Assembly (NCBI GenBank): GCA_965224245.1
Contig: OZ245046.1
Span: forward strand, 608,001-672,000
DNA length: 64,000 nt
DNA from: Candidatus Eiseniibacteriota bacterium
GTDB lineage: Bacteria; Eisenbacteria; RBG-16-71-46; CAZAMP01
Direction of reading: 5' to 3'
Shown here: positions 1-64,000 of the stretch, piece after piece
Layout: each line of letters begins with the position of its first letter
How positions within the stretch are numbered: position 1 is the stretch's first letter
The notes under the pieces: model-generated
What the model was told of the DNA's origin: nothing
What the model saw: the letters and a program-made list of their open reading frames with translations, nothing else
The model's database searches: none
Program-made: the position numbers and the translations under genes

Positions 1-1191
1 GTCGGCCATGCGCGAGACGAGCTGTCTCTGATAGCCCGGGAGGCGGCCGTAGCCACCGGTCTTCAACAGATCCGAGCAGACCGTGATCGGCGTCAGCCCG
101 ATCGCGACCGCGTCGGCGAAGTTCGCCCGATCGATCCCGGCCGAGAACGAGATGGGGATTCGTCCCCCGAAGTGGCGGCGGAACCGCCGGACGAGTGACA
201 TCGCCAGCACGTGGAGGGGAGGGCCCGAGAGGTACACCTCGTCGAGGTCGGTCGGCAGGAATCCCCGGTGGTTCTCCACGATCAGCGTGTTCGAGAACTT
301 AACGCCGAACCCGAGCCCCAGCGAGGCCGCGGTCCTCTCGAGTCGCTCGACGATCTCGACCGCCTGCTGCCAGGTCGCGTCGCGCTCGAAGGCGCGATCG
401 GGCACACGGATGTCGGTGTAGCCGAGCGTGTCGTGCAGAAGGCCCCGCGTTTCGGACGCGCCCAGCAGCATCGGGTTGAACTTGACCACACAATCGACGC
501 CGAGCTCGCGCATCAGGAAGTCGAGGATGCGCTCGATCTCGTCCGGCGGGCAGCCGTGAAACGTGCTCAACGTGATCGAGCCCGAGAGTCGGGCCGGGAA
601 ATCGAGATCGCCGAGGGGCCGGAGCTCGGGCGGGATCTCCCGGCGGAGGCGCTCGATCGTCGGCCGTGCGTCCAGCATCCCCCGGACGAACGCGAGCACG
701 CGCTCGCTCTGGATGCCCGCGAGGTCGTAGCCGACGCTCATGTCGTAGAGCGTGTCGTGAAAACCGTCGTCGAGATCGATCCGGCCGCTGGCCCGGAGCA
801 TCTCGATCAGCATGGCGCCCTTCACGTACTCGTCCAGGGACTCGTGGAGCTTCAGCTCCTGCGACCACTCGGCGTTGTAGCCGATGGTCTGCATGTCGAT
901 GCACGGCCTCGGGATGTCGAGCTCGTCGTTCGTCTGGACGGTCTTCAGCTCCAGAATGCGACCGCCGGCCAGCCAGGACAGGACGAGGTTCTGAGCCATC
1001 TGGGTCTGGGGGCCGGCCGCCGGCCCCAGCGGACTCGAGGCCCGGCGCCCGTGAAACCGCACCGAGAGATCCGCCGCCGAACCCGGGTAGAACTTCCGGC
1101 GCGGCAGGTCGAAGATCGCGTCGTTGCGATCCAGCTCCAGGAACATCCGGCGCGCCAGGGCGCCGAACGGATGCGGGACGAGTTCGGCCAT
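1..1191 (-). CDS. ygfK: YgfK-like oxidoreductase (putative selenate reductase / dihydropyrimidine dehydrogenase-like), runs off the window's left edge
   Basis: Not in the ORF track because it is open at the edge. Manual translation from ATG 1191: MAELVPHPFGALARRMFLEL...SPLGPAAGPQTQMAQNLVLSWLAGGRILELKTVQ...PRPCID...GYNAEWSQEL...TPITVCSDLLKTGGYGRL, the YgfK N-terminal domain motifs. Divergent from Xdh genes. Confidence 0.85.
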   Translation of the reverse strand, partial: MAELVPHPFGALARRMFLELDRNDAIFDLPRRKFYPGSAADLSVRFHGRRASSPLGPAAGPQTQMAQNLVLSWLAGGRILELKTVQTNDELDIPRPCIDMQTIGYNAEWSQELKLHESLDEYVKGAMLIEMLRASGRIDLDDGFHDTLYDMSVGYDLAGIQSERVLAFVRGMLDARPTIERLRREIPPELRPLGDLDFPARLSGSITLSTFHGCPPDEIERILDFLMRELGVDCVVKFNPMLLGASETRGLLHDTLGYTDIRVPDRAFERDATWQQAVEIVERLERTAASLGLGFGVKFSNTLIVENHRGFLPTDLDEVYLSGPPLHVLAMSLVRRFRRHFGGRIPISFSAGIDRANFADAVAIGLTPITVCSDLLKTGGYGRLPGYQRQLVSRMAD

Positions 1192-1197
1192 GACCGC

Positions 1198-1236
1198 ATT
1201 CTCGCAGATGACCCGATGGGGCCGGAAGCGTACAAT
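1198..1236. promoter_or_regulatory. Divergent -10 elements, probably giving leaderless transcripts for ygfK and the xdh operon
   Basis: + strand TACAAT (1231-1236) lies 8 nt before ATG 1245. - strand TGcGAGAAT (1206-1198) lies 6 nt before ATG 1191. Neither start has a Shine-Dalgarno. Confidence 0.5.
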
Positions 1237-1244
1237 GCCGCCCC

Positions 1245-3479
1245 ATGACGACCGTGGGAACGAATGTGCACCGCGCCGAAGGTCCGGCGAAGATCGCCGG
1301 CACCGCCCGCTACGTCGACGACATCGACGTCCCCGGCTGCCTGCATGGCGTGACGCTCCGAGCTTCCGTCCCGCGCGGCGTCATCGAGGCGATCGATCTG
1401 GACCCGGACTTCCCGTGGGACGAGTACGTGATCGTGCGCGCGTCGGACATCCCCGGCCGCAACGTGGTCGCGCTGATCCGGGATGATCAGCCGATCCTGG
1501 CCGACGGCGTCGTCAACCACGCGATGGAGCCCATCGCGCTCCTGGCCCACCCGGATCGTTCCCGGGCGTACGAGGCGCTCGAACACCTTCACGTGCGCTA
1601 CGCACCGCTCCCTCCGGTGCTGACGATCGACGAGTCGCTCGCCGCGCACGAGGTCATCCACGGCGACGACAACGTGATGACGACGCTCACGATCGAGAAG
1701 GGCGACGTCGCCGGCGGCCTGGCGAGCGCCCACGCGATCGTCGAGAGCGGCTACGCCGTGCCGCACCAGGAGCAGGTCTACATCGAGAACAACGGCATGA
1801 TCGCCCGGGTCGACGACGACGGTCGAATCGTGGTGACGGGGTCGATGCAATGCCCGTTCTACGTCTCGAAGGCGCTGGCCGTCGCCCTCGGCCGGAGCGA
1901 GGACGCCGTGCGCGTCGTGCAGGCGGTCACCGGCGGCGGCTTCGGGGGCAAGGAGGAGTACCCGAGCATCCTCGCGATTCACGCCGCACTCCTCACGCTG
2001 GCCGCGGGGCGACCGGTCAAGATGATCTACGACCGGCACGAGGACATGCTGGCGACCACGAAGCGACATCCGGCACGCGTCCGACATCGAACCGGCGTCG
2101 ATGCCGACGGCCGGCTCCTGGCCCAGGAGATCGACGTCGTCATGGACGCCGGGGCGTACGTGACGCTGTCCCCGGTCGTGCTCTCGCGCGGCATCCTGCA
2201 CGCGACGGGCCCCTATTCCTGTCCGAACGTACGCGTGACCGCACGGGCGGTCGCCACGAACACGCCTCCGAACGGCGCATTCCGGGGCTTCGGTGCTCCC
2301 CAGACCCTGTTCGCGGCCGAGCTCCAGTGGGAGCGGATCGCCGACGCCACCGGCATCGACGCGCTCACGCTCCGCCGGCGCAACCTCGTGCGGCCGGGCT
2401 CGGTGCTGTCCACCGGGCAGGTGCTCACCGAGTCGGTGGGGGCGTCGGAGGTGCTGGAACGCACCGTCGCCCATAGCGACTACGAGCGCCGTCGTCGCGA
2501 GCACGCCCGGTGGAATCGATCGCGCACGAACCCGACGTGGCGGGGCATCGGTCTCGCCGTCGTGCACCACGGATCGGGCTTCACCGGCAGCGGCGAGGTC
2601 ATGCTCGCCAGCCGCGCCGCGGTGACGGTGACCCGCGACGGTCGGGTTCGCGTGGATGCGGCATCCACGGAGATCGGGCAGGGCACGATCAGCCTGTTCC
2701 GGCAGATCGCGGCCGACGCGATGGAGATCCCGATCGAACGCGTGGAGGTCGCACGGCCCGATACGTCGGCCGTGCCCGACAGTGGGCCGACGGTGGCCAG
2801 TCGCACGTGCATGGTCGTGGGCGCGCTCGTCCGCGATGCGGCCCTCAAGGCCCGAGCGGCGCTGACACAGGCGGTCGGTGGCACGTTTCCGGACACTCCG
2901 GCCGCCTTCGCCGCCGCCGCGCGGCAGGTCACCGGCGACGCGCCGGAGCGCGCATTCACCAGCACCTACCAGAAGCCGGACGAGATCACCTGGGACGAGA
3001 CGACCTATCGCGGGGACGCTTACGCCGTCTACGGCTACGCGGCCGCGGCGGTGGATCTCGAGGTGGATCGACGGACGTACGAGGTCACCGTCCGTCACGT
3101 CACGACGGCGCACGACGTGGGGAAGGCCGTCAACCCGCTCTTCGTGGAGGGGCAGATCATCGGGGGCCTGACGCAGGGGCTCGGCTGGGCGCTCCTGGAG
3201 AACGCCGTCTACGAGGACGGCGCGCTCGCGAATGCCCAGCTCACGAACTACATCATCCCCACGGCGCCGGACACCCCGCCGATGACGGTGGACATCGTGG
3301 AGATGCCCTACTCGCGGGGTCCGTTCGGTGCCAAGGGGGTCGGCGAGATTCCGATGGACGTTCCCGCGCCGGCGGTCGCGGCCGCCGTGCGGCAGGCCAC
3401 GGGCGCGCTGTTCACCACGCTGCCCATCCTACCAGAGGTCATCGCGGATCGCCTGAACGGCTCCGGAGGCGTCGGATGA
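1245..3479 (+). CDS. Xanthine dehydrogenase family molybdopterin-binding large subunit
   Basis: 744 aa; motifs G.ARYVDD, QEQVYIE, GGGFGGK, AFRGFG, EIGQG, SGPTVASR, EGQIIGG..QG.G, GAKGVGE (catalytic Glu). Confidence 0.95.
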   Translation: MTTVGTNVHRAEGPAKIAGTARYVDDIDVPGCLHGVTLRASVPRGVIEAIDLDPDFPWDEYVIVRASDIPGRNVVALIRDDQPILADGVVNHAMEPIALLAHPDRSRAYEALEHLHVRYAPLPPVLTIDESLAAHEVIHGDDNVMTTLTIEKGDVAGGLASAHAIVESGYAVPHQEQVYIENNGMIARVDDDGRIVVTGSMQCPFYVSKALAVALGRSEDAVRVVQAVTGGGFGGKEEYPSILAIHAALLTLAAGRPVKMIYDRHEDMLATTKRHPARVRHRTGVDADGRLLAQEIDVVMDAGAYVTLSPVVLSRGILHATGPYSCPNVRVTARAVATNTPPNGAFRGFGAPQTLFAAELQWERIADATGIDALTLRRRNLVRPGSVLSTGQVLTESVGASEVLERTVAHSDYERRRREHARWNRSRTNPTWRGIGLAVVHHGSGFTGSGEVMLASRAAVTVTRDGRVRVDAASTEIGQGTISLFRQIAADAMEIPIERVEVARPDTSAVPDSGPTVASRTCMVVGALVRDAALKARAALTQAVGGTFPDTPAAFAAAARQVTGDAPERAFTSTYQKPDEITWDETTYRGDAYAVYGYAAAAVDLEVDRRTYEVTVRHVTTAHDVGKAVNPLFVEGQIIGGLTQGLGWALLENAVYEDGALANAQLTNYIIPTAPDTPPMTVDIVEMPYSRGPFGAKGVGEIPMDVPAPAVAAAVRQATGALFTTLPILPEVIADRLNGSGGVG

Positions 3480-4027
3480 TCGCGTTCACGCTCAACGGCA
3501 CCTCTCGCCGTTTCGACGGTCACCCCTTCACGCGACTCATCGACGTGCTCCGCGAGACGTACGGTCTGACGGGCACCAAGGAGGGCTGCGGCGAAGGCGA
3601 GTGCGGCGCCTGCACGGTGCTCGTGAACGGACGGCCGGTGAACAGCTGTCTGATCCCGATCGGGCAGCTGGACGGCGCACGCATACGCACGATCGAGGGC
3701 ATCGCGAGTGCCTCACGACCCACCGCGCTTCAGAAGGCGTTTCTGGCCGAGGGGGCCGCGCAGTGCGGCATCTGCACGCCCGGGATGATGGTCGCGGCTC
3801 ACGCGTGGGTCGCATCGGGTGGCGGCCCGGATCCGGACGCGATCCGGCGTCAGATCGCCGGCAACCTGTGCCGCTGCACCGGCTACCAGCACATCGTCGA
3901 CGCGATCGCGCGCGCCGCCCGCGAGCGAGACGAGCGGGCACGTCGCCGGGCGAGCGCTCGGCGGAAGAGGGCGCGGACTGCCGCGGCGACGCGCCGCGGG
4001 GCCCGCCGATCGAGGCGGGCGTCGTGA
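3476..4027 (+). CDS. Xanthine dehydrogenase family (2Fe-2S) small subunit
   Basis: ATG 3476 overlaps the upstream stop (ATGA); GTKEGCGEGECGACTV, QCGICTPG, GNLCRCTGY; Arg-rich tail. Confidence 0.95.
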   Translation: MIAFTLNGTSRRFDGHPFTRLIDVLRETYGLTGTKEGCGEGECGACTVLVNGRPVNSCLIPIGQLDGARIRTIEGIASASRPTALQKAFLAEGAAQCGICTPGMMVAAHAWVASGGGPDPDAIRRQIAGNLCRCTGYQHIVDAIARAARERDERARRRASARRKRARTAAATRRGARRSRRAS

Positions 4028-4881
4028 GGGGCATCGCCGAGAGCATGCGGATGGTTCGCGCGACCCGCGCCCGCGACGCGCTCGAGGCGATGGCCGCCGA
4101 GCCGTCGTCGTTGCCGATCGCCGGCGGCACCGATGTGATGGTCGGGTGGAACGCCGGACAGCTCAACGATCGCTCGGTGGTCGACATCTCCGGAGTGTCG
4201 GCGTGGAAGGGCATCCGCGAGACACCCACCGGGCTCGTGGTCGGCGCGCTGGCCACGTTCGCCGACCTCCAGGCGCACGAGACCCTCTCGAGGCGATTCC
4301 CGCTTCTCGTCGAGGCGAGCCGCTGGATTGGAGGCGCGCAGATCCAGAACCGGGGCACCCTGGGCGGGAACGTCGCGAACGCGTCGCCGGCGGGGGACTC
4401 GTTTCCGCCGCTGGCCGTCTACGACGCCCGCGTGCGCGTGCAGTCGGTGTCGGGACGGCGCGAGGTCCCGCTTCTCGACATCTTCGCCGGCGTCAAGCGC
4501 ACCACGCTCGCGCCCGGCGAGCTGATCACCGGGATCGAGCTGCCGTTTCTCCGTGCGCGACCCACGCGCCAGCTCGTGCGCAAGGTGGGCACGCGAGCCG
4601 CGCAGGCCATCTCGAAGACGATCGTCGCCGGTGCGCTCTGGCGCCGCCGCGACGGAGCGATCCGTGAGCTGCGGGTCGCACTCGGCAGCATGGCGCCGAC
4701 GGTCCGGCGGCTCCGTGCGACCGAGGCGTTCGTTCAGGGACGGAGGCCGACGCCGAAGGTCGTCCGTGAGGCGATCGCCCTGATCGAGGAGGACGTGTCA
4801 CCGATCGACGACCTCCGTTCCACGCGCGAGTATCGCCTCGTCGTGGCCCGGAACCTGATCGCGGGGCTCCTCAGGGACTGA
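4024..4881 (+). CDS. Xanthine dehydrogenase family FAD-binding medium subunit
   Basis: GTGA overlap at 4024 (alternative ATG 4045); IAGGTD, QIQNRGTLGGNVANASPAGD, SPIDDLRSTREYR. Confidence 0.93.
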   Translation: MRGIAESMRMVRATRARDALEAMAAEPSSLPIAGGTDVMVGWNAGQLNDRSVVDISGVSAWKGIRETPTGLVVGALATFADLQAHETLSRRFPLLVEASRWIGGAQIQNRGTLGGNVANASPAGDSFPPLAVYDARVRVQSVSGRREVPLLDIFAGVKRTTLAPGELITGIELPFLRARPTRQLVRKVGTRAAQAISKTIVAGALWRRRDGAIRELRVALGSMAPTVRRLRATEAFVQGRRPTPKVVREAIALIEEDVSPIDDLRSTREYRLVVARNLIAGLLRD

Positions 4882-5440
4882 GGTTCCAGTTCTCGCCGAC
4901 GATCGGCATGTCGACGTCCACCCGGTACACGCGCCGTTCCCGGAGCCAGTGATCGAGGCGGTCGGCGTCGGGGTCCAGCCCTGCCAGCGCCCCGGCCACG
5001 CGCGGCGAGAGCAGGACCGGGTGACCGCCTCGACCCTCGAACACCGGCACGATCGCGTCGACGTCGCCGGCCGTCTCGCGCGCCTCGAGGAGTCGATCGA
5101 ACGGCGCGTCGTCCCAGAGTGGCATGTCGACGTGGTACACGAAGCTCCACACGTCGAGCGGCACGGCCGCGAGGAGCGCGATGAGCGATGCGAGCGGGGC
5201 CCGGTCCGGATCGACGGCGACCCAGGTGACGCCGGACGGCGACCCGCCGAGCGTCCGACATCGCTCGAGCCAGCCCGGCTGCACGGAGATCGCGGCCCGA
5301 AACGCCGCACGCGACGACAGGAACGTGACGTGGCGCTCGAGGAGCGATCGGCCATCGACCTCACGCCACGCCTTCGGACCGCCCGCGCGGCGGCCGTGCC
5401 CGGCCGCGAGGAGGTACACGCCGATCGGCGCCGCGCTCAC
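4871..5440 (-). CDS. MocA/MobA-like nucleotidyltransferase (molybdenum cofactor cytidylyltransferase)
   Basis: GTG 5440 overlaps the xdhC stop; LLAAGHGRRAGGPKA, HVDMP, GRGGHPVL. Confidence 0.85.
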   Translation of the reverse strand: MSAAPIGVYLLAAGHGRRAGGPKAWREVDGRSLLERHVTFLSSRAAFRAAISVQPGWLERCRTLGGSPSGVTWVAVDPDRAPLASLIALLAAVPLDVWSFVYHVDMPLWDDAPFDRLLEARETAGDVDAIVPVFEGRGGHPVLLSPRVAGALAGLDPDADRLDHWLRERRVYRVDVDMPIVGENWNLSP

Positions 5441-6372
5441 CGTCGATCCGATTCGGGGGCGCCGGTGGGTGAGTCGAGCTCGGGCGCCGTCGCGACGCCG
5501 CCGGCGTCCGATTTGCCGTCGGATGTGTGGCGTGCCCCGGCGGGATCCGCACGGACGAGGCCGTCGCGTGACGTCGCACGTGCGACCCGACCGAACGCCC
5601 ACACGTCGAGGAGCTCCGAGGCGATGGCGATCGCGATCGCCTTCGGCGACTTGCTGGGGACGGGACGCCCCATCGGGCAGTGCACGGTCTCGTCCCACGA
5701 ACGCGTGAGACGCTCGGCCATGACGGGGTCGGGGTCGGCGCCCAGCCGCGCCCGGAACACGCGGGCCTTGTGTCGCGATCCGATGACGCCCAGGTATCCG
5801 ACCGGCCGGTCGAGAAAGTGTCGGGCCAGCTCGAGATCGAGATCGTGGCTGTGCGTGAGGATGCAGACCGCGTCGCGCCGGTCCGGGCGAAGCTCGCGCG
5901 CGTACGACATGGGGTCGGCGCCGTGCACGCGGACGCCATTCGGCCACGATCGCTCGGTGGACCAGTTGGGTCGTGCGTCGATGACGTGCGGCTCGAGCGG
6001 CAGCCCGGCCAGCACCTGCATCAGCGCGCCGCCGACATGACCGCCGCCGAAGACGTGGACGCGGGCGGGACGCGGCACGTACTCGAAGAAGACCTCGGCG
6101 CGGCCACCGCAGCACTGCCGCATCTCCCGACACAGCACGTACTCCTCGACGTGGGCCGTCGGCTCGTCGGCCACGAAGAGCTCCAGCGCGTGGGCGAGGA
6201 CGCGCCGCTCGAACTCGCCGCCGCCCAGCGTACCGATCGCGCCGTCGCGGCTGACCCACATTCGCGCCCCGACCTCCTGAGGGTGATGGCCCGAGACGCG
6301 GATGATCGTGCACATGACGCCGGGGCGCGGAAGGTCGCGCCAGAAGTCACCCGCGGTCCTCGAATCCTGCAT
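5437..6372 (-). CDS. xdhC: XdhC/CoxI family xanthine dehydrogenase accessory (Moco insertion) protein
   Basis: ATG 6372 after GAGGAGGA; GTLGGGEFE, CCGG, VFGGGHVG, ILTHSHDLD, YLGVIGS, CPMG, KSPKAIAIAIASELL. Confidence 0.92.
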   Translation of the reverse strand: MQDSRTAGDFWRDLPRPGVMCTIIRVSGHHPQEVGARMWVSRDGAIGTLGGGEFERRVLAHALELFVADEPTAHVEEYVLCREMRQCCGGRAEVFFEYVPRPARVHVFGGGHVGGALMQVLAGLPLEPHVIDARPNWSTERSWPNGVRVHGADPMSYARELRPDRRDAVCILTHSHDLDLELARHFLDRPVGYLGVIGSRHKARVFRARLGADPDPVMAERLTRSWDETVHCPMGRPVPSKSPKAIAIAIASELLDVWAFGRVARATSRDGLVRADPAGARHTSDGKSDAGGVATAPELDSPTGAPESDRR

Positions 6373-6478
6373 GCCCTCGATCCTCCTCCTCGCGGCGACC
6401 CGCCGTGCACGGCGTGACGCGCGACGCCGTGGCGCGCACGATCGATCACGATCCGGCACGCGGCCGATACGCCCGGCG

Positions 6479-6532
6479 AGTATAACGCGCGACCGCGTGA
6501 TCGGGGACAACTCCTCGATGACCGTGTATAGT
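6479..6532. promoter_or_regulatory. Divergent -10 boxes for xdhC-mocA (- strand TATACT) and the deaminase (+ strand TATAGT)
   Basis: AT-rich hexamers at 6479-6484 (-) and 6527-6532 (+) in a GC-rich intergenic region. Confidence 0.5.
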
Positions 6533-6558
6533 CGATCCATGACTCGACGAGCTGCGAC

Positions 6559-7206
6559 ATGACGCCGCCGTCAGGCGACGAAGGGGGGCGCGAGTCCGTC
6601 CCTGCTTCCGGAGCCGTGTCCTCGCGCTATCCGGGGCTGACGGTCCAGCTTCCCGGCTGGGTGGATGCCGTGGTCCCGGATCTGGACCACGTGTACCCGG
6701 GCGTCGAGGAGCGCATGGGGCTCGTGATCGAGCTCTCCCGCCTGAACGTCGAGCACGGCACCGGTGGTCCGTTCGGTGCCGCGATCTTCGACATGTCCAC
6801 GCGCACGTTGATCGCACCGGGCGTGAACGTCGTCCTGCGCACACACTGGTCGGGCGGACACGCCGAGATGGTCGCGTACGCCATCGCGCAGCAGGTGCTC
6901 GGCTCGCACGACCTCGGGGGGGAGGGGCTGCCGGCGGTCGAGATCGTCAGCAGCACCGAGCCCTGCTCGATGTGTCTGGGCGCCACGCCCTGGTCGGGCG
7001 TGCGCCGGCTGGTGTGCGGCGCGCGCGACGAGGACGCGCGGGCCGTCGGCTTCGACGAGGGACCCAAGCCGGGCGCATGGGTCGCCGAGCTCGAGGTGCG
7101 GGGCATCGAGGTCGTTCGGGACGTGCTCCGCGCTCGCGCCCGCGCGGTTCTGTCCGCGTATGTGTCCGCGGGCGGCCCGATCTACAACGGCCGGCATGGC
7201 GGCTGA
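6559..7206 (+). CDS. Zinc-dependent nucleobase deaminase, NE0047-type guanine deaminase
   Basis: GGPFGAA, HAE, EPCSMC, GFDEGP and C-terminal PIYNGR resemble the cytidine-deaminase-fold guanine deaminases; adjacent to the Xdh cluster. Confidence 0.85.
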   Translation: MTPPSGDEGGRESVPASGAVSSRYPGLTVQLPGWVDAVVPDLDHVYPGVEERMGLVIELSRLNVEHGTGGPFGAAIFDMSTRTLIAPGVNVVLRTHWSGGHAEMVAYAIAQQVLGSHDLGGEGLPAVEIVSSTEPCSMCLGATPWSGVRRLVCGARDEDARAVGFDEGPKPGAWVAELEVRGIEVVRDVLRARARAVLSAYVSAGGPIYNGRHGG

Positions 7207-7278
7207 CGTCGGCGTGCCGGACCCCGGCTCCGGGCCCCACAGGATCACCCCCGGTCACCGGCCGGCGCTCGTCGACGC

Positions 7279-8658
7279 TCAGATCTGGGGCTCGTACCGC
7301 GCGGTGAAGTGCCGGAGGAACGGCGCCTGGTCGACGATCCGGTAGGCCGGCAACCGCTCCCGATCGCGATACACGTCGGTCACCACCTCGACCACGTAGT
7401 CCATGTGGCTCTGCGTGTACACGCGTCTCGGGATGGCCAGGCGCACCAGCTCCTGGGGTCCGGGGTGCTCCTCGCCGGTCTCCGGGTCGTGCCGCCCGAA
7501 CATCGCGGTCCCGATCTCGACCGCACGGAGCCCGCCCCGCACGTACAGCTCCACGCAGATCGAGATGCCCGGGAAGTCGGTCGGCGCCAGATGGGGTGCC
7601 ATGCGCGCCGCGTCGACGTAGATCGCGTGGCCGCCGGGCGGCTGGAGGATCGGGACGTCCTCGCGCGTCAGATGCTCGCCGAGGTAGCCGGTCGACGTGA
7701 TCCGGTAGTGGAGGTAGTCCTCGTGCACGACCTCCTCGAGCCCGATCGCGATCGCGTCCAGGTCGCGTCCAGCCAGTCCGCCGTAGGTCGGGAAGCCCTC
7801 GGTGAGGATCAGGAGATCGCGCTCCTGCTTGGCCACGTCAAGATCGCGCGTGGCCAGGAAGCCGCCGATGTTGGTCATGCCGTCCTTCTTGGCCGACATC
7901 GTGCATCCGTCGGCCAGGGCGCACATCTCGCGCACGATCTCGCTGACGGTTCGCTCCTCCTGACCCGGCTCACGATGCTTGATCAGGTACGCGTTCTCGG
8001 CGATGCGGCACGCATCGAGGTACAGCGGCCGTCCGTACTCCTTGCAGATCGCCGACACCTCGCGGAGGTTCGCGAGCGAGACCGGCTGCCCGCCGCCCGA
8101 GTTGTTGGTGACGGTCATCATCACCAGCGGGATGCGCTCGCGCCCGTGCTCCTCGAGCGTCCGGCGGAGCGCGGCGGTGTCCATGTTGCCCTTGAACGGC
8201 GCCGGCGTGGCCAGGTCGCGCGACTCCGCGCAGGGGAGATCCAGAGCAACGGCGCCGGTGTACTCGACGTTCGCGCGCGTGGTGTCGAAGTGCGTGTTGT
8301 TGGGGACGACGTCGCCCGGCTTGCACACCACCGAGAACAGGATGCGTTCGGCGGCCCGCCCCTGGTGCGTGGGTATGACGTACGGGAAGCCGGTGAAGTC
8401 GTGCACGGCCTTCTCGAAGCGGTAGAACGACGGGCTTCCCGCGTACGACTCGTCGCCGCGCATGATGGCGCTCCACTGGCCGGTGCTCATGGCGCCGGTC
8501 CCGCTGTCGGTCAGGAGATCGATCAGCACATCGTCCGAGTGAAGGCGAAACACGTTGAACCCGGCGGCGGCGATCTTCTCGCGGCGCTCAGCCGGGGTCG
8601 TCATCGTGAGCGGCTCCACCGTCTTGATGCGGAACGGCTCGATGATCGTCTTGTACAT
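7279..8658 (-). CDS. tnaA: Tryptophanase (PLP-dependent beta-eliminating lyase)
   Basis: EPFRIK, DLLTDSGT, THQGR, MSAKKD (PLP Lys). Specificity positions FDTT, VEIG and LRHFTA match tryptophanase rather than tyrosine phenol-lyase (FTTT, MERG, LRFFTA). Confidence 0.9.
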   Translation of the reverse strand: MYKTIIEPFRIKTVEPLTMTTPAERREKIAAAGFNVFRLHSDDVLIDLLTDSGTGAMSTGQWSAIMRGDESYAGSPSFYRFEKAVHDFTGFPYVIPTHQGRAAERILFSVVCKPGDVVPNNTHFDTTRANVEYTGAVALDLPCAESRDLATPAPFKGNMDTAALRRTLEEHGRERIPLVMMTVTNNSGGGQPVSLANLREVSAICKEYGRPLYLDACRIAENAYLIKHREPGQEERTVSEIVREMCALADGCTMSAKKDGMTNIGGFLATRDLDVAKQERDLLILTEGFPTYGGLAGRDLDAIAIGLEEVVHEDYLHYRITSTGYLGEHLTREDVPILQPPGGHAIYVDAARMAPHLAPTDFPGISICVELYVRGGLRAVEIGTAMFGRHDPETGEEHPGPQELVRLAIPRRVYTQSHMDYVVEVVTDVYRDRERLPAYRIVDQAPFLRHFTARYEPQI

Positions 8659-8973
8659 GGTCTTCCCCAGTTCGGTGGTCTCGGGGGCTACTGTCGGTTC
8701 ACGGCGGATGATCCTAACGCCGTCGGCCGGTGCACGGCATACGTGGAAGCCCCTACATGACGGAGGGACGACTCACGTGGTTCGTGATAGGATTCCGTTC
8801 GGTAGCCGCTCGAACTCGAGATCCTGTCCGCGCCCGTGAGGGCGCCGGAGCCACCGGAGGGTCGAGGACGGCCCGGCCGACGGCACGACCGCTGTCTGCG
8901 GCGATCAGCGCACGGTCCCGATCCGCGAGACGACTCGGGGCACGATCAAGTCGCTCTACACCGGCTGGGGTGA

Positions 8974-9507
8974 ATGGGGAATCAGCTGCGGGCGGTTCTG
9001 ACGTTCATCGTCCTGCTCTGGGTGATCGAGATCGTCGACCAGCTCACGGGCCGGTCGCTCGACGCGTGGGGGATCCGGCCTCGCACGCTCGAGGGTCTCC
9101 GGGGCATTCCGCTCGCTCCGTTCTTGCACGGCGGGTTCGGGCACCTCGTGGCGAACACGGGTCCGCTTCTCGTGCTCGGGCTCTTCGTCATCATGGCGGG
9201 CGTCGGCGAGTTCGTAGAGGCGACGGTGCTGATCGTGCTCCTGGGTGGGCTCGGCACGTGGCTCATCGGGCGCGGCGACGCCGTGCACATCGGGGCCAGC
9301 GGAGTCGTGTTCGGGTACGTCAGCTACCTCATCGTGCGGGGTATCCTCGTGCGGAGCTTCGCCGGCTTCACCATCGCGGTGATCGTGGCGGTGGTGTACG
9401 GCGGCCTCCTGTGGGGCGTTCTGCCCAGCCACCGCGGCGTCTCGTGGGAGGCGCACCTGTCCGGGCTCGTTGCCGGCGTGCTGGTCGCGTGGTTGAGACT
9501 GCGCTGA
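8974..9507 (+). CDS. Rhomboid family intramembrane serine protease
   Basis: Hydrophobic 177 aa; FLHGGFGHLVAN, HIGASG (Ser), SWEAHLSG (His). Confidence 0.92.
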   Translation: MGNQLRAVLTFIVLLWVIEIVDQLTGRSLDAWGIRPRTLEGLRGIPLAPFLHGGFGHLVANTGPLLVLGLFVIMAGVGEFVEATVLIVLLGGLGTWLIGRGDAVHIGASGVVFGYVSYLIVRGILVRSFAGFTIAVIVAVVYGGLLWGVLPSHRGVSWEAHLSGLVAGVLVAWLRLR

Positions 9508-9539
9508 GCGAACACCGAGACCGAGAAGGGGGAATCGAG

Positions 9540-10172
9540 ATGCGTGCTTGGACTCTCGCCTTTGGCCTGGTCGTCCCCGTGGCCGCAACGGCACAGCTCT
9601 ACGACGGCGACGCGAATCTCAACGTCTTCCTGACCGTGCCGAGCTACGCCGGCTGCAGTGAGCCCGAGTTCGAGGCTATCGACGCCGGCTCGTGTGCCGA
9701 CCTCGTGAGCGAGCCGACCGGAGGCCCGGGCTTCCTGTGGTGCGTCGCCAGCCGTGAGGGTGGCTTTCCAGACGGCATCGGCGGCATCCAGTTCGGCGTC
9801 GAGCACGATCTCGGGGCCGGATTGCCGTGGTCGCTCTGCACCGGGGGCTCGGAGATTCCCGAGCCGGGCTGGCCGGATTCGGGCACGGGCAACGCGATCA
9901 CGTGGAGCGCGGGGTGCTATCACCCGATCGGATTCGCCGCACGCATCGGGTACCTGAGCCCCGAGCCGGACGACGTGGGCATCATCGAGCTGACTCCCGA
10001 TCCGCGCATCGCGCTCGCCGTCTATGCCGACTGCTCGGCCGTCCTCTACGAGATGTGCGAGGCGAACCTGGGCAGCGCGGAGCTCGCGGACGGCACGACG
10101 CCGGTGTGCGGGGAGAACTGCGAGATCCCGATCCGGGAGACGAGCTGGGGCGCGATCAAATCTCTCTTCTGA
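9540..10172 (+). CDS. Secreted Cys-rich hypothetical protein ending ETSWGAIKSLF; paralog of 39526..40170
   Basis: ATG 9540 after AAGGGGGA; signal peptide MRAWTLAFGLVVPVAATA; shares GGxQFG, WxLCTGGSxIP..GWP..G.GNA.TW..GC with the second copy. Confidence 0.8.
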   Translation: MRAWTLAFGLVVPVAATAQLYDGDANLNVFLTVPSYAGCSEPEFEAIDAGSCADLVSEPTGGPGFLWCVASREGGFPDGIGGIQFGVEHDLGAGLPWSLCTGGSEIPEPGWPDSGTGNAITWSAGCYHPIGFAARIGYLSPEPDDVGIIELTPDPRIALAVYADCSAVLYEMCEANLGSAELADGTTPVCGENCEIPIRETSWGAIKSLF

Positions 10173-10203
10173 CGTCCGGCGACCCATTTGGGGTTTCCGG
10201 GAC

Positions 10204-10232
10204 TTGACGCGCCGCCGGCGGCCGACTAGGTT
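10204..10232 (+). promoter_or_regulatory. Sigma70-type promoter for the micro-protein/lgt pair
   Basis: TTGACG-N17-TAGGTT. Confidence 0.6.
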
Positions 10233-10308
10233 CGCGAGCGTCCGAGCGAATTCGAACGGCAGTAGGCTCGTCCCGGCACGGACGCCGGGCCAGAACTCGG
10301 AGGCTTCG

Positions 10309-10560
10309 ATGCGACGTCGCATGGCGATCAGCTCGATGATTGGCGCGCTCATCGTGGGTATGGCCTCGATCGCGAGCGCGGACACGGCGCAGTCCTCGAG
10401 CTCGAGCTCGAGCAACAGCGCGGTGAAGAGTCAGGCGACCAGCCGGACCGCAGGAGAGTCCTGCTGCCGGACGTCGGGGTCGGACAAGCTCGCGGCGCTG
10501 AGCCTCCTGCCCATCGTCGTCGCCGGAGCCGCGCGCCGGCGGATGCGCGGCCGCGACTAG
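10309..10560 (+). CDS. 83-aa exported micro-protein: signal peptide, Ser-rich linker, Cys-Cys, hydrophobic helix, RRR tail (CTERM-like)
   Basis: GGAGG 5 nt before ATG 10309; MRRRMAISSMIGALIVGMASIASA-DTAQSSSSSSSNSAVKSQATSRTAGESCCRTSGSDKLAALSLLPIVVAGAARRRMRGRD. Confidence 0.75.
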   Translation: MRRRMAISSMIGALIVGMASIASADTAQSSSSSSSNSAVKSQATSRTAGESCCRTSGSDKLAALSLLPIVVAGAARRRMRGRD

Positions 10561-10569
10561 TCACCCACC

Positions 10570-11457
10570 GTGCGCCCCGCGCTCGTCGATGCACTGGCCG
10601 GGGCGCTCGGCACCGACGCCTTCGGGTGGCTGGTGCCCACCGCGTTCATCTTCTATCCGCTCGCGATGTGCGCCGTCGCGTTTCTCTTCGTGCGGCGCAC
10701 GCGCGTGTCGGGGCTGTTCCGCTATCACGCTCTCGGTGCCGTGGTCTGGACGGGGCTCGGCGGGCTTCTCGGGTCCCGCCTTCTCTATCTCCTCCTGCAC
10801 GTCGACCAGCTTCTCGCCGAGCCCCGGATCCTCCTCGACGTGGGAGGCGCCAGCATGTCGTTCGGCGCGTACCTGGGGAGCATCGCGGGGTTCGTCGGCT
10901 ACTTCGCGCGCGAGCGCATCCCGGTGTGGCCGTACGGAGACGTGATGGCGTCCGCCATCGGCATCGGTCCGGCGATCGGACGGCTCTCGTGCTTCATGGC
11001 CGGTGACGACTTCGGAACGATCACGACCGTGCCGTGGGCGGTGACCTATCCACCGGGCAGCGACGCGTTCCACAGTCACGTCGCCCGCGGACTCCTGGAT
11101 CCCTCGAGCACCGCGTCGCTGCCGGTGCATCCGGTGCAGCTCTACCTGGCCGCGAACGGGCTCGTGCTGCTCGCCGTGTTCACGTGGCTCTGGCGGCGAG
11201 GGCGCTACCGGCCCGGCGAGCTGCTGATCGGGTACTGGGCCGCCTACGGGGCCACGCGCTTCTGCTGGGAGTTCTTCCGCGGCGATCAGGCCCGGCGTTT
11301 CGTGATGGGGCTTCCGGACGCGCAGATCATCGCGGCGGCGATCTGCCTCGCGTCGGTCGCGATCCTGATCGTGAGGCGTCGCCGCGCCGGCGGTCAGTCG
11401 CCTCCCGTCTCCGAATCGCCGTCCGCGGCCGCACCCGGCTCGGCCATCCGAACGTAG
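10570..11457 (+). CDS. Prolipoprotein diacylglyceryl transferase (Lgt) family protein, atypical paralog
   Basis: Multi-TM; GSRLLY, IGRLSCFMAGDDFG, VPWAV, VHPVQLY, YGATRFCWEFFRGD. Confidence 0.88.
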   Translation: MRPALVDALAGALGTDAFGWLVPTAFIFYPLAMCAVAFLFVRRTRVSGLFRYHALGAVVWTGLGGLLGSRLLYLLLHVDQLLAEPRILLDVGGASMSFGAYLGSIAGFVGYFARERIPVWPYGDVMASAIGIGPAIGRLSCFMAGDDFGTITTVPWAVTYPPGSDAFHSHVARGLLDPSSTASLPVHPVQLYLAANGLVLLAVFTWLWRRGRYRPGELLIGYWAAYGATRFCWEFFRGDQARRFVMGLPDAQIIAAAICLASVAILIVRRRRAGGQSPPVSESPSAAAPGSAIRT

Positions 11458-12368
11458 GTGCCGTCGAACCACACGTACCAGGTGGCGCCATCGTCCCTGG
11501 ACTGCTCGATGAACTGGCGAACGCTTCCGTCGTCGTTCGGGGTGAACGTCATCCGGAAGCGTTCGCTGGAGCCGTCTCGGGCGACGTTGGCGCCCTCGAA
11601 GTGCATTGCCCCGTCCACCAGACCACCCTGGCAGCTGATGTTGCCTCCGGCCTGATCGGTCCAGATCTGGCGCCATCGGTCGATCGCCGGATCGAAGAAG
11701 TTGATCGACTTGCCGGCGCTGCCGCTGGCCGACGTCCAGCTCTCGGTGATCACGCAGTCGCGGAGGTCCTTTCGGATCTCGTTCGTGCCGACCAGCTGAC
11801 CCGACGGGTCGTAGACGTTCCAGCGTCCCACCCAGAAGTCGAACTCGCGATAGCGCTCGTCGTACGCGCACGGCTGTGCATTCATCCGCGCGGCGTCGAG
11901 GATCCCGGGAAAGCGCTCGTGGTCGCGGATCGTGACGAGGTCGGGATCGGTCTCCAGGCGCTCGGGGTCCTGATAGCCGGCATTCACGGCGTCGACGAGC
12001 CAGACGATCGCGAGCGAGCCCATGTCCTGACGCGCGAATGCACGCGCCAGGTTGAAGCGCGTGAACGGGGGCGCGATTCCGAGCTCGTTGGCCTTCGCGA
12101 GTGCGGTGGCGGCCGACTCGTTCTCTCGGAGCTCGAGCCGCGACAGGCCGAGGCGGAGCCAGGCCAGCGCGTTCCCGGGATCCTCGTCGACGACGCGCTG
12201 GTAGGCCGCGGCGGCGTTTCGCCACTCGGCGGCCCTGAAGTGGGCGTGGGCGTCGTCGATGGGAGCCGCCTCGGGTGGGGCCGTCGTCGGTGCGAACGGA
12301 TCGACCACGGTGGCAGCGAGCGTGACGAGCAACGCCAGGAAGACGGTGCGGGCACGAAGACGGATCAC
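11394..12368 (-). CDS. Secreted TPR protein with C-terminal DUF1579-like beta-barrel domain
   Basis: Signal-like N-terminus, TPR helices, then EFDFWVGRWNV...GKSINFFDP...WRQIWTD...EQSRDDGATW. Confidence 0.75.
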   Translation of the reverse strand: MIRLRARTVFLALLVTLAATVVDPFAPTTAPPEAAPIDDAHAHFRAAEWRNAAAAYQRVVDEDPGNALAWLRLGLSRLELRENESAATALAKANELGIAPPFTRFNLARAFARQDMGSLAIVWLVDAVNAGYQDPERLETDPDLVTIRDHERFPGILDAARMNAQPCAYDERYREFDFWVGRWNVYDPSGQLVGTNEIRKDLRDCVITESWTSASGSAGKSINFFDPAIDRWRQIWTDQAGGNISCQGGLVDGAMHFEGANVARDGSSERFRMTFTPNDDGSVRQFIEQSRDDGATWYVWFDGTYVRMAEPGAAADGDSETGGD

Positions 12369-12587
12369 GGCGGCCTCTGGGCTCGGGGTGTTGGCGAGCG
12401 CATCGCTGGCTTCGGGTGCGCTGCCACTCGGAACACCACGGGAGTATCGCAGCCGATGGCGGAGGCGTCCAACGCGCGCGAACCGATTGATGCGGGTCTC
12501 GCGGAGGCTCTGTAGACTGTGTGCCGTACAGTCACGTGCCGGTCGTGAGCCCGGCGAACATCACGTGGGGACGGGAGAGCACCACGC

Positions 12588-13592
12588 ATGGCCATTCTGG
12601 TCACGAGACGGCTCCGGTTGCGACGTCTGACCCTCGATGACCTGGACGACCTCCACGCCGTACTCTCCGATCCGGTCGCCATGGCCCACTACCCGACGCC
12701 GTTCGGCCGGGACATGACGCGGGGCTGGATCGAGTGGAATCTCCGCAGCTACGCCGAGCACGGCTTCGGGCTGTGGGCCGTCGTACACGCGGCCGACGCG
12801 CGACTGATCGGGGACTGCGGGCTGACGATCCAGCAGGTGGACGGCGTGGCCGAGCTCGAGATCGGCTATCACGTTCTGCCCGCGTACTGGGGCCGGGGGC
12901 TGGCCACCGAGGCGGCGATCGCCTGCCGAGATCTCGCGTTCGATCGGCTCGGGCGCTCCCGGGTCATCTCGAAGATGCGCGAGGACAACGCCGCATCTCG
13001 ACGCGTGGCCGAGAAGGTCGGGATGCGACCCGAGAAGACGACGCAGGACGACGCAGGAACGACGTCGATCGTCTACGCGATGTCGCCAGCCGATCGGCGG
13101 GAGGACCGAGCGACCGAGCCGCCTCGAGGCGCGCTCGCGGTACGTCGCGTCGAGGACTTGCCCGGAGATCTCGAGAGGCTCGTGGACGCCGGTCTCGACG
13201 AGGGGTTCGGCTTCGTGGCACGCCTGCGAGACGACTGGCGAGCAGGCGGGAACCGGTTCGATGGGCCCGGCGAGGCGTTGTTCGAGGCCCGCATCGAGGA
13301 CGAGCTGGTGGGAGTGTGTGGCCTGAACCGCGATCCGTTCGCGACCGAGACCGGGGTGGGGCGTGTCCGCCGGCTGTACGTTCGACCGCAGTTTCGTCGT
13401 CTGGGCGTCGGCAGACGACTCGTGGAGTCGGTCTTGACGATCGCGACGGGTGAGTTCGAGAAGGTCCGACTCCGGACGGACTCCGAGTCGGCGAGCCGGT
13501 TCTACGGCTCGCTCGGCTTCACGCGCACGCACGGCGATCCGGATGCCACGCACGAGCGGATCCTGACCGGGCGCGTGCCGGAGTCCCGCTGA
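12588..13592 (+). CDS. Tandem GNAT N-acetyltransferase (RimJ/RimL-type fused to a second GNAT)
   Basis: Two acetyl-CoA motifs, YWGRGLATEAA...NAASRRVAEKVG and LYVRPQFRRLGVG...FYGSLGF. Confidence 0.88.
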   Translation: MAILVTRRLRLRRLTLDDLDDLHAVLSDPVAMAHYPTPFGRDMTRGWIEWNLRSYAEHGFGLWAVVHAADARLIGDCGLTIQQVDGVAELEIGYHVLPAYWGRGLATEAAIACRDLAFDRLGRSRVISKMREDNAASRRVAEKVGMRPEKTTQDDAGTTSIVYAMSPADRREDRATEPPRGALAVRRVEDLPGDLERLVDAGLDEGFGFVARLRDDWRAGGNRFDGPGEALFEARIEDELVGVCGLNRDPFATETGVGRVRRLYVRPQFRRLGVGRRLVESVLTIATGEFEKVRLRTDSESASRFYGSLGFTRTHGDPDATHERILTGRVPESR

Positions 13593-13746
13593 TCGGCAGG
13601 TACACTCGAAGGGCCAGCGCGCGCCCGTCGCACGGGACGCCAGCGGGTCGCCGTCGCGACACGGAGGGTCGAGAATGGCAGAAGGTGATCCTCTTCGGCC
13701 ACGCACGAGGCCTGACGTGTCGGCTGCCGGGCTCCGAGGTGCGCAC

Positions 13747-14610
13747 GTGACGCGGATCGAGGCACGCGGGACGACGTTCGAGACCCGGGAGAGTGGGGCG
13801 GGCGACCCGCTCGTGCTCGTGCACGGATCCGTCAGCGATCTCCGGACCTGGGAGCACCTGCGGCCGATCTTCGATGCGCACTTCCGGACGATCTCGTACA
13901 GCCGGCGCCACCACTGGCCCAACGCTCCGATTCCCGAGGGCCGGGACTACTCGATGGAGGAGCAGGCCGAGGATCTCAGGGCGGTCCTGGATGCCGCCGC
14001 CGGCGCGCCCGCCCACGTCGTGGGGCATTCATACGGCGCGTATCTGGCCCTTCTCGTGGCAATCCGGGCACCGGAGCTCGTCCGGAGCCTGGTCCTGGCC
14101 GAGCCTCCCGTGATCCGGCTCTTCGTCAGCGATCCTCCGACACCGGCCGAGCTCCTGCGAACGCTGGTTCGCCGCCCCCGGACCGCACTGGCGATCATGC
14201 GCTTCGGCGCGCTCGGCGTGGCCCCGGCCACGAAGGCACTCGAGCGGGGCGACCCCGAGGCCGCCCTCCGGGCCTTCGGTCCGGCGGTGCTGGGACGGGC
14301 CGCGTTCGAGGCGCTCTCGTCCGTGAGGCGGGAGCAGGTCCGGGCGAACCTGATCCCGGCCGAGTTCCTGGGCTCGGGCTTTGCGCCCCTGGACGAGACC
14401 GAGATCCGGCACGTCTCGGCGCCGACTCTTCTCGTGACGAGCCGGAGCAGCCCGTCACTCTTCGCATTGCTCGCCGACCGCCTCGAGGAGCTCCTGCCCC
14501 GAGTCGATCGTGTCGTGATCCCCGACGCGTCGCACATCATGCACGAGGACAATCCTGACGCGTACTCCTCGGCGGTCCTGCGATTTCTCCGGGGGCAGCC
14601 GGTGGGCTGA
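13747..14610 (+). CDS. Alpha/beta fold hydrolase
   Basis: LVLVHG, VVGHSYG nucleophile elbow, C-terminal SHIMHEDNP. GTG 13747 has GAGG upstream (alternative ATG 13675). Confidence 0.88.
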   Translation: MTRIEARGTTFETRESGAGDPLVLVHGSVSDLRTWEHLRPIFDAHFRTISYSRRHHWPNAPIPEGRDYSMEEQAEDLRAVLDAAAGAPAHVVGHSYGAYLALLVAIRAPELVRSLVLAEPPVIRLFVSDPPTPAELLRTLVRRPRTALAIMRFGALGVAPATKALERGDPEAALRAFGPAVLGRAAFEALSSVRREQVRANLIPAEFLGSGFAPLDETEIRHVSAPTLLVTSRSSPSLFALLADRLEELLPRVDRVVIPDASHIMHEDNPDAYSSAVLRFLRGQPVG

Positions 14611-14753
14611 AGCCGCCGCGATCGACCGCGTCCGAGGACGGTGCCCGGAGCGATTCGCTTGCCCCTCGTGCGCAGGAGACGCATGCTGTGGCCGGCCCCG
14701 ACCCCGGATGACGGTCGTTCGGTTCGGGCACCGGCCACCACCCGGAAGACGTC

Positions 14754-15272
14754 ATGGTAATTCTCGAAACCGACCGGCTGCTCCTGCGTCATCTGGAGCC
14801 GGCGGACCTCGAGCCGTTGTTCGTTCTCTATCGCGATCCCGAGATTCGACGGTACTTCCCCGATGGGACGCGCACGCGCGAGCAAACCCGGGAAGAGCTC
14901 GAGTGGTTCAGAAACGGGCATCCACGACATCCTCGTCTCGGGCTCTGGGCGACGATCGAGCGGGAGACCGGTGCGTTCGTCGGAAGGTGCGGGCTTCTGC
15001 CGTGGACGATCGACGGGCGCGACGAGGTGGAGCTGGCCTTTCTCATCGACAAGACGAGATGGGGCCGGGGATACGCGACCGAAGCCGCGCTCGGGATCCT
15101 CGATCACGCACGGCTCCGGCTCGGTCTGTCGCGTGTGATTTGCCTCATCACACCGGGAAACGAGGCGTCGGTCCGGGTCGCGACGAAGGTGGGAATGACG
15201 CTCGAGCGCGAATACGAGGACGAGCTCGGGCCGTGTCACATCTACGGGCGGTCGTTGAATCGAGCCGGGTGA
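14754..15272 (+). CDS. GNAT N-acetyltransferase, RimJ/RimL family
   Basis: LETDRLLLR, WGRGYATEAA, NEASVRVATKVGM. Confidence 0.9.
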   Translation: MVILETDRLLLRHLEPADLEPLFVLYRDPEIRRYFPDGTRTREQTREELEWFRNGHPRHPRLGLWATIERETGAFVGRCGLLPWTIDGRDEVELAFLIDKTRWGRGYATEAALGILDHARLRLGLSRVICLITPGNEASVRVATKVGMTLEREYEDELGPCHIYGRSLNRAG

Positions 15273-15376
15273 GCTCGGCACCGATCCGGGTCGGGTACAC
15301 TCTCGCGACGCGAGGGGGTGGCGACGCCGACACACGCCGCCGGCCCCGGGCGCGGACGACATCGATCAGGGGTGAG

Positions 15377-15688
15377 ATGGAGTATCTGTACACGCTGAAG
15401 CCGACCCGTCTGGCGATGCTGACCGACGGGCCGACGTCCGACGAGTCCGAGGTGCTCTCCCGGCACGCCGCCTACCTGGAGCGCCTGGCCGCTCGAGGCG
15501 TCGTCGAGCTGGCGGGACGCACGCAGACCGCGGACGAGTACACGTTCGGCATCGTCGTGTTTCGGGCCGATGGTGACGACGCCGCGCGCCGCATCATGCA
15601 GGAGGATCCCGCCGTGCGCCACGGCGTGATGGCGGCCGCGCTGTTTCCCTATCACATCGCGTTTCGCGCCTCGGGACGCGACGGGTGA
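15377..15688 (+). CDS. YciI family protein
   Basis: MEYLYTLKP...HAAYLERL...LAGRT...FGIVVF...IMQEDPAV; purine-rich RBS. Confidence 0.8.
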   Translation: MEYLYTLKPTRLAMLTDGPTSDESEVLSRHAAYLERLAARGVVELAGRTQTADEYTFGIVVFRADGDDAARRIMQEDPAVRHGVMAAALFPYHIAFRASGRDG

Positions 15689-16434
15689 CGGCATGGGCCC
15701 GGAAGAGAGATCGCGTGACGATCCAGTCCACCGACGTCGAGCGCGTCTCCTGTGCACGGCTGACCGGCGTTCTCTATCTGATCATCATCGTGTGCGCGCT
15801 GTTCGGAGAGGCGTACGCCCGGTCCTCGATCATCGAGCACGGGGATGCGGCCGCGACGGCACGGAACCTCGTGACGTCCGACGGGCTCTTTCGCGCCGGC
15901 ATCATCAGCGACATCGTGGCGTTCTCGAGCGACGTCGTGGTGGCCGTGCTGCTGTACGTTCTCCTGCGGCCGGTAAGCCGCACGGTGGCCCTGATCACGG
16001 CGGCGTTCCGCCTGACCGGAACCGCGATCTACGGCGTCAACCTGCTGAACGGCGTCGCCGCCCTCCTCGCATCGGGCGGCGCCGGGTACCTGGCCGTATT
16101 CGAGCCGGCGCAGCTCGAGGCCCTGGCGCTGCTCTTCCTGAACCTCCACGGCTACGGATATGACCTGGGGCTCGTGTTCTTCGGCCTGCACTGCTTCGGA
16201 CTCGGCGTGCTCCTCATCCGGTCGGAGGAGTTCCCGGGGATCCTCGGTGTTCTGATGGCGCTGGCGGCGCTCGTCTACCTGGTCGGTAGCGTCACCCGCT
16301 TCCTCTCGCCCGGGCACGCGAACACCCTCGTGCCGCTGTACGGCGTTCCGCTGATCGCGGAGCTGTCCCTGTCCCTGTGGCTCATGATCAAGGGTGTCAG
16401 GACTCCAGTACCCGATCGCATCGCCGGCGGGTGA
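15685..16434 (+). CDS. DUF4386 family membrane protein
   Basis: ARLTGVLYL, TARNL, FRAGI..D, VLLY.LLRPV, FFGLHC, AELSLSLWLMIKGV; alternative GTG 15715. Confidence 0.8.
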   Translation: MTAWARKRDRVTIQSTDVERVSCARLTGVLYLIIIVCALFGEAYARSSIIEHGDAAATARNLVTSDGLFRAGIISDIVAFSSDVVVAVLLYVLLRPVSRTVALITAAFRLTGTAIYGVNLLNGVAALLASGGAGYLAVFEPAQLEALALLFLNLHGYGYDLGLVFFGLHCFGLGVLLIRSEEFPGILGVLMALAALVYLVGSVTRFLSPGHANTLVPLYGVPLIAELSLSLWLMIKGVRTPVPDRIAGG

Positions 16435-16582
16435 GACCACCCGCTGGACGTCGTACACTGTCCGGGTCGTGGCCGGCCGACCACGACGGGCGCGTCCGTA
16501 TTGAGCGGGAGGTATGCCATGTTCCGGCGATCTCGTCCTGACCGTCGCGGCGGGCGTAGGATTCGCGACGGAGCGGCGGCGA

Positions 16583-17083
16583 ATGGCTGACTACGTCAGA
16601 GACCTCCGCGCGAAGGTGGGGGGCCAGGATCTGCTTCAGGTGCCATCGGTGTCGGTCGCGCTTCGTGACAGCGACGGTCGCGTGCTCCTGGGACGACACG
16701 CCGAGCACGGGAAGTGGCTTCTGCCCGGCGGCGCCGTCGAGCCCGGCGAGACCCCGGCCGATGCCGCCGTCCGCGAGATGCGGGAGGAGACGGGGCTGAT
16801 CGTACGACTGACGCGTCTCGTGGGCGTGTTCGGGGGTCCAGATTACGTCGTCCAGTACCGGAACGGCGATCGTACCTCCTACGTCATGACGGTCTTCGAG
16901 GCCGTCCCGGAGTCCGACGAGCGGAGCCGGGTCGACGACGAGATCCTCGAGATCAGGTGGGTCGCGAGCGGCGAAGCCGGGGAGCTGCCTCTGGCGCCGT
17001 GGGTGCCGGAGGTCCTGGAGGCGGTGTTCGGCGGGTCGGCGGCTCCCGCCTTTCGCCGTCCGTCGTGGCGGCCTCGCGCCTGA
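16583..17083 (+). CDS. NUDIX hydrolase
   Basis: MADYVRDLRAKVG; Nudix box GGAVEPGETPADAAVREMREETG; YRNGD. Confidence 0.9.
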   Translation: MADYVRDLRAKVGGQDLLQVPSVSVALRDSDGRVLLGRHAEHGKWLLPGGAVEPGETPADAAVREMREETGLIVRLTRLVGVFGGPDYVVQYRNGDRTSYVMTVFEAVPESDERSRVDDEILEIRWVASGEAGELPLAPWVPEVLEAVFGGSAAPAFRRPSWRPRA

Positions 17084-17279
17084 GGTCGAAGGCAGCTGCG
17101 CGCTCGCCTCTCGACGATCGTCGCGCTCGCGTTCCGGGCTCACCCGCTCGCGGTATGGACGTTCCGATCGCGCGCTCGGGTTCCGAGGGGGGCGAGACGT
17201 GCACGTGCGTTTCGTTTCCCCGGGAGGGCGCGAGGTAGGATGCCGAGTCGCCCGACGCCACCCGCGCTTCGGAGGTGCC

Positions 17280-17708
17280 ATGGAGCCGATCGTCGACCAC
17301 ATCCAGATCACCGTGAAGGACATGAACATCGCCGTGCCGTTCTACGATCGGCTCATGCCCCTCCTGGGGTTCGATCCTCAGCGCAAGGGCGAAGCCGTCA
17401 TCGACGAGCACGAGTTTCACGTCGTGGAGTACACCCACCCGCGGCTCGCGTTCGCGATCACGTCGCCGAGGTCGGTGTTCGCGGCGGACACGATCAACCG
17501 GCGAAAGCCCGGCGCGCTCCACCACCTCGCGTTCAAGGCCGAGTCCCGCGCCGAGGTCGATCGGCTGCACGTCGCGCTGGAGAGGATCGGGGCCACGATC
17601 GTGAGCCCGCCGCGCGAGTACCCCGAGTACGTGCCGCCGGGGTACTACGCCGTGTTCTTCAAGGACCTCGAGGGCATCAAGTACGAGATCGTGTGCACGA
17701 AGACGTGA
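17280..17708 (+). CDS. VOC (glyoxalase/bleomycin resistance) family protein
   Basis: GGAGG RBS; VDHIQITV, GALHHLAF, GYYAVFFKDLEGIKYE. Confidence 0.9.
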   Translation: MEPIVDHIQITVKDMNIAVPFYDRLMPLLGFDPQRKGEAVIDEHEFHVVEYTHPRLAFAITSPRSVFAADTINRRKPGALHHLAFKAESRAEVDRLHVALERIGATIVSPPREYPEYVPPGYYAVFFKDLEGIKYEIVCTKT

Positions 17709-17720
17709 GGGGAGACACCG

Positions 17721-17998
17721 ATGCGAGTCGCGGTGATTGCCGGCGGGTGTTCGCCAGCAACGCCTGCTGGACCGTCGTCCGAGGAAGCGATCTGGAGGAG
17801 GGCGAGATCCAGGGGCTTCCGGTGTGGAGTCGTCACGTCGGGGATCCCATCGTGAAGAGCAACAAGACCCGACGCGTCGACTTCGCGCTCTTCATGGTCG
17901 AGGCGCTCGTGAACGACGCGCTCGTACACGAGGCGCCGGCCATCGTCGGATGCCGCACACCGTCGGCGCTCGGCCACGCCGCGCGAACGGGTGTGTGA
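17721..17998 (+). pseudogene. Internally deleted NAD(P)H-binding (flavin/biliverdin reductase-like SDR) gene
   Basis: GGGGAG RBS plus ATG 17721 give MRVAVI (Rossmann beta1), joined out of frame to a C-terminal part CRRVFASNACWTVVRGSDLEEG...TRRVDFALFMVEAL. Confidence 0.7.
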
Positions 17999-18841
17999 AT
18001 GACGCCCGACCCCGAGATCGACATGAGCTCGACGCGCCTGCGCGAGATGCTCAGCGAGCAGTTCCCACACCTCGCGCAGGAGTCGCTCGTCCCCGTCGAC
18101 GAGGGGTGGGACAACTTCATCTACCGCATCGGGGCCGGCCACGCCGCGCGGATTCCGCGCCGCGAGGTGGCCGTCGGTCTGATCCGAAACGAGCAGACGT
18201 GGCTTCCGCGACTCGCCCCCCGCCTGGACGTCGCCATCCCGGTTCCGGTGGGCCTTGGGGTGCCGTCTGGGACGTTTCCGTGGCCGTGGAGCATCGTGCC
18301 CTGGCTCGCCGGCGAGCCTGCCGATCGCCGTCCGCTCGACCCCGATCAGGCGCCCCGGCTGGTCGCGGTGCTCCGCTCTCTGCATCGCCCCGCCCCGGAC
18401 GATGCCCCTCGAAATCCGGTCCGGGGTGTCCCGCTTCACGTTCGGGCCGCGACCGTGGAGGCGCGACTCGACCGGCTCGGCCTGGAGGCGCTTCGCGAGT
18501 CGTGGCGGCGAGCGCTGGATGCCCCGGTGTCCGCCGAGCGCGTGTGGCTGCACGGGGATCTGCACCCCCGCAACGTGCTCGTGGCGAACGGGGCGCTCGT
18601 CGCTCTCATCGACTGGGGCGACCTCACGGCCGGGGACCCGGCGACCGACCTCGCGTGCGCGTGGATGCTGTTCGACCCCGACACCCGTGAACGCTTCCTG
18701 GACGCCTACGGCGCGACGTCGGAGCAGCGGAGCCGGGCCCGTGGCTGGGCGGTACTCTTCGCGTCCGCGCTCGCCGGTGGCGACCCGCGACACGCCGCCG
18801 TCGGGCGAGCACTCGTGAGACGGCTCATCGACGCCGGCTGA
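17999..18841 (+). CDS. Aminoglycoside phosphotransferase (APH)/choline kinase family protein
   Basis: [39 protein letters not shown]. Confidence 0.9.
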
Positions 18842-21800
18842 GGTCGGGGTCGGGTCGCCGGTCCGCCGGCGGCGGTGTTCCGTACCCCCCTCCGCCCGGC
18901 GTCTCGACCACCAGGCGATCGCCGACCTCGGCGTCGAATCGTGCGGATCCGCCCAGCTCTTCGACACGCCCGTCTCGTCGAACGACGACGTTGCGGCCGG
19001 GGAGCCCGGGCGCGCCACCGGCCAGGCCGAACGGCGGAACGCGCCGCCGGCCAGAGAGGATGGCGGCCGTCATGGGCGCGCGAAACAGGATCCGCCGGAC
19101 GACACCGTCACCCCCTCGGTGGCGGCCCACCCCGCCGCTCCCGCGTCGGATCGAGAAGTCCTCCACGAGGACGGGGAAGCGGGTCTCCAGCACCTCGGGG
19201 TCGGTGATGCGCGAGTTCGTCATGTGCGTGTGCACGGCGTCGGCGCCGTCGAAGTCGGGACCGGCGCCCGATCCTCCGCAGATGGTCTCGTAGTACTGCC
19301 GGCGCTCGTCGCCGAACGTCACGTTGTTCATCGTGCCCTGCGATGCGCTCATCACGCCGAGCGCGCCCAGGAGCGCATCGGTCACGCACTGGGACGTCTC
19401 GACGTTGCCGGCGACCACGGCCGCCGGTGGCCGGGGGCTGAGCAGGGACGGCGTCGGAATCCGGATGTGAAGCGGCCGGAGGCATCCGGCGTTCAGGGGG
19501 ATGTCGGCGTCCACGAGCAGGCGGAACACGTACAGGACGGCCGCCTTGCACACCGCCGAGGGTGCGTTGACGTTCGTCGGCTGCTGCGCGGACGTTCCGG
19601 AGAAGTCGAGGGTCGCCGAGCGCGTGCGGGCGTCGATGGAGATGCTCACCGCGACCTCGGTGCCGTCGTCCATGGGATAGACGAAGCGCCCGTCGCGGAG
19701 CGACGCGACGGCGCGGCGCACGAGCTCCTCGGCGTTGTCCTGCACGTGTCCCATGTACGCCTGTACGACGTCGCGCCCGAAGTGGCGGGCCAGGGCACGG
19801 AGCTCCCGAGCCCCCGTCTCGTTCGCGGCGATCTGGGCCTTGAGGTCGGCGACGTTCTGGTCCGGGTTGCGTGCCGGATGGGTGCCCGAGCCCAGCAGCG
19901 ACAGGAGCTCGGGCTCGCGAAGACGCCCGTTCGCCACGAGGGTGAAGCACTCGATGCGGATCCCCTCGTCCTCGATCGTGCGGCTGTCCGGTGGCATCGA
20001 CCCCGGCGTCAGGCCACCGACATCGGCGTGATGTCCGCGGGATGCCACGTAGAAGAACGCGTCGCCGGTCTCGTCGTCGATCACCGGCGTGACCACCGTG
20101 ACGTCGGGTAAGTGCGTGCCCCCATCGTAGGGATCGTTCAGCATCACGACGTCCCGGGCCCCGACCTCGGTCCCGCGGCGTCGCCTGACGGCCTGGACGC
20201 TCTCTCCCATCGATCCCAGGTGCACCGGCATGTGGGGGGCGTTGGCGATCAGGTGCCCGCCGGCGTCGAACACCGCGCAGGAGAAATCGAGACGTTCCTT
20301 GATGTTCACCGAGTGTGCGGTGTTCGCCAGCGTGGCTCCCATCTGCTCGGCAATCGACATGAAGAGGGTGTTGAATACCTCCAGCATCACCGGGTCGACC
20401 GACGTTCCCACGGTGGGGCGGGGCCGCGGCCGGGTGCGCTCCATGCGGACCAGGTCGTGATCGGTCACGGTCGCGATCCAGCCCGGCTCGACGACCGTCG
20501 TGCTGTCGGACTCGGCGATGATGGCCGGACCCGCGACGCGATCACCGGGTGCGAGCGCGGCGCGGACGTGAAGCGGGGCGTCGTGCCTCCGTCCGTCCAC
20601 GAACATGCTCACGCGGGCGGCCGGTGGCGGTGCCTCTCGCTCGGGCGCGGTGGCGGTCCCGGACGTTCGCACCGGGTCCTCCGCATCAATCGACCGCCCG
20701 ATCATCTCGACGGACGCGGCCTCGACGACGACGGCCCGATCCGGCGCATGGAAGCCGAAGCGCTGTCTGTGCCGCTCCTCGAACGCCGCGCGGGCCGCGT
20801 CGGCCGACGCGTACGGGATCGGGATCGCCGAGTCGGTGCCCTCGTAGCGCAGATGCAGCCGGCGGATCGGGTCCATGCGATCGACCGGGACTCGCTGCCG
20901 CGACAGCTCGTGGCGACCTTCCGACTCGAGCTCGTGGAGCAGCGCCTCGATCCGGGACGACAGGTCGTCCTCGAGCCTCGCCTCGACCGCGCGCTCGCGA
21001 ACCACACGCACGTCGGCGAGTCCGATGCCGATCGCGGAGAGCACGCCCGCATCGGGGTGGACGAGCACCGTCTCGATACCGAGCGCATCGGCCACCAGGC
21101 ACGCGTGCTGCGGGCCGGCGCCTCCGAACGCGCACAGCGCGTAGGTGGTCACGTCGTGTCCGCGCTGGATGGAGACCTTCTTGATCGCGTTGGCCATGTT
21201 CTCGACCGCAATGGTGAGGCAGCCCCGGGCGACCTCCTCCGGGGTCGTGGCGCGGCCGGTCGCGGTGCGAACCTCGTCCGCGAGACGCCCGAACTTCTCG
21301 TGGACGACGTCCTCGTCGAGCGGCAGATCGGCGTTCGGACCGAAGACCGTGGGGAAGAACCCGGCGTGCATCCGGCCCAGCATCACGTTGCAGTCGGTGA
21401 CGGTCAGTGGGCCTCCGCGCCGGTAACACGCGGGACCGGGGTCGGCTCCGGCGGAGTCCGGTCCGACGCCGTGCCGCATCCCGTCGAAGTGCAGGATCGA
21501 GCCCCCTCCGGCGGCCACCGTCTGGATCCGGAGCATCGGCACGCGCAGCCGCACGCCGGCCAGCTCGGTCTCGCCGCTCCGTTCCAGCTCACCGGCGTAG
21601 TGGAACACGTCGGTGGACGTGCCGCCCATGTCGAAGCCGACGACGCGGTCGACCCCGGAGCGCCGGGCGTTCGCCACGACGGCGACCACACCGCCGGCCG
21701 GCCCCGAGAGGATGGCGTCCTTGCCGCGGAACCGATCGGCGTCGGCGAGCCCACCGTTCGACTGCATGAACATGAGACGCGTCCGCCCGACGTCCTCGCG

Positions 21801-22478
21801 GACGCGGTCCACGTACCGCCCGACCGCGGGTGAGAGGTACGCGTCGACGACGGTGGTGTCGCCGCGTCCGATCAGCTTCATCAACGGACTGACCTCGTGT
21901 GACGTCGAGACCTGGGTGAAGCCCACCGAACGCGCGACGTCGGCGGCGAGCGTCTCGTGATCCGGATACCGGTAGCCGTGCACGAACACGATCGCCACCG
22001 ACCGGAGGCCGGACGCGTGAGCGCCCCGGAGATCGTCTCGAAGGGCGTCCGCATCGAGCGGCGACAGCACGGCGCCCCCGGCGTCGATGCGCTCGCCGGC
22101 TTCCACGACGCGCGCGTACAGGGGCGACGGCAGGACGATGCGCCGGTCGAAGAGACGGGGCCGGTTCTGATACCCGATCCGGAGCGCGTCGGCGAACCCC
22201 CGCGTGATCACGAGCAGCGTGGGCTCGCCGCGCCGCTCCAGGAGCGCGTTGGTCGCGACCGTCGTGCCCATCTTGACCGCGTCGATCGCGTCGGTGGGAA
22301 GCGGATCGCGCGAACCGAGCCCGAGCAGTCGACGGATGCCCTCGAGCGCCGCGTCGGTGTAGCGGTCCGGGTTCTCGGACAGGAGCTTCATCGTGTGGAG
22401 CGACCCGTGCGGATCCCGGCCCACCACGTCGGTGAACGTGCCGCCGCGATCGATCCAGAACTGCCATCGGGGCTCCAT
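18825..22478 (-). CDS. oplA: 5-oxoprolinase (ATP-hydrolysing), fused hydantoinase A/B
   Basis: 1217 aa; [67 protein letters not shown]. Confidence 0.95.
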
Positions 22479-22662
22479 CGTTCTCGTCGCTCCGGTCTCG
22501 CGTGGGCCCTGACGCTATCACGGAGCCCGATCCGTTTCTCCGTGAACTCGTGATGAAATCGTGAGGCGTCCGTGACGGAAGAACGCCGTGCCGTCCCTAC
22601 AGTTCATTCGGGTCGCCGGAAACGACTCCGGCGACGAACCCCTTCGAACGAGGAGATCCAGC

Positions 22663-23043
22663 ATGCGGAAGTCCATCATCCTGGCCGCCGTGGTCGCGAT
22701 CCTGGGCATGTTTGCCACGGCCGACGCAACCCCTCCCATGGGCCAGCTCTATTTCGAGGGCACGATCGTGCGGACGCTGGTGCCCCCGGCGGCCATGACC
22801 CAGCCGGGCACCGATCCCCTGTACGTGATCATGGGCGGTGCCTCCGGTCAGCTCCCGGTGGTCGGCACCGCTCCGGGCGACCCGGACTACCGCGGCGGGC
22901 AGTGGGCCTTTCACTCGGTCACGTGGAACGTCGAGCCGTATCTGCTCGTGTCCGAGGAAGCCGTCCATGACGCGGCGGGTGCGGGAGACGTGACGATCGT
23001 CCGGGTGTACGAGAACGACTTCAAGTGCCCGGTTCAGCCATAG
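22663..23043 (+). CDS. Small secreted hypothetical protein
   Basis: GAGGAG RBS; signal peptide MRKSIILAAVVAILGMFATADA; PGDPDYRGGQW...VTW...FKCPVQP. Confidence 0.8.
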   Translation: MRKSIILAAVVAILGMFATADATPPMGQLYFEGTIVRTLVPPAAMTQPGTDPLYVIMGGASGQLPVVGTAPGDPDYRGGQWAFHSVTWNVEPYLLVSEEAVHDAAGAGDVTIVRVYENDFKCPVQP

Positions 23044-23061
23044 GCCCGAGATTCGAGACGT

Positions 23062-23102
23062 GACCGAGCGTGTCTCGGCCCGACGGTCGAGACGCCTCGG
23101 TC
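23062..23102. terminator. Hairpin between convergent genes, possible bidirectional terminator
   Basis: GACCGAG..GTCTCG pairs with CGAGAC..CTCGGTC; no clear U-tract. Confidence 0.4.
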
Positions 23103-23126
23103 GATCCCCACGCCCGTACGGCAGGC

Positions 23127-25250
23127 TCAGCGTACGACCAGGATCGACGCCGTCCGGCTCTCGCGACCCGCGTCGAGCTGAAGGTAGTAGCGCCCCGATC
23201 CGAGCGGCTTGCCCGCCGCATCCGTGCCGTCCCATGAGATCGCGTGGGCGCGAGCCAGCTGGCGCTCGCCATCCACGAGCGTGCGCACGACGCGTCCGAA
23301 GACGTCGTACACGCGAAGCGTGACCCGGGCGTCCTCGAACAGCGAGTAGCGCACGCGCGACTCGGTGCGAAGGGGGTTGGGCAGCGCCTCGGCGAACGCG
23401 ACCACGGAGGTCACCGGGCTGTACGGCGAGATCGGGATGTACCGGAGGATGTTGCGCGTGGGGTCGAAGCGAACCTCGGTCGCCTCGCGGTCGGTGAGAC
23501 CCGTCGCGAGCACCTGGCGCGCGTTCGTGTCGACGACGATGCGGGTCGTGTCGCTGGCCGTGTCCACGATGTCGATCTGTACCGGCACGTCGAAGACCGA
23601 TCGCTGGGGCTGCTTCTGCTGAATCCGGATCGTGTAGCGGTACTGGGGGCCCTCGGGAGCCGACGTCCACGTCATCGCGAAGTCGGGACGGCCGACGGTG
23701 TAGAGCCACTGCTCGACGAAGTCGCGCAGCTCCACACCGGAGACGCCCTCGGCCAGATCGATGAACTCGTCGGTGGACGTGTTTCCCGCCACGCGAGAAC
23801 GCGCATGCTCGGACAGGACGTCGAAGAACGCAACCGTTCCGTCCGTCTCACCGAGGCTCGCGCGGAGCTTCCAGCGCAGCATGTGGAGCACCCAGGCGCC
23901 CTTTCGGTACGGCGTGGATCCGTACAGGGGATCGGGATCCCATATCGTGCCGAGGAAGCCGGAGTTGCGCGGCGGTGCGAACGCGTCGAACTCGCGCATC
24001 GTCTCCGCGTACGCGGAGTAGCCCCCGAGATGCTCCGCCCACAGCGCCTCGCAGTACGTGGCGAAGCCCTCGTTGAGCCACATGTCCCGCAGGTCGCGAA
24101 GCCCCACGGAGTCACCGAACCACTGGTGCGCGAGCTCGTGCACGAACACGTCCTCGCCCGGCGGATCGGACCCGTCGTCCGAGCCCTGCACGAAGCCGCC
24201 GCCCAGCGACACGCAGGTCTGGTGCTCCATCCCGCCCGACCAGGGGATCATGGCCATCGCGTACTTCTCGTCGCGAAACGGATAGGGTCCGAACAGCGAC
24301 GAGTAGTAGGTGATCGCCTCGGGGATCCGCCGGAAGTCGGACTCGGCGGCGGCCCGCTTCTCGGGGTACACGAAGTACGTGAGCGGGATCGTGACCGGGC
24401 CCTCGCCGGGAACGTCCAGGATCATCGTCTCCTCGAAGACGTCGTAGTCGGAGATGGCCAGGCAGACGAGGTAGGGCACGATGGGATGTCCGTGCGACCA
24501 GCGATACGTCGTGCGGGCGCCGGCCAGGGGCTCGGTGGCCACGAGCACGCCGTTGGAGGCCACGACCAGTGGATCGTCCACCGTGATCGCCAGATCGATC
24601 GTGGCCTTGTCCTCCAGCTGCTCCTTGCAGGGCCACCACGCGCCCGATCGGTCGGGCACGCTCAGCGTGAAGATGACCGGACCCAGCGTGCCATCCTCCT
24701 GGACGCCGTGCGTGGACCAGTTGAAGGGCGGGGTCGCGACCGAGCCCCCGATGATGGGCGGGGTGCCGAGGTAGTCCACGGTGACGGAGAACACCTCCCC
24801 GGCCGCGACCGGGGTCTCCAGCGTGATCGCGAGCGCGTCGTCACGATGATCGTGGCCCGCGACGCCGTGCGAGCCGCTGGTGACGGCCTCGAGTATGTAG
24901 GCGTCGGCCAGATCGAGGACGACCTCGGAGAAGTCGTCCTCGAGCGCCCGTGCCGTGATCGTGACCGCACCGTCGATGTCGGTGGTGCCCACGTCGAGGG
25001 TGAGGTCGTAGTGCTGGACGTCGTAGCCGCGATCGTCCGCCGGATCGGGTGCGCGGTACGCGCCGCCGAGGAGCCGCTTGGCGCGCGCGCAGGTCTCGGC
25101 GCCGGAGACCCGGAACGGTGAGTCCGACGACACGTCGGGCGCCCACGCACCGGCGGACGCGATCGCGAGGGCCGTCGCGAGGCCCAGCGGCCTGAAGGCG
25201 CGCGAGCCGGGACTCGACCGCGGTCGCGTCTCTGACGCAGGAATGCGCAT
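23127..25250 (-). CDS. Secreted M1 family aminopeptidase with C-terminal FlgD-Ig/T9SS-like domain
   Basis: YDVQHYDL, WWPC, SNG, GGMEH, HELAHQWFG, WLNEGFA, YRKGA; C-terminus PNP...VYDVFGRVVRTLV...WDGTD..G..LGSGRY. Confidence 0.93.
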   Translation of the reverse strand: MRIPASETRPRSSPGSRAFRPLGLATALAIASAGAWAPDVSSDSPFRVSGAETCARAKRLLGGAYRAPDPADDRGYDVQHYDLTLDVGTTDIDGAVTITARALEDDFSEVVLDLADAYILEAVTSGSHGVAGHDHRDDALAITLETPVAAGEVFSVTVDYLGTPPIIGGSVATPPFNWSTHGVQEDGTLGPVIFTLSVPDRSGAWWPCKEQLEDKATIDLAITVDDPLVVASNGVLVATEPLAGARTTYRWSHGHPIVPYLVCLAISDYDVFEETMILDVPGEGPVTIPLTYFVYPEKRAAAESDFRRIPEAITYYSSLFGPYPFRDEKYAMAMIPWSGGMEHQTCVSLGGGFVQGSDDGSDPPGEDVFVHELAHQWFGDSVGLRDLRDMWLNEGFATYCEALWAEHLGGYSAYAETMREFDAFAPPRNSGFLGTIWDPDPLYGSTPYRKGAWVLHMLRWKLRASLGETDGTVAFFDVLSEHARSRVAGNTSTDEFIDLAEGVSGVELRDFVEQWLYTVGRPDFAMTWTSAPEGPQYRYTIRIQQKQPQRSVFDVPVQIDIVDTASDTTRIVVDTNARQVLATGLTDREATEVRFDPTRNILRYIPISPYSPVTSVVAFAEALPNPLRTESRVRYSLFEDARVTLRVYDVFGRVVRTLVDGERQLARAHAISWDGTDAAGKPLGSGRYYLQLDAGRESRTASILVVR

Positions 25251-25415
25251 GTGATCCTCTCGGCGTGGAGGTCGGCTCGGGGCCACGGGCATCGGACGTC
25301 CCTCGGATGCGCGCCACCGGGCCAGCGTCGTGCGCGCGTCGACGGATCGAGTCTACGCGCGTGCGCGAGCGGAGGTCAAACCACCGAGTCGTCCGGCTGG
25401 CCGGGAGGAGGCCGG

Positions 25416-26708
25416 CTAGCGTCGGAGCGAGGTCGCGATCGATGCGCCGACGGCCTGACGGGCGGGCACCACCGCGGCCAGCGCGCTCGCGAGCGGGGTC
25501 AGCGCGAGCGCGGCGCCGATCAACCAGAACGGGATTTGAAAGGACGGCGCGGTGCCGAGGATCGGCGTGAGCGGACCCGCCAGGAGCAAGGCACCGAGCC
25601 AGAGCACGATCGCGCCGATCGCGAGGGCGAACACCGCGCTGAGGAGCCCGGACAGCGAGGCCTCGGCGACCAGGATCCCGGCGAGCACGCCCTCGGACAT
25701 CCCCACCGCGCGAACGACGCCGAGCTCGTACTGCCGCTCGCGTACGACGAGATGCATCGTGTTCGCCATGTTCATCAGCGAGAGCGCGACCACGGCGATG
25801 CCCACCGCGGTCAGCATCAGGATGACGACGGTCACCGCCTGGCCGACCTGGCGTCCCAGGTACGCGTCCGGCGCCAGCTCCAGGCCCAGATCCGACGCCG
25901 CGGTCTCGATGGCCGTGAGGTCGCCGGGCTCGCGAGCCTCGATGATCGCCGCGTCGTAGCCACCTCCCAGATCCTCGTCGTCGGATTCGAAGCGCTCGGC
26001 GTAGTGACGCACGACGCCGAGCGGAACCCCGAGCGCGAGGGCATCGACCTTGTCGGAGAAGCCGCAGATGACGGCGGGGCGAATCTCGCGTCCGCTCTCG
26101 GTACCCCCGAGAAACGACGACCCCAGATCCAGCGAGAGCGTCTGGCCGATGATCGCGCCCTCGGTGAGCTGGGGCAGGCCGTTCGCGCGGGCGAAGCCGA
26201 CGTTGTACGCCTGGAGCACCTTTCGCGAGAGGAGAATCGGCACCGCGCCGGTGTCGCGCGCGGCGAACGTGTACGCGGGATCGGCCTCCCTGGCGACCCA
26301 GGCCGGGTCGACCCCCTGGAGCGGCGCGTCGGTGCCGTAGGTCGAGCCCAGGAGCTCGCCCTCGATCGAGACCGGAAAGTGTGCGTAGGCGATCGGATAA
26401 ACGGCCTCGACCTCGGGCATGTCCGCCAGGCGGTCCAGCGCCGCGGGGTCGAGCGCGCCGCCGCCCATCGCCGCGGACCGCCCGAGGCGGAGCACGCCCA
26501 CCTCCATCACGCGGGGCTGCACCTTGAGCTGGGTGATGGGTAGCGTACCCAGGAGGTCGGTCAGGAGGGTGTCGCGCAGTCCGAGCCCCGCCGCCACAAA
26601 GAGGACCACCAGGAGCACGCCCAGGCTCAGCCCGACGTTGGCCGCAATCAGACGGCGCCGCGTGCCGCGGTTCAGGAGCGCGAACAGCGTGACCAGGTTA
26701 CGACGCAT
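25416..26708 (-). CDS. ABC transporter permease, MacB/FtsX family
   Basis: One N-terminal TM, large periplasmic domain, C-terminal NTM...VRERQYELGVVRAVG plus 3 TMs, PARQA. Confidence 0.88.
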   Translation of the reverse strand: MRRNLVTLFALLNRGTRRRLIAANVGLSLGVLLVVLFVAAGLGLRDTLLTDLLGTLPITQLKVQPRVMEVGVLRLGRSAAMGGGALDPAALDRLADMPEVEAVYPIAYAHFPVSIEGELLGSTYGTDAPLQGVDPAWVAREADPAYTFAARDTGAVPILLSRKVLQAYNVGFARANGLPQLTEGAIIGQTLSLDLGSSFLGGTESGREIRPAVICGFSDKVDALALGVPLGVVRHYAERFESDDEDLGGGYDAAIIEAREPGDLTAIETAASDLGLELAPDAYLGRQVGQAVTVVILMLTAVGIAVVALSLMNMANTMHLVVRERQYELGVVRAVGMSEGVLAGILVAEASLSGLLSAVFALAIGAIVLWLGALLLAGPLTPILGTAPSFQIPFWLIGAALALTPLASALAAVVPARQAVGASIATSLRR

Positions 26709-27381
26709 GCGCGATCCGTCCGTCCTCGAGCGTGAGCTGCCGGGCGGCGCGCGTGATCACGCGGCTGTCGTGCGTGGCGATCATCAGCGTGGCGCCGTCC
26801 GCTGCGCAGTAGGCCAGCAGCATGTCCGTGATGCGCCGGGCGTTCTCGTCGTCCAGGTTGCCGGTGGGCTCGTCCACGAGCACGAGGCCGGGCTTTCCCA
26901 CGAGCGATCGCGCCGTGGCGACCCGCTGGCGCTCGCCGCCGGAGAGTCGCTCCACGCGGGTGTCGGCCTTGTGGGCGAGCCCCATGGCATCGAGCAGCTC
27001 GGCCGCCCGGCCGCGTCTCGCGGCGGCCGGGACGTCGGACCGGAGGAGCAGCGGGATCATCACGTTCTCGCCGGCGGTGAGCCCGTGGATGAGGTTCGCG
27101 TCCTGAAACACGAAGCCGATGCTGTCGTTGCGAACACGCGCGCGCTCGGCCGGCGAACGGCTCCATACGGGCTCACCGTCGAGGAGCACACGACCGCGAA
27201 ACGCCGGCTCGAGCCCGCCGACGACGTTCAGGAGCGTCGTCTTCCCCGACCCGGAAGGGCCGACCAGCGCCACGAGCTCGCCTGCCCCGATGGAGGCCGA
27301 AACGCCACGGAGCACGTCCACCGTGCCGTCGGCGGTGGCCACGCTCACGGCCAGGTCGCTGACGTCGACGCGAACGCCCAT
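26698..27381 (-). CDS. ABC transporter ATP-binding protein, LolD/MacB-like
   Basis: GPSGSGKTT, IGFVFQ, LSGGERQRVA, LVDEPTGNLD, ATHD. Confidence 0.95.
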   Translation of the reverse strand: MGVRVDVSDLAVSVATADGTVDVLRGVSASIGAGELVALVGPSGSGKTTLLNVVGGLEPAFRGRVLLDGEPVWSRSPAERARVRNDSIGFVFQDANLIHGLTAGENVMIPLLLRSDVPAAARRGRAAELLDAMGLAHKADTRVERLSGGERQRVATARSLVGKPGLVLVDEPTGNLDDENARRITDMLLAYCAADGATLMIATHDSRVITRAARQLTLEDGRIAHAS

Positions 27382-27392
27382 GGCACCGGTCC

Positions 27393-29054
27393 TCACGACT
27401 GGATGCCCGAGGCCGTGACGGCGTCGATCACCCGACCCCAGAAGTCGGGCGTGTCCGCGGCGAGACGCACGTGACCCTCGAAGCCCAGATCGGAGATCCG
27501 AGCCGTGATCGCGATCTCGTCGACGAGATCCGACGCCTCCTCGAGCGTGTCCCCGAGGGGCATCCCCTCGAGAAGGCCGGAGAGCGGGCCCACGATCGCG
27601 CCCAGGCGCGCCGTCGCCGAGAGGAGCGCGCCCGTCTCGATCGCCTGGCGCACGTGGGGATCGGTCACCGCGGGCACGAAGCTGGATCCGCCACGCACGA
27701 TGGAGGCAAAGCGATCCGCCGTCGTGGTCAGGATCGCCCGGTCGTCGAACACGCCGGTGCACAGCTGGATGAACGGCGGCAGCCCGAACGCATGGCACGG
27801 GATCCCCTCGATCTGGATCTCGTCGATGCCGGCGGTCGAGCCGAGGATCGGCAGGATGATCGGGTCGTCCCGGAGCGAGGTCACGAACGTGTCGAGCCGC
27901 TGCCGGAACGCGTCGGACTCGGCCACCTCGGCGAAGACGACGATGTCGGTCCCGGTCAGGCTCAGCTTGTTCACGAGGACGCCCGACCGGCCGTTCACGT
28001 CCCCCAGGAAGCCCTCGAAGGCCGTCCACAGGCGGACGCCGAGCTCCTCGTTCGCGGGATCGGCCGGCGTGTTCTCGGAGCCTCCGTCGAGCCAGGTGCG
28101 GATCGCGTCGCCGTTCGCGTTGGCCACGAACACGGCGATCGGGCGACCCGGGATGTCGGCGGTGATCGGCGGGGTGCTCCGGGGAGCGGCCACGATCGTC
28201 CGGACCGGATGGTCGGCCGGAAGCCGCGACCGGCCGTCGATCGCGATTCCGGTGGGGCTCGCGGTGAGCGCGATCACCACCCCCTCGTGCCGGCCCAGGG
28301 GGCCGGTCACGAACGGCAGCACCTCGGTGATCGTGTGGGGGAGCGCGTCGATGAGGGGCAGCGATCGAGCGCCGTCTCCCGAGCCCGGTGCGAACACGAC
28401 GACGTCGGGGGATCCCCCGAGCGCACCCCGGAGCTCGGCCAGGGCCACCGATCCCCCGGCGCTGGCGTCGGGTGTCCCGGTGATCAGTCGCTTGCAGAGC
28501 CCGAGCCGCACGTCACGCCGCGAGACGCCGGACACGACGACGAGGTGCCCCGCGTAGCTCAGGGTGGACGTCTGCGCGCGATCGGCGTCGTGGACCGGGA
28601 CGCCACGAACGACCTCGCCGGCGGTCAGCGTGGCCCCGCGGCGCGCCAGCCGGGCGCCGGTGGCCTCGCGCAGGGCCGTCACGTCGCCGGGCAGGACGAG
28701 TGCGGTGGCGCCCCTGGGCTCGCTCAGGAAGCCGACCACGATCGGCGCGTCGACGTCGAGCCCGGCGGCGCGCGCCGCGGCCAGATCGGACGGATCGAAT
28801 CCCAGCTGATCGGCGAACCCGCCGGTGAGCGGTGTCATGACCGCGCGATGATGGGCACGAAGGGAGTCCAGGTCGAGGTGGGTGTGAAGGGTCGCGAGGC
28901 TCTCGATCGAGACGATCGCATCGCAATCGGCGGGCAGCAGCTCGGATCCGTGCTCGACCGGACGATCCACCAGTGACGGGGCGCAGCCCGCCAGCGCGAC
29001 GGCGACCGTGCCGGCGAGGAGGCGAGCGATCGCCGGGGACGCGTGTGTTCTCAT
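27393..29054 (-). CDS. Hypothetical lipoprotein heading the ABC operon
   Basis: AGGAGG RBS; lipobox VALAGC; 553 aa with no recognisable catalytic motif. Confidence 0.75.
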   Translation of the reverse strand: MRTHASPAIARLLAGTVAVALAGCAPSLVDRPVEHGSELLPADCDAIVSIESLATLHTHLDLDSLRAHHRAVMTPLTGGFADQLGFDPSDLAAARAAGLDVDAPIVVGFLSEPRGATALVLPGDVTALREATGARLARRGATLTAGEVVRGVPVHDADRAQTSTLSYAGHLVVVSGVSRRDVRLGLCKRLITGTPDASAGGSVALAELRGALGGSPDVVVFAPGSGDGARSLPLIDALPHTITEVLPFVTGPLGRHEGVVIALTASPTGIAIDGRSRLPADHPVRTIVAAPRSTPPITADIPGRPIAVFVANANGDAIRTWLDGGSENTPADPANEELGVRLWTAFEGFLGDVNGRSGVLVNKLSLTGTDIVVFAEVAESDAFRQRLDTFVTSLRDDPIILPILGSTAGIDEIQIEGIPCHAFGLPPFIQLCTGVFDDRAILTTTADRFASIVRGGSSFVPAVTDPHVRQAIETGALLSATARLGAIVGPLSGLLEGMPLGDTLEEASDLVDEIAITARISDLGFEGHVRLAADTPDFWGRVIDAVTASGIQS

Positions 29055-29139
29055 CGGGCCTCCTGAACGGGACGGGACGAGTCAGCGCACGCTCGCGCGC
29101 CGTGCGTGCAGGCGGCGCGCGCGCTCTCTCGCGGCCGGC

Positions 29140-29148
29140 ATTCTATCA
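29140..29148 (-). promoter_or_regulatory. Extended -10 element for the lipoprotein-ABC operon
   Basis: TGaTAGAAT on the - strand about 85 nt upstream of the start. Confidence 0.45.
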
Positions 29149-29316
29149 GCGCCCGTGCCCGCGGCAACCCGCCGAGTCGCCAAACCGGAGGGCGCACGTC
29201 GATCGTCCACCGAGAGACGTGCGGGCGCATCATTTTGTTACGCCGACCGGGCGACCCTGCGCCGGACGCGCCGTCGACCGCCACGTCCGAAAACGACGGT
29301 TGAGCGCCGAACGCTC

Positions 29317-29325
29317 TGCTATAAC
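29317..29325 (+). promoter_or_regulatory. Extended -10 element of a probable leaderless ada/alkA transcript
   Basis: TGcTATAAC 6 nt before ATG 29332; no SD. Confidence 0.5.
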
Positions 29326-29331
29326 CGGGAC

Positions 29332-30897
29332 ATGACGAACGCACGCCACACGACGACCCCGCGCACGTCCCGACCGCCGGATCCGGCGGAGCTGGACGCG
29401 GATCGCTGCTACGCGGCCCTCGCGAGCCGCGATTCGCGCTTCGACGGTCGGTTCGTGGTGGGGGTCCGGACCACCGGTGTGTATTGCCGGCCGATCTGTC
29501 CGGCGCGAACGCCGGCGCCCGAGAACGTGCGGTTCCTGCCGAGCGCGGCCGCCGCCGAGGCGGCCGGTTTCCGGCCGTGTCGCCGGTGTCGACCCGAGAC
29601 GAGCCCCGGCAGCCCCGCGTGGCGGGGAACCGACGCCACGGTGCGACGGGCGAGCGCCCTCATCGCCGACGGCTTCCTCGACTCCGGTCGCGTGACGGAT
29701 CTGGCCGATCGCCTCGGCATCGGCGAGCGCCACCTGCGGCGGCTCTTCGAGCAGCACGTGGGAGCCTCGCCGGGTGCACTGGCACGCAGCCAGCGGGCCC
29801 ATCTCGCGCGGTGCCTCCTCGACGACGCATCCCGCTCGGTGGCCGACGTGGCCGCGCTGGCCGGGTATCCCAGCCCTGCGCGACTGACCGCCGACATGAA
29901 GCGGGTGTTCGGGACCACGCCGTCGCACATGCGACGCGCCGGCCCCCTGCGCGAGCCGGGCGAGGGGCTCTCGGTACGGCTGCCGGTCCGGACTCCGTTC
30001 GACTGGAACGCGATGCTGGCCTACTGGCGCCCGCGCGCGATCGCCGGCGTCGAGCACGTGGACGGCGACACCTATCGCCGCGTCGTGGGAGTCGACGGCC
30101 GGCGAATCCCGATCTCGGTCACGGTCGTGCCCGCGGGCGAGCCCCGGGGGGCGGCCGGGCGCTCGTCGCTCGAGCTCCGTGTGCCGTCGGACGTGGGCGC
30201 ATCGCTGGCCCGGGTGATCGAGCGCGTCCGCGTGGCGTTCGACACCCGCGCCAACCCGGTGGCGATCGAGGATCATCTCGGTGGCTGCGCGTTCCTGGGG
30301 CCCCTGGTCGCACGCGCCCGAGGCATGCGCGTGCCGGGAGCGTTCGACGGCTTCGAGCTCGCGGTCCGTGCGGTGCTGGGACAGCAGGTGTCCGTGGCCG
30401 GGGCGACGACCCTGGCCGGGCGTCTGGTGTCGGAGCTGGGCGCGCGGCTGGGAGAACCCGATGCGGCGGGCGCGATCACGCACGCGTTTCCGTCTCCGGA
30501 GGTCGTGGCCGGCGCCGACCTCGCCCGGCTCGGGATGCCCGGCCGGCGGGCCGAGGCGATCCGGGCGCTGGCGCGCGGGGTGTGTGAGGGGCGCCTGCGC
30601 CTGGAGTGGGGCGCCGATCCGGAGGCCCTGACCGCGGCGCTGATCGACATCCCGGGGATCGGTCCCTGGACGGCCGGCTACGTCACGATGCGCGTGGCGG
30701 GCGACCCGGACGCGTTTCTTCCGGGAGACCTGGGCGTGCGCAAGGCCGTGCGCCGGCGCTCGGTCGAGCTCGATGCCGGTGGCCCCCCCGCGCCCGATGG
30801 ACTTCCCCGGCCGAGCGAGATCCTCTCGCTCGCCAGCCGATGGCGACCGTGGCGCGCGTACGCGGTCATGATTCTCTGGCACAGTCTGGGAGACTGA
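29332..30897 (+). CDS. alkA: Ada-AlkA fusion (Ada Zn-binding + AraC HTH + DNA-3-methyladenine glycosylase II)
   Basis: SRDSRFDG, TTGVYCRPICPA, GFRPCRRCRP, ERHLRRLF, FDGFELAVRAVLGQQVS, HhH IPGIGPWTA, WRPWRAYA. Confidence 0.93.
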   Translation: MTNARHTTTPRTSRPPDPAELDADRCYAALASRDSRFDGRFVVGVRTTGVYCRPICPARTPAPENVRFLPSAAAAEAAGFRPCRRCRPETSPGSPAWRGTDATVRRASALIADGFLDSGRVTDLADRLGIGERHLRRLFEQHVGASPGALARSQRAHLARCLLDDASRSVADVAALAGYPSPARLTADMKRVFGTTPSHMRRAGPLREPGEGLSVRLPVRTPFDWNAMLAYWRPRAIAGVEHVDGDTYRRVVGVDGRRIPISVTVVPAGEPRGAAGRSSLELRVPSDVGASLARVIERVRVAFDTRANPVAIEDHLGGCAFLGPLVARARGMRVPGAFDGFELAVRAVLGQQVSVAGATTLAGRLVSELGARLGEPDAAGAITHAFPSPEVVAGADLARLGMPGRRAEAIRALARGVCEGRLRLEWGADPEALTAALIDIPGIGPWTAGYVTMRVAGDPDAFLPGDLGVRKAVRRRSVELDAGGPPAPDGLPRPSEILSLASRWRPWRAYAVMILWHSLGD

Positions 30898-30900
30898 CGC

Positions 30901-31428
30901 ATGACGACGACGATCCACCATCACGAGCTCACGGCGCCGCCCGGAACGATCGGCGTGGCCGTGCGAGACGACGTTCTGCTCGCGATCGAGTTCGGCGCCG
31001 ACAGAGCCGCCATGCAGGCCGCGCTGGAACGGCGACTGGGGCCCTGCCGGCTCGTCCCCGGCCCCGACGACTCCCCCGTGGTCCGCGCGATCGCGCGCTA
31101 CCTGGAGGGCGATCTGAGTGCGATCGAAGGCCTCGCGTGCGACGCCGGCGGCACGCCGTTCCAGACGCGCGTGTGGGCCGCGCTTCGCGACATCCCCGCC
31201 GGCGAGACGCGCAGCTACGGCGAGCTGGCCGCGATCCTGGGACGTCCCGGTGCCTCTCGCGCCGTCGGTCGCGCCAACGGGCAGAACCCGATCCCGATCG
31301 TGGTGCCGTGTCACCGCGTGATCGGCGCGGACGGAACACTGACCGGGTTCGGCGGCGGGCTCGCCTGGAAGAAGTGGCTGCTCGAGCACGAGGGGCTCGT
31401 CGTGGCCGAGCAGATGCGTCTGGTGTAG
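30901..31428 (+). CDS. ogt: Methylated-DNA--protein-cysteine methyltransferase
   Basis: GTPFQ..VW, SYGELA, RAVG, NPIPIVVPCHRV, LTGFGGGL. Confidence 0.95.
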   Translation: MTTTIHHHELTAPPGTIGVAVRDDVLLAIEFGADRAAMQAALERRLGPCRLVPGPDDSPVVRAIARYLEGDLSAIEGLACDAGGTPFQTRVWAALRDIPAGETRSYGELAAILGRPGASRAVGRANGQNPIPIVVPCHRVIGADGTLTGFGGGLAWKKWLLEHEGLVVAEQMRLV

Positions 31429-31502
31429 ACGGCGGTCTCCTCGACTCCGGGCCACGCGTGCCCGTCGCGCGAGACGCCGCTGCACGCTTCACCCGCGGGG
31501 CG

Positions 31503-33323
31503 CTAGCGAGTCTCGTACGTGAGGTGCTGGTACACCTCGGAGAAGCGCGTGCCGGGTCGGTTCAGCTCGGCGAACCGTCCGATCCCGGCCACCCGCCCGC
31601 GATCGACGAACACGATCTGATCGGCACGCTCCAGCGTCGCGCGGCGGTGGGTGACCACGATGGTCGTGCATCGCGGCAGGTCCGCGAACACCGACGACCA
31701 CACGCGCGCCTCGGTCTCCGCATCCAGGCTCGACGTGCAGTCGTCGAGGAGCAGCACGTCCGGGCGAGCGACCAGCGCGCGCGCGAGGGCGACCCGCTGC
31801 TTCTGCCCGCCCGACAACCGGAGTCCCCGGGCACCGACCGGTGTTTCCACGCCGCGCGGCCAGGCCGTCAGGTCGGGTCGTAGCCCCGCGGCGTCGAGCG
31901 CGTGCTCCACGTCGTCGTCACCGATCCACTCGCGTCCGAAGTGCACGTTCTCGCGGACGGTCGTCGAGAACAGGAGCGGCTCCTGCGGGACCCATCCGAG
32001 GTGCGCGCGCAGCTCGTGCGTCGGCCACTCCCGGACGTCACGGCCGTCCACGAGCACCGCGCCTCCCGTCACCTCCAGGAGACGCGGCACGAGGGCCAGG
32101 AGCGTGGTCTTTCCCGACCCGACCTCGCCCGCCACCGCGGTCAGGGTTCCCGGCGTGGCGTCGAACGACACGCCGGCCAGCACGTCGCCCACCGCGTCCG
32201 GAAACCCGTAGCGAACGCCCTCGAAGCGGACGACGATGCCGCCCTTCGAGGTCGGGATGCTCAGGGACTCCCGGGCCAGCGTGGCGTCGGGGCGCTCGGC
32301 CTCGGGGCTGGCGCGGTGCCGATCGGTCACGTCGGGCTCTGACAGCTCGAGCTCCGAGACGCGGGAGACGCTGACCGCGCTGACGCGCCCCCGGACCAGG
32401 AACTGGCCAACGTCGAACATCGGGAAGACCAGGAGCAACACGTACTCCTGGAACGCGACCAGCTGTCCGATCGTGATCTCGCCCCGCATCGCGCCGAGCC
32501 CGCCGGCCAGGAGCACCCCGACGATCGCGAACTGCCAGATGTGTCCCCAGAGCGAATCGATGACCGACTGCCAGCGAACCGCACCCAGCTCGGCGGCCCG
32601 CTGCGCGTCGACCCGACGCGCGATCTCCTCGCGCTGGTGATGCTCGCTCGCGAAAGCCTTCACCACGCGGATGCCGCTGAAGACGGTCTCCAGCGAATCG
32701 TTCATGCGCGAGATCGACGCCTGCACGGCGCGGAAGTGCGCGTCGAGCCGGGTCGCGGTCAGAAAGAAGATCGCGATCAGGATCGGTAGGGGACCGGCCG
32801 TGTAGAGTGTGAGGCCCTCGTCCAGGTGAAGCATCATCACCAGCCCGAACACGATCAGGATCGACGCCTCGATGAGACGGAAGAGCCCGCTGCACATGAA
32901 CCACGAGAGCTTGTCCGACACGTCGTCGGTGAGGCGGGTCACGATGTCCCCGGTGCGAAAGCGTCGGAAGAACCCGGGTCCCATGCGAAGCACGTGCTCG
33001 AACCCGCGTTGGCGAACTCCGTAGTCGAACCGGATGTTCAACCGCGCGCGCGAGCCCTGGAGCCACAGGTACAGCCCGAAGTGGACGAGGCCGACCAGCG
33101 CGAGCAGGCCGACGCCGCTCAGGATCGGGCGCATCGTTCCGGACGCGGCCACCGAGTCCACCACCCGCTGGATGAACAGCGGCTGGACCACGAGGAGCGC
33201 GGCGTTGATCACCGAGAGCACCACCAGCAGCGGAACCTCGCGGCGGTAGGGCTTCCAGTGATCGTGGATCCACCCGAGCTGTGACAGAAGCCCGATGCGG
33301 CGTGCCCCGCTCTCAGCCGGCAC
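31503..33323 (-). CDS. ABC exporter half-transporter (TMD+NBD), MdlA-like
   Basis: GTG 33323 after GGAGG; TGDIVTRLTDD, GEVGSGKTT, LSGGQKQR, degenerate Walker B LLDD. Confidence 0.9.
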   Translation of the reverse strand: MPAESGARRIGLLSQLGWIHDHWKPYRREVPLLVVLSVINAALLVVQPLFIQRVVDSVAASGTMRPILSGVGLLALVGLVHFGLYLWLQGSRARLNIRFDYGVRQRGFEHVLRMGPGFFRRFRTGDIVTRLTDDVSDKLSWFMCSGLFRLIEASILIVFGLVMMLHLDEGLTLYTAGPLPILIAIFFLTATRLDAHFRAVQASISRMNDSLETVFSGIRVVKAFASEHHQREEIARRVDAQRAAELGAVRWQSVIDSLWGHIWQFAIVGVLLAGGLGAMRGEITIGQLVAFQEYVLLLVFPMFDVGQFLVRGRVSAVSVSRVSELELSEPDVTDRHRASPEAERPDATLARESLSIPTSKGGIVVRFEGVRYGFPDAVGDVLAGVSFDATPGTLTAVAGEVGSGKTTLLALVPRLLEVTGGAVLVDGRDVREWPTHELRAHLGWVPQEPLLFSTTVRENVHFGREWIGDDDVEHALDAAGLRPDLTAWPRGVETPVGARGLRLSGGQKQRVALARALVARPDVLLLDDCTSSLDAETEARVWSSVFADLPRCTTIVVTHRRATLERADQIVFVDRGRVAGIGRFAELNRPGTRFSEVYQHLTYETR

Positions 33324-35091
33324 GTCCGGCCTCCAGGAGCTGAAGCGTCGCCAGCCTGCGATAGAGCGGGTTCTCCTCGACGAGCGTCTCGTGACGCCCG
33401 ATGGCCACGACGCGACCGGCATCCAGCACGAGGATGCGATCGCACTCCCGCACGGTGGCCAGCCGATGGGCGATGATCACGGCGGTGCGCCCACGGAGCG
33501 CGCGGGTCAGGCTCTCGGTGATGAACGCCTCGGTCGCCGGATCGATCGCGCTCGTGGCCTCGTCCAGGATGATCAGCTCGGGATCGCCCGCGATCGCGCG
33601 CGTGAACGAGATCAGCTGGCGCTCGCCCATCGACAAGTTGGCGCCCCGCTCGGAGAGGTCGGTCTCCCACCCGCCGGGGAGGCGGGCCACGAGCTGATCG
33701 GCCATCGTCGTGCCCGCGGCGCGGGCCAGTGCCTCCTCGTCCAGCGCGCGGCCCAGGAGCACGTTGTCGCGAAGCGAGCCGGGGAACAGGTACACGTCCT
33801 GGAGCACGAGCCCCACGTGGCGGCGAAGATCGTGCTGCGTCAGCTCACGCACGTCCACGCCGTCGATCGTGACCCGGCCGCGCTGGGGATCGTAGAAGCG
33901 CAGCAGCAGCGAGACGATCGTGGACTTGCCCGCTCCCGTCGGTCCGACCACCGCCCAGCGTTCGCCGGAGCGGATCTCGAACGACACGTCCTCGAGGATC
34001 CACGGCCCCTCGCCGTAGCGGAACCAGACGTTCTCGAACCGGATGGACGTGCGAAGCCCGGGCCAGGGGACCGGCGTCACCGGGTCGGACACGTCGATCG
34101 GCTCGGTCAACAGGAGGAGAATCCGCTCGCTCGCCGCCAGGGCGCGCTGCATCGTCGCGAGCTGCTCGGAGAGCCGGAAGATGGGCTCGAAGAAGCGCCG
34201 CACGTAGCTCATGAACATCACGAGCGTCCCGATCGTCACCAGGCCCTGGAGCGACCACCAGCCGCCCAGCCCCAGGATGAGCACGAACGCGAGCGTCCGG
34301 GTCAGGAAGATGTCGTTCATCCAGAGCGTGTGGTTCCAGGCGCCCTTCCAGCGCGCCTCGTACGCGCGGCGGTTGATCTCGCGGAACCGGGTGACGGCCC
34401 ACTGCCGGCGCTCGAACGCGCGCAGCACCGGCATTCCCTGGACGAACTCGGCCAGGCGTCCCGAGACGTCGGCCATGTGTCGCCGGGCATCCAGGAACGC
34501 GGCGTGGGTGCGGCCGCGGAAGTACAGTGTGATGCCGATCATGATCGGGAAGATCACGCCACACGTCAGGGTCAGGCGCGCGCTGACGGTGAACATGACC
34601 ACGAACATCGCGATCATGAGGAAGAAGTCGCCGACGAGCAGCACCGTGGCCGACGTGAAGAGGAGGCGTAGCGCGTCGGTATCGCTCTCCACACGCGCGA
34701 TCAGCTTGCCGGGGGACTGCCGGTCGTAGAACCGCAGCGGGAGGTGCATGAGGTGGTCGAACAGGCGGCGCTTGAGCCGTGCGATCATCGCCTGTCCGGT
34801 CCACTCGAGCCAGATTCGCATCGCGTAGGCCACGGCCAGATGCGCGACCAGGACCCCGCAATACAGGACGACGGTTCGGGTCAGCCCCGTCGCGTCGCGG
34901 GACGCGATGTCCACGTCGATCGCCCGCTTGACCAGGACGGGACCGAGGACGGTCAGGATCGACGCGAGGATCAGGAGCGCGAGGGCACCCAGGAAGTGCG
35001 GGAGGTGGGGGCGGAAGATCGGCCACAGGCCATGGACGATGTCGCGGCGGTCGAGCCGGCGTTCGGGGAGGCTCTCGACGCCGTCGGCCAT
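33313..35091 (-). CDS. ABC exporter half-transporter (TMD+NBD), MdlB-like
   Basis: ATG 35091 after AAGGAG; GPTGAGKST, degenerate signature LSMGE, ILDEATS, IAHRL. Confidence 0.92.
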   Translation of the reverse strand: MADGVESLPERRLDRRDIVHGLWPIFRPHLPHFLGALALLILASILTVLGPVLVKRAIDVDIASRDATGLTRTVVLYCGVLVAHLAVAYAMRIWLEWTGQAMIARLKRRLFDHLMHLPLRFYDRQSPGKLIARVESDTDALRLLFTSATVLLVGDFFLMIAMFVVMFTVSARLTLTCGVIFPIMIGITLYFRGRTHAAFLDARRHMADVSGRLAEFVQGMPVLRAFERRQWAVTRFREINRRAYEARWKGAWNHTLWMNDIFLTRTLAFVLILGLGGWWSLQGLVTIGTLVMFMSYVRRFFEPIFRLSEQLATMQRALAASERILLLLTEPIDVSDPVTPVPWPGLRTSIRFENVWFRYGEGPWILEDVSFEIRSGERWAVVGPTGAGKSTIVSLLLRFYDPQRGRVTIDGVDVRELTQHDLRRHVGLVLQDVYLFPGSLRDNVLLGRALDEEALARAAGTTMADQLVARLPGGWETDLSERGANLSMGERQLISFTRAIAGDPELIILDEATSAIDPATEAFITESLTRALRGRTAVIIAHRLATVRECDRILVLDAGRVVAIGRHETLVEENPLYRRLATLQLLEAGRAG

Positions 35092-35182
35092 GCCGGGCTC
35101 CTTCGCTGAATCGAGACGCAATGCGCCCCGGAGCGGGAACACGGCTCGCGGCCGGCCAGCGCCTCCGAGAGCGCGGCCCGGC

Positions 35183-35212
35183 ACGATAGCGTCTCGTCGG
35201 CTTTTGTGTCAA
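35183..35212 (-). promoter_or_regulatory. Sigma70-type promoter for the ABC exporter pair
   Basis: TTGACA-N18-TATCGT on the - strand. Confidence 0.55.
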
Positions 35213-35248
35213 CGCGGCCCGGCCAGGGGTCGTCCGCGTTCGCTGCGA

Positions 35249-36271
35249 TCAGGCGACCGCGAAGAAGTCCCGTCCCTCGAGGTAGCCGCGGGCGGCGACC
35301 CGTCGACGGATCAGCGTCCGGGCCATCCGTGAGCCCACGGCCGCGAGCACGACCGCGTGACCCGGGGCGGCGAGGGCGTCGGGCGCCAGGATCGGGCGCC
35401 CCCGCCGGGTACGACCGATCTTCTTCGGATCGATGTCGACGTAGGCGTCGATGGCGACCCCTTCCAGGACGAGAAGGCGCCCCAGGCGGCGTCCGATCTG
35501 CCCGGCGCCCCACACGATCGCGGGTCGCGCGGAGAGCGGACCGATCGCCAGGTAGCGTGCCTTCGTCCGGAGGAAGCTCTCGACGCTGTAACGGGGGTGC
35601 GTGCGCGAGTGTCGATCCGGCCGGTCCCGCCAGAAGTGGAGCACGCGGGGGACCTTCGCGAAGCGCCGGCCGGCGAGGTGCAGGCGCAGCCAGAGATCGT
35701 AGTCCTCTGGCCGACCGACGTCCCGGTAGCCGCCGATCTCCAGCAGCAGGTCGCGCCTCAGAAACGCCGTCGGATGGGGGATCGGGCTCTCGACGTAGAT
35801 CTCGCGCGCGATCTCGGCCGGCTCGGTCAGCGCGTTGAGCCAGCGTTCGTAGATGCGGTAGCCTTCCCGGACATCTTGCCGTGGGAAGCTCTCGACACAC
35901 GTCCCCACGACGTCCACGTTTCCTCGCACGTGAAAGAACCTATGCTGCAACGCCAATCGGTCCGGGTGTGCGACGTCGTCCGCGTCCATGCGCGCCACGA
36001 ACGGTGCCCGGGCGGCCTCGACACCGGCGTTCAACGCGTCGATCAGCCCGGCACCGGGGTTGTCGATCACGCGCACGCGGGCGTCTCGTGCCCGGTGCGC
36101 GGCGGCGCGCTCGCGCGAGCCGTCGCGCGAGTGATCGTTCACGATCAGAAGCTCGACGGCGCGGAAGCTCTGGGACAGGATCGACCCGACGGCAGCGTCC
36201 AGGGTGGAGGCGCCGTCTCGCACGGGCATCACGACCGAGACCTCGGGTCGCGCGGGCGCGTCGGTCGGCAT
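35249..36271 (-). CDS. Glycosyltransferase family 2 with C-terminal Rossmann-like domain
   Basis: VSVVMP, VNDHSRD, ALNAG, ARMDADD, HPT, EDYDLWLR; tail IVWGAGQIG. Confidence 0.9.
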   Translation of the reverse strand: MPTDAPARPEVSVVMPVRDGASTLDAAVGSILSQSFRAVELLIVNDHSRDGSRERAAAHRARDARVRVIDNPGAGLIDALNAGVEAARAPFVARMDADDVAHPDRLALQHRFFHVRGNVDVVGTCVESFPRQDVREGYRIYERWLNALTEPAEIAREIYVESPIPHPTAFLRRDLLLEIGGYRDVGRPEDYDLWLRLHLAGRRFAKVPRVLHFWRDRPDRHSRTHPRYSVESFLRTKARYLAIGPLSARPAIVWGAGQIGRRLGRLLVLEGVAIDAYVDIDPKKIGRTRRGRPILAPDALAAPGHAVVLAAVGSRMARTLIRRRVAARGYLEGRDFFAVA

Positions 36272-36330
36272 CGGGGTCACGTCCTTCGTGGTGCGTGGCG
36301 GTGCGCGCACGACCGGCGGAGCGTCGCGTG

Positions 36331-38520
36331 ATGCGGGAGCACGAGGCCACGCCGGCCGGGGTTCTCGTGAGGCCGATGACCGTGCTCGCCGGCGCACAGG
36401 GGGTGCTCGTGCTCGCGCTCGCCGCGGCGCTGGCGTTCCACGAGATCATCAGCCGCGATCTCTGGCTGCACCTCTCGGCCGGCCGATGGATCCTAGCGCA
36501 CGGAACGGTGCCGCGCGAAGACGTGTTCAGCTTCACCGCCGCCGGACACCGCTGGATCGACCTACACTGGGGCTATCAGCTTCTGGTGACCGCGGCGTTT
36601 CGCCTCGGTGGAGCCGTGGGCATCCAGGTGTTGCATGCCGCGGCGTTCCTCGGCACGTGGGGCGTGATCGCGCGCCTGGTGGCCCGGCGGGGCGGCGGTG
36701 GGGCCGCGTGGATCGTCGCTCTGGTCGCGCTGGTCGCCGGCTACGAGCGCGTCCTCTGTCGCCCCGAGCTCTTCACCGCCCTCTTCCTCGTGGTGACGTG
36801 GTGGCTGACCGATCGCGTGCTCGCCGGAGAGCGCGTCGGCCCCGCGTGGCTCCTCGTCCAGGTGCTCTGGGCCAACATGCAGGGGCTGTTCATTCTCGGC
36901 CCCGCGCTGGTCGGCGCGCGCGCGGTCGGGGCCGCCGGGGATCGCCTGGTGGCCCGGCGGAGCGCGCGAGGGGGAGCCGGGGGCGTCCCCGGGGCGACCG
37001 AGGTCCTGGGCGCTCCCGTCCGGCGCCTCGCCGCAGGTGCGGTGCTGATGCTCGCCGTCTCGGTCGCGACGCCCTATCACGTGCACGGCGTGTGGCTACC
37101 GTTCCGGCTGATGACACAGGTCGGGGGCGAGAGCGTGTACGCCGGCGTTCTGGGCGAGCTGCTCTCGCCGTTCGTCGAGTCGCCGATCGGGTGGGTCCTG
37201 GTGGCTCTCGCGGCGCTCTCGGCGCTGGCGTGGCTCCTTGATCCCGGGCGTCGCGTCGCCGATCTCGTCCCGCTGGCTGCGTTCGCGATCCTGGCGTTCT
37301 CCGCGCGACGCAACGCGCTGCTCTTCGCCCTGGTCGCCGTGATCCCGACGATCCCGAGCCTTCACCGGGTGATGGTCGAGCGGGGCGGCGGCCGACTCCG
37401 GTGGCTCCAGGTTCCGGTCGGGGTCGCCGGCGTGCTGATCGGGGGGATCCTGACGCTCGCGGTCGTCGGGGGACGGTTCTATCACGAGCTGCGCTCCCCG
37501 AAGTCCACCGGCCTCGGCTTCTCCGAGCGCGCGTACCCACGCGAGGCGACACGGTTTCTGTCCACGATGGCGCCCGGAGGCCGCGTATTCAACGAGATCG
37601 GTGACGGAGACTATCTCATCTGGCACCTGACACCGGCGTGGACGATCGCGTTCGACGGGCGGGCGGAGGTGTACGGAGAGACCGTCGGCCACGCGCTTCT
37701 CCCGCTGTACCAGAGCCCCGAACGACTGACTGAGTTCGCGCGGGCGAACGACGTCCACCACGCGCTCCTGGACGTATCCACCCCGATGGGACGCAATCTC
37801 GCGGTGGGTCTGGCGCGCACCGACGCCTGGCATCTTCGCTACCTCGACGACCGCGGGGCGATCCTGACCGACGAGCCCGGCGCCTCGTCTACGGTGATGC
37901 CCCGCTCCCCGGCGTCGACGAGCGTGCCGCCGCCGAGCCGCCGCAGCGCACTCGCCTGGCGAGTCGACTTCCCGTGGCGCGAGGAGCGGCTGGCCCGGGC
38001 TCAGGCGGCGTTCGGGCTCGGGGAGGCCGCTCTGGGCAGCTACGCCGAGGCGCTTCGCCGGTACCCGCACTCGGCCGATCTGTACGCCGACTTCGGCGCC
38101 ACGCTCCTGACCGTGGGACGCCTGAACGAGGCCATGTCCGCGTTCTCGGCGGCGCTCACGCTCGACGGCGATCACGACGCGGGAGCGGCGGGCCGAGCGA
38201 TCGCGCTCGAACGCCTGGACGGGCCGGCGGCCGCGATCGGGTGGCTCGAGCCGTGGTGCGCGTCGCGGCCGCGGGCCGAGGCCGCCTGGACCACGCTGGC
38301 GGGCGTCGAGGGACGATCGGGCGACGTGACCGGTGCGATCGAGACGCTCCGCACGGCCTATGGGCGCATGCCCGACGTCGTCGTGCCGCTCGCGACCACG
38401 CTCGCGCGCCTGGGACGGGTCGACGAGGCGCGGGCACTCCTGGAGACGCACCTGAGCCGACATCCGAAGGATCGCGCCGCCCGCGCGCTCGCGGTCCGGC
38501 TCGCACGACCCGGGAGGTAG
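36331..38520 (+). CDS. Multi-pass membrane protein, GT-C-like, with C-terminal TPRs
   Basis: DLWLHLSAGRWI...DVFSFT...W, RPELFT, LWANMQG, RRN, FDGRAEVYG, then TPR helices; start approximate. Confidence 0.75.
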   Translation: MREHEATPAGVLVRPMTVLAGAQGVLVLALAAALAFHEIISRDLWLHLSAGRWILAHGTVPREDVFSFTAAGHRWIDLHWGYQLLVTAAFRLGGAVGIQVLHAAAFLGTWGVIARLVARRGGGGAAWIVALVALVAGYERVLCRPELFTALFLVVTWWLTDRVLAGERVGPAWLLVQVLWANMQGLFILGPALVGARAVGAAGDRLVARRSARGGAGGVPGATEVLGAPVRRLAAGAVLMLAVSVATPYHVHGVWLPFRLMTQVGGESVYAGVLGELLSPFVESPIGWVLVALAALSALAWLLDPGRRVADLVPLAAFAILAFSARRNALLFALVAVIPTIPSLHRVMVERGGGRLRWLQVPVGVAGVLIGGILTLAVVGGRFYHELRSPKSTGLGFSERAYPREATRFLSTMAPGGRVFNEIGDGDYLIWHLTPAWTIAFDGRAEVYGETVGHALLPLYQSPERLTEFARANDVHHALLDVSTPMGRNLAVGLARTDAWHLRYLDDRGAILTDEPGASSTVMPRSPASTSVPPPSRRSALAWRVDFPWREERLARAQAAFGLGEAALGSYAEALRRYPHSADLYADFGATLLTVGRLNEAMSAFSAALTLDGDHDAGAAGRAIALERLDGPAAAIGWLEPWCASRPRAEAAWTTLAGVEGRSGDVTGAIETLRTAYGRMPDVVVPLATTLARLGRVDEARALLETHLSRHPKDRAARALAVRLARPGR

Positions 38521-38524
38521 CGCC

Positions 38525-39238
38525 GTGCCGCACGACGAGCCGACAGCAGAACGAGGGCGTCGGGCGTCCGGGGTCCGCCTGTCCGGGTCCGATCGGCGAC
38601 GGCTGGTCGGCGACCGCGCGGATCTGGATCGGCTGCTCGTCCCCGAGCCCGACACGCCGCCCGGCGAGTTCGATCCCCGGTCGCTGTTCGCGAACGATCG
38701 GCCGATCGAGCTGGAGATCGGCTGCGGTAAGGGTGCGTTCCTGGCCGCGATGGCGAGCACGTACCCGGACGTCAATCTGATCGGGGTGGAGCTCGCCGCG
38801 CCGTTCGCGCGGGCGGCGGCCCTGCGCATGCGACGGCGATCGTTCGACGACGTCCGGGTGATGTGCGGCGACGCCGGACGCCTCGTCCGCGAGACGCTGC
38901 GCGCGGACTCGGTGAACGCGGTGCACGTGTTCTTCCCCGATCCGTGGCCGAAGAAGAGGCACCGCAAGCGGCGGATCTTCACCGCGAGCTTCCTGGACGG
39001 GGTGGCGCGCGTGCTCGTACCGGACGGCATGCTCTGTCTGGCCACCGACGTGCCGGACTACTACGCGAGCATGCGCGAGCTCACCGACGCCGATGGGCGG
39101 TTCGAGCGTCTCACGGCCTTCGAGTGGCGCTCGGGCGGGATCACGAACTTCGAGCGGAAGTACCTCGACGCGGGGCGGACGAGCTTTCGCGCCACGTACC
39201 GCAAGCGGTCGGTGGAGGGGAGCTGGCGACGGCTGTAG
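38525..39238 (+). CDS. trmB: tRNA (guanine-N7)-methyltransferase
   Basis: LEIGCGKG, IGVE, FPDPWPKKRH, LATD, TNFERKY. Confidence 0.95.
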   Translation: MPHDEPTAERGRRASGVRLSGSDRRRLVGDRADLDRLLVPEPDTPPGEFDPRSLFANDRPIELEIGCGKGAFLAAMASTYPDVNLIGVELAAPFARAAALRMRRRSFDDVRVMCGDAGRLVRETLRADSVNAVHVFFPDPWPKKRHRKRRIFTASFLDGVARVLVPDGMLCLATDVPDYYASMRELTDADGRFERLTAFEWRSGGITNFERKYLDAGRTSFRATYRKRSVEGSWRRL

Positions 39239-39440
39239 CCGGCGCTCCCGCGTTCGCGGCCGGCCGTGGTCGCCCGGCGCCCCCCGGCGGACGCTCCGGG
39301 ACACCCGCGGCCTCCGGGACACCGGCGGTCGTCAGGACTCCGGGGGGGATCCGGCGAGGGGACCGCCGGCGACGGCCGGCAGCATCCCGCCCCACGTCCG
39401 GCGGCGAGCGTTCCGAGCCACGCCCGCCGCCGGCGGTGGT

Positions 39441-39469
39441 TTGTCTTCGTGGAACCTCGACCGTATACT
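39441..39469 (+). promoter_or_regulatory. Sigma70-type promoter
   Basis: TTGTCT-N17-TATACT upstream of 39526. Confidence 0.55.
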
Positions 39470-39525
39470 GAGACTTACAAGCTCGACACCGCACGCTCCC
39501 ATCTACCCGCGAAAGGCGTTCACCG

Positions 39526-40170
39526 TTGGTCGGTCGAAACATCTCGCTGCTTGCGATCGCCGTCGCCCTCGTGCCCACCCACCGGGTGGAGGCAGAGGAC
39601 GGTGTGTTTCTCCTGCATGTGGCGCCCGCGTCGTTCAGCGCATGCGAGTCCTTCGAGGACGCGACGGCATCGTGCCGGGACATCGTGACGTCCACGGATG
39701 GCTCTTCCGATTCGTTCGTGTGGCTCCTCGCGTCCGACCCCGGCGGTGAGATCGGGGGTGCACAGTTCGGGATCACGTACGAATCGAGCGTGAGCGTGGC
39801 AACGTGGACGCTCTGCACCGGTGGTTCCCAGATCCCGGACGACGGGTGGCCGGGCCCCGGCGCCGGCAACGCCGTCACGTGGGCGGACGGCTGCACACGG
39901 ACCGGCGGGGCCGACATGGCCAAGATCGGCTTCTTCTATGTCCCCGGCGGCTCGGCCGGGACGATGCAGGTCATCGCAGATCCCCGGGTCGACCAGGCGC
40001 TGTTCGCCGATTGCGATGAGGTGGACGTCGTGAGTTACGAGGTGTGCAACGTCCACGGCAAGGTGGCGATCGGCGGCGGCAGCGGCTACGTTCCGCAGAA
40101 CTGCCTGTGCGCCGGGCCGCTCATCGAGGAGCGCACCTGGGCCACGATCAAGAGCACGTATCGCGATTGA
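39526..40170 (+). CDS. Secreted Cys-rich hypothetical protein ending ERTWATIKSTYRD; paralog of 9540..10172
   Basis: TTG start (uncertain), hydrophobic signal; GGAQFGITY, WTLCTGGSQIPDDGWPGPGAGNAVTWADGC, DPRV..A.FADC. Confidence 0.78.
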   Translation: MVGRNISLLAIAVALVPTHRVEAEDGVFLLHVAPASFSACESFEDATASCRDIVTSTDGSSDSFVWLLASDPGGEIGGAQFGITYESSVSVATWTLCTGGSQIPDDGWPGPGAGNAVTWADGCTRTGGADMAKIGFFYVPGGSAGTMQVIADPRVDQALFADCDEVDVVSYEVCNVHGKVAIGGGSGYVPQNCLCAGPLIEERTWATIKSTYRD

Positions 40171-40338
40171 CGCCCGGTCGCCGCGTCGGTCTCTCACCGC
40201 CGGCCGGCGTAGGGTCACGTTTCCTCCTCCCGCCTCGCGTCGAAACTTGCTACCTTACCCCGACTTTGAAACCGCCCGACGTTCGTTGGCTGCATTCCAA
40301 CGCGCGCTCGCGCCCTCGAGCCACGAGTTTCAATCGAC

Positions 40339-42444
40339 GTGACGCCCCCACCCGAAAGCGCTTCGGGACCGACGAGGCCCTGGTCACGCCGCCCGCGCGC
40401 CCGGCTCCGCCAGCTCTTGTTCACGCTCAAATCGAGCCAGCAGTCGTTCATGATCGTGGCCGCCGTGCTCCTCGGGGTGGCCGGTGGGTTCGGGGCGATC
40501 GGCTTCCGGCACGCGATCGACTACGTCCAGGGCCTCGTCTGGCCCGATCCCGACGGTGGTGGAGACGGCACGATCGCCCGCGTGACGGCCGCCGGACCGT
40601 GGCTCCGGGTGCTCGTCCCGACCGTGGGCGGGCTGATCGTGGGCTGGCTCGTGCACGCGTTCGCGCGCGAGGCCAAGGGGCATGGCGTGCCCGAGGTCAT
40701 GGAGGCGGTGGCCGTGCGCGGAGGCGTGATCCGTCCCCGCGTGGCGGCGGCCAAGCTGACCGCGTCGGCGGTCACCATCGGCACCGGCGGATCCGCCGGG
40801 CGCGAGGGCCCCATCATCCAGATCGGATCGGCGATCGGCTCCGCCCTCGGTCAGCTTCTCCGGGTGTCGTCGGCCCGGCTGAAGACGTTCGTGGCCTGCG
40901 GCGCCTCCGCCGGGATGGCGGCCACCTTCAACGCACCGATCGCGGCGGCCCTGTTCTCGGGCGAGATCATCCTAGGGAACTTCGGCGCGGCGCAGTTCGG
41001 CCCGATCATCATCTCGTCGGTCGTGGGGACGGCGGTCGCACGCTCGGCGTTCGGGAACGAGCAGACGTTCCAGATCCCGATCGAGTACCACTTCGCCAGC
41101 CCGTACGAGCTCCTTCCGTACGCGCTGCTGGGGGTGTTCGCGACCCTGGTCGGCCTCTTGTTCGTGTCGGTTCTGCACCGGTGCGAGGGCGAGTTCGCGC
41201 GGCTGCGGGTCCCCGAGTGGACCAAGCCGGGGCTGGGTGGCCTCGTGCTCGGGCTCGCCGCGCTCGTGTCGCCGAAGATGATGGGCGTCGGCTACGACCT
41301 GATGTTCTCCGCCCTGCGCGGTGAGATGGGTGGCGCGATCATGCTCGCGCTCCTGTTCACGAAGATGCTGGCCACGTCGGTCACGCTGGGATCGGGCGGA
41401 TCGGGTGGCGTCTTCGCCCCGTCGCTCCTGCTCGGAGCGCTGACCGGCGGCGCCGTGGGGAGCCTGGCCGGGTACGTGCTGCCGGACAACCTGGTCGCAG
41501 CGCCCGGCGCGTACGCGCTCGTGGGCATGGGCGCGGTCGTGGCCGCCACCACGCACGCCCCGATCACGGCCATCGTGATCCTGTTCGAGATGACCGGCGC
41601 CTACGAGATCATCCTGCCGCTGATGATCGCGTGCACGATCGCGACGCTCCTGGCCATGCGACTCCGCCGCGAGTCGATCTACACGATCAAGCTCTCGGAC
41701 CGCGGCCGCAAGATCCGCTTCGGACAGGAGGTCAACGTCCTGAAGGCGCTCGACGTGCGCGGTGTCATGAAGCCCGATCAGTACGAGGTGATCAAGGAGC
41801 ACACGCCGCTGGACGAGCTGATCGCGCTGATGGTGTCCAGCCCGCACGCCTACTTCTACGTGCTCGACGGCGACGAGCGGCTGACCGGGGTCCTCTCCGT
41901 GCACGACATCCGCAAGATCCTGGATGTGGGTGACGTCGGCCCGCTGCTGATCGCGGCCGACATCGCGCGCGAGCACGTCATCAAGGTGCGCGACACCGAC
42001 ACGCTCGACGTCGTCATGCGGCACTTCGGGCGCGAGAGCATCGACGAGCTGCCGGTGGTCGACGCCGCCGACGAGTGGCGGCTCATGGGGACCGTCCACC
42101 GACGCGACGTCATGAACGCGTACAACCGCGAGATGTTCCGGCGCGACATGGCCGGCGAGATCGCGGGCGATCTGCCGCACACGCGGGTCCCGGCGGTCGT
42201 CGAGATCGCCGGCGGGTTCGGGCTGCTCGAGGTGGAGGCGCCGTCCGAGTTCGTGGGTAGTACGCTGGGAGAGCTCCGCGTGCGCGTGCGGCACGGCGTC
42301 GACGTGCTCCTGATCCGCCGCCACGCCGACGGGGATCGCGAGGCGGATCCGGTGATGCCCGAGGCGAGGACCGTGGTCGAGCGGCTGGACCGACTGCTAC
42401 TGTTCGGAAAGGTCGAGAAGCTCCGGCCGTTCCGCGAGTTCTGA
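40339..42444 (+). CDS. CLC chloride channel/antiporter with CBS pair and TrkA-C (RCK_C) domain
   Basis: GHGVPE, GREGP, FNAPIA, GGVFAP, EMTG, ESIYT, followed by CBS domains and RCK_C (FVGSTLGEL.VR..HGVDVLLIRR). Confidence 0.93.
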   Translation: MTPPPESASGPTRPWSRRPRARLRQLLFTLKSSQQSFMIVAAVLLGVAGGFGAIGFRHAIDYVQGLVWPDPDGGGDGTIARVTAAGPWLRVLVPTVGGLIVGWLVHAFAREAKGHGVPEVMEAVAVRGGVIRPRVAAAKLTASAVTIGTGGSAGREGPIIQIGSAIGSALGQLLRVSSARLKTFVACGASAGMAATFNAPIAAALFSGEIILGNFGAAQFGPIIISSVVGTAVARSAFGNEQTFQIPIEYHFASPYELLPYALLGVFATLVGLLFVSVLHRCEGEFARLRVPEWTKPGLGGLVLGLAALVSPKMMGVGYDLMFSALRGEMGGAIMLALLFTKMLATSVTLGSGGSGGVFAPSLLLGALTGGAVGSLAGYVLPDNLVAAPGAYALVGMGAVVAATTHAPITAIVILFEMTGAYEIILPLMIACTIATLLAMRLRRESIYTIKLSDRGRKIRFGQEVNVLKALDVRGVMKPDQYEVIKEHTPLDELIALMVSSPHAYFYVLDGDERLTGVLSVHDIRKILDVGDVGPLLIAADIAREHVIKVRDTDTLDVVMRHFGRESIDELPVVDAADEWRLMGTVHRRDVMNAYNREMFRRDMAGEIAGDLPHTRVPAVVEIAGGFGLLEVEAPSEFVGSTLGELRVRVRHGVDVLLIRRHADGDREADPVMPEARTVVERLDRLLLFGKVEKLRPFREF

Positions 42445-42491
42445 GCGGGGGGCGGCCGGTCGAGAGACGGTGGCCGGCGAGAGGACACGTC

Positions 42492-44360
42492 ATGGACCGT
42501 GAGTTCCACGATTCCCTGAACGAGCGCGTGCTCTTGTGCGACGGCGCGATGGGGACGATGCTCTACTCGAAGGGCTTCCGGATGACGCGGTGCTTCGACG
42601 AGCTGAACCTCACGCATCCCGACGTCGTCCGCGAGGTGCACGACGACTACGTGAGCGCAGGCGCCGACATCGTCGAGACGAACACGTACGGCGCGAACCG
42701 GCTGAAGCTGGCGCCGCACGGACTCTCCGACCAGGTCGCCGAGATCAACCGGCGTGGCGTCGAGATCGCGATCCAGGCCGCAGCCCGCGTCCGGCGTCGC
42801 CGGCGCGTGTTCGTGGCCGGATCGGTGGGGCCGCCGGGTCGGCCCCTGCATCAACGCATCTATCTCTCACCCGACGACATTCGCGAGGCGTTCGCCGAGC
42901 AGATCGCTGCGCTCGTCGACGCGGGCGTGGACCTGCTGATCATCGAGACCCAGTCGAACGTCGAGGAGGCGCGACAGGCGGTCAAGGCCGCGCGCGCGGT
43001 CTCGAAGCGCATTCCCGTGATCGCGCTGGTGACGTTCGGCGAGGATGGCGAGACGCTGCGCGGCGACACGCCCGAGCAGGCCGTTGCGGCGCTGGAGCCG
43101 CTGGGCGTGGACGCGCTCGGCGCGAACTGCTCGATCGGTCCCGCGGACCTCCTGCCGGTGCTCGAGCGCATGAACGCGGTCACCGACCTTCCGCTGGTGG
43201 GCATGCCGAACGCGGGCACGCCGCGCATGGTCGAGGGTCGCTACTTCTACATCACCTCACCCGAGTACATGGCCACGTATGCCGCGCGGTTCGTCAGTGC
43301 CGGGTCCCGCATCGTCGGTGGGTGCTGTGGGACGACGCCCGATCACGTTCGCGCCGTCCACGATGCCATCGCCGCGCTCCGGCCGTCGACGTCCACCGGG
43401 CGCGTCGAGGTTGCGCAGTACACGCCAGCGCCGCGCTCGGACGTGGAGACGATTCCCACCAGGGACAAGTCCGAGCTCGCACGCCGGCTCGTGGAGGGTG
43501 AGTTCACGGTGAGCGTCGAGATGCGGCCGCCCCGGGGGCTCGACATCACGAAGATCCTCGACGGCGCACGGCTTCTGAAGGAGCACGGCGTCCACGCGGT
43601 CAACCTCCCCGACGGTGCGCTGGCCACCGCCCGTGTGTCTCCCCTGATGCTCGCGCACCGCATCGCAGACGACGTCGGCCTGGAGGCCATCGTCCACTGG
43701 TGCTGCCGGGACCGAAACCTCCTCGGCATGCAGGCCGATTTGCTGGGTGCACAGATGCTTGGACAGAACAACCTCCTGGCCATCACGGGAGATCCACCTA
43801 AGCTTGGCGACTACCCGAGCGCGACCGCCGTTTTCGACGTGGACTCGATCGGGCTGGTACGCATGATGAACCGCCTCAACCACGGGGAGGATCTGATCGG
43901 CAAGCCGATCGGTCCGCCGACGGCGATCCACATCGGCGTCGGCGTGGATCCGGGAGCGCCCGATCAGGACGAGGAGCGGCGGCGGTTCCGCCTCAAGGTG
44001 GAGTCGGGCGCCGAGTACGTGATGACGCAGCCGGTGTTCGATCTGGATCAGCTCGCGCGGTTTCTTTCGAGCGTGGCCGATGTCGCGCCCCCCGTTCTCG
44101 TGGGCATTTTGCCCCTGACGAGCTTCCGCAACGCGGAGTTCTATCAGAACGAGGTTCCCGGGATGCACATTCCCGCCCCCGTCCTCCAGCGAATGCGGGA
44201 TGCGGGAGAGGGCGACGCCGCGCGGGAGGAGGGCATCCGGATCGCGCAGGAATCGCTCCTGGCCGCGGTCGAGCTCCCGGGAGTGACGGGCACGTACCTG
44301 ATGCCTCCCTTCGGCCGCTACCGCACCGCGCTCCGAGTGCTAGATGCACTCTCGTCATGA
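42492..44360 (+). CDS. yitJ: Bifunctional homocysteine S-methyltransferase / methylenetetrahydrofolate reductase
   Basis: LCDGAMGT, ETNTYG, GANC, PNAG, GGCCGTTP; C-terminal half CRDRN, ITGDPP, GAEYVMTQPVFD, NEVPG. Confidence 0.93.
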   Translation: MDREFHDSLNERVLLCDGAMGTMLYSKGFRMTRCFDELNLTHPDVVREVHDDYVSAGADIVETNTYGANRLKLAPHGLSDQVAEINRRGVEIAIQAAARVRRRRRVFVAGSVGPPGRPLHQRIYLSPDDIREAFAEQIAALVDAGVDLLIIETQSNVEEARQAVKAARAVSKRIPVIALVTFGEDGETLRGDTPEQAVAALEPLGVDALGANCSIGPADLLPVLERMNAVTDLPLVGMPNAGTPRMVEGRYFYITSPEYMATYAARFVSAGSRIVGGCCGTTPDHVRAVHDAIAALRPSTSTGRVEVAQYTPAPRSDVETIPTRDKSELARRLVEGEFTVSVEMRPPRGLDITKILDGARLLKEHGVHAVNLPDGALATARVSPLMLAHRIADDVGLEAIVHWCCRDRNLLGMQADLLGAQMLGQNNLLAITGDPPKLGDYPSATAVFDVDSIGLVRMMNRLNHGEDLIGKPIGPPTAIHIGVGVDPGAPDQDEERRRFRLKVESGAEYVMTQPVFDLDQLARFLSSVADVAPPVLVGILPLTSFRNAEFYQNEVPGMHIPAPVLQRMRDAGEGDAAREEGIRIAQESLLAAVELPGVTGTYLMPPFGRYRTALRVLDALSS

Positions 44361-44527
44361 GAGTGTTTGCGCGCGCTCGCGGCGCGGAGTGCGCGCGCGG
44401 CGCTCACCGTGCGCGATTGGTCTCGCCGACGCCTGATCGCGGGCCTGTGCGTATCGGGCGTTGCCTTGCCGGCGTCGCTGCGGCATCGCGCCGCCGGCGT
44501 ATCGATGGGCGAGAAGGAGCCGCGCGA

Positions 44528-45211
44528 ATGATGTGGGCAGTCGTGGTGCGTGCGCTCGGCATCGCGGGTGCGGCGTTCGCGGCGGCCTCCGCCGAGCCGG
44601 AGGCGTTCAACACGACGCTCCGGGCGCACCTGCCGCTGTCGCCGTGTGCCGACGTCTCGGCGACCGAAACGCTGGCCTTCGTCGCCCGGGCCGAGCGCGG
44701 GTGCACGATCATCGACATCCGCCTGACCGCGAGTCGCATGGTCCCATCGGATCCCGAGGGGGTCTTTCAGCTCGACACCGGATCGGGCACGCACGAGATC
44801 GAGGTCAGCGTGCCGGGATACGAGACACGCGTCGATGTCCTCGCGCTGGCCGATCTGGGCACGGTTCACCGGCACTACCTGATGGTGCCGATCGCGCTGA
44901 GCGCCGAGGAGGAGTCCGACGTGGCGGCGGTGCGTCTGGACGCGACGGGTCCAGACCCGTTCCGCCGCGCGACCACGTTCGTGGCCGAGATTCCTGCCGA
45001 GTGGGCCGGCGAGCCGCTCGTGCTCGCGGTGTTCGACATCCGGGCCCGGCTCTTGCGGACGCTACGATCGGGCCGTGCCGCGCCGGGCTCGCTCAGGGTG
45101 GTCTGGGACGGTCGTGACGCGGCCGGCACGGCGGTCGCTCCGGGTGTCTACGTCGCGCGCCTGTCGGTCGGGTCCGAGACGCGAGCACGCCGGATCGTCT
45201 CGACCCGGTGA
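44528..45211 (+). CDS. Secreted protein with carboxypeptidase-regulatory-like segment and FlgD-Ig C-terminus, possibly internally deleted
   Basis: GAAGGAG RBS, signal peptide, one LVIVD-like unit, D..G.F...G.H...VS.PGY, then PDPF...FDIRARLLRTL...WDGRD..G..VAPGVY. Confidence 0.65.
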   Translation: MMWAVVVRALGIAGAAFAAASAEPEAFNTTLRAHLPLSPCADVSATETLAFVARAERGCTIIDIRLTASRMVPSDPEGVFQLDTGSGTHEIEVSVPGYETRVDVLALADLGTVHRHYLMVPIALSAEEESDVAAVRLDATGPDPFRRATTFVAEIPAEWAGEPLVLAVFDIRARLLRTLRSGRAAPGSLRVVWDGRDAAGTAVAPGVYVARLSVGSETRARRIVSTR

Positions 45212-45480
45212 CGCCGGTCGGGCGGTGGGCGAGGGGGAACGCCTCGTCACGCCGGGACCGGCGGACTTCAGCCGCTCCACGGCCGATCGCTCCCACGGCC
45301 GGCAACCCGCCGGGATCAGCGAGACCGTTCGCGGCTCGCTCGGGGCGGGGAACTCACGGCAGGGCACGCGGGTGCCGATATCCGATGACGGGGGAGGCCC
45401 CGTCGGGGCCGAGACGCGAGGCCGGCGCCGCCGGTCCCGACCGCGCCGGCGTGCCGCCCCGTCACGGCTTCCGGAGCCGT

Positions 45481-45509
45481 TTGACCGCCGGAGGCGCCCG
45501 GAGCATACT
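45481..45509 (+). promoter_or_regulatory. Sigma70-type promoter for the giant surface protein gene
   Basis: TTGACC-N17-CATACT; supports ATG 45577 as the start. Confidence 0.55.
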
Positions 45510-45576
45510 GAGTTCGCGCTGGATTCGCGCGCGACCGATCGCGACCTGGACCCCGCCGAAACGAGCTTCACGACCC

Positions 45577-48500
45577 ATGAGACTCCTCGATCATTCGCGC
45601 GGCCCCCGATCGCTTCCGCTACTGGCCGCGCTGTGCGGAGTGGCCGTGCTCGCGGGCTCCGTACGGGCCCAGCTGGTCGATCAGAAGCTCCTCATCTGCG
45701 ACACCACCGCGCAGCACGCCGAGGAGTATCCCGGCGTCGGCTCGCTGCTGCTGCAGGCGATCACGGGCGACTCGTCCACTGTCTTCTACAACGCGCCGCC
45801 TCTGAAGCTGCCATTCGCGGCGACGGTCGACGTGGGCGGTGCGATCGTCATGACCGATCGCGGGGCGGTTGCGCCCGGGGATCCAGGCGGCAACGGCGCG
45901 GTGATCCGCTTCCATCCGTTCTCGACCGACGTGGACTTCGTGGTCGGCTCTCCGCTCTTCGACGAGATCTGCGACGTGGCCGTCAATGCCGACGGCCGCA
46001 TTCTGGTGGCAGACAAGCGGGCGAATCCCCTCGGTCTGCCCCAGGGAGACACCGGTGCGATCTACGCCATCGATCCCGCGACGCATGAGGTCTCGGTGTT
46101 CTCGAGCCTGTCGGACTTCGTCGATCCCGTCGGGGTGCTGGTGGATTCCACCGGTGCCGTGTACGTCATCGACGAGAACTCGAACCCCTTCGGGTTCGAG
46201 GACGGGTCGGGAGCGATCTGGGAGATCGACCGGAACACCGGCGCCTTCGTCCGGCTGGTCACGACGTCGCCCGAGTTCAGCACGCCCGGCGACGCGGTGC
46301 GTGTCGGCAACTTCCTCTATCTCCTGGACACCACCGCGCTGGTCACCAACGGCACCGTGTCGCGGAACTCGGGTGACGTGTTCAGGATCGACCTCGTCAG
46401 CGGGGAGCCGATCCGGTACTTCCCGTTCACGCCGTTCTTCGTCCGGATTTCGGACATCGAGTACCTGGCCGGAAAGTTCTGGCTGATCGACCGCGACATC
46501 ACGTTTCCCGAGGGCGGCAGCGGGGGCCTGTACTCGGTCGATCCGCGGGGCACGCGGCGTCCATCGCGGTTCACCGGATCGCCCCTCTGGTCGGACCCGC
46601 GCTCGATCGTGTTTCTGCCCACGTCGCGCATCGACGTCGTGCGGCACGAGTTCGTCGATCTGAACGGACCGCCGCTCAGCCCCTTCGACGAGCTCGCGTT
46701 CGAGGTTGAGCTGGGGAACTCGGTGACGGTGGGATCGGGCTTCGCGCTGACCGATTCGCTCGAGGCGTTTCTGACCGTGGATCCCCTCTCGATCGTCGTC
46801 GACAGCGGCGAAGCCAGCCTGACCACGGTTCCGCGTCCGGCGATCACCTGGACCGGCTCGATCGGGGTGGGCGAGAGCGCGATGATGACATTCCGGGCCA
46901 CGCTCGGTGAGGTCGAGCGCCTGCGACAGCCGCTCGAGGTGGTTGCCGAGCTGCGCGACGACGGCGCCGGTCAGCTCGTCTCGACGATTCGCGACACGGT
47001 TTACCGCGAGCTGGCCGACGACGAGGTGATCATCGCCGACGCGGTCAGCTTCGTGACCAACGGCCGCCTGCTGGTCGTCCGGGGAGACGGCGAGTCTTAC
47101 GAGTCGATCGTCGAGCCACCGGAGGAGCTTCTGGATCCGACGCGCCTCCTTTCCCCGACCGACGTCGTCGTGGACACGGCCGGCGTCGTGTTCGTGGTCG
47201 ATCCGCAGATTCAGGTGCCCCCCGACTCGGTGGGCTACGGGGCAGTGCTGCGGTACCGGCCGACGACCGGCGAGCTCGACCTGTTCTCGGTGCGGCCCTC
47301 CTACCGCGACCCGGTCGCCCTGGCCATCGATCCGGGCGGTCGGCTGCTGGTGCTCGACAACGGGATCGTCGTGCCCGGGGGCGGTCGTGGGGTTCTCTTC
47401 TCGCTCGACCTCGAGACCGGTGCGGTGATGGATTCGGTGTCCGACTCGCGCTGGGTGCAGCCCGAAAAGGTCGCGTTCAACAGCCGCGGCGAGATCCTCG
47501 TCCTGGATCGGCGATCGGAGATCGGGGGCTACGAGGGTGCTCAGGGCGCCGTGTTCCGGATCACCGCCGAGGGCGACGTCTTCGTGGACACCGTGAGCCC
47601 CGAGTTCCGACAGCTTCGTGCCATCGTGCCGGTGGGAGTCGCCGACTATCTTCTCGTCGACAGCCAGCGCGACGCGGTCTTCATCTCGACGGCGGAGGGG
47701 GTCTCGGTGTTCGCCCAGTCCGCGCAGTTCCAGTCGCCGTGGGCCGCGACGATCACGCGATTCGGGGACCTCCTGGTGGCCGACAACGCGAACTCCACGA
47801 TCTTCCGGGTGTCGCTGGCCACCGGCGACGTCGAGCCGTTCATCCAGATTCCGATTCTGGAGCTTCCGATCGCGCTGGCCACGCGGCCGGCGCCCCGCTT
47901 CGAGGGGAGCTCGTTCATCGCTTTCGACCTGAACGGCGGGAACGTCCTGCCGGGCGACGTGATTCGCTGGAATCTCCAGATCCGGAACACCGGCACCCTG
48001 AACGCGGACGCCGTCCTGGCGGTCAACGAGCTTCCGGCGCACGCCGAGATGGAGGTGGGAAGTCTCGGAGCCTCGGCGGGCTCCGCGAGCTACGATGCGC
48101 TCACGCGCGAGGTGCACTGGGAGGGGTCGCTCGAGATCGGCGCCGTCGCCAACATCTTCTACCGAACGGCGCTCAGCACCGCGATCGGCATGGGCACCCG
48201 GGTGACCAACACGGCCATCGTCACGCCGGAGAGCGGCGAGCCGCTCGTCTTCACCCGGACGCTGGTCGCGCGCGGGCCGTTCCTCGCGGGCGACCTGCTG
48301 GCCGTCGACCCCGACACCGGCGGCGGCACGCTCTACCGTCGCGACGTCGTGACCGACCTGGCCGACCTGATGGTGGAGGGGGAGCCGTTCGTGACGCCGG
48401 TCGCGGTCACGGTGGACGCCGCCCAGCGCGCCGTGATCCTGGACCAGAACGCCGACCCCTCGGGAGCCGGAGATGCCCGGGGGGCCGTCTTCCGCTACGA

Positions 48501-51111
48501 CCCGGTCACCGACACGGCCTCCACCATCGCGAGCTCACCGTTCTTCGTCGACCCGACCGACATCGTCGCGACCGCCGACGGCTACCTCGTGCTCGACGAG
48601 GACGCCGATCCGTTCAGCATCGGACAGAGTCCCGGCGCCGTGTTCGAGATCCTCGACGCCACCGGCGCGGTGGTGGACGCGCTCTCCGACCCGGTCATGC
48701 ACCAGCCGCAGGGTTTCGCGCTGGACACCGACGGCACGCTGATCATCGCCGACCCCGGGGCGGTGGCCGTGGATGGCGTGCAGGGTCAGGGCGCGTTGCT
48801 GCGTGCCGATCTCGACGCCGAGACCATCGTGCCGCTCATCACGGGAACGGGCTGGGTCGCGATCCGCGACGTGGTGCTGCATCCGAGCGGCGACTACATC
48901 GTCTGCGACGAGAACGCCGACCCGCGAGGCCTCGGGGGAGACACCGGCGCGCTCTACCGCGTCAATCGCGACGATCTGTCGGTGACCGTCTTCGGGTCGG
49001 GTCCGGGTCTCGTCAATCCACGACGGCTGACGCTCTCGTCGACCGGCCGCGTGCTCGTCGCCGACCGCGGCAACACGTCCAGTCCGGTGAGGGTCTGGCG
49101 CATCGACGAGGTGGGTGGCGTTCCGCGTCTTCACTGGGAGCCCGAGGATCTGGGGAGCGTGAACGCGATCTTCGTCCTCGACGTGCCCACGTTGACGTCC
49201 AGTCGATTCTCGGTGACCGATCTGAACGGCTCGCCGGTCCGCCCTGGGGACGTCGTTCGCTATCGCTTCGACGTGCGCAACACCGGATCGTTCCCGGCGA
49301 ACCCGGTGCTGGTCGAGATCGTGGGGTCACCCCTGGGCGCGGTCCAGCCGGGGTCGGTGGTCGTTGACACCGGCACGGCCACCGCCGACGACCGCGCGGT
49401 CAACTTCGCCGCCACCGTCCCGCCGGGCGGGGCGGCCTCGGTCACGTTCGACTACACGGTCGCGACCGGCCTGAGCGAAGGCACCCCGATCATCACCGAG
49501 GCCACGCTGGACGCCGGCAACGACCTGATCACGTCGGTCCTCGACGTTCAGCGGATTCCGCTGGAGCTCGACCCGAACGACCTCGTCGTGCTGGATCGGA
49601 CCGCGGCGTCGGGCGAGGTGGTCTCGGGCTCGGGCACGGTGTTCCGCTGGGACGCCGACGGCGATACGCTGAATCCGATCGCGAGCTACCTCGAGTTCGA
49701 GCGGCTGGAGTCCATCGCGATCGACCCGACCGACCCCGAGGCGCTCTACGTCTGCGACTCGATCACCGATCCCGACGGTCTCGGGACCGACACCGGCGCC
49801 GTGTTCAGGATCGGCACGCGCGACGGCCGGTCGATCGCACGGTACACGGGCCCGGAGCTCGTCGCGCCGATGAGCGTGTTCTTCGGACCCGACGGGGAGC
49901 CCTACGTCGCCGATCTGAACGCCGACCCGCTGGGAATCGGCATTCCGTCCGGCGCCGTCTTCGCGCTGGATCCGATCACCGGCGATCTGACGCTGGCGGC
50001 GGCGTCACCCTCGTTCCGCCAGCCCCGTCACGGCACGGTCCTCCCGGACGGCACGATGCTCGTGGTCGACCGCGGCGCCGATCCGTACGGGCTCGGGGAC
50101 AACGTCGGCACGATCTTCACGGTCTCGCCGAGCGGGGTCGTGGACGTGCTGGCGACCGGCGGGTTCCTCGTGGATCCCGTCTGGGCGGTCCGTTACCCGG
50201 ACGGGTCGTACGTCGTCGTGGACGAGAACAGCAACCCCGGCGAGACCCCGGGCTTCACCGGCGCGCTGCTTCGATTGAACCCCACGAGCGGCTTCCTGCA
50301 GGTGCTCGCTGTCTCGGAGGCCTTCTCGCTGCCGCAGATGGCCAAGATCGGCTCGCAGGGCGAGATCTACGTGGTCGATCGTCTGGCCGATCCCAACGGA
50401 GCCGAGCCCGGTCGGGGCGCCATCCTCCGGTGGCACCCGTCGGATGGCAACGTCACGGTGTTCGCGTTCACGCCTCGGTTCCGGAGCCCCATCGGCGTGG
50501 AGTTCGTGGACAGCCCGACCCCGGTGCGGGCGGTGGACGTCGCGGCCTCGATCCCGCGGTCGGGAACCGTGCGACTCGAATGGGACGTCCGGGCGGACGA
50601 GGCCATCGCGCGCATCGACGTGTATCGTGCGTCGCTCCCCGATGCCGGTGCGATGCCCGCTCCCGGGGACCGACTGACCGGGGACGGACTCTCACCGACG
50701 ACGCGTGCGTACGAGGACGTGGGTCTGCCGGTCGACGCCGAGTTTAGGTACTGGGTGGGGTTGACCGGTGTGTCCGGGACGTCCACACTCTCCGGTTCGA
50801 TCGACGTGACGGTCACCGTCGATGCGCCCCGTGTGTTTGCGCTCCGCGCGGCCCGACCGAATCCGTTCTCGTCGCACACCGCGTTCGCGTTCGACGTTCC
50901 CCAGCCGGGGCATCGTGTCGCCATTCGCGTGTACGACATCGCAGGACGCCGCGTCAGGACGCTCGTCGACGACGACGTCGTGCCCGGCGTGCACGTCGTG
51001 TCCTGGGATGGACACGACCAGCGCGGGGCGCGCGTGGCACCCGGAGTGTATTTCTATCGAATGACCTCGCCGGGCTTCGTCGAGACGCGCCGGGCCGTCG
51101 TGCTGAGGTAG
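45577..51111 (+). CDS. Giant secreted protein (~1845 aa): repeated NHL-like beta-propellers alternating with DUF11-like Ig domains, FlgD-Ig C-terminus
   Basis: Signal peptide; three DLNG...P(G/F)D...N(TG) domain starts near 46650, 47920 and 49215; many D..A(D/N)P.G....GA(I/V)(F/Y) blades; PNPF...YDIAGRRVRTLV...WDG...PGVYFY. Confidence 0.85.
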   Translation: MRLLDHSRGPRSLPLLAALCGVAVLAGSVRAQLVDQKLLICDTTAQHAEEYPGVGSLLLQAITGDSSTVFYNAPPLKLPFAATVDVGGAIVMTDRGAVAPGDPGGNGAVIRFHPFSTDVDFVVGSPLFDEICDVAVNADGRILVADKRANPLGLPQGDTGAIYAIDPATHEVSVFSSLSDFVDPVGVLVDSTGAVYVIDENSNPFGFEDGSGAIWEIDRNTGAFVRLVTTSPEFSTPGDAVRVGNFLYLLDTTALVTNGTVSRNSGDVFRIDLVSGEPIRYFPFTPFFVRISDIEYLAGKFWLIDRDITFPEGGSGGLYSVDPRGTRRPSRFTGSPLWSDPRSIVFLPTSRIDVVRHEFVDLNGPPLSPFDELAFEVELGNSVTVGSGFALTDSLEAFLTVDPLSIVVDSGEASLTTVPRPAITWTGSIGVGESAMMTFRATLGEVERLRQPLEVVAELRDDGAGQLVSTIRDTVYRELADDEVIIADAVSFVTNGRLLVVRGDGESYESIVEPPEELLDPTRLLSPTDVVVDTAGVVFVVDPQIQVPPDSVGYGAVLRYRPTTGELDLFSVRPSYRDPVALAIDPGGRLLVLDNGIVVPGGGRGVLFSLDLETGAVMDSVSDSRWVQPEKVAFNSRGEILVLDRRSEIGGYEGAQGAVFRITAEGDVFVDTVSPEFRQLRAIVPVGVADYLLVDSQRDAVFISTAEGVSVFAQSAQFQSPWAATITRFGDLLVADNANSTIFRVSLATGDVEPFIQIPILELPIALATRPAPRFEGSSFIAFDLNGGNVLPGDVIRWNLQIRNTGTLNADAVLAVNELPAHAEMEVGSLGASAGSASYDALTREVHWEGSLEIGAVANIFYRTALSTAIGMGTRVTNTAIVTPESGEPLVFTRTLVARGPFLAGDLLAVDPDTGGGTLYRRDVVTDLADLMVEGEPFVTPVAVTVDAAQRAVILDQNADPSGAGDARGAVFRYDPVTDTASTIASSPFFVDPTDIVATADGYLVLDEDADPFSIGQSPGAVFEILDATGAVVDALSDPVMHQPQGFALDTDGTLIIADPGAVAVDGVQGQGALLRADLDAETIVPLITGTGWVAIRDVVLHPSGDYIVCDENADPRGLGGDTGALYRVNRDDLSVTVFGSGPGLVNPRRLTLSSTGRVLVADRGNTSSPVRVWRIDEVGGVPRLHWEPEDLGSVNAIFVLDVPTLTSSRFSVTDLNGSPVRPGDVVRYRFDVRNTGSFPANPVLVEIVGSPLGAVQPGSVVVDTGTATADDRAVNFAATVPPGGAASVTFDYTVATGLSEGTPIITEATLDAGNDLITSVLDVQRIPLELDPNDLVVLDRTAASGEVVSGSGTVFRWDADGDTLNPIASYLEFERLESIAIDPTDPEALYVCDSITDPDGLGTDTGAVFRIGTRDGRSIARYTGPELVAPMSVFFGPDGEPYVADLNADPLGIGIPSGAVFALDPITGDLTLAAASPSFRQPRHGTVLPDGTMLVVDRGADPYGLGDNVGTIFTVSPSGVVDVLATGGFLVDPVWAVRYPDGSYVVVDENSNPGETPGFTGALLRLNPTSGFLQVLAVSEAFSLPQMAKIGSQGEIYVVDRLADPNGAEPGRGAILRWHPSDGNVTVFAFTPRFRSPIGVEFVDSPTPVRAVDVAASIPRSGTVRLEWDVRADEAIARIDVYRASLPDAGAMPAPGDRLTGDGLSPTTRAYEDVGLPVDAEFRYWVGLTGVSGTSTLSGSIDVTVTVDAPRVFALRAARPNPFSSHTAFAFDVPQPGHRVAIRVYDIAGRRVRTLVDDDVVPGVHVVSWDGHDQRGARVAPGVYFYRMTSPGFVETRRAVVLR

Positions 51112-51137
51112 CCGGGGAACCGCCTGGGGACTGGCCA

Positions 51138-52130
51138 ATGTGGACGAAGGTCATCGAGCTGCTCGAGGGCGCGGGCCGGGTCGTGCTCACCACCCACGTC
51201 GGATCCGACGGCGACGGAATCGGCTCGGAGCTGGCGCTCGGGCGCACCCTCGCCGGGGCCGGCAAGACGGTCTCGATCCTCAACCCGACGCGCACCCAGG
51301 ACCGCTACCGGTTCCTGTTCGAGGACGGCGAGATCGTCGACTACGACGCGTCGCAGGACGCCGTCGTGGCCGCCGCGGACGTGATCGTCGTGCTCGACAT
51401 CAACCGCTGGGACCGTCTGGGCGATCTGTCCGACCTCGTCCGCCGGAGCAACGCGGTCAAGCTGTGTGTCGATCACCATCCGGCGCCCGAGTACTTCGGC
51501 GCCTACGATGTCTCCGATCCGACCGCCTCCGCCACCGGGGTGCTGGTCGCCGAGCTCATCCAGTCCTGGGTGGGCCGGCTGTCCGACGACACGCTCTCGC
51601 CGCTGTACGTGGCCATCATGACCGACACCGGTAGCTTCCGCTTCGCGAACACCGACAGTCGGGCCATGCGCATCGCCGCCGATCTCGTCGAGCGCGGCGT
51701 CCGTCCCGACGAGCTGTACCGGCGCGTGTACGAGTCGAGCTCCCGCGGGCGCATGCTGCTCCTCGGAAACGTGCTGTCGTCCCTGGAGTACGAGCTGGGC
51801 GGACGTCTCGTCACGTTCACGATCACGAACGCACTCCTCGCGGAGTGCGGCGTCGATCGTGAGGAGGCCGAGGGGTTCACCGACGTCATCCGCGCGGTGG
51901 AGGGCTCGCTCGTCGTCCTGTCCTTCGTCGAGAACGACGACGGGAGCGCCAAGATCAGCCTGCGGTCCAAGGGACGCGTCCTCGACGTGGGGCTGATCGC
52001 GCGGGAGTTCGGAGGGGGTGGGCACGCGAACGCCTCGGGTATCCTCCACCCGAGCCCGCTCGTCGAGGCGCGAGAGGACGTCTTGCGCGTGATACGCGAA
52101 CGGTTGTCGAACACGACCGTCGGGAGCTGA
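51138..52130 (+). CDS. nrnA: DHH/DHHA1 phosphoesterase, bifunctional oligoribonuclease/PAP phosphatase
   Basis: H..SDGDGIGS, VLD, VDHH, TDTGSF, SLRS, GGGGHANASG. Confidence 0.92.
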   Translation: MWTKVIELLEGAGRVVLTTHVGSDGDGIGSELALGRTLAGAGKTVSILNPTRTQDRYRFLFEDGEIVDYDASQDAVVAAADVIVVLDINRWDRLGDLSDLVRRSNAVKLCVDHHPAPEYFGAYDVSDPTASATGVLVAELIQSWVGRLSDDTLSPLYVAIMTDTGSFRFANTDSRAMRIAADLVERGVRPDELYRRVYESSSRGRMLLLGNVLSSLEYELGGRLVTFTITNALLAECGVDREEAEGFTDVIRAVEGSLVVLSFVENDDGSAKISLRSKGRVLDVGLIAREFGGGGHANASGILHPSPLVEAREDVLRVIRERLSNTTVGS

Positions 52131-53950
52131 TGCGTCCGATGAGAGGCGGCGGTCGTTTCGCCCTGATCCTCGCCGTCATCGTGGTGGCGGCCGGCATCAT
52201 CCGAGCGGCCGTGTTCGCCCAGAGTCACGACTGGATCGTGTTCACCCGGCCCGTCCTCGACGCAGCGTTCTACGACGAGTCCGCCCGCGCGCTCCTGAGC
52301 GGCCAGTGGCCGGGCGCCGATCCGTACTTCATGGGACCGCTCTACACGTACGTGGTGGCCACGCTGTACGTCGCGTTCGGATCAGACGTCGTCGTGATCC
52401 GGATCGCGCAGATGCTGATGGGCTGCGCTCTCGTAGGAACGGTCGGCATCCTGGGACGACGTCTTTTCGGTACGCTGGCCGGATTACTGGCCGCGGGCTT
52501 CACGGCGCTGTACGGACCGCTCGTGTTCATCGAGCAGCTCCCGTTGATGGCCACGTGCGTCACCCTCCTGTCCCTGCTCCTGTTCGAGCGCGCCTGGGCC
52601 TGGCGCGACGGCGACGGGCTCCGGGCCGCGATCCCGGCAGGACTTCTCCTCGGGGCGCTCGTCGCGATGCGCGGCACGACGATCGCCTATCTCGTTCCGA
52701 TCGTGATGATGGCGCGCTGGCGCCCGGGTAGCCTCCGGCTGGTTCCCGTGGCGCTCGCGGGCGCCGCCCTCGTGATGGCGCCGTTCACGTTGCACAACCT
52801 GACCAGCGGGAGCCGGGCGCTCACGACCACGTCTCTCGGATGGAATCTCTACATCGGCAACAACGCCTCGGCCAACGGCATGTTCGCCTATCCGAACGGC
52901 GCGCGGGCGGAGACCGATCCCACGGGTCGGGAGTTCGCGTCGCAGCAGGTGGGGCGGCACCTGACCCCGGACGAGACCAATCGCTACTGGCTCGACGCCG
53001 CGCTCCGCCATGCACGGGAAGACCCGCTCGACCTCGCACGGCTGTGGCTCCGGAAGCTCGTGCTGACCGTGCAGAACGACGAGATCCCCCAGAACGAGAA
53101 CTTCCGCTTCTTCATCGCCAACAACTCGAACGCCCAGATCGCGGTCTTCGGCTTCTGGCTCGCGCTGCCGCTCGCGCTGGCATCGCTGGTCACGCTCCGG
53201 CGACACCGGGCGGCGCTGAACTACCTCTTCGCGTTCGCGGCGGTGCCCCTCTTGACGTCGGTCGTGTTCTTCGCCACCGCGCGCTACCGGGTGCCGGCCG
53301 TGCCCTTTCTGCTCCTGATGGGGGGAGCGGTGGTGTCGGAGTGGCTCCGGCCGGATGCGGTGCGCCGCCGCCGTGACGTCATCGGAGCGGCCGTCACGTT
53401 CGCCGTGGCGCTGGTCATGCTGGTCGCGCCGGCACCCTACAATCGCGCGGCTGCCACCGCACGCGAGTACGAGCACCTCGGCCTTCGCTTCCAGAACGAG
53501 GGGCAGTTCTGGACGGCCGAATCCAACTATCGCAAGGCGCTGGAGATCAAGCCGGATGACGGCGACGCCTGGAACAACCTCGGAACCGTGCTCGTGTACA
53601 TGGAGAAGTATGCGGCCGCCGAGGACGCGTTCCTGCGCTCGGCCCGCGCCCAGCCCGACAATCCGGTCCCGCTGGTGAACCTCGCGATGCTGCACGGACA
53701 GAACGGCGACCACGCCGGTGCCGAGCGCTTCCTGTCCCGTGCCGTCGCGCTCGACCCCACCGACGCGTCGCTGCTGGTGAACCTCGGTACGGCACAGGCG
53801 CTCCAGGATCGGCTGGCCGACGCGATCGCGACGTTCGAGCGCGCGCTCCGGCTGGATCCGACCCACGTGACCGCGCGCGAAATGCTCAGGAGCGCGCGCG
53901 AGCTGCAGCTGTCGCTGGAGGACGCACCGGGGGAGGAGGGAGGACGGTGA
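52130..53950 (+). CDS. GT-C (PMT/GT39-like) glycosyltransferase with C-terminal TPRs
   Basis: LDAAFYD...PYFMGPLY, multi-TM, NLYIGNN, FFATARYRVP, then several TPRs. Confidence 0.82.
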   Translation: MRPMRGGGRFALILAVIVVAAGIIRAAVFAQSHDWIVFTRPVLDAAFYDESARALLSGQWPGADPYFMGPLYTYVVATLYVAFGSDVVVIRIAQMLMGCALVGTVGILGRRLFGTLAGLLAAGFTALYGPLVFIEQLPLMATCVTLLSLLLFERAWAWRDGDGLRAAIPAGLLLGALVAMRGTTIAYLVPIVMMARWRPGSLRLVPVALAGAALVMAPFTLHNLTSGSRALTTTSLGWNLYIGNNASANGMFAYPNGARAETDPTGREFASQQVGRHLTPDETNRYWLDAALRHAREDPLDLARLWLRKLVLTVQNDEIPQNENFRFFIANNSNAQIAVFGFWLALPLALASLVTLRRHRAALNYLFAFAAVPLLTSVVFFATARYRVPAVPFLLLMGGAVVSEWLRPDAVRRRRDVIGAAVTFAVALVMLVAPAPYNRAAATAREYEHLGLRFQNEGQFWTAESNYRKALEIKPDDGDAWNNLGTVLVYMEKYAAAEDAFLRSARAQPDNPVPLVNLAMLHGQNGDHAGAERFLSRAVALDPTDASLLVNLGTAQALQDRLADAIATFERALRLDPTHVTAREMLRSARELQLSLEDAPGEEGGR

Positions 53951-54528
53951 CCCCGGGCTGGGACCACGTCTCGCACGCGATCGGGAGCTACTCGCCGCCC
54001 GACGTCGCGTGGGACGCCGACCTCACGCCCAGTGCGGTGCTGGTGCCGTTGCTCGAGGATGGCGGGGCCCTCTCGATCCTGATGATCGAGCGCGCGACGT
54101 CCGTGGGACGTCATGCCGGCGAGATCGCGTTTCCCGGCGGTGTCGTCGAAGCCGGCGACCGCGACCTCCTCGCAACCGCGCTACGCGAGACGCGAGAGGA
54201 GCTCGCCCTCGCGATCGCGCCGCGGGACGTGCTCGGGCGACTCGACGACTGCGTGACCGGTGGATACTTCATCATGCGTCCGTTCGTGGCGCGCCTGGAG
54301 TCGACGGTCGGCCTGACGCCGAGTCCCGAGGAGGTCGCGGCCGTTCACATCTGGCCGCTGGCCACGTTCGCCGCCGAGGGCGTGTGCCGCGTCGAGAGGC
54401 GTGTCTTCCGCGGCGCGCGGCACGACGTGCCGTTCTTCGAGATCCCGGACTCGCCCGGCGTCACGGTGTGGGGCGCATCGGCGAGGGTCATCTTGAACCT
54501 GCTGGATGTGATCGGTCCAATCGATTGA
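53947..54528 (+). CDS. CoA pyrophosphatase (NudL-like Nudix hydrolase)
   Basis: SAVLVPL, HAGEIAFPGG, TALRETREEL, VWGASA. Confidence 0.9.
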   Translation: MTPGWDHVSHAIGSYSPPDVAWDADLTPSAVLVPLLEDGGALSILMIERATSVGRHAGEIAFPGGVVEAGDRDLLATALRETREELALAIAPRDVLGRLDDCVTGGYFIMRPFVARLESTVGLTPSPEEVAAVHIWPLATFAAEGVCRVERRVFRGARHDVPFFEIPDSPGVTVWGASARVILNLLDVIGPID

Positions 54529-54540
54529 CTCACAGTGAAT

Positions 54541-55071
54541 TCAGCGCCTCGGGAAGCCGAGTCCGAACACGACCGCGAACCACTCGGTGTCGCCGAAACG
54601 GATGCGAAACTCCCCGAAGAACGTCGAGCCCGAGTCGAGGTGCCGCTCGATCCCGCCGAGAAGCGTGAGACCCGAATCGCTCGAGTGTGCGGTGCCCGTC
54701 TCGCCGACGCTGGTCCAGAAGTTGGCCCAGTCGATGCCACCTCCCGCGTAGAAGTAGGTATCGGGTGCCACCGGATTCTCGCTCGCGATGACGTGCACCT
54801 CCGGGGTCAGGTCGATCGCCGTGACGTCGTCGCCGAAGCCGAGGGCGCCGGCGACGCCGAAGCGCAGCTTGTCGCCGGGCTCGTAGAGATGCAGATGCGA
54901 TCCGAGCAGCACCTGATCGGGATCGAAGCGGAAGCCGACGCGGACCGCGACCTCGTGAACGCCGAAGTCGGACGTCGATGCGTCCGAGGCGATCGACAGC
55001 GATGCGAGCGCGATGGCGACCGGGCCCACCGGGAGCCGGAGGGAGGGCTTGTGGAGACCGGCCACTGGCAT
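54541..55071 (-). CDS. Probable small outer-membrane beta-barrel protein
   Basis: Signal-like N-terminus; alternating strands (DPDQVLLG, YFYAGGG, LLGGIE, FFGEFRI, VFGLGF). Confidence 0.6.
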   Translation of the reverse strand: MPVAGLHKPSLRLPVGPVAIALASLSIASDASTSDFGVHEVAVRVGFRFDPDQVLLGSHLHLYEPGDKLRFGVAGALGFGDDVTAIDLTPEVHVIASENPVAPDTYFYAGGGIDWANFWTSVGETGTAHSSDSGLTLLGGIERHLDSGSTFFGEFRIRFGDTEWFAVVFGLGFPRR

Positions 55072-55118
55072 GGTCGTCGTTCCGATCCGGGGACGCGATG
55101 GGTGGCGATTGAGCGCGC

Positions 55119-55148
55119 AGACTACGGAAGCGCTCGACGCGGTGTCAA
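55119..55148 (-). promoter_or_regulatory. Sigma70-type promoter for the beta-barrel gene
   Basis: TTGACA-N18-TAGTCT on the - strand. Confidence 0.55.
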
Positions 55149-55175
55149 GCGGGGGGCCCGCGACCGCCCCCGCCT

Positions 55176-56978
55176 TCACGGCAGCACCAGGAGCTTGCCC
55201 CGTTCGACGCGGGCGCCGGCATGGATACGAAAGGCGTAAACGCCTCCAGCGACTCGCGATCCGGTCACGTCGGTGAGATTCCAGGTGAGCGTGTTGGATC
55301 CCGCGCGAGCAGCGCCGTCGAGGAGTGTGGCCACCCGCCGGCCACGAACGTCGAAGACGTCGATCGAGACCGGTGTGTCGTCGGTGAGGGCGAAGCGAAA
55401 CGTGGCCTCCGATCGTGCCGGGCTCGGGAAGACGCGGACGACGATGTCGGGCCCGACCGAGACGTCGGCCTTCTCGCCGAGGAGCCCCCGCTCGGCCAGA
55501 ACGGCGATCGCGTCGGCGCGGGGGAAGGTCGCATCGAGCCTGACGCCCGTCTCGACGATGACACGTGCCGCGTGCGTCACGTCGGAGTCGGGGAGCAGGA
55601 AGAACAAGCTCTCGAGCACGGCGCGATCCAGCGCCTCGGGACCCACCAGCGGACGGAGCGCCCACAGCGCCGACGCCAGGATCGTTCCGTCGCCGTGGAC
55701 CGAGCCCGTCAGGTCCTCGGGCACGCGCCGGAAGCGGTCCAGCCGCCGGAGGTGCGGCGGACAGGCCGACGAGTACGCTGCCGCGTCCCACTCGGCCAGG
55801 TACGGGTCTCCGGTGAACGAGCACGCGAGGTAGTCTGCGATACCCTCACTGACCGCACGTGACTGCGATGTCTCCGAGTAGGCCGGCTGGGCACGGTGGT
55901 GGAGCGCGTGCCCGAGCTCGTGCAGGATGATCTCGGGATCCTGTGCATCCGGCACGCCGCCGATGCCGAGCGTGATCCGTCCGGTGGCTGGACTGAAGAA
56001 GGAGTTGTCCCCGGAGTAGCCGCGGGCGTCGGCCACGATCGCTCGTCCGCCGAAGCCGCCGACCCCGAGCGACTCGACGTGGTCGAAGTAGCGATCGATC
56101 GTGAAGTAGCACATGGCCTGCTCGAACCCCGGGTGGCTGGGGGGGTACCGGAAGTCCGCCTCGAGGGAGAAGGCCCGCGGGCCGTCACCGTTGATCGCGC
56201 GGACACGATCTCCGTCGAGGTAGCCCGAGCCATCCAGCCGGTCGAGCGTCACGTCGGAGACGAACGGAGCGAGATCGGCGTCCGACGCATCGGGGTTCGC
56301 TCCGCACCCGAGCGCCGGGTTCTGGAGGAACGCACGCCCGTCGCCGGTGAGGTGGCAGAGATGATTCTCGATCGAGCGGACCGTGCTCGACTCGGCGTCG
56401 ACGATGGCCACGAAGTCGCCGAGCGGTGACTCGGCGGGGAGCGTCACGCGATAGGCTGGAGCGGGGCGTCCGTCGAGGATGGCCCAGACCTCAGCGGCCG
56501 TCGGCTCGGCCCGGAGTCGCGTCACCGCGAGGTGGTCCGTCGTGCGCTCCACCGCGCGCGCGGCGGCGGCGGTGCTCCAGGACGAGGAGCTCGCCATCGC
56601 CCGGTGCGCGGCGTGAGGAGCGAAGCGCGCGGTGACGGCCCGGGTTCCGTCGTCCAGCTCGTGCTCGACGGCCCAGGAGCCGACGAGCGGACGGCCTTCG
56701 ATCGTCTGTTCGAAGACCGTGTGCGTGCCCGTGCCCGAGCCGATCCGCGAGCGGATCCGCCAGCTGACGCCGGCCACCGGGCTCTGGATGCCACGAGCCG
56801 TCATCGGGGCCACGGTGTCGATCCGTCGCCAGTGGGCGTCCTCGCGCGGCGTGTCCAGGGGAACGGCGACCAGCATGACCACGAGCGAGACCGCGACGAG
56901 GCCCACGGACAGGACCGGCCCGCGGGAGGAGCCGTCTCGGGAGGCCGGAGGGGTCGGGGGTGGGGTGGCGCGCGTCAT
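55176..56978 (-). CDS. Secreted M36/M4-like zinc metallopeptidase with propeptide and FlgD-Ig C-terminus
   Basis: FTP/PepSY-like propeptide, DNSFFS, D.EIILHELGH, SEGIADY, VHGDG; tail FPSP...FDVRGRRVATL...GGVY. Confidence 0.88.
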   Translation of the reverse strand: MTRATPPPTPPASRDGSSRGPVLSVGLVAVSLVVMLVAVPLDTPREDAHWRRIDTVAPMTARGIQSPVAGVSWRIRSRIGSGTGTHTVFEQTIEGRPLVGSWAVEHELDDGTRAVTARFAPHAAHRAMASSSSWSTAAAARAVERTTDHLAVTRLRAEPTAAEVWAILDGRPAPAYRVTLPAESPLGDFVAIVDAESSTVRSIENHLCHLTGDGRAFLQNPALGCGANPDASDADLAPFVSDVTLDRLDGSGYLDGDRVRAINGDGPRAFSLEADFRYPPSHPGFEQAMCYFTIDRYFDHVESLGVGGFGGRAIVADARGYSGDNSFFSPATGRITLGIGGVPDAQDPEIILHELGHALHHRAQPAYSETSQSRAVSEGIADYLACSFTGDPYLAEWDAAAYSSACPPHLRRLDRFRRVPEDLTGSVHGDGTILASALWALRPLVGPEALDRAVLESLFFLLPDSDVTHAARVIVETGVRLDATFPRADAIAVLAERGLLGEKADVSVGPDIVVRVFPSPARSEATFRFALTDDTPVSIDVFDVRGRRVATLLDGAARAGSNTLTWNLTDVTGSRVAGGVYAFRIHAGARVERGKLLVLP

Positions 56979-57268
56979 GAGGATGCCCCGTCGTGGTCGT
57001 TTCCGGCTGGAGAGACGTGTGTTCAGGGGAGTTTATCGGACGGCCCGGGGCGGTCTTGCACTTCTCTTCGGTCACCGGGGCCGACCCATCGACACCGTGC
57101 GAGGCACGGCTCCGCGACCGGACGCCGAGCCCCGGATCGGAAGGGCCGAAGTCGACCACGGCGGCTCCGCGCGCCCGGAGGTGACGGCCGACGCCGGGTC
57201 GACACCTCGCGTGGGCGAGAACGCTTTCGATGGGCGAGGCACGGTGTACCATTCCGTGTCGAGCCGGC

Positions 57269-57616
57269 ATGGTGGACGAGGCGAACTGGAGACCCTCCGA
57301 TGAACGAATGGTCAACACCGGTGTCCTCACCGATCACCAGGGCAAGGGTGTGTACACGCGCATGCTGCCGGTGCTCATGGACCGCGTGCGCCGAGAGGGC
57401 TTTCAGATCATGTTCAGCCGTCACCGTGCCGCGAGCAACCGCGTGATCGTTCCCAAGCTCGAGGCCGGGTTCGTGATCAGCGGCTTCGAGACATCCGACG
57501 TGTTCGGACTGCTGGTGCAGTTCTCCTACTACCCCAATCCGGACCGACGTCGGGCCATGGACGTGTGGACCGGAGAGCTGGCGGCGGACGCGCGAATGCG
57601 CGAGCTGGGCATCTAG
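57269..57616 (+). pseudogene. GNAT acetyltransferase, C-terminal half only (probably 5'-truncated)
   Basis: MVNTGVLTDHQGKGVYT (motif A), SRH..SN..IVPKLEAGF; only about 13 aa precede motif A. Confidence 0.55.
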
Positions 57617-57680
57617 GGCGGGAGAGCCGGCCCGCGATCGGTCGACCGGCAACCACTCAGTCCGCCGATACGGAGGAGCC

Positions 57681-59039
57681 ATGAAGTCGGATCGCCCCCT
57701 CTGCTTCGTCCTGATGCCCTTCGGCGTCAAGCACGACCCGTCCGGCGGCCCCGACATCCCGTTCGACACGATCTACGAGACGGCGATCCGGCCCGGGATC
57801 GAAGGCGCCGGCATGCAGCCGATCCGGGCCGACGAGGAGCGCACCGGCGGCATCATCCACCGGGCCATGTTCGAGCGGCTCCTCCTGTGTGACTTCGCGG
57901 TCGCCGACCTGACCACGGCCAACGCGAACGTGTTCTACGAGCTCGGCGTGCGGCACGCGACCCGACCGGCCACCACGCTAGCGATCTTCGCCGAGAGACA
58001 GCCCCTGCCGTTCGACGTCCAGCACCTGCGCTGTCAGCCATACACGCTCTCCAGGAACAACCGGATGACGAAGAGAATGGCCGAGAAGAACGCGGCGGCC
58101 CTCACCGAGAGGCTGAAGGAGCTCCGCGAGCTCGTTCGAACCGGTTCGGCGACGGACAGCCCGCTGTTTCAGCTGCTCGCCGAGTACAGGGCTCCCGACA
58201 TCGCGCACCTCAAGACCGACACGTTCCGAGAGCAGGTGAGCTACTCGTCGGCGATCAAGGAGCGGCTCGCGGACGCCCGACGCGCGTCCGACGCCGACGC
58301 GATCGAGCGCGTCGAGCAGGAGCTGGGAAGCCTCGACGCGGCCGAGGCCGGCGTCCTCGTCGATCTGTTCCTCTCGTACCGCGCGGTGTCGCGCTGGGAT
58401 CTCATGGTGCGGCTGTACGATCGTCTGCCGGCCGCGCTCCGGCGCTCGGTCCTGGTCCGCGAGCAGCTCGCCTTCGCCCTCAATAGGAGCGGTGATCGAT
58501 CCCGGGCGCTCCAAATCCTGGAGGAGGTCCGCAAGGAGCAAGGCCCCAGCTCGGAGACGTGCGGCCTGATCGGTCGCATCTTCAAGGACCGATGGGTCGA
58601 GGCCAGGGAGGCCGGCAAGAAGTCACGCGCACGAGGGTTCCTCGATCGCGCGATCGACGCCTACGTCGAGGGGTTCGAGGCCGACTGGCGCGATGCCTAC
58701 CCGGGCATCAACGCCGTCACGCTGCTGGACGTCAAGGGCGACGAGAAGGCGCTGGCCCTCGAGGCCGAGCTGCTTCCCGTGGTGCGGTTCTCCGTCCGCC
58801 AGCGGCTGCGGGCGGCGAAGCCCGACTACTGGGATCATGCCACGTTGCTCGAGCTCGCGGTCCTCGCCGGCGATCGCGCCCAGGCGGAGGATGCCCTGGC
58901 GGACGCGCTCGCCGCCGTCCGTGAGTCGTGGGAGCCCGCGACCACGGCCAACAACCTCCGCCTCATCCACGAGGCCCGGCGTCGGCGCGGCGTCTCGAAG
59001 AAGTGGCTCGCAACCATCATCTCCGAGCTGGAGACGTGA
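57681..59039 (+). CDS. Nucleoside 2-deoxyribosyltransferase-like domain + DUF4071 (MAP3K TRAF-binding / TPR-S) protein
   Basis: GGAGGAG RBS; CFVLMPFG, RADEE, MFERL, ADLTTANANVFYELGVRHA; then FLSYRA, EQLAFALNR, SETCGLIGRIFKD, YPGINAVTLL, DYWDHAT, WEPATT. Confidence 0.85.
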   Translation: MKSDRPLCFVLMPFGVKHDPSGGPDIPFDTIYETAIRPGIEGAGMQPIRADEERTGGIIHRAMFERLLLCDFAVADLTTANANVFYELGVRHATRPATTLAIFAERQPLPFDVQHLRCQPYTLSRNNRMTKRMAEKNAAALTERLKELRELVRTGSATDSPLFQLLAEYRAPDIAHLKTDTFREQVSYSSAIKERLADARRASDADAIERVEQELGSLDAAEAGVLVDLFLSYRAVSRWDLMVRLYDRLPAALRRSVLVREQLAFALNRSGDRSRALQILEEVRKEQGPSSETCGLIGRIFKDRWVEAREAGKKSRARGFLDRAIDAYVEGFEADWRDAYPGINAVTLLDVKGDEKALALEAELLPVVRFSVRQRLRAAKPDYWDHATLLELAVLAGDRAQAEDALADALAAVRESWEPATTANNLRLIHEARRRRGVSKKWLATIISELET

Positions 59040-59111
59040 CCGCGCCTCGGCCGCGCCGTCGCGGGGTCACCGTCGGCGGGAGCCGAACCGACACCCACCG
59101 TGCCGACTGCA

Positions 59112-59525
59112 TCAGCGAAGCACGACCAGGCGAAGCGGCCGGCTCACGCCGTCCAGCCGCGCGTGGTACACGCCCGGCTGGACGTGGCGTCCGACCGCGT
59201 CGGTCGCGTCCCACCGGATCGCCGATGCCCCCTCGGGGGCGGTGAGTGCCGTGACCTGACGCCCGCGGACGTCGAACACGCGCAGCACACTGGCGGCCGC
59301 GAGCGTCGTCCCGAACGACACGGTCGCGTGCGTGCGGACGATCGACGGTGCCACCCGGAGGTCGATCGGTGCCGGCGCGCCCTCGGGAAGCCCCAGCGCG
59401 CCGTCGGTCACCGGAACCGATCCCATCACGACGTTGCCCTCCCGGTCACGCACGGTGTAGAGGGTCTCCGGTGCGACCGAGAGCACCGCCGACCCGGAAC
59501 CCTCGGCCGAGCGGCGCTGACTCAC
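59112..59525 (-). pseudogene. Orphan FlgD-Ig C-terminal domain without signal peptide (gene remnant)
   Basis: LRVAPS...VFDVRGRQV...WDATDAVGRHVQPGVYHARL...LVVLR; no signal peptide or cargo domain; start uncertain. Confidence 0.55.
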
Positions 59526-59789
59526 GCGAGATTCTTCGTCGGACGTAACACCATGTTGTGAGATTAGTTGTGGACTCTCGCGATGCTGGCGGGCCTGCAG
59601 CATACCGGTTGTCGCGGCGTCCTCCGAGGACCGGCACGAGTTCGCGAACTCGGCGGGTTACACATCCACTCCATCTGGCGCCTCTGATCTCGACGGCGGC
59701 TCGGCGCCAGTCCCCGGGGAAGCCCGGGTGCCGGCGGGCCGCACTCCGGAGCGCTCGCGACACTTCTCCTGACGACGGAGCAGCAAACA

Positions 59790-61102
59790 ATGATGACAGC
59801 GGCGGTGATCGGTGGTGGCGCGGCGGGAATGGGGGCGGCACGATCGCTTCTGATGGCCGGCCTCGACGTGACGTTGATCGAATCGGCCCCGCGCCTCGGT
59901 GGCAACTGCGTGGCCGACGAGGTGCGCGGAGATCCGTGCGGGCGCTACGCCGTGGATGTCGGGGTGAGCGACTTCAACCGGACGACGTTCCGGGAGTTCT
60001 CACGTCTGGTCGTCGAGCTGGGCGTCGAGACGCGTCCGATCGGCACGGACGCGAGCTTTGCCACGCCCGACGGTCGCACGCTGGCCAGCTCCCGCAATGG
60101 AAGCTGGCACTTCGCGCCCGACGTTCGCGATCCGGTCCGGTTCGTGGCCGGGATGGATCGCTTTCGGGCTCGCGCCGTGGAGGTGCTGACCGATCCGCGG
60201 TTCGCCGACTGGTCGGTGGAGCGGTATCTCGATCATCTTCGCGTATCGCCGGAGCTTCGCCGGATCTACGTGTACGCCCGCGCGATGGGGTCGTTCCCGA
60301 TGCCCGACCGGAGCCCGGCGACCTACCCGATCCGGGACCTGATCGCGTTCTGGCAGATCCACGGCGTCGTGGGCCGCGCGCCGGCCGACCGGCACGCCGT
60401 CGTCGGAGGCATGCACCGGTACACCGACGCGTTTCGCTCCTGGTTCGTCGGAGCGGGTGGCCATCTGGCGTCCGGTGCTCACGTGCAGTCGGTTCGGCGC
60501 ATCGGGGCCGGGTGGACATCCGGGCCGCCGGCGGAGATGGCCGCCCGCTGCGCTTCGGGGCCGATCGACTCGTCCTGGCCACGAGCCCCGGCGATGCGCT
60601 GGGCCTTCTCGGCGATCCATCGTCCGCGGAGCGACGCGCGCTCGGCCGCTTTCCGATGCAGCGGGCGGAGATCGTCGTGCATCGGGATCGACGACTCGTT
60701 CCCGACGACCCCGACGCATGGGGCGCGTACAACTACGTGGTTCCGGCCGGGGCACTGCCCAGGGTTCGTCCCACGATCACGTTCTTCCCCCGGGAGCTGT
60801 CGGGCGTGCCGACCCGGGCCCGCGACGTGTTCGTCACGATGAACCCGCACGTCGCGCCTCACCCGGACACGGTCGTCGCTCGTCGCCGGTTCCTGCATCC
60901 GATCGCCGGACCCCGACGCGACGAGGCGGCCGCCACCATCGAGTCGATGCAGGGGCAGCGGAACACGTGGTTCGCCGGTGCGTACCTGCGGACGCCGTTC
61001 GTCCACGAGTCGGCCATCTCGAGCGGCATCCGTGCCGCCGAGCTCGTCGTCGGCTCGCACGACCGGCGCTGGAGCCGGCGACTGGCCGGGGCCCAGAGGT
61101 AG
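59790..61102 (+). pseudogene. NAD/FAD-dependent oxidoreductase (COG2907 amine oxidase-like) split by a 1-nt frameshift
   Basis: First frame: AAVIGGGAAG, RLGG, VDVG. After about 60512 the homology continues in another frame (VDIR...DRLVLAT...AYNY...QGQRNTWFAGAY...HESAISSG). Confidence 0.8.
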
Positions 61103-61193
61103 GGGAGGATGCCGGATCGGGACACGCCCGCTGCCGGGCGGTCGCGCCGGGCTCGTCCGTGGCGAGGTTCCGGCGCGCACGGACGGCGTGCGC

Positions 61194-63578
61194 TCAGCGG
61201 AGCACCGTGATCTTCCGCGTGGCGGTGCCGATCGGGCTGTCGGCGCAGAAGAAATAGGTACCGGCGGGCACGCCGTGACCGCGATCGTCCCGGCCGCTCC
61301 ACGCGAACGTGTGGCGGCCACCGTCGTATCGATGCACGGGGAGACCCCAGACCCGGCGTCCCGCCGCGTCGAAGACGGTCACACGCACGTCGAGCGACGC
61401 CGGCAGGACCGCGTCGACGCGCCAGCCGGCCGTCGCGGGGTTCCGGCTCACGACGTCGAGCGCGAACACGGGACCGGCCACGGCCGGGACCCCGATCGGC
61501 GGCGGATCCTCCCCGGCGCACCCGCGGTCGATGATCTGGAGTCCGTCGTTCGATGCGAGATACACGAGCTGATCGGTCAGCACGGCCGCCGACACGGCGC
61601 CCCAGGTCTGGAGCCGCCGCTGCACGGCCGGAGACCGGGGATCGGACAGGTCCACGATGTCCACGAACGCGGTGGTACCGGCGATCACCTCGTCGCCGTT
61701 GAACGCGTAGTCCCCCGACACGTCCACCTCGGCCAGTGCCTTCGGATCGTCGGGGGTGGAGATGTCGTAGACGGTGGTTCCGCCGAACCACTCGTCCACG
61801 AGCATCGTCTCATCCATGACGGCGACGCTCACGAGCGAGCCCGGCCGCTCAACCACGACCTCGGCGGCGGCAGGATCGGAGACGTCGAGCACGAGCAAGC
61901 CCGCATACTGATCCGATACGTACGCATACGACCCCTGGACGGCCACGTCGCGGACCACGCCGGCGGTCGCGATGGTCTCGACGATGACGGGTGCCGCGGG
62001 ATCGGACGCGTCGATGATGTGAAGATCGCCGTCCACGGCGTACACCCAGGTACCCTCGGCGTCGACGGCGTCGGCATCGCCGGGAGTCGCGACCGACCCC
62101 ACGAGCACCGGCGCGGCCGGGTCCGACACGTCGATCACCTGGATGCCCTGGCTGTCGTCGGCGACGTACGCCGTGGTTCCGCTCGTGACCAGCCCCCGCG
62201 CCCTTCCCGGTGTGTCGGCCGCTCCGAGGAGCACCGGCGCCGCGGGATCCGAGACGTCGAACAGCTGCAGCCCGTCGTGGTTGGCCGCGCACAGCGCGAC
62301 CGGGCCGTCCAGCACGATGTCGCGAAGGACGTCGCGGGTCACGGTGAGGCTGACCGTGTGCCAGCCGTTCGGGTCGCGAAGGTCCACCGTGCGCAGCTGG
62401 CTCGTGTCCGAGCCGCCCGCGAACCCGCGACCCCCGAAGAGATCCAGGCGCGAGACGGTTCCGCCGAGGCGCAGGCCGCTGAGCGTCCTCGGAGCCAGCG
62501 GATCGGAGACGTCCACGATGGCGACGTCCCAGCCGGCCAGGTTGTCTCCGGCCAGGATGGCCCGACCGTTCTCGACGTGGACGTTCCAGCAGCTCGTGTC
62601 CTCGAGCGTGGTCACGATGAACGGCGCGTAGGGATCGGCGACGTCGACGATGGTGAGCCCGACCTGGTAGTCGGCCACGTAGGCGTAGTCGCCGTCGACG
62701 TCCACGTCGTCTGCACGGTACCCCGGCGTGGGGAGGTACGAGAGCGTCGTCACGTCGGTGGGATCACTCGCATCGAGAATGCTCAGACCGTCGGCCCACG
62801 CGAAGTAGATCAGATCACCCTGCGTGGTCGCGGCTCCGAGGCTGGCGGTGTCGGTCGAATGGACGATGGGGGCCGCCGGGTCGGTGACGTCGAGGACGCA
62901 AAGCCCGGCGGCGGTCGAGGCGATCACGTGCGTGGGGTCGAGCCACGCCATGTTGATCGTCCAGCTCACGAGCGGCGTGGTCGAGACCACCTCGGGGCCG
63001 GCCAGGGGGGTCCAGTCGATGATGACGACGCCGTCGTACCCCGACCCCACGTACGCGTACTGCTCGTCGACCACGATACCCTGCGTACACTCCGGGAGAT
63101 CCAGCGTGGCGGTCACCACCGGGGCGTCGGGGTCCGACACGTCCACGATCCGGAAGTCCGAGTTGCAGGCGACGACGAAGAGCCGATCTCCGAGGCGTGC
63201 GAAGTCCGAGTTCCGGATCGGCGCGCTGTTCGTCCGCAGGAGGCCCTCGCACGTCGCCTCGAGCGGGATCGTCCCGAGGTCCACGGTACCGACGTCGACA
63301 CCGGACGTCTCCACGCTCGCGAGGTGCGTGATGCCATCGCGATCGGCGGCGACATCCAGTAGGATCGTCTCGACCGCGCCGGAGGGCACGTCGAGCGAGA
63401 ACGTTCCAGTGGCGTCCGCGTCGGTGCTGGCGCGCAGGCTCGCCACCGTCACGTACGCGCCCGCGGCTGGCGATCCGTCGTCGAAGACGACCTGCCCGCC
63501 GAGCTCGAGTGCCACAGCGGGACGGGTTACGAGGATGACGGTGCCGAGCAGCAGGCCCCATGAGACGCAGGGCTTCAT
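61194..63578 (-). CDS. Secreted LVIVD-repeat protein with N-terminal carboxypeptidase-regulatory-like domain and FlgD-Ig C-terminus
   Basis: ATG 63578 after GGAG; signal peptide; more than 10 YAYVAD...GL.I.DVSDP..P repeats; tail RNP...FDAAGRRV...WSGRD..G..VPAGTYF. Confidence 0.9.
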   Translation of the reverse strand: MKPCVSWGLLLGTVILVTRPAVALELGGQVVFDDGSPAAGAYVTVASLRASTDADATGTFSLDVPSGAVETILLDVAADRDGITHLASVETSGVDVGTVDLGTIPLEATCEGLLRTNSAPIRNSDFARLGDRLFVVACNSDFRIVDVSDPDAPVVTATLDLPECTQGIVVDEQYAYVGSGYDGVVIIDWTPLAGPEVVSTTPLVSWTINMAWLDPTHVIASTAAGLCVLDVTDPAAPIVHSTDTASLGAATTQGDLIYFAWADGLSILDASDPTDVTTLSYLPTPGYRADDVDVDGDYAYVADYQVGLTIVDVADPYAPFIVTTLEDTSCWNVHVENGRAILAGDNLAGWDVAIVDVSDPLAPRTLSGLRLGGTVSRLDLFGGRGFAGGSDTSQLRTVDLRDPNGWHTVSLTVTRDVLRDIVLDGPVALCAANHDGLQLFDVSDPAAPVLLGAADTPGRARGLVTSGTTAYVADDSQGIQVIDVSDPAAPVLVGSVATPGDADAVDAEGTWVYAVDGDLHIIDASDPAAPVIVETIATAGVVRDVAVQGSYAYVSDQYAGLLVLDVSDPAAAEVVVERPGSLVSVAVMDETMLVDEWFGGTTVYDISTPDDPKALAEVDVSGDYAFNGDEVIAGTTAFVDIVDLSDPRSPAVQRRLQTWGAVSAAVLTDQLVYLASNDGLQIIDRGCAGEDPPPIGVPAVAGPVFALDVVSRNPATAGWRVDAVLPASLDVRVTVFDAAGRRVWGLPVHRYDGGRHTFAWSGRDDRGHGVPAGTYFFCADSPIGTATRKITVLR

Positions 63579-63639
63579 GATGTCTCCGTCGATGCGACCG
63601 GCGCGCGCGCGCCGCGGAATGTCGGGCCGCGCCCCTGGA

Positions 63640-63648
63640 ATGATATCA
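63640..63648 (-). promoter_or_regulatory. Extended -10 element for the LVIVD gene
   Basis: TGaTATCAT on the - strand. Confidence 0.4.
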
Positions 63649-63689
63649 AGCACGCCACCGGCCGACCACCGATTGCGTGGCCGCGCGTC

Positions 63690-64000
63690 ATGAGTGAACC
63701 CGACCCGACCCAGCGCACGCCTGCGGCCGCGCTCATCCTCCTTGCCGTGCTCGCGTTTCTCGTCTACTCGCCAACGTTGTTCCATGGCTTCGTCTACGAC
63801 GATCCCGGCCTGATCGCGTCCCTGGACGGCGGACCGCCGCGCCTCCACCGCATCGTGCTGTGGACGAGCGCCTGGGTCGACGCCGCGATCTGGCGGGGAC
63901 GCCCGGTCGGATTCCATCTGACGAACGTGATGCTCCACGCGGTGACCACGGCGCTCGTGGCCTGGGTGGCGACCCGGATCGGAGGACGGTCGATCGGCCG
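63690..64000 (+). CDS. TMTC-like (GT-C) membrane protein, runs off the window's right edge
   Basis: Manual translation MSEPDPTQRTPAAALILLAVLAFLVYSPTLFHGFVYDD...GFHLTNVMLHA, the FVYDD and FH..NV.LH motifs of TMTC-type O-mannosyltransferases. Confidence 0.75.
   Translation, partial: MSEPDPTQRTPAAALILLAVLAFLVYSPTLFHGFVYDDPGLIASLDGGPPRLHRIVLWTSAWVDAAIWRGRPVGFHLTNVMLHAVTTALVAWVATRIGGRSIG

Follow-up and report, generated by a model that had tools for sequence, protein, structure and literature searches.

A two-gene cassette with a Cys-bearing C-terminal tail

In the window (the whole 64,000-nt stretch of DNA that was analysed), two genes lie one behind the other on the same strand (Table 1). The first encodes a micro-protein, the layout of which was taken from the translation by eye, without a predictor. 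It consists of a signal peptide (about residues 1–24, with the n-region MRRR, a hydrophobic core and ASA), a Ser-rich linker, the sequence E-S-C52-C53, the spacer RTSGSDK, a hydrophobic helix and three arginines. This is the order that an earlier, sequence-only reading of this DNA had given, and it was borne out. The second gene encodes an Lgt homolog, referred to here as Lgt2. As that reading had also noted, it begins just 9 nt after the micro-protein gene.

Table 1. Features of the micro-protein–Lgt2 locus (positions are those of the window)
Feature	Positions	Strand	Remarks
Promoter-like TTGACG-N17-TAGGTT	10204..10232	+	Read from the sequence, weak; hexamers at 10204-10209 and 10227-10232, spacer 17 nt
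GGAGG, Shine-Dalgarno-like	10299..10303	+	5 nt 5' of the ATG at 10309
Gene for the 83-aa micro-protein, predicted to be secreted	10309..10560	+	ORF; stop TAG 10558-10560
Cys52 and Cys53 codons, proposed lipid acceptor site	10462..10467	+	C53 conserved in at least 90% of 47 aligned tails
Putative C-terminal membrane helix L61-A75 (Pro68) and basic cluster R76-R78	10489..10542	+	P68 conserved in at least 90% of tails
Lgt-family paralog (Lgt2), 295 aa	10570..11457	+	GTG start; PF01790 match

When the GC3 of the 83-residue frame was calculated, a value of 0.90 was obtained, compared with 0.56 and 0.68 for the remaining two frames. The neighbouring genes gave 0.87–0.91, and a 136-nt intergenic stretch had no such pattern. 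Judged by this pattern, the ORF looks like a real gene. A homologue search with the whole micro-protein returned the protein itself and nothing else. It may be noted that it is the smallest putative substrate among the cassettes found in the analysis. The promoter proposed for it stood in part: TTGACG-N17-TAGGTT is present, but TAGGTT is identical to TATAAT at three of six positions, and a promoter consensus scan of positions 9900–11800 returned no promoter-like site.

Residues, fold and copy number of the Lgt paralog

Lgt2 belongs to the Pfam family LGT (PF01790), with a score of 114.6 bits against a cut-off of 24.9. Its score for the NCBIfam equivalog TIGR00544 was 77.8 bits, under the cut-off of 118.9. 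An AF2 model of the protein (pLDDT 91, pTM 0.84) was searched against PDB folds, and E. coli Lgt (5azb) was the sole significant match (E 6.1e-9, TM 0.68/0.70), which places the model in the seven-helix Lgt fold.

In the 5azb alignment, R143, R239, G154 and E243 of E. coli Lgt correspond to R138, R230, G149 and E234 of Lgt2. The HPxQLY motif is also present, and the equivalents of H196 and Y235 are retained. Within an alignment of 45 sequences of the clade (A1), no sequence departs from R138, R230, G149, H187 and Y192, and at least 90% share E234. Lgt2 lacks four residues that E. coli Lgt cannot do without: Y26, H103, G145 and N146 are Ala, Phe, Ser and Cys, respectively, in the paralog. Moreover, no Glu follows QLY, and SMSFGAY stands where E. 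coli Lgt has MSFHGGL. Hence, the motifs had been read correctly from the sequence (the arginines of GR and RF..EF, HPxQLY, Cys for Asn, the missing Glu and SMSFGAY). Their description as atypical holds for Lgt2 in comparison with E. coli, but most of them are typical of the housekeeping Lgts of the lineage. The relatives' housekeeping Lgts likewise show Cys for Asn146, GDDYG or GCCFG, and Tyr for His103; these features are therefore not special to the paralog.

Lgt2 deviates from its clade at 5 of 55 highly conserved columns, all five changes being conservative, and its end branch is long (0.68 vs a median of 0.29, FastTree). From its residues and predicted fold, the enzyme looks intact. With E. 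coli Lgt (PDB 5AZB/5AZC) it has in common the Pfam family, the seven-helix fold, both arginines (R143/R239), E243, G154, H196 and Y235. In contrast to E. coli Lgt, it lies below the equivalog cut-off and is present beside a higher-scoring Lgt match, it has the N-terminal segment MRPRIVxxLN...WLVPxP, SW/FGAY for FHGG and Cys for N146, and it is linked to a C-terminal tail, whereas E. coli Lgt is linked to the N-terminal lipoboxes of the proteome.

The source genome, a diderm, carries three PF01790 genes. The best other copy scores 196.5 bits and is presumably the housekeeping Lgt, so that a candidate for the separate copy looked for elsewhere in the genome was found. Five other genomes with the paralog and its tail partner gave 2, 3, 2, 2 and 2 PF01790 matches, with a higher-scoring match elsewhere in each. 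Of the genomes tested other than the source genome, all ten gave at least a second Lgt match. The tail-linked Lgt of one Acidobacteriaceae genome is itself the top PF01790 match there, and the sole other match is a 29.5-bit piece; in the basal clade, the enzyme is thus perhaps not additional to another Lgt.

Recurrence of the tail next to the Lgt clade

The tail of the micro-protein recurs in proteins encoded directly upstream of Lgt2 homologues. Its recurrent form is CxC or CC, a spacer, a helix with a conserved Pro, and RRR (consensus LxPL...WRRR). The window tail aligns with 46 partner tails (alignment A2, 47 tails in all) and keeps the Cys, the Pro and the RRR. The examined partner proteins carry N-terminal signal peptides, and a conserved Cys, a helix and a basic cluster thus follow one another at the extreme C-terminus of a signal-peptide protein. 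In most cases, the tail ORF stops no more than 26 nt ahead of the start of the Lgt gene or runs up to 19 nt past it.

A tree of 182 Lgt-family rows was built with FastTree only, and partners were called by HMM. Every one of the 60 tail-partnered rows sits in one subclade of 70 rows (support 89) that spans at least six phyla. Upstream sequence was available for 66 rows of the subclade, of which 60 have the partner, and the ten rows lacking it include the four without upstream sequence. The tail-partner label changed 7 times on the tree, compared with a mean of 50.6 when shuffled, and none of 500 shuffles was as low. The partner was retained in 49 of 58 clusters at 90% identity and in 31 of 39 at 70%. 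Bacteroidota, Ignavibacteriota, Calditrichota, Acidobacteriota and Methylomirabilota are among the phyla with the pair.

The proteins that bear the tail vary. They include thermolysin-like proteases, YYDxxNxxLKY repeat proteins and BNR/sialidase-like proteins, and in a cargo family of ~800 residues HExxH was found in 37 of 37 full-length members. The micro-protein of the window carries no cargo. A frameshifted cargo gene was considered for the micro-protein and rejected: the tail frame 5' of 10309 translates as Arg-rich junk, and the micro-protein has its own Shine-Dalgarno site and signal peptide. The ORF at 9501–10172 groups with no cargo family, which also counts against a frameshift. Across the tail loci no third gene is conserved; a histidine phosphatase is found in 11 loci and a glycerophosphodiester phosphodiesterase (GDPD) in 7, and no conserved peptidase was found in the neighbourhood of the homologous loci.

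The window Lgt2 falls in a clade of eight rows (support 99), in which the tails have CC, CCC or CGGC followed by the helix and WRRR, and resemble ESCC...RRR of the window. For the six other members with upstream sequence, the upstream frames are at least 153–653 residues long, two of them being cut by the contig end, and none encodes a micro-protein. Since the 83-residue protein has no homologues and the clade partners are large, the putative cargo-less lipopeptide is a single case and may be a relic. The idea of a cargo-less peptide is accordingly true of the window but not of its nearest relatives, and it is the tail that recurs beside the paralog across phyla, not the small ORF as a whole.

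A tail model from which the window sequence had been left out was used to search 70,160 six-frame ORF ends in the source genome; the window ORF ranked first, and the next-ranked matches lacked the Cys. The E value of the window ORF was 0.02; this value, for a partner that is a cargo-less singleton, counts against the lipid transfer proposed below. The five other genomes with the paralog each gave a single strong tail match (E ≤1.4e-17), adjoining the paralog. The model had been built with four of these tails and with a near-copy of the fifth, and the informative point is that no further tail copies occur elsewhere in these genomes. The tail was absent from 40 of 40 relatives without the paralog, and neither tail nor paralog occurred in a 120-genome sample of one order; in total, 160 genomes without the paralog were searched and the tail was seen in none. 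At 31 housekeeping-Lgt loci, the tail model gave no match at E <1e-6.

The pairing of the tail with Lgt2 exceeds chance. Neighbourhood analysis and proteome scanning had been suggested as checks on the earlier reading, and both came out in its favour: the Cys-tail lies directly upstream of the homologues, and the source genome has one tail, next to the paralog. Synteny, copy number and the single tail per genome agree with an Lgt paralog that is dedicated to, and paired with, a tripartite tail containing Cys, and the comparative evidence for the pairing, drawn from sequence, is strong.

Outside the pair itself, the association is looser. In a sister group of 50 rows, 40 have no partner in cis, the named ones all being Gemmatimonadota, and within the tail subclade six rows lack it despite available upstream sequence. 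Membership of the wider clade thus does not always imply a tail. Among the loci without a partner, tiny Cys-bearing ORFs were seen upstream in one case (L090). In a sister subclade of ten rows, the paralog stands directly before a lipoprotein with an N-terminal G-C-x-C lipobox in 9 of 9 loci with downstream sequence (LLGACESC in L158). These partners tie the clade to paired cysteines that adjoin a membrane helix.

Possible lipid transfer to the tail and other explanations

The gene order, the tail conservation, the single tail per genome, the co-occurrence, the fold and the residues described above are observed. From these we infer a transfer reaction, its site and a topology. The cassette would consist of two genes, for a substrate and then for its own lipid transferase. 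The micro-protein would be exported via Sec by its N-terminal signal peptide, and its C-terminal helix would keep it in the inner membrane with the RRR cluster in the cytoplasm; Cys52 and Cys53 would therefore lie on the periplasmic face, about seven residues from the membrane. Co-translated Lgt2 would then move the diacylglyceryl group of phosphatidylglycerol to one or both thiols and would release glycerol-1-phosphate, as canonical Lgt does. The polarity of the acceptor helix would be opposite to that of a signal peptide, and the product would be a protein lipid-anchored at its C-terminal end. In most relatives, the cassette would anchor a large secreted enzyme. Because the cargo is absent in the window, the product here would be a short Ser-rich lipopeptide, or a peptide anchored by lipid plus helix. 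Both the reversed polarity of the acceptor and the position of the cysteines, 7–12 residues from the helix and not at its end, count against transfer, as do the absence of a conserved peptidase from the neighbourhoods, the looser link of the wider clade to the tail and the Acidobacteriaceae genome in which the tail-linked Lgt is the top match.

The complex of micro-protein and Lgt2 was also modelled. It scored 0.33, while the best of three controls scored 0.00, with at least 45% of contacts in common between runs and a partner pLDDT of at least 53. Of 80 solved complexes, 58 reached the mark applied to such scores, as did 2 of 110 mismatched pairs; at scores of 0.60 or under, 7 of the 80 solved complexes and both mismatches did so. 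The modelling suggested earlier as a check was thus passed against the controls, but weakly by this benchmark, and the verdict was weak support.

The recurrence of tail plus Lgt across phyla points to an enzyme that would lipidate C-terminal cysteine sorting signals, and from the sequence comparisons and models we consider that the paralog probably transfers diacylglycerol onto the tail cysteine(s). On a fuller reading, the enzymes of the Lgt2 clade would be lipid transferases for C-terminal cysteines, acting on helices of reversed polarity, and the one in this genome would make a cargo-less, Ser-rich diacylglyceryl lipopeptide from the 83-residue protein; to this we assign a probability of about 0.4.

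The pairing could be real and the chemistry different, with another lipid donor or nucleophile, a second lipid added beside that placed by the housekeeping Lgt, or a non-catalytic role of Lgt2 as a membrane receptor or chaperone that would hold the tail helix. Such explanations, which we regard as unlikely, draw on the replacement of Y26, G145, N146 and H103, on the glycerophosphodiester phosphodiesterase gene near seven loci, and on the N-terminal G-C-x-C partners, whose first Cys is part of a normal lipobox and might be modified by the housekeeping Lgt. Set against them, Lgt2 retains both catalytic arginines, the equivalents of E243, G154 and Y235, and the whole fold; neither the two arginines nor the G154 equivalent vary within the clade. 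The four replacements count against transfer also; it may be noted that the housekeeping Lgts of the relatives, presumably active, share the Cys and lack the His. Rather less likely still, the cassette of the window is a relic in which the cargo domain was deleted and signal peptide, linker and tail were left, making the micro-protein and perhaps the paralog purposeless. The lack of homologues of the 83-residue protein, the lack of a micro-protein in all six clade members with upstream sequence (with the frame lengths and contig cuts given above) and the long end branch of Lgt2 would fit decay. Both frames are nevertheless open, the micro-protein gene retains its Shine-Dalgarno site, its signal peptide and a coding-type GC3 (0.90), the tail keeps its Cys, Pro and RRR, and the few changes at conserved columns of the enzyme are all conservative.

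It seems very improbable that a myxosortase or a rhomboid processes the tail as a usual signal of the MYXO-CTERM type and that the adjacent Lgt gene is unrelated to it. At E ≤1, 25 of the 47 tails do match the MYXO-CTERM model (best 3.5e-7), and a rhomboid gene lies two genes upstream (8974–9507). The window tail itself has no match to TIGR03901.2 at E ≤1 (cut-off 20 bits) and is not assigned to that family; among ten tails inspected, six scored 12.8–17.0 bits and four had no match. The CPBP myxosortase model NF040914 (cut-off 100 bits) was exceeded in none of five genomes (best 32.5 bits), and the control genomes also had none over it. The rhomboid, rejected as a sorting peptidase, is not conserved in the homologous loci and scores 28 bits against the rhombosortase cut-off of 84 (TIGR03902), and in 49 of 58 clusters the tail again lies next to a member of the Lgt clade. 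The GlyGly-CTERM model did not match the window tail, which is thus not placed with the GlyGly-CTERM/rhombosortase system.

Should transfer to the tail take place, the cassette would represent a new mode of anchoring proteins to bacterial surfaces and would broaden the substrate range known for Lgt, an antibiotic target. As a minimal two-gene system, it would make Lgt-type C-terminal cysteine lipidation directly testable. An enzyme class of this kind has long been postulated for Cys-containing C-terminal sorting signals and is expected in the field; in a 2025 myxosortase paper, the lipidating enzyme for Cys-tails is called 'an unknown enzyme', and the housekeeping Lgt is favoured as a guess. 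The pair of tail and Lgt was found in no Pfam or NCBIfam model, and a literature search found no paper pairing an Lgt paralog with a C-terminal tail, although the supplementary tables of Haft 2023 might list such tails. One suggestion of the sequence-only reading found no support, namely that Lgt2 is the missing transferase for MYXO-CTERM, Synerg-CTERM and JDVT-CTERM in general, the cassette being one enzyme with one substrate.

The MYXO-CTERM/myxosortase MrtX system of Myxococcota has, like the present one, a tripartite signal with a conserved Cys (often two) in proteins with an N-terminal signal peptide, and lipidation of the Cys has been proposed there too. It differs in that its helix, as described in section 13 of Haft 2023, is without the Pro that is conserved here, and in that the same section gives 3–73 substrates per genome, compared with one here. 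Its partner enzyme is a peptidase, whereas the dedicated neighbour here is a lipid-transferase homolog. JDVT-CTERM/MrtJ is closer in arrangement: according to PMC11980579, one sorting enzyme stands beside a single Cys-tail target and the system is sporadic across lineages, as here. That enzyme is a CPBP endopeptidase, in contrast to the Lgt-family protein of the present cassette, and the JDVT-CTERM model matched 2 of the 47 tails at E ≤1.

The micro-protein gene and the Lgt paralog beside it

The 83-aa micro-protein has every part that the sequence-only reading had ascribed to it. By inspection, these are a predicted signal peptide (MRRR, a hydrophobic core and ASA), a Ser-rich linker, E-S-C52-C53, a 7-residue spacer, a predicted helix (L61-A75, including Pro68) and R76-R78. 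GC3 in its frame (0.90) resembled that of the neighbouring genes (0.87-0.91), unlike GC3 in either alternative frame or in the intergenic DNA; hence, the ORF was taken to be a real gene. The promoter described upstream is present as worded, but failed a consensus scan.

The rhomboid encoded two genes upstream was considered as a rhombosortase and rejected: it scored 28 bits against an 84-bit cut-off, is a generic rhomboid, and is absent from homologous loci. The Cys-rich protein encoded between it and the micro-protein had no family match in Pfam or NCBIfam.

Features of the window and of other loci (L, locus with an Lgt-family gene and its neighbours; G, genome)
Source	Position	Strand	Feature	Basis
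Window	8974-9507	+	177-aa rhomboid-family protease gene	PF01694, 78.8 bits
Window	9501-10172	+	Cys-rich ~220-aa protein, N-terminal signal-like segment	
Window	10204-10209, 10227-10232	+	promoter-like TTGACG and TAGGTT, 17-nt spacer	read from sequence
Window	10299-10303	+	GGAGG, then ATG at 10309	read from sequence
Window	10309-10560	+	83-aa ORF (micro-protein), ATG to TAG (10558-10560)	read from sequence
Window	10570-11457	+	295-aa ORF (Lgt paralog), GTG start, 9-nt gap after 83-aa ORF	read from sequence
Window	11394-12368	-	324-aa TPR protein, convergent with Lgt paralog; 3' end overlaps its final 64 nt	TPR_END_plus, 38.7 bits
L037	1417-3870, 4891-7398		paralogous protease-like cargo genes flanking Lgt paralog	tail, 73.5 and 45.8 bits
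L039	5697-6530		GDPD (glycerophosphodiester phosphodiesterase) gene	169 bits
L002 (G000:C1:5972024-5975746)	862-1407, 1420-2262		181-aa ORF, then second Lgt paralog	
L069	3998-6120		locus with lipoprotein downstream of paralog	
L090	3700-3901		ORF just upstream of paralog	
G050	C8:66759-67463		Lgt linked to single-Cys tail	PF01790, 148 bits

The Lgt homolog announced 9 nt downstream was confirmed (Pfam LGT, 114.6 bits), although it scored 77.8 bits on the curated Lgt equivalog model, below the 118.9 cut-off. Modelled with AF2 from 45 clade members, the protein had a pLDDT of 91, and the model's sole significant PDB match was E. coli Lgt (5azb; TM 0.68/0.70). Residues were compared by a profile alignment to 5azb and an alignment of the paralog's clade. 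The catalytic arginines are conserved as had been proposed, E. coli R143 and R239 corresponding to R138 and R230; these and G149 (G154) are clade-invariant. E234 (E243), H187 (H196) and a Tyr (Y235) are also kept. The changed positions are N146 (C141), G145 (Ser), H103 (Phe; Trp across most of the clade) and Y26, which has no window equivalent. In passages of Mao et al. 2016 and of a 2026 mBio study, the essential residues of E. coli Lgt include Y26, H103, R143, N146, G154 and R239, and H103 is termed 'poorly conserved'. The enzyme had been called atypical, and the Cys at N146 and the altered SFHGG region are indeed there; but housekeeping Lgts of the organism's relatives likewise have GR.GCFLNG(CC/DD).G, with Tyr where E. 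coli has His103, which weakens this reading of the motifs. Peculiar to the clade are an N-terminal segment reading MRPRIVxxLN...WLVPxP, the replacement of the usual motif by SW/FGAY, and a lengthened periplasmic loop. The window copy departs from the clade, always conservatively, at 5 of 55 columns that are >=90% conserved among the other 44 members.

Recurrence of the tail at homologous loci

The loci found by scanning genome and metagenome collections numbered 160. At many, the Lgt paralog is immediately preceded on the same strand by a gene whose product ends in a common tail: CxC, CxCxC or CC, a short Ser/Ala/Gly spacer, a helix (A/M)LxxLxP(L/I), and (W/Y)RRR. The tail gene usually ends from 19 nt after to 26 nt before the Lgt start. 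A tail HMM matched 64 of the 160 loci at E <=0.01 (62 at E <1e-6), including loci left out of its building, whereas the 31 housekeeping-Lgt loci gave no match at E <1e-6.

The commonest partner is a secreted protein of ~800 aa with HEFGH...NEGxAD in all 37 full-length members; apart from a weak PepSY match, it has no family assignment. In the window's own clade the cargo consists of YYDxxNxxLKY repeat proteins or BNR/sialidase-like proteins. The window has none, and the small cargo-less partner expected at homologs was not found, relatives' partners carrying cargo. The cargo-less form is unique so far; it may be a relic. The two tail-bearing genes of L037 belong to one Ignavibacteriales genome.

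A protein search with the window paralog returned ~45 proteins at 40-57% identity, with a sharp drop beyond; matches in 40 same-class relatives reached at most 37%. In a FastTree tree of 182 rows, a 141-row clade, 'Lgt2' (support 98), was set apart from the relatives' housekeeping Lgts. The neighbourhood analysis upheld a recurrent upstream Cys-tail partner: all 60 tail-bearing rows fell inside a single 70-row subclade (support 89), whose ten other rows comprise four without upstream sequence and six truly tail-less. With near-copies collapsed, the partner was present in 49/58 clusters at 90% identity and 31/39 at 70%. The window enzyme grouped with L117-L123 in an 8-row clade (support 99), where partners end in NACCAAAG, GNCCNGG, DNCCCNGG, GCGGCG, CGGACG or GGGGGCAPE, in every case ahead of a helix and WRRR. 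Judged by sequence, the window's ESCC...RRR is of this class.

When the tail model was run on the window genome, the micro-protein ranked first among 70,160 ORF ends (E = 2.4e-8 if the model included the window sequence, 0.02 if not), and the runners-up lacked Cys. Five other paralog-bearing genomes gave one strong match each, adjoining the paralog; because the model included those tails or near-copies of them, what counts is the lack of any additional tail hit in these genomes. The tail was absent from all 40 relatives without the paralog, and neither tail nor paralog was found in 120 genomes sampled from one carrier's order. By this distribution, the cassette is rare, dispersed over several phyla, and composed of one enzyme and one substrate.

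Known signals and a candidate mechanism

The tail resembles MYXO-CTERM: 25 of 47 tails matched TIGR03901.2 at E <=1, although the window tail gave no match and 6 of 10 inspected tails scored 12.8-17.0 bits, below the 20-bit cut-off. Unlike the cassette tail, with its conserved helix Pro and one copy per genome, MYXO-CTERM is described as Pro-free and as present 3-73 times per Myxococcota genome (Haft 2023, section 13). No myxosortase core scored above cut-off in five genomes. The Haft preprint does not mention Lgt; the 2025 myxosortase paper names no established enzyme for the lipidation and takes Lgt as the likeliest candidate. Our literature search found no paper pairing an Lgt paralog with a C-terminal tail.

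A common tail on unrelated cargo beside one enzyme family, as seen here, is how sortase-type systems have come to be recognised. The sequence-only interpretation is partly supported and has been narrowed to a cross-phylum cassette of Lgt paralog and tail gene; the theme is that of a C-terminal sorting signal plus dedicated enzyme, here a lipid-transferase homolog. The cell is considered diderm because its genome has Omp85-family genes. We favour, at a probability of about 0.6, a route in which the precursor would be exported by Sec and retained in the inner membrane by its C-terminal helix, and the paralog would transfer diacylglycerol from phosphatidylglycerol, at the periplasmic face, to the putative acceptors Cys52 and/or Cys53. 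Modelling of the enzyme-tail complex, suggested by the sequence-only reading, gave 0.33 against 0.00 for the best control, a weak pass of a kind often wrong by the tool's calibration.

A GDPD gene lies near the Lgt paralog at seven loci (L039 and six others); it could be tied to a glycerol-phosphate by-product, or be there by chance.

Other Lgt copies and branches

The separate housekeeping lgt that had been asked after is presumably the 196.5-bit copy among three PF01790 genes of the window genome. Another, a second, very long-branched paralog (125.3 bits) of GCLLAGCCYG type, follows an ORF whose signal is lipobox-like (HHAC) and whose C-terminus carries HSGCWNEHGCP; the two may form a further enzyme-partner pair.

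In the basal 17-row clade, mostly Acidobacteriota, the Lgt gene follows large proteins that terminate with one Cys, a helix and RPRK (14 rows by first labels, plus L188 found later). In G050, an Acidobacteriaceae genome (that of L095), such an Lgt gives the top PF01790 score, and a 29.5-bit fragment is all that matches besides. The genome may have no other complete Lgt, or its assembly may lack part of the sequence.

Another group has 40 rows, and those with names all come from Gemmatimonadota. No partner was visible at its loci, and genomes that carry it have a further Lgt-family match with a higher score, presumably the housekeeping copy. At L090, a Gemmatimonadaceae locus, the upstream ORF closes with a signal-like helix followed by AGVQACCGSDGYSAPESTAE, a single occurrence that may represent a very small lipoprotein whose lipobox has CC.

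In a 10-row sister subclade the paralog directly precedes a ~415-aa lipoprotein, with an N-terminal G-C-x-C lipobox (LLSGCECEQP, GCTCPQP) at all nine loci with downstream sequence (L069, L070, L071, L073, L075, L149, L155, L157, L160); at L158 the lipobox reads LLGACESC. Pairs of cysteines next to a membrane helix are thus a recurring trait, seen at the N-terminus of some partners and the C-terminus of others. The lipoprotein also has a HEAGHxxxxxH motif, and its 'choice-of-anchor Z' match is close to the threshold.
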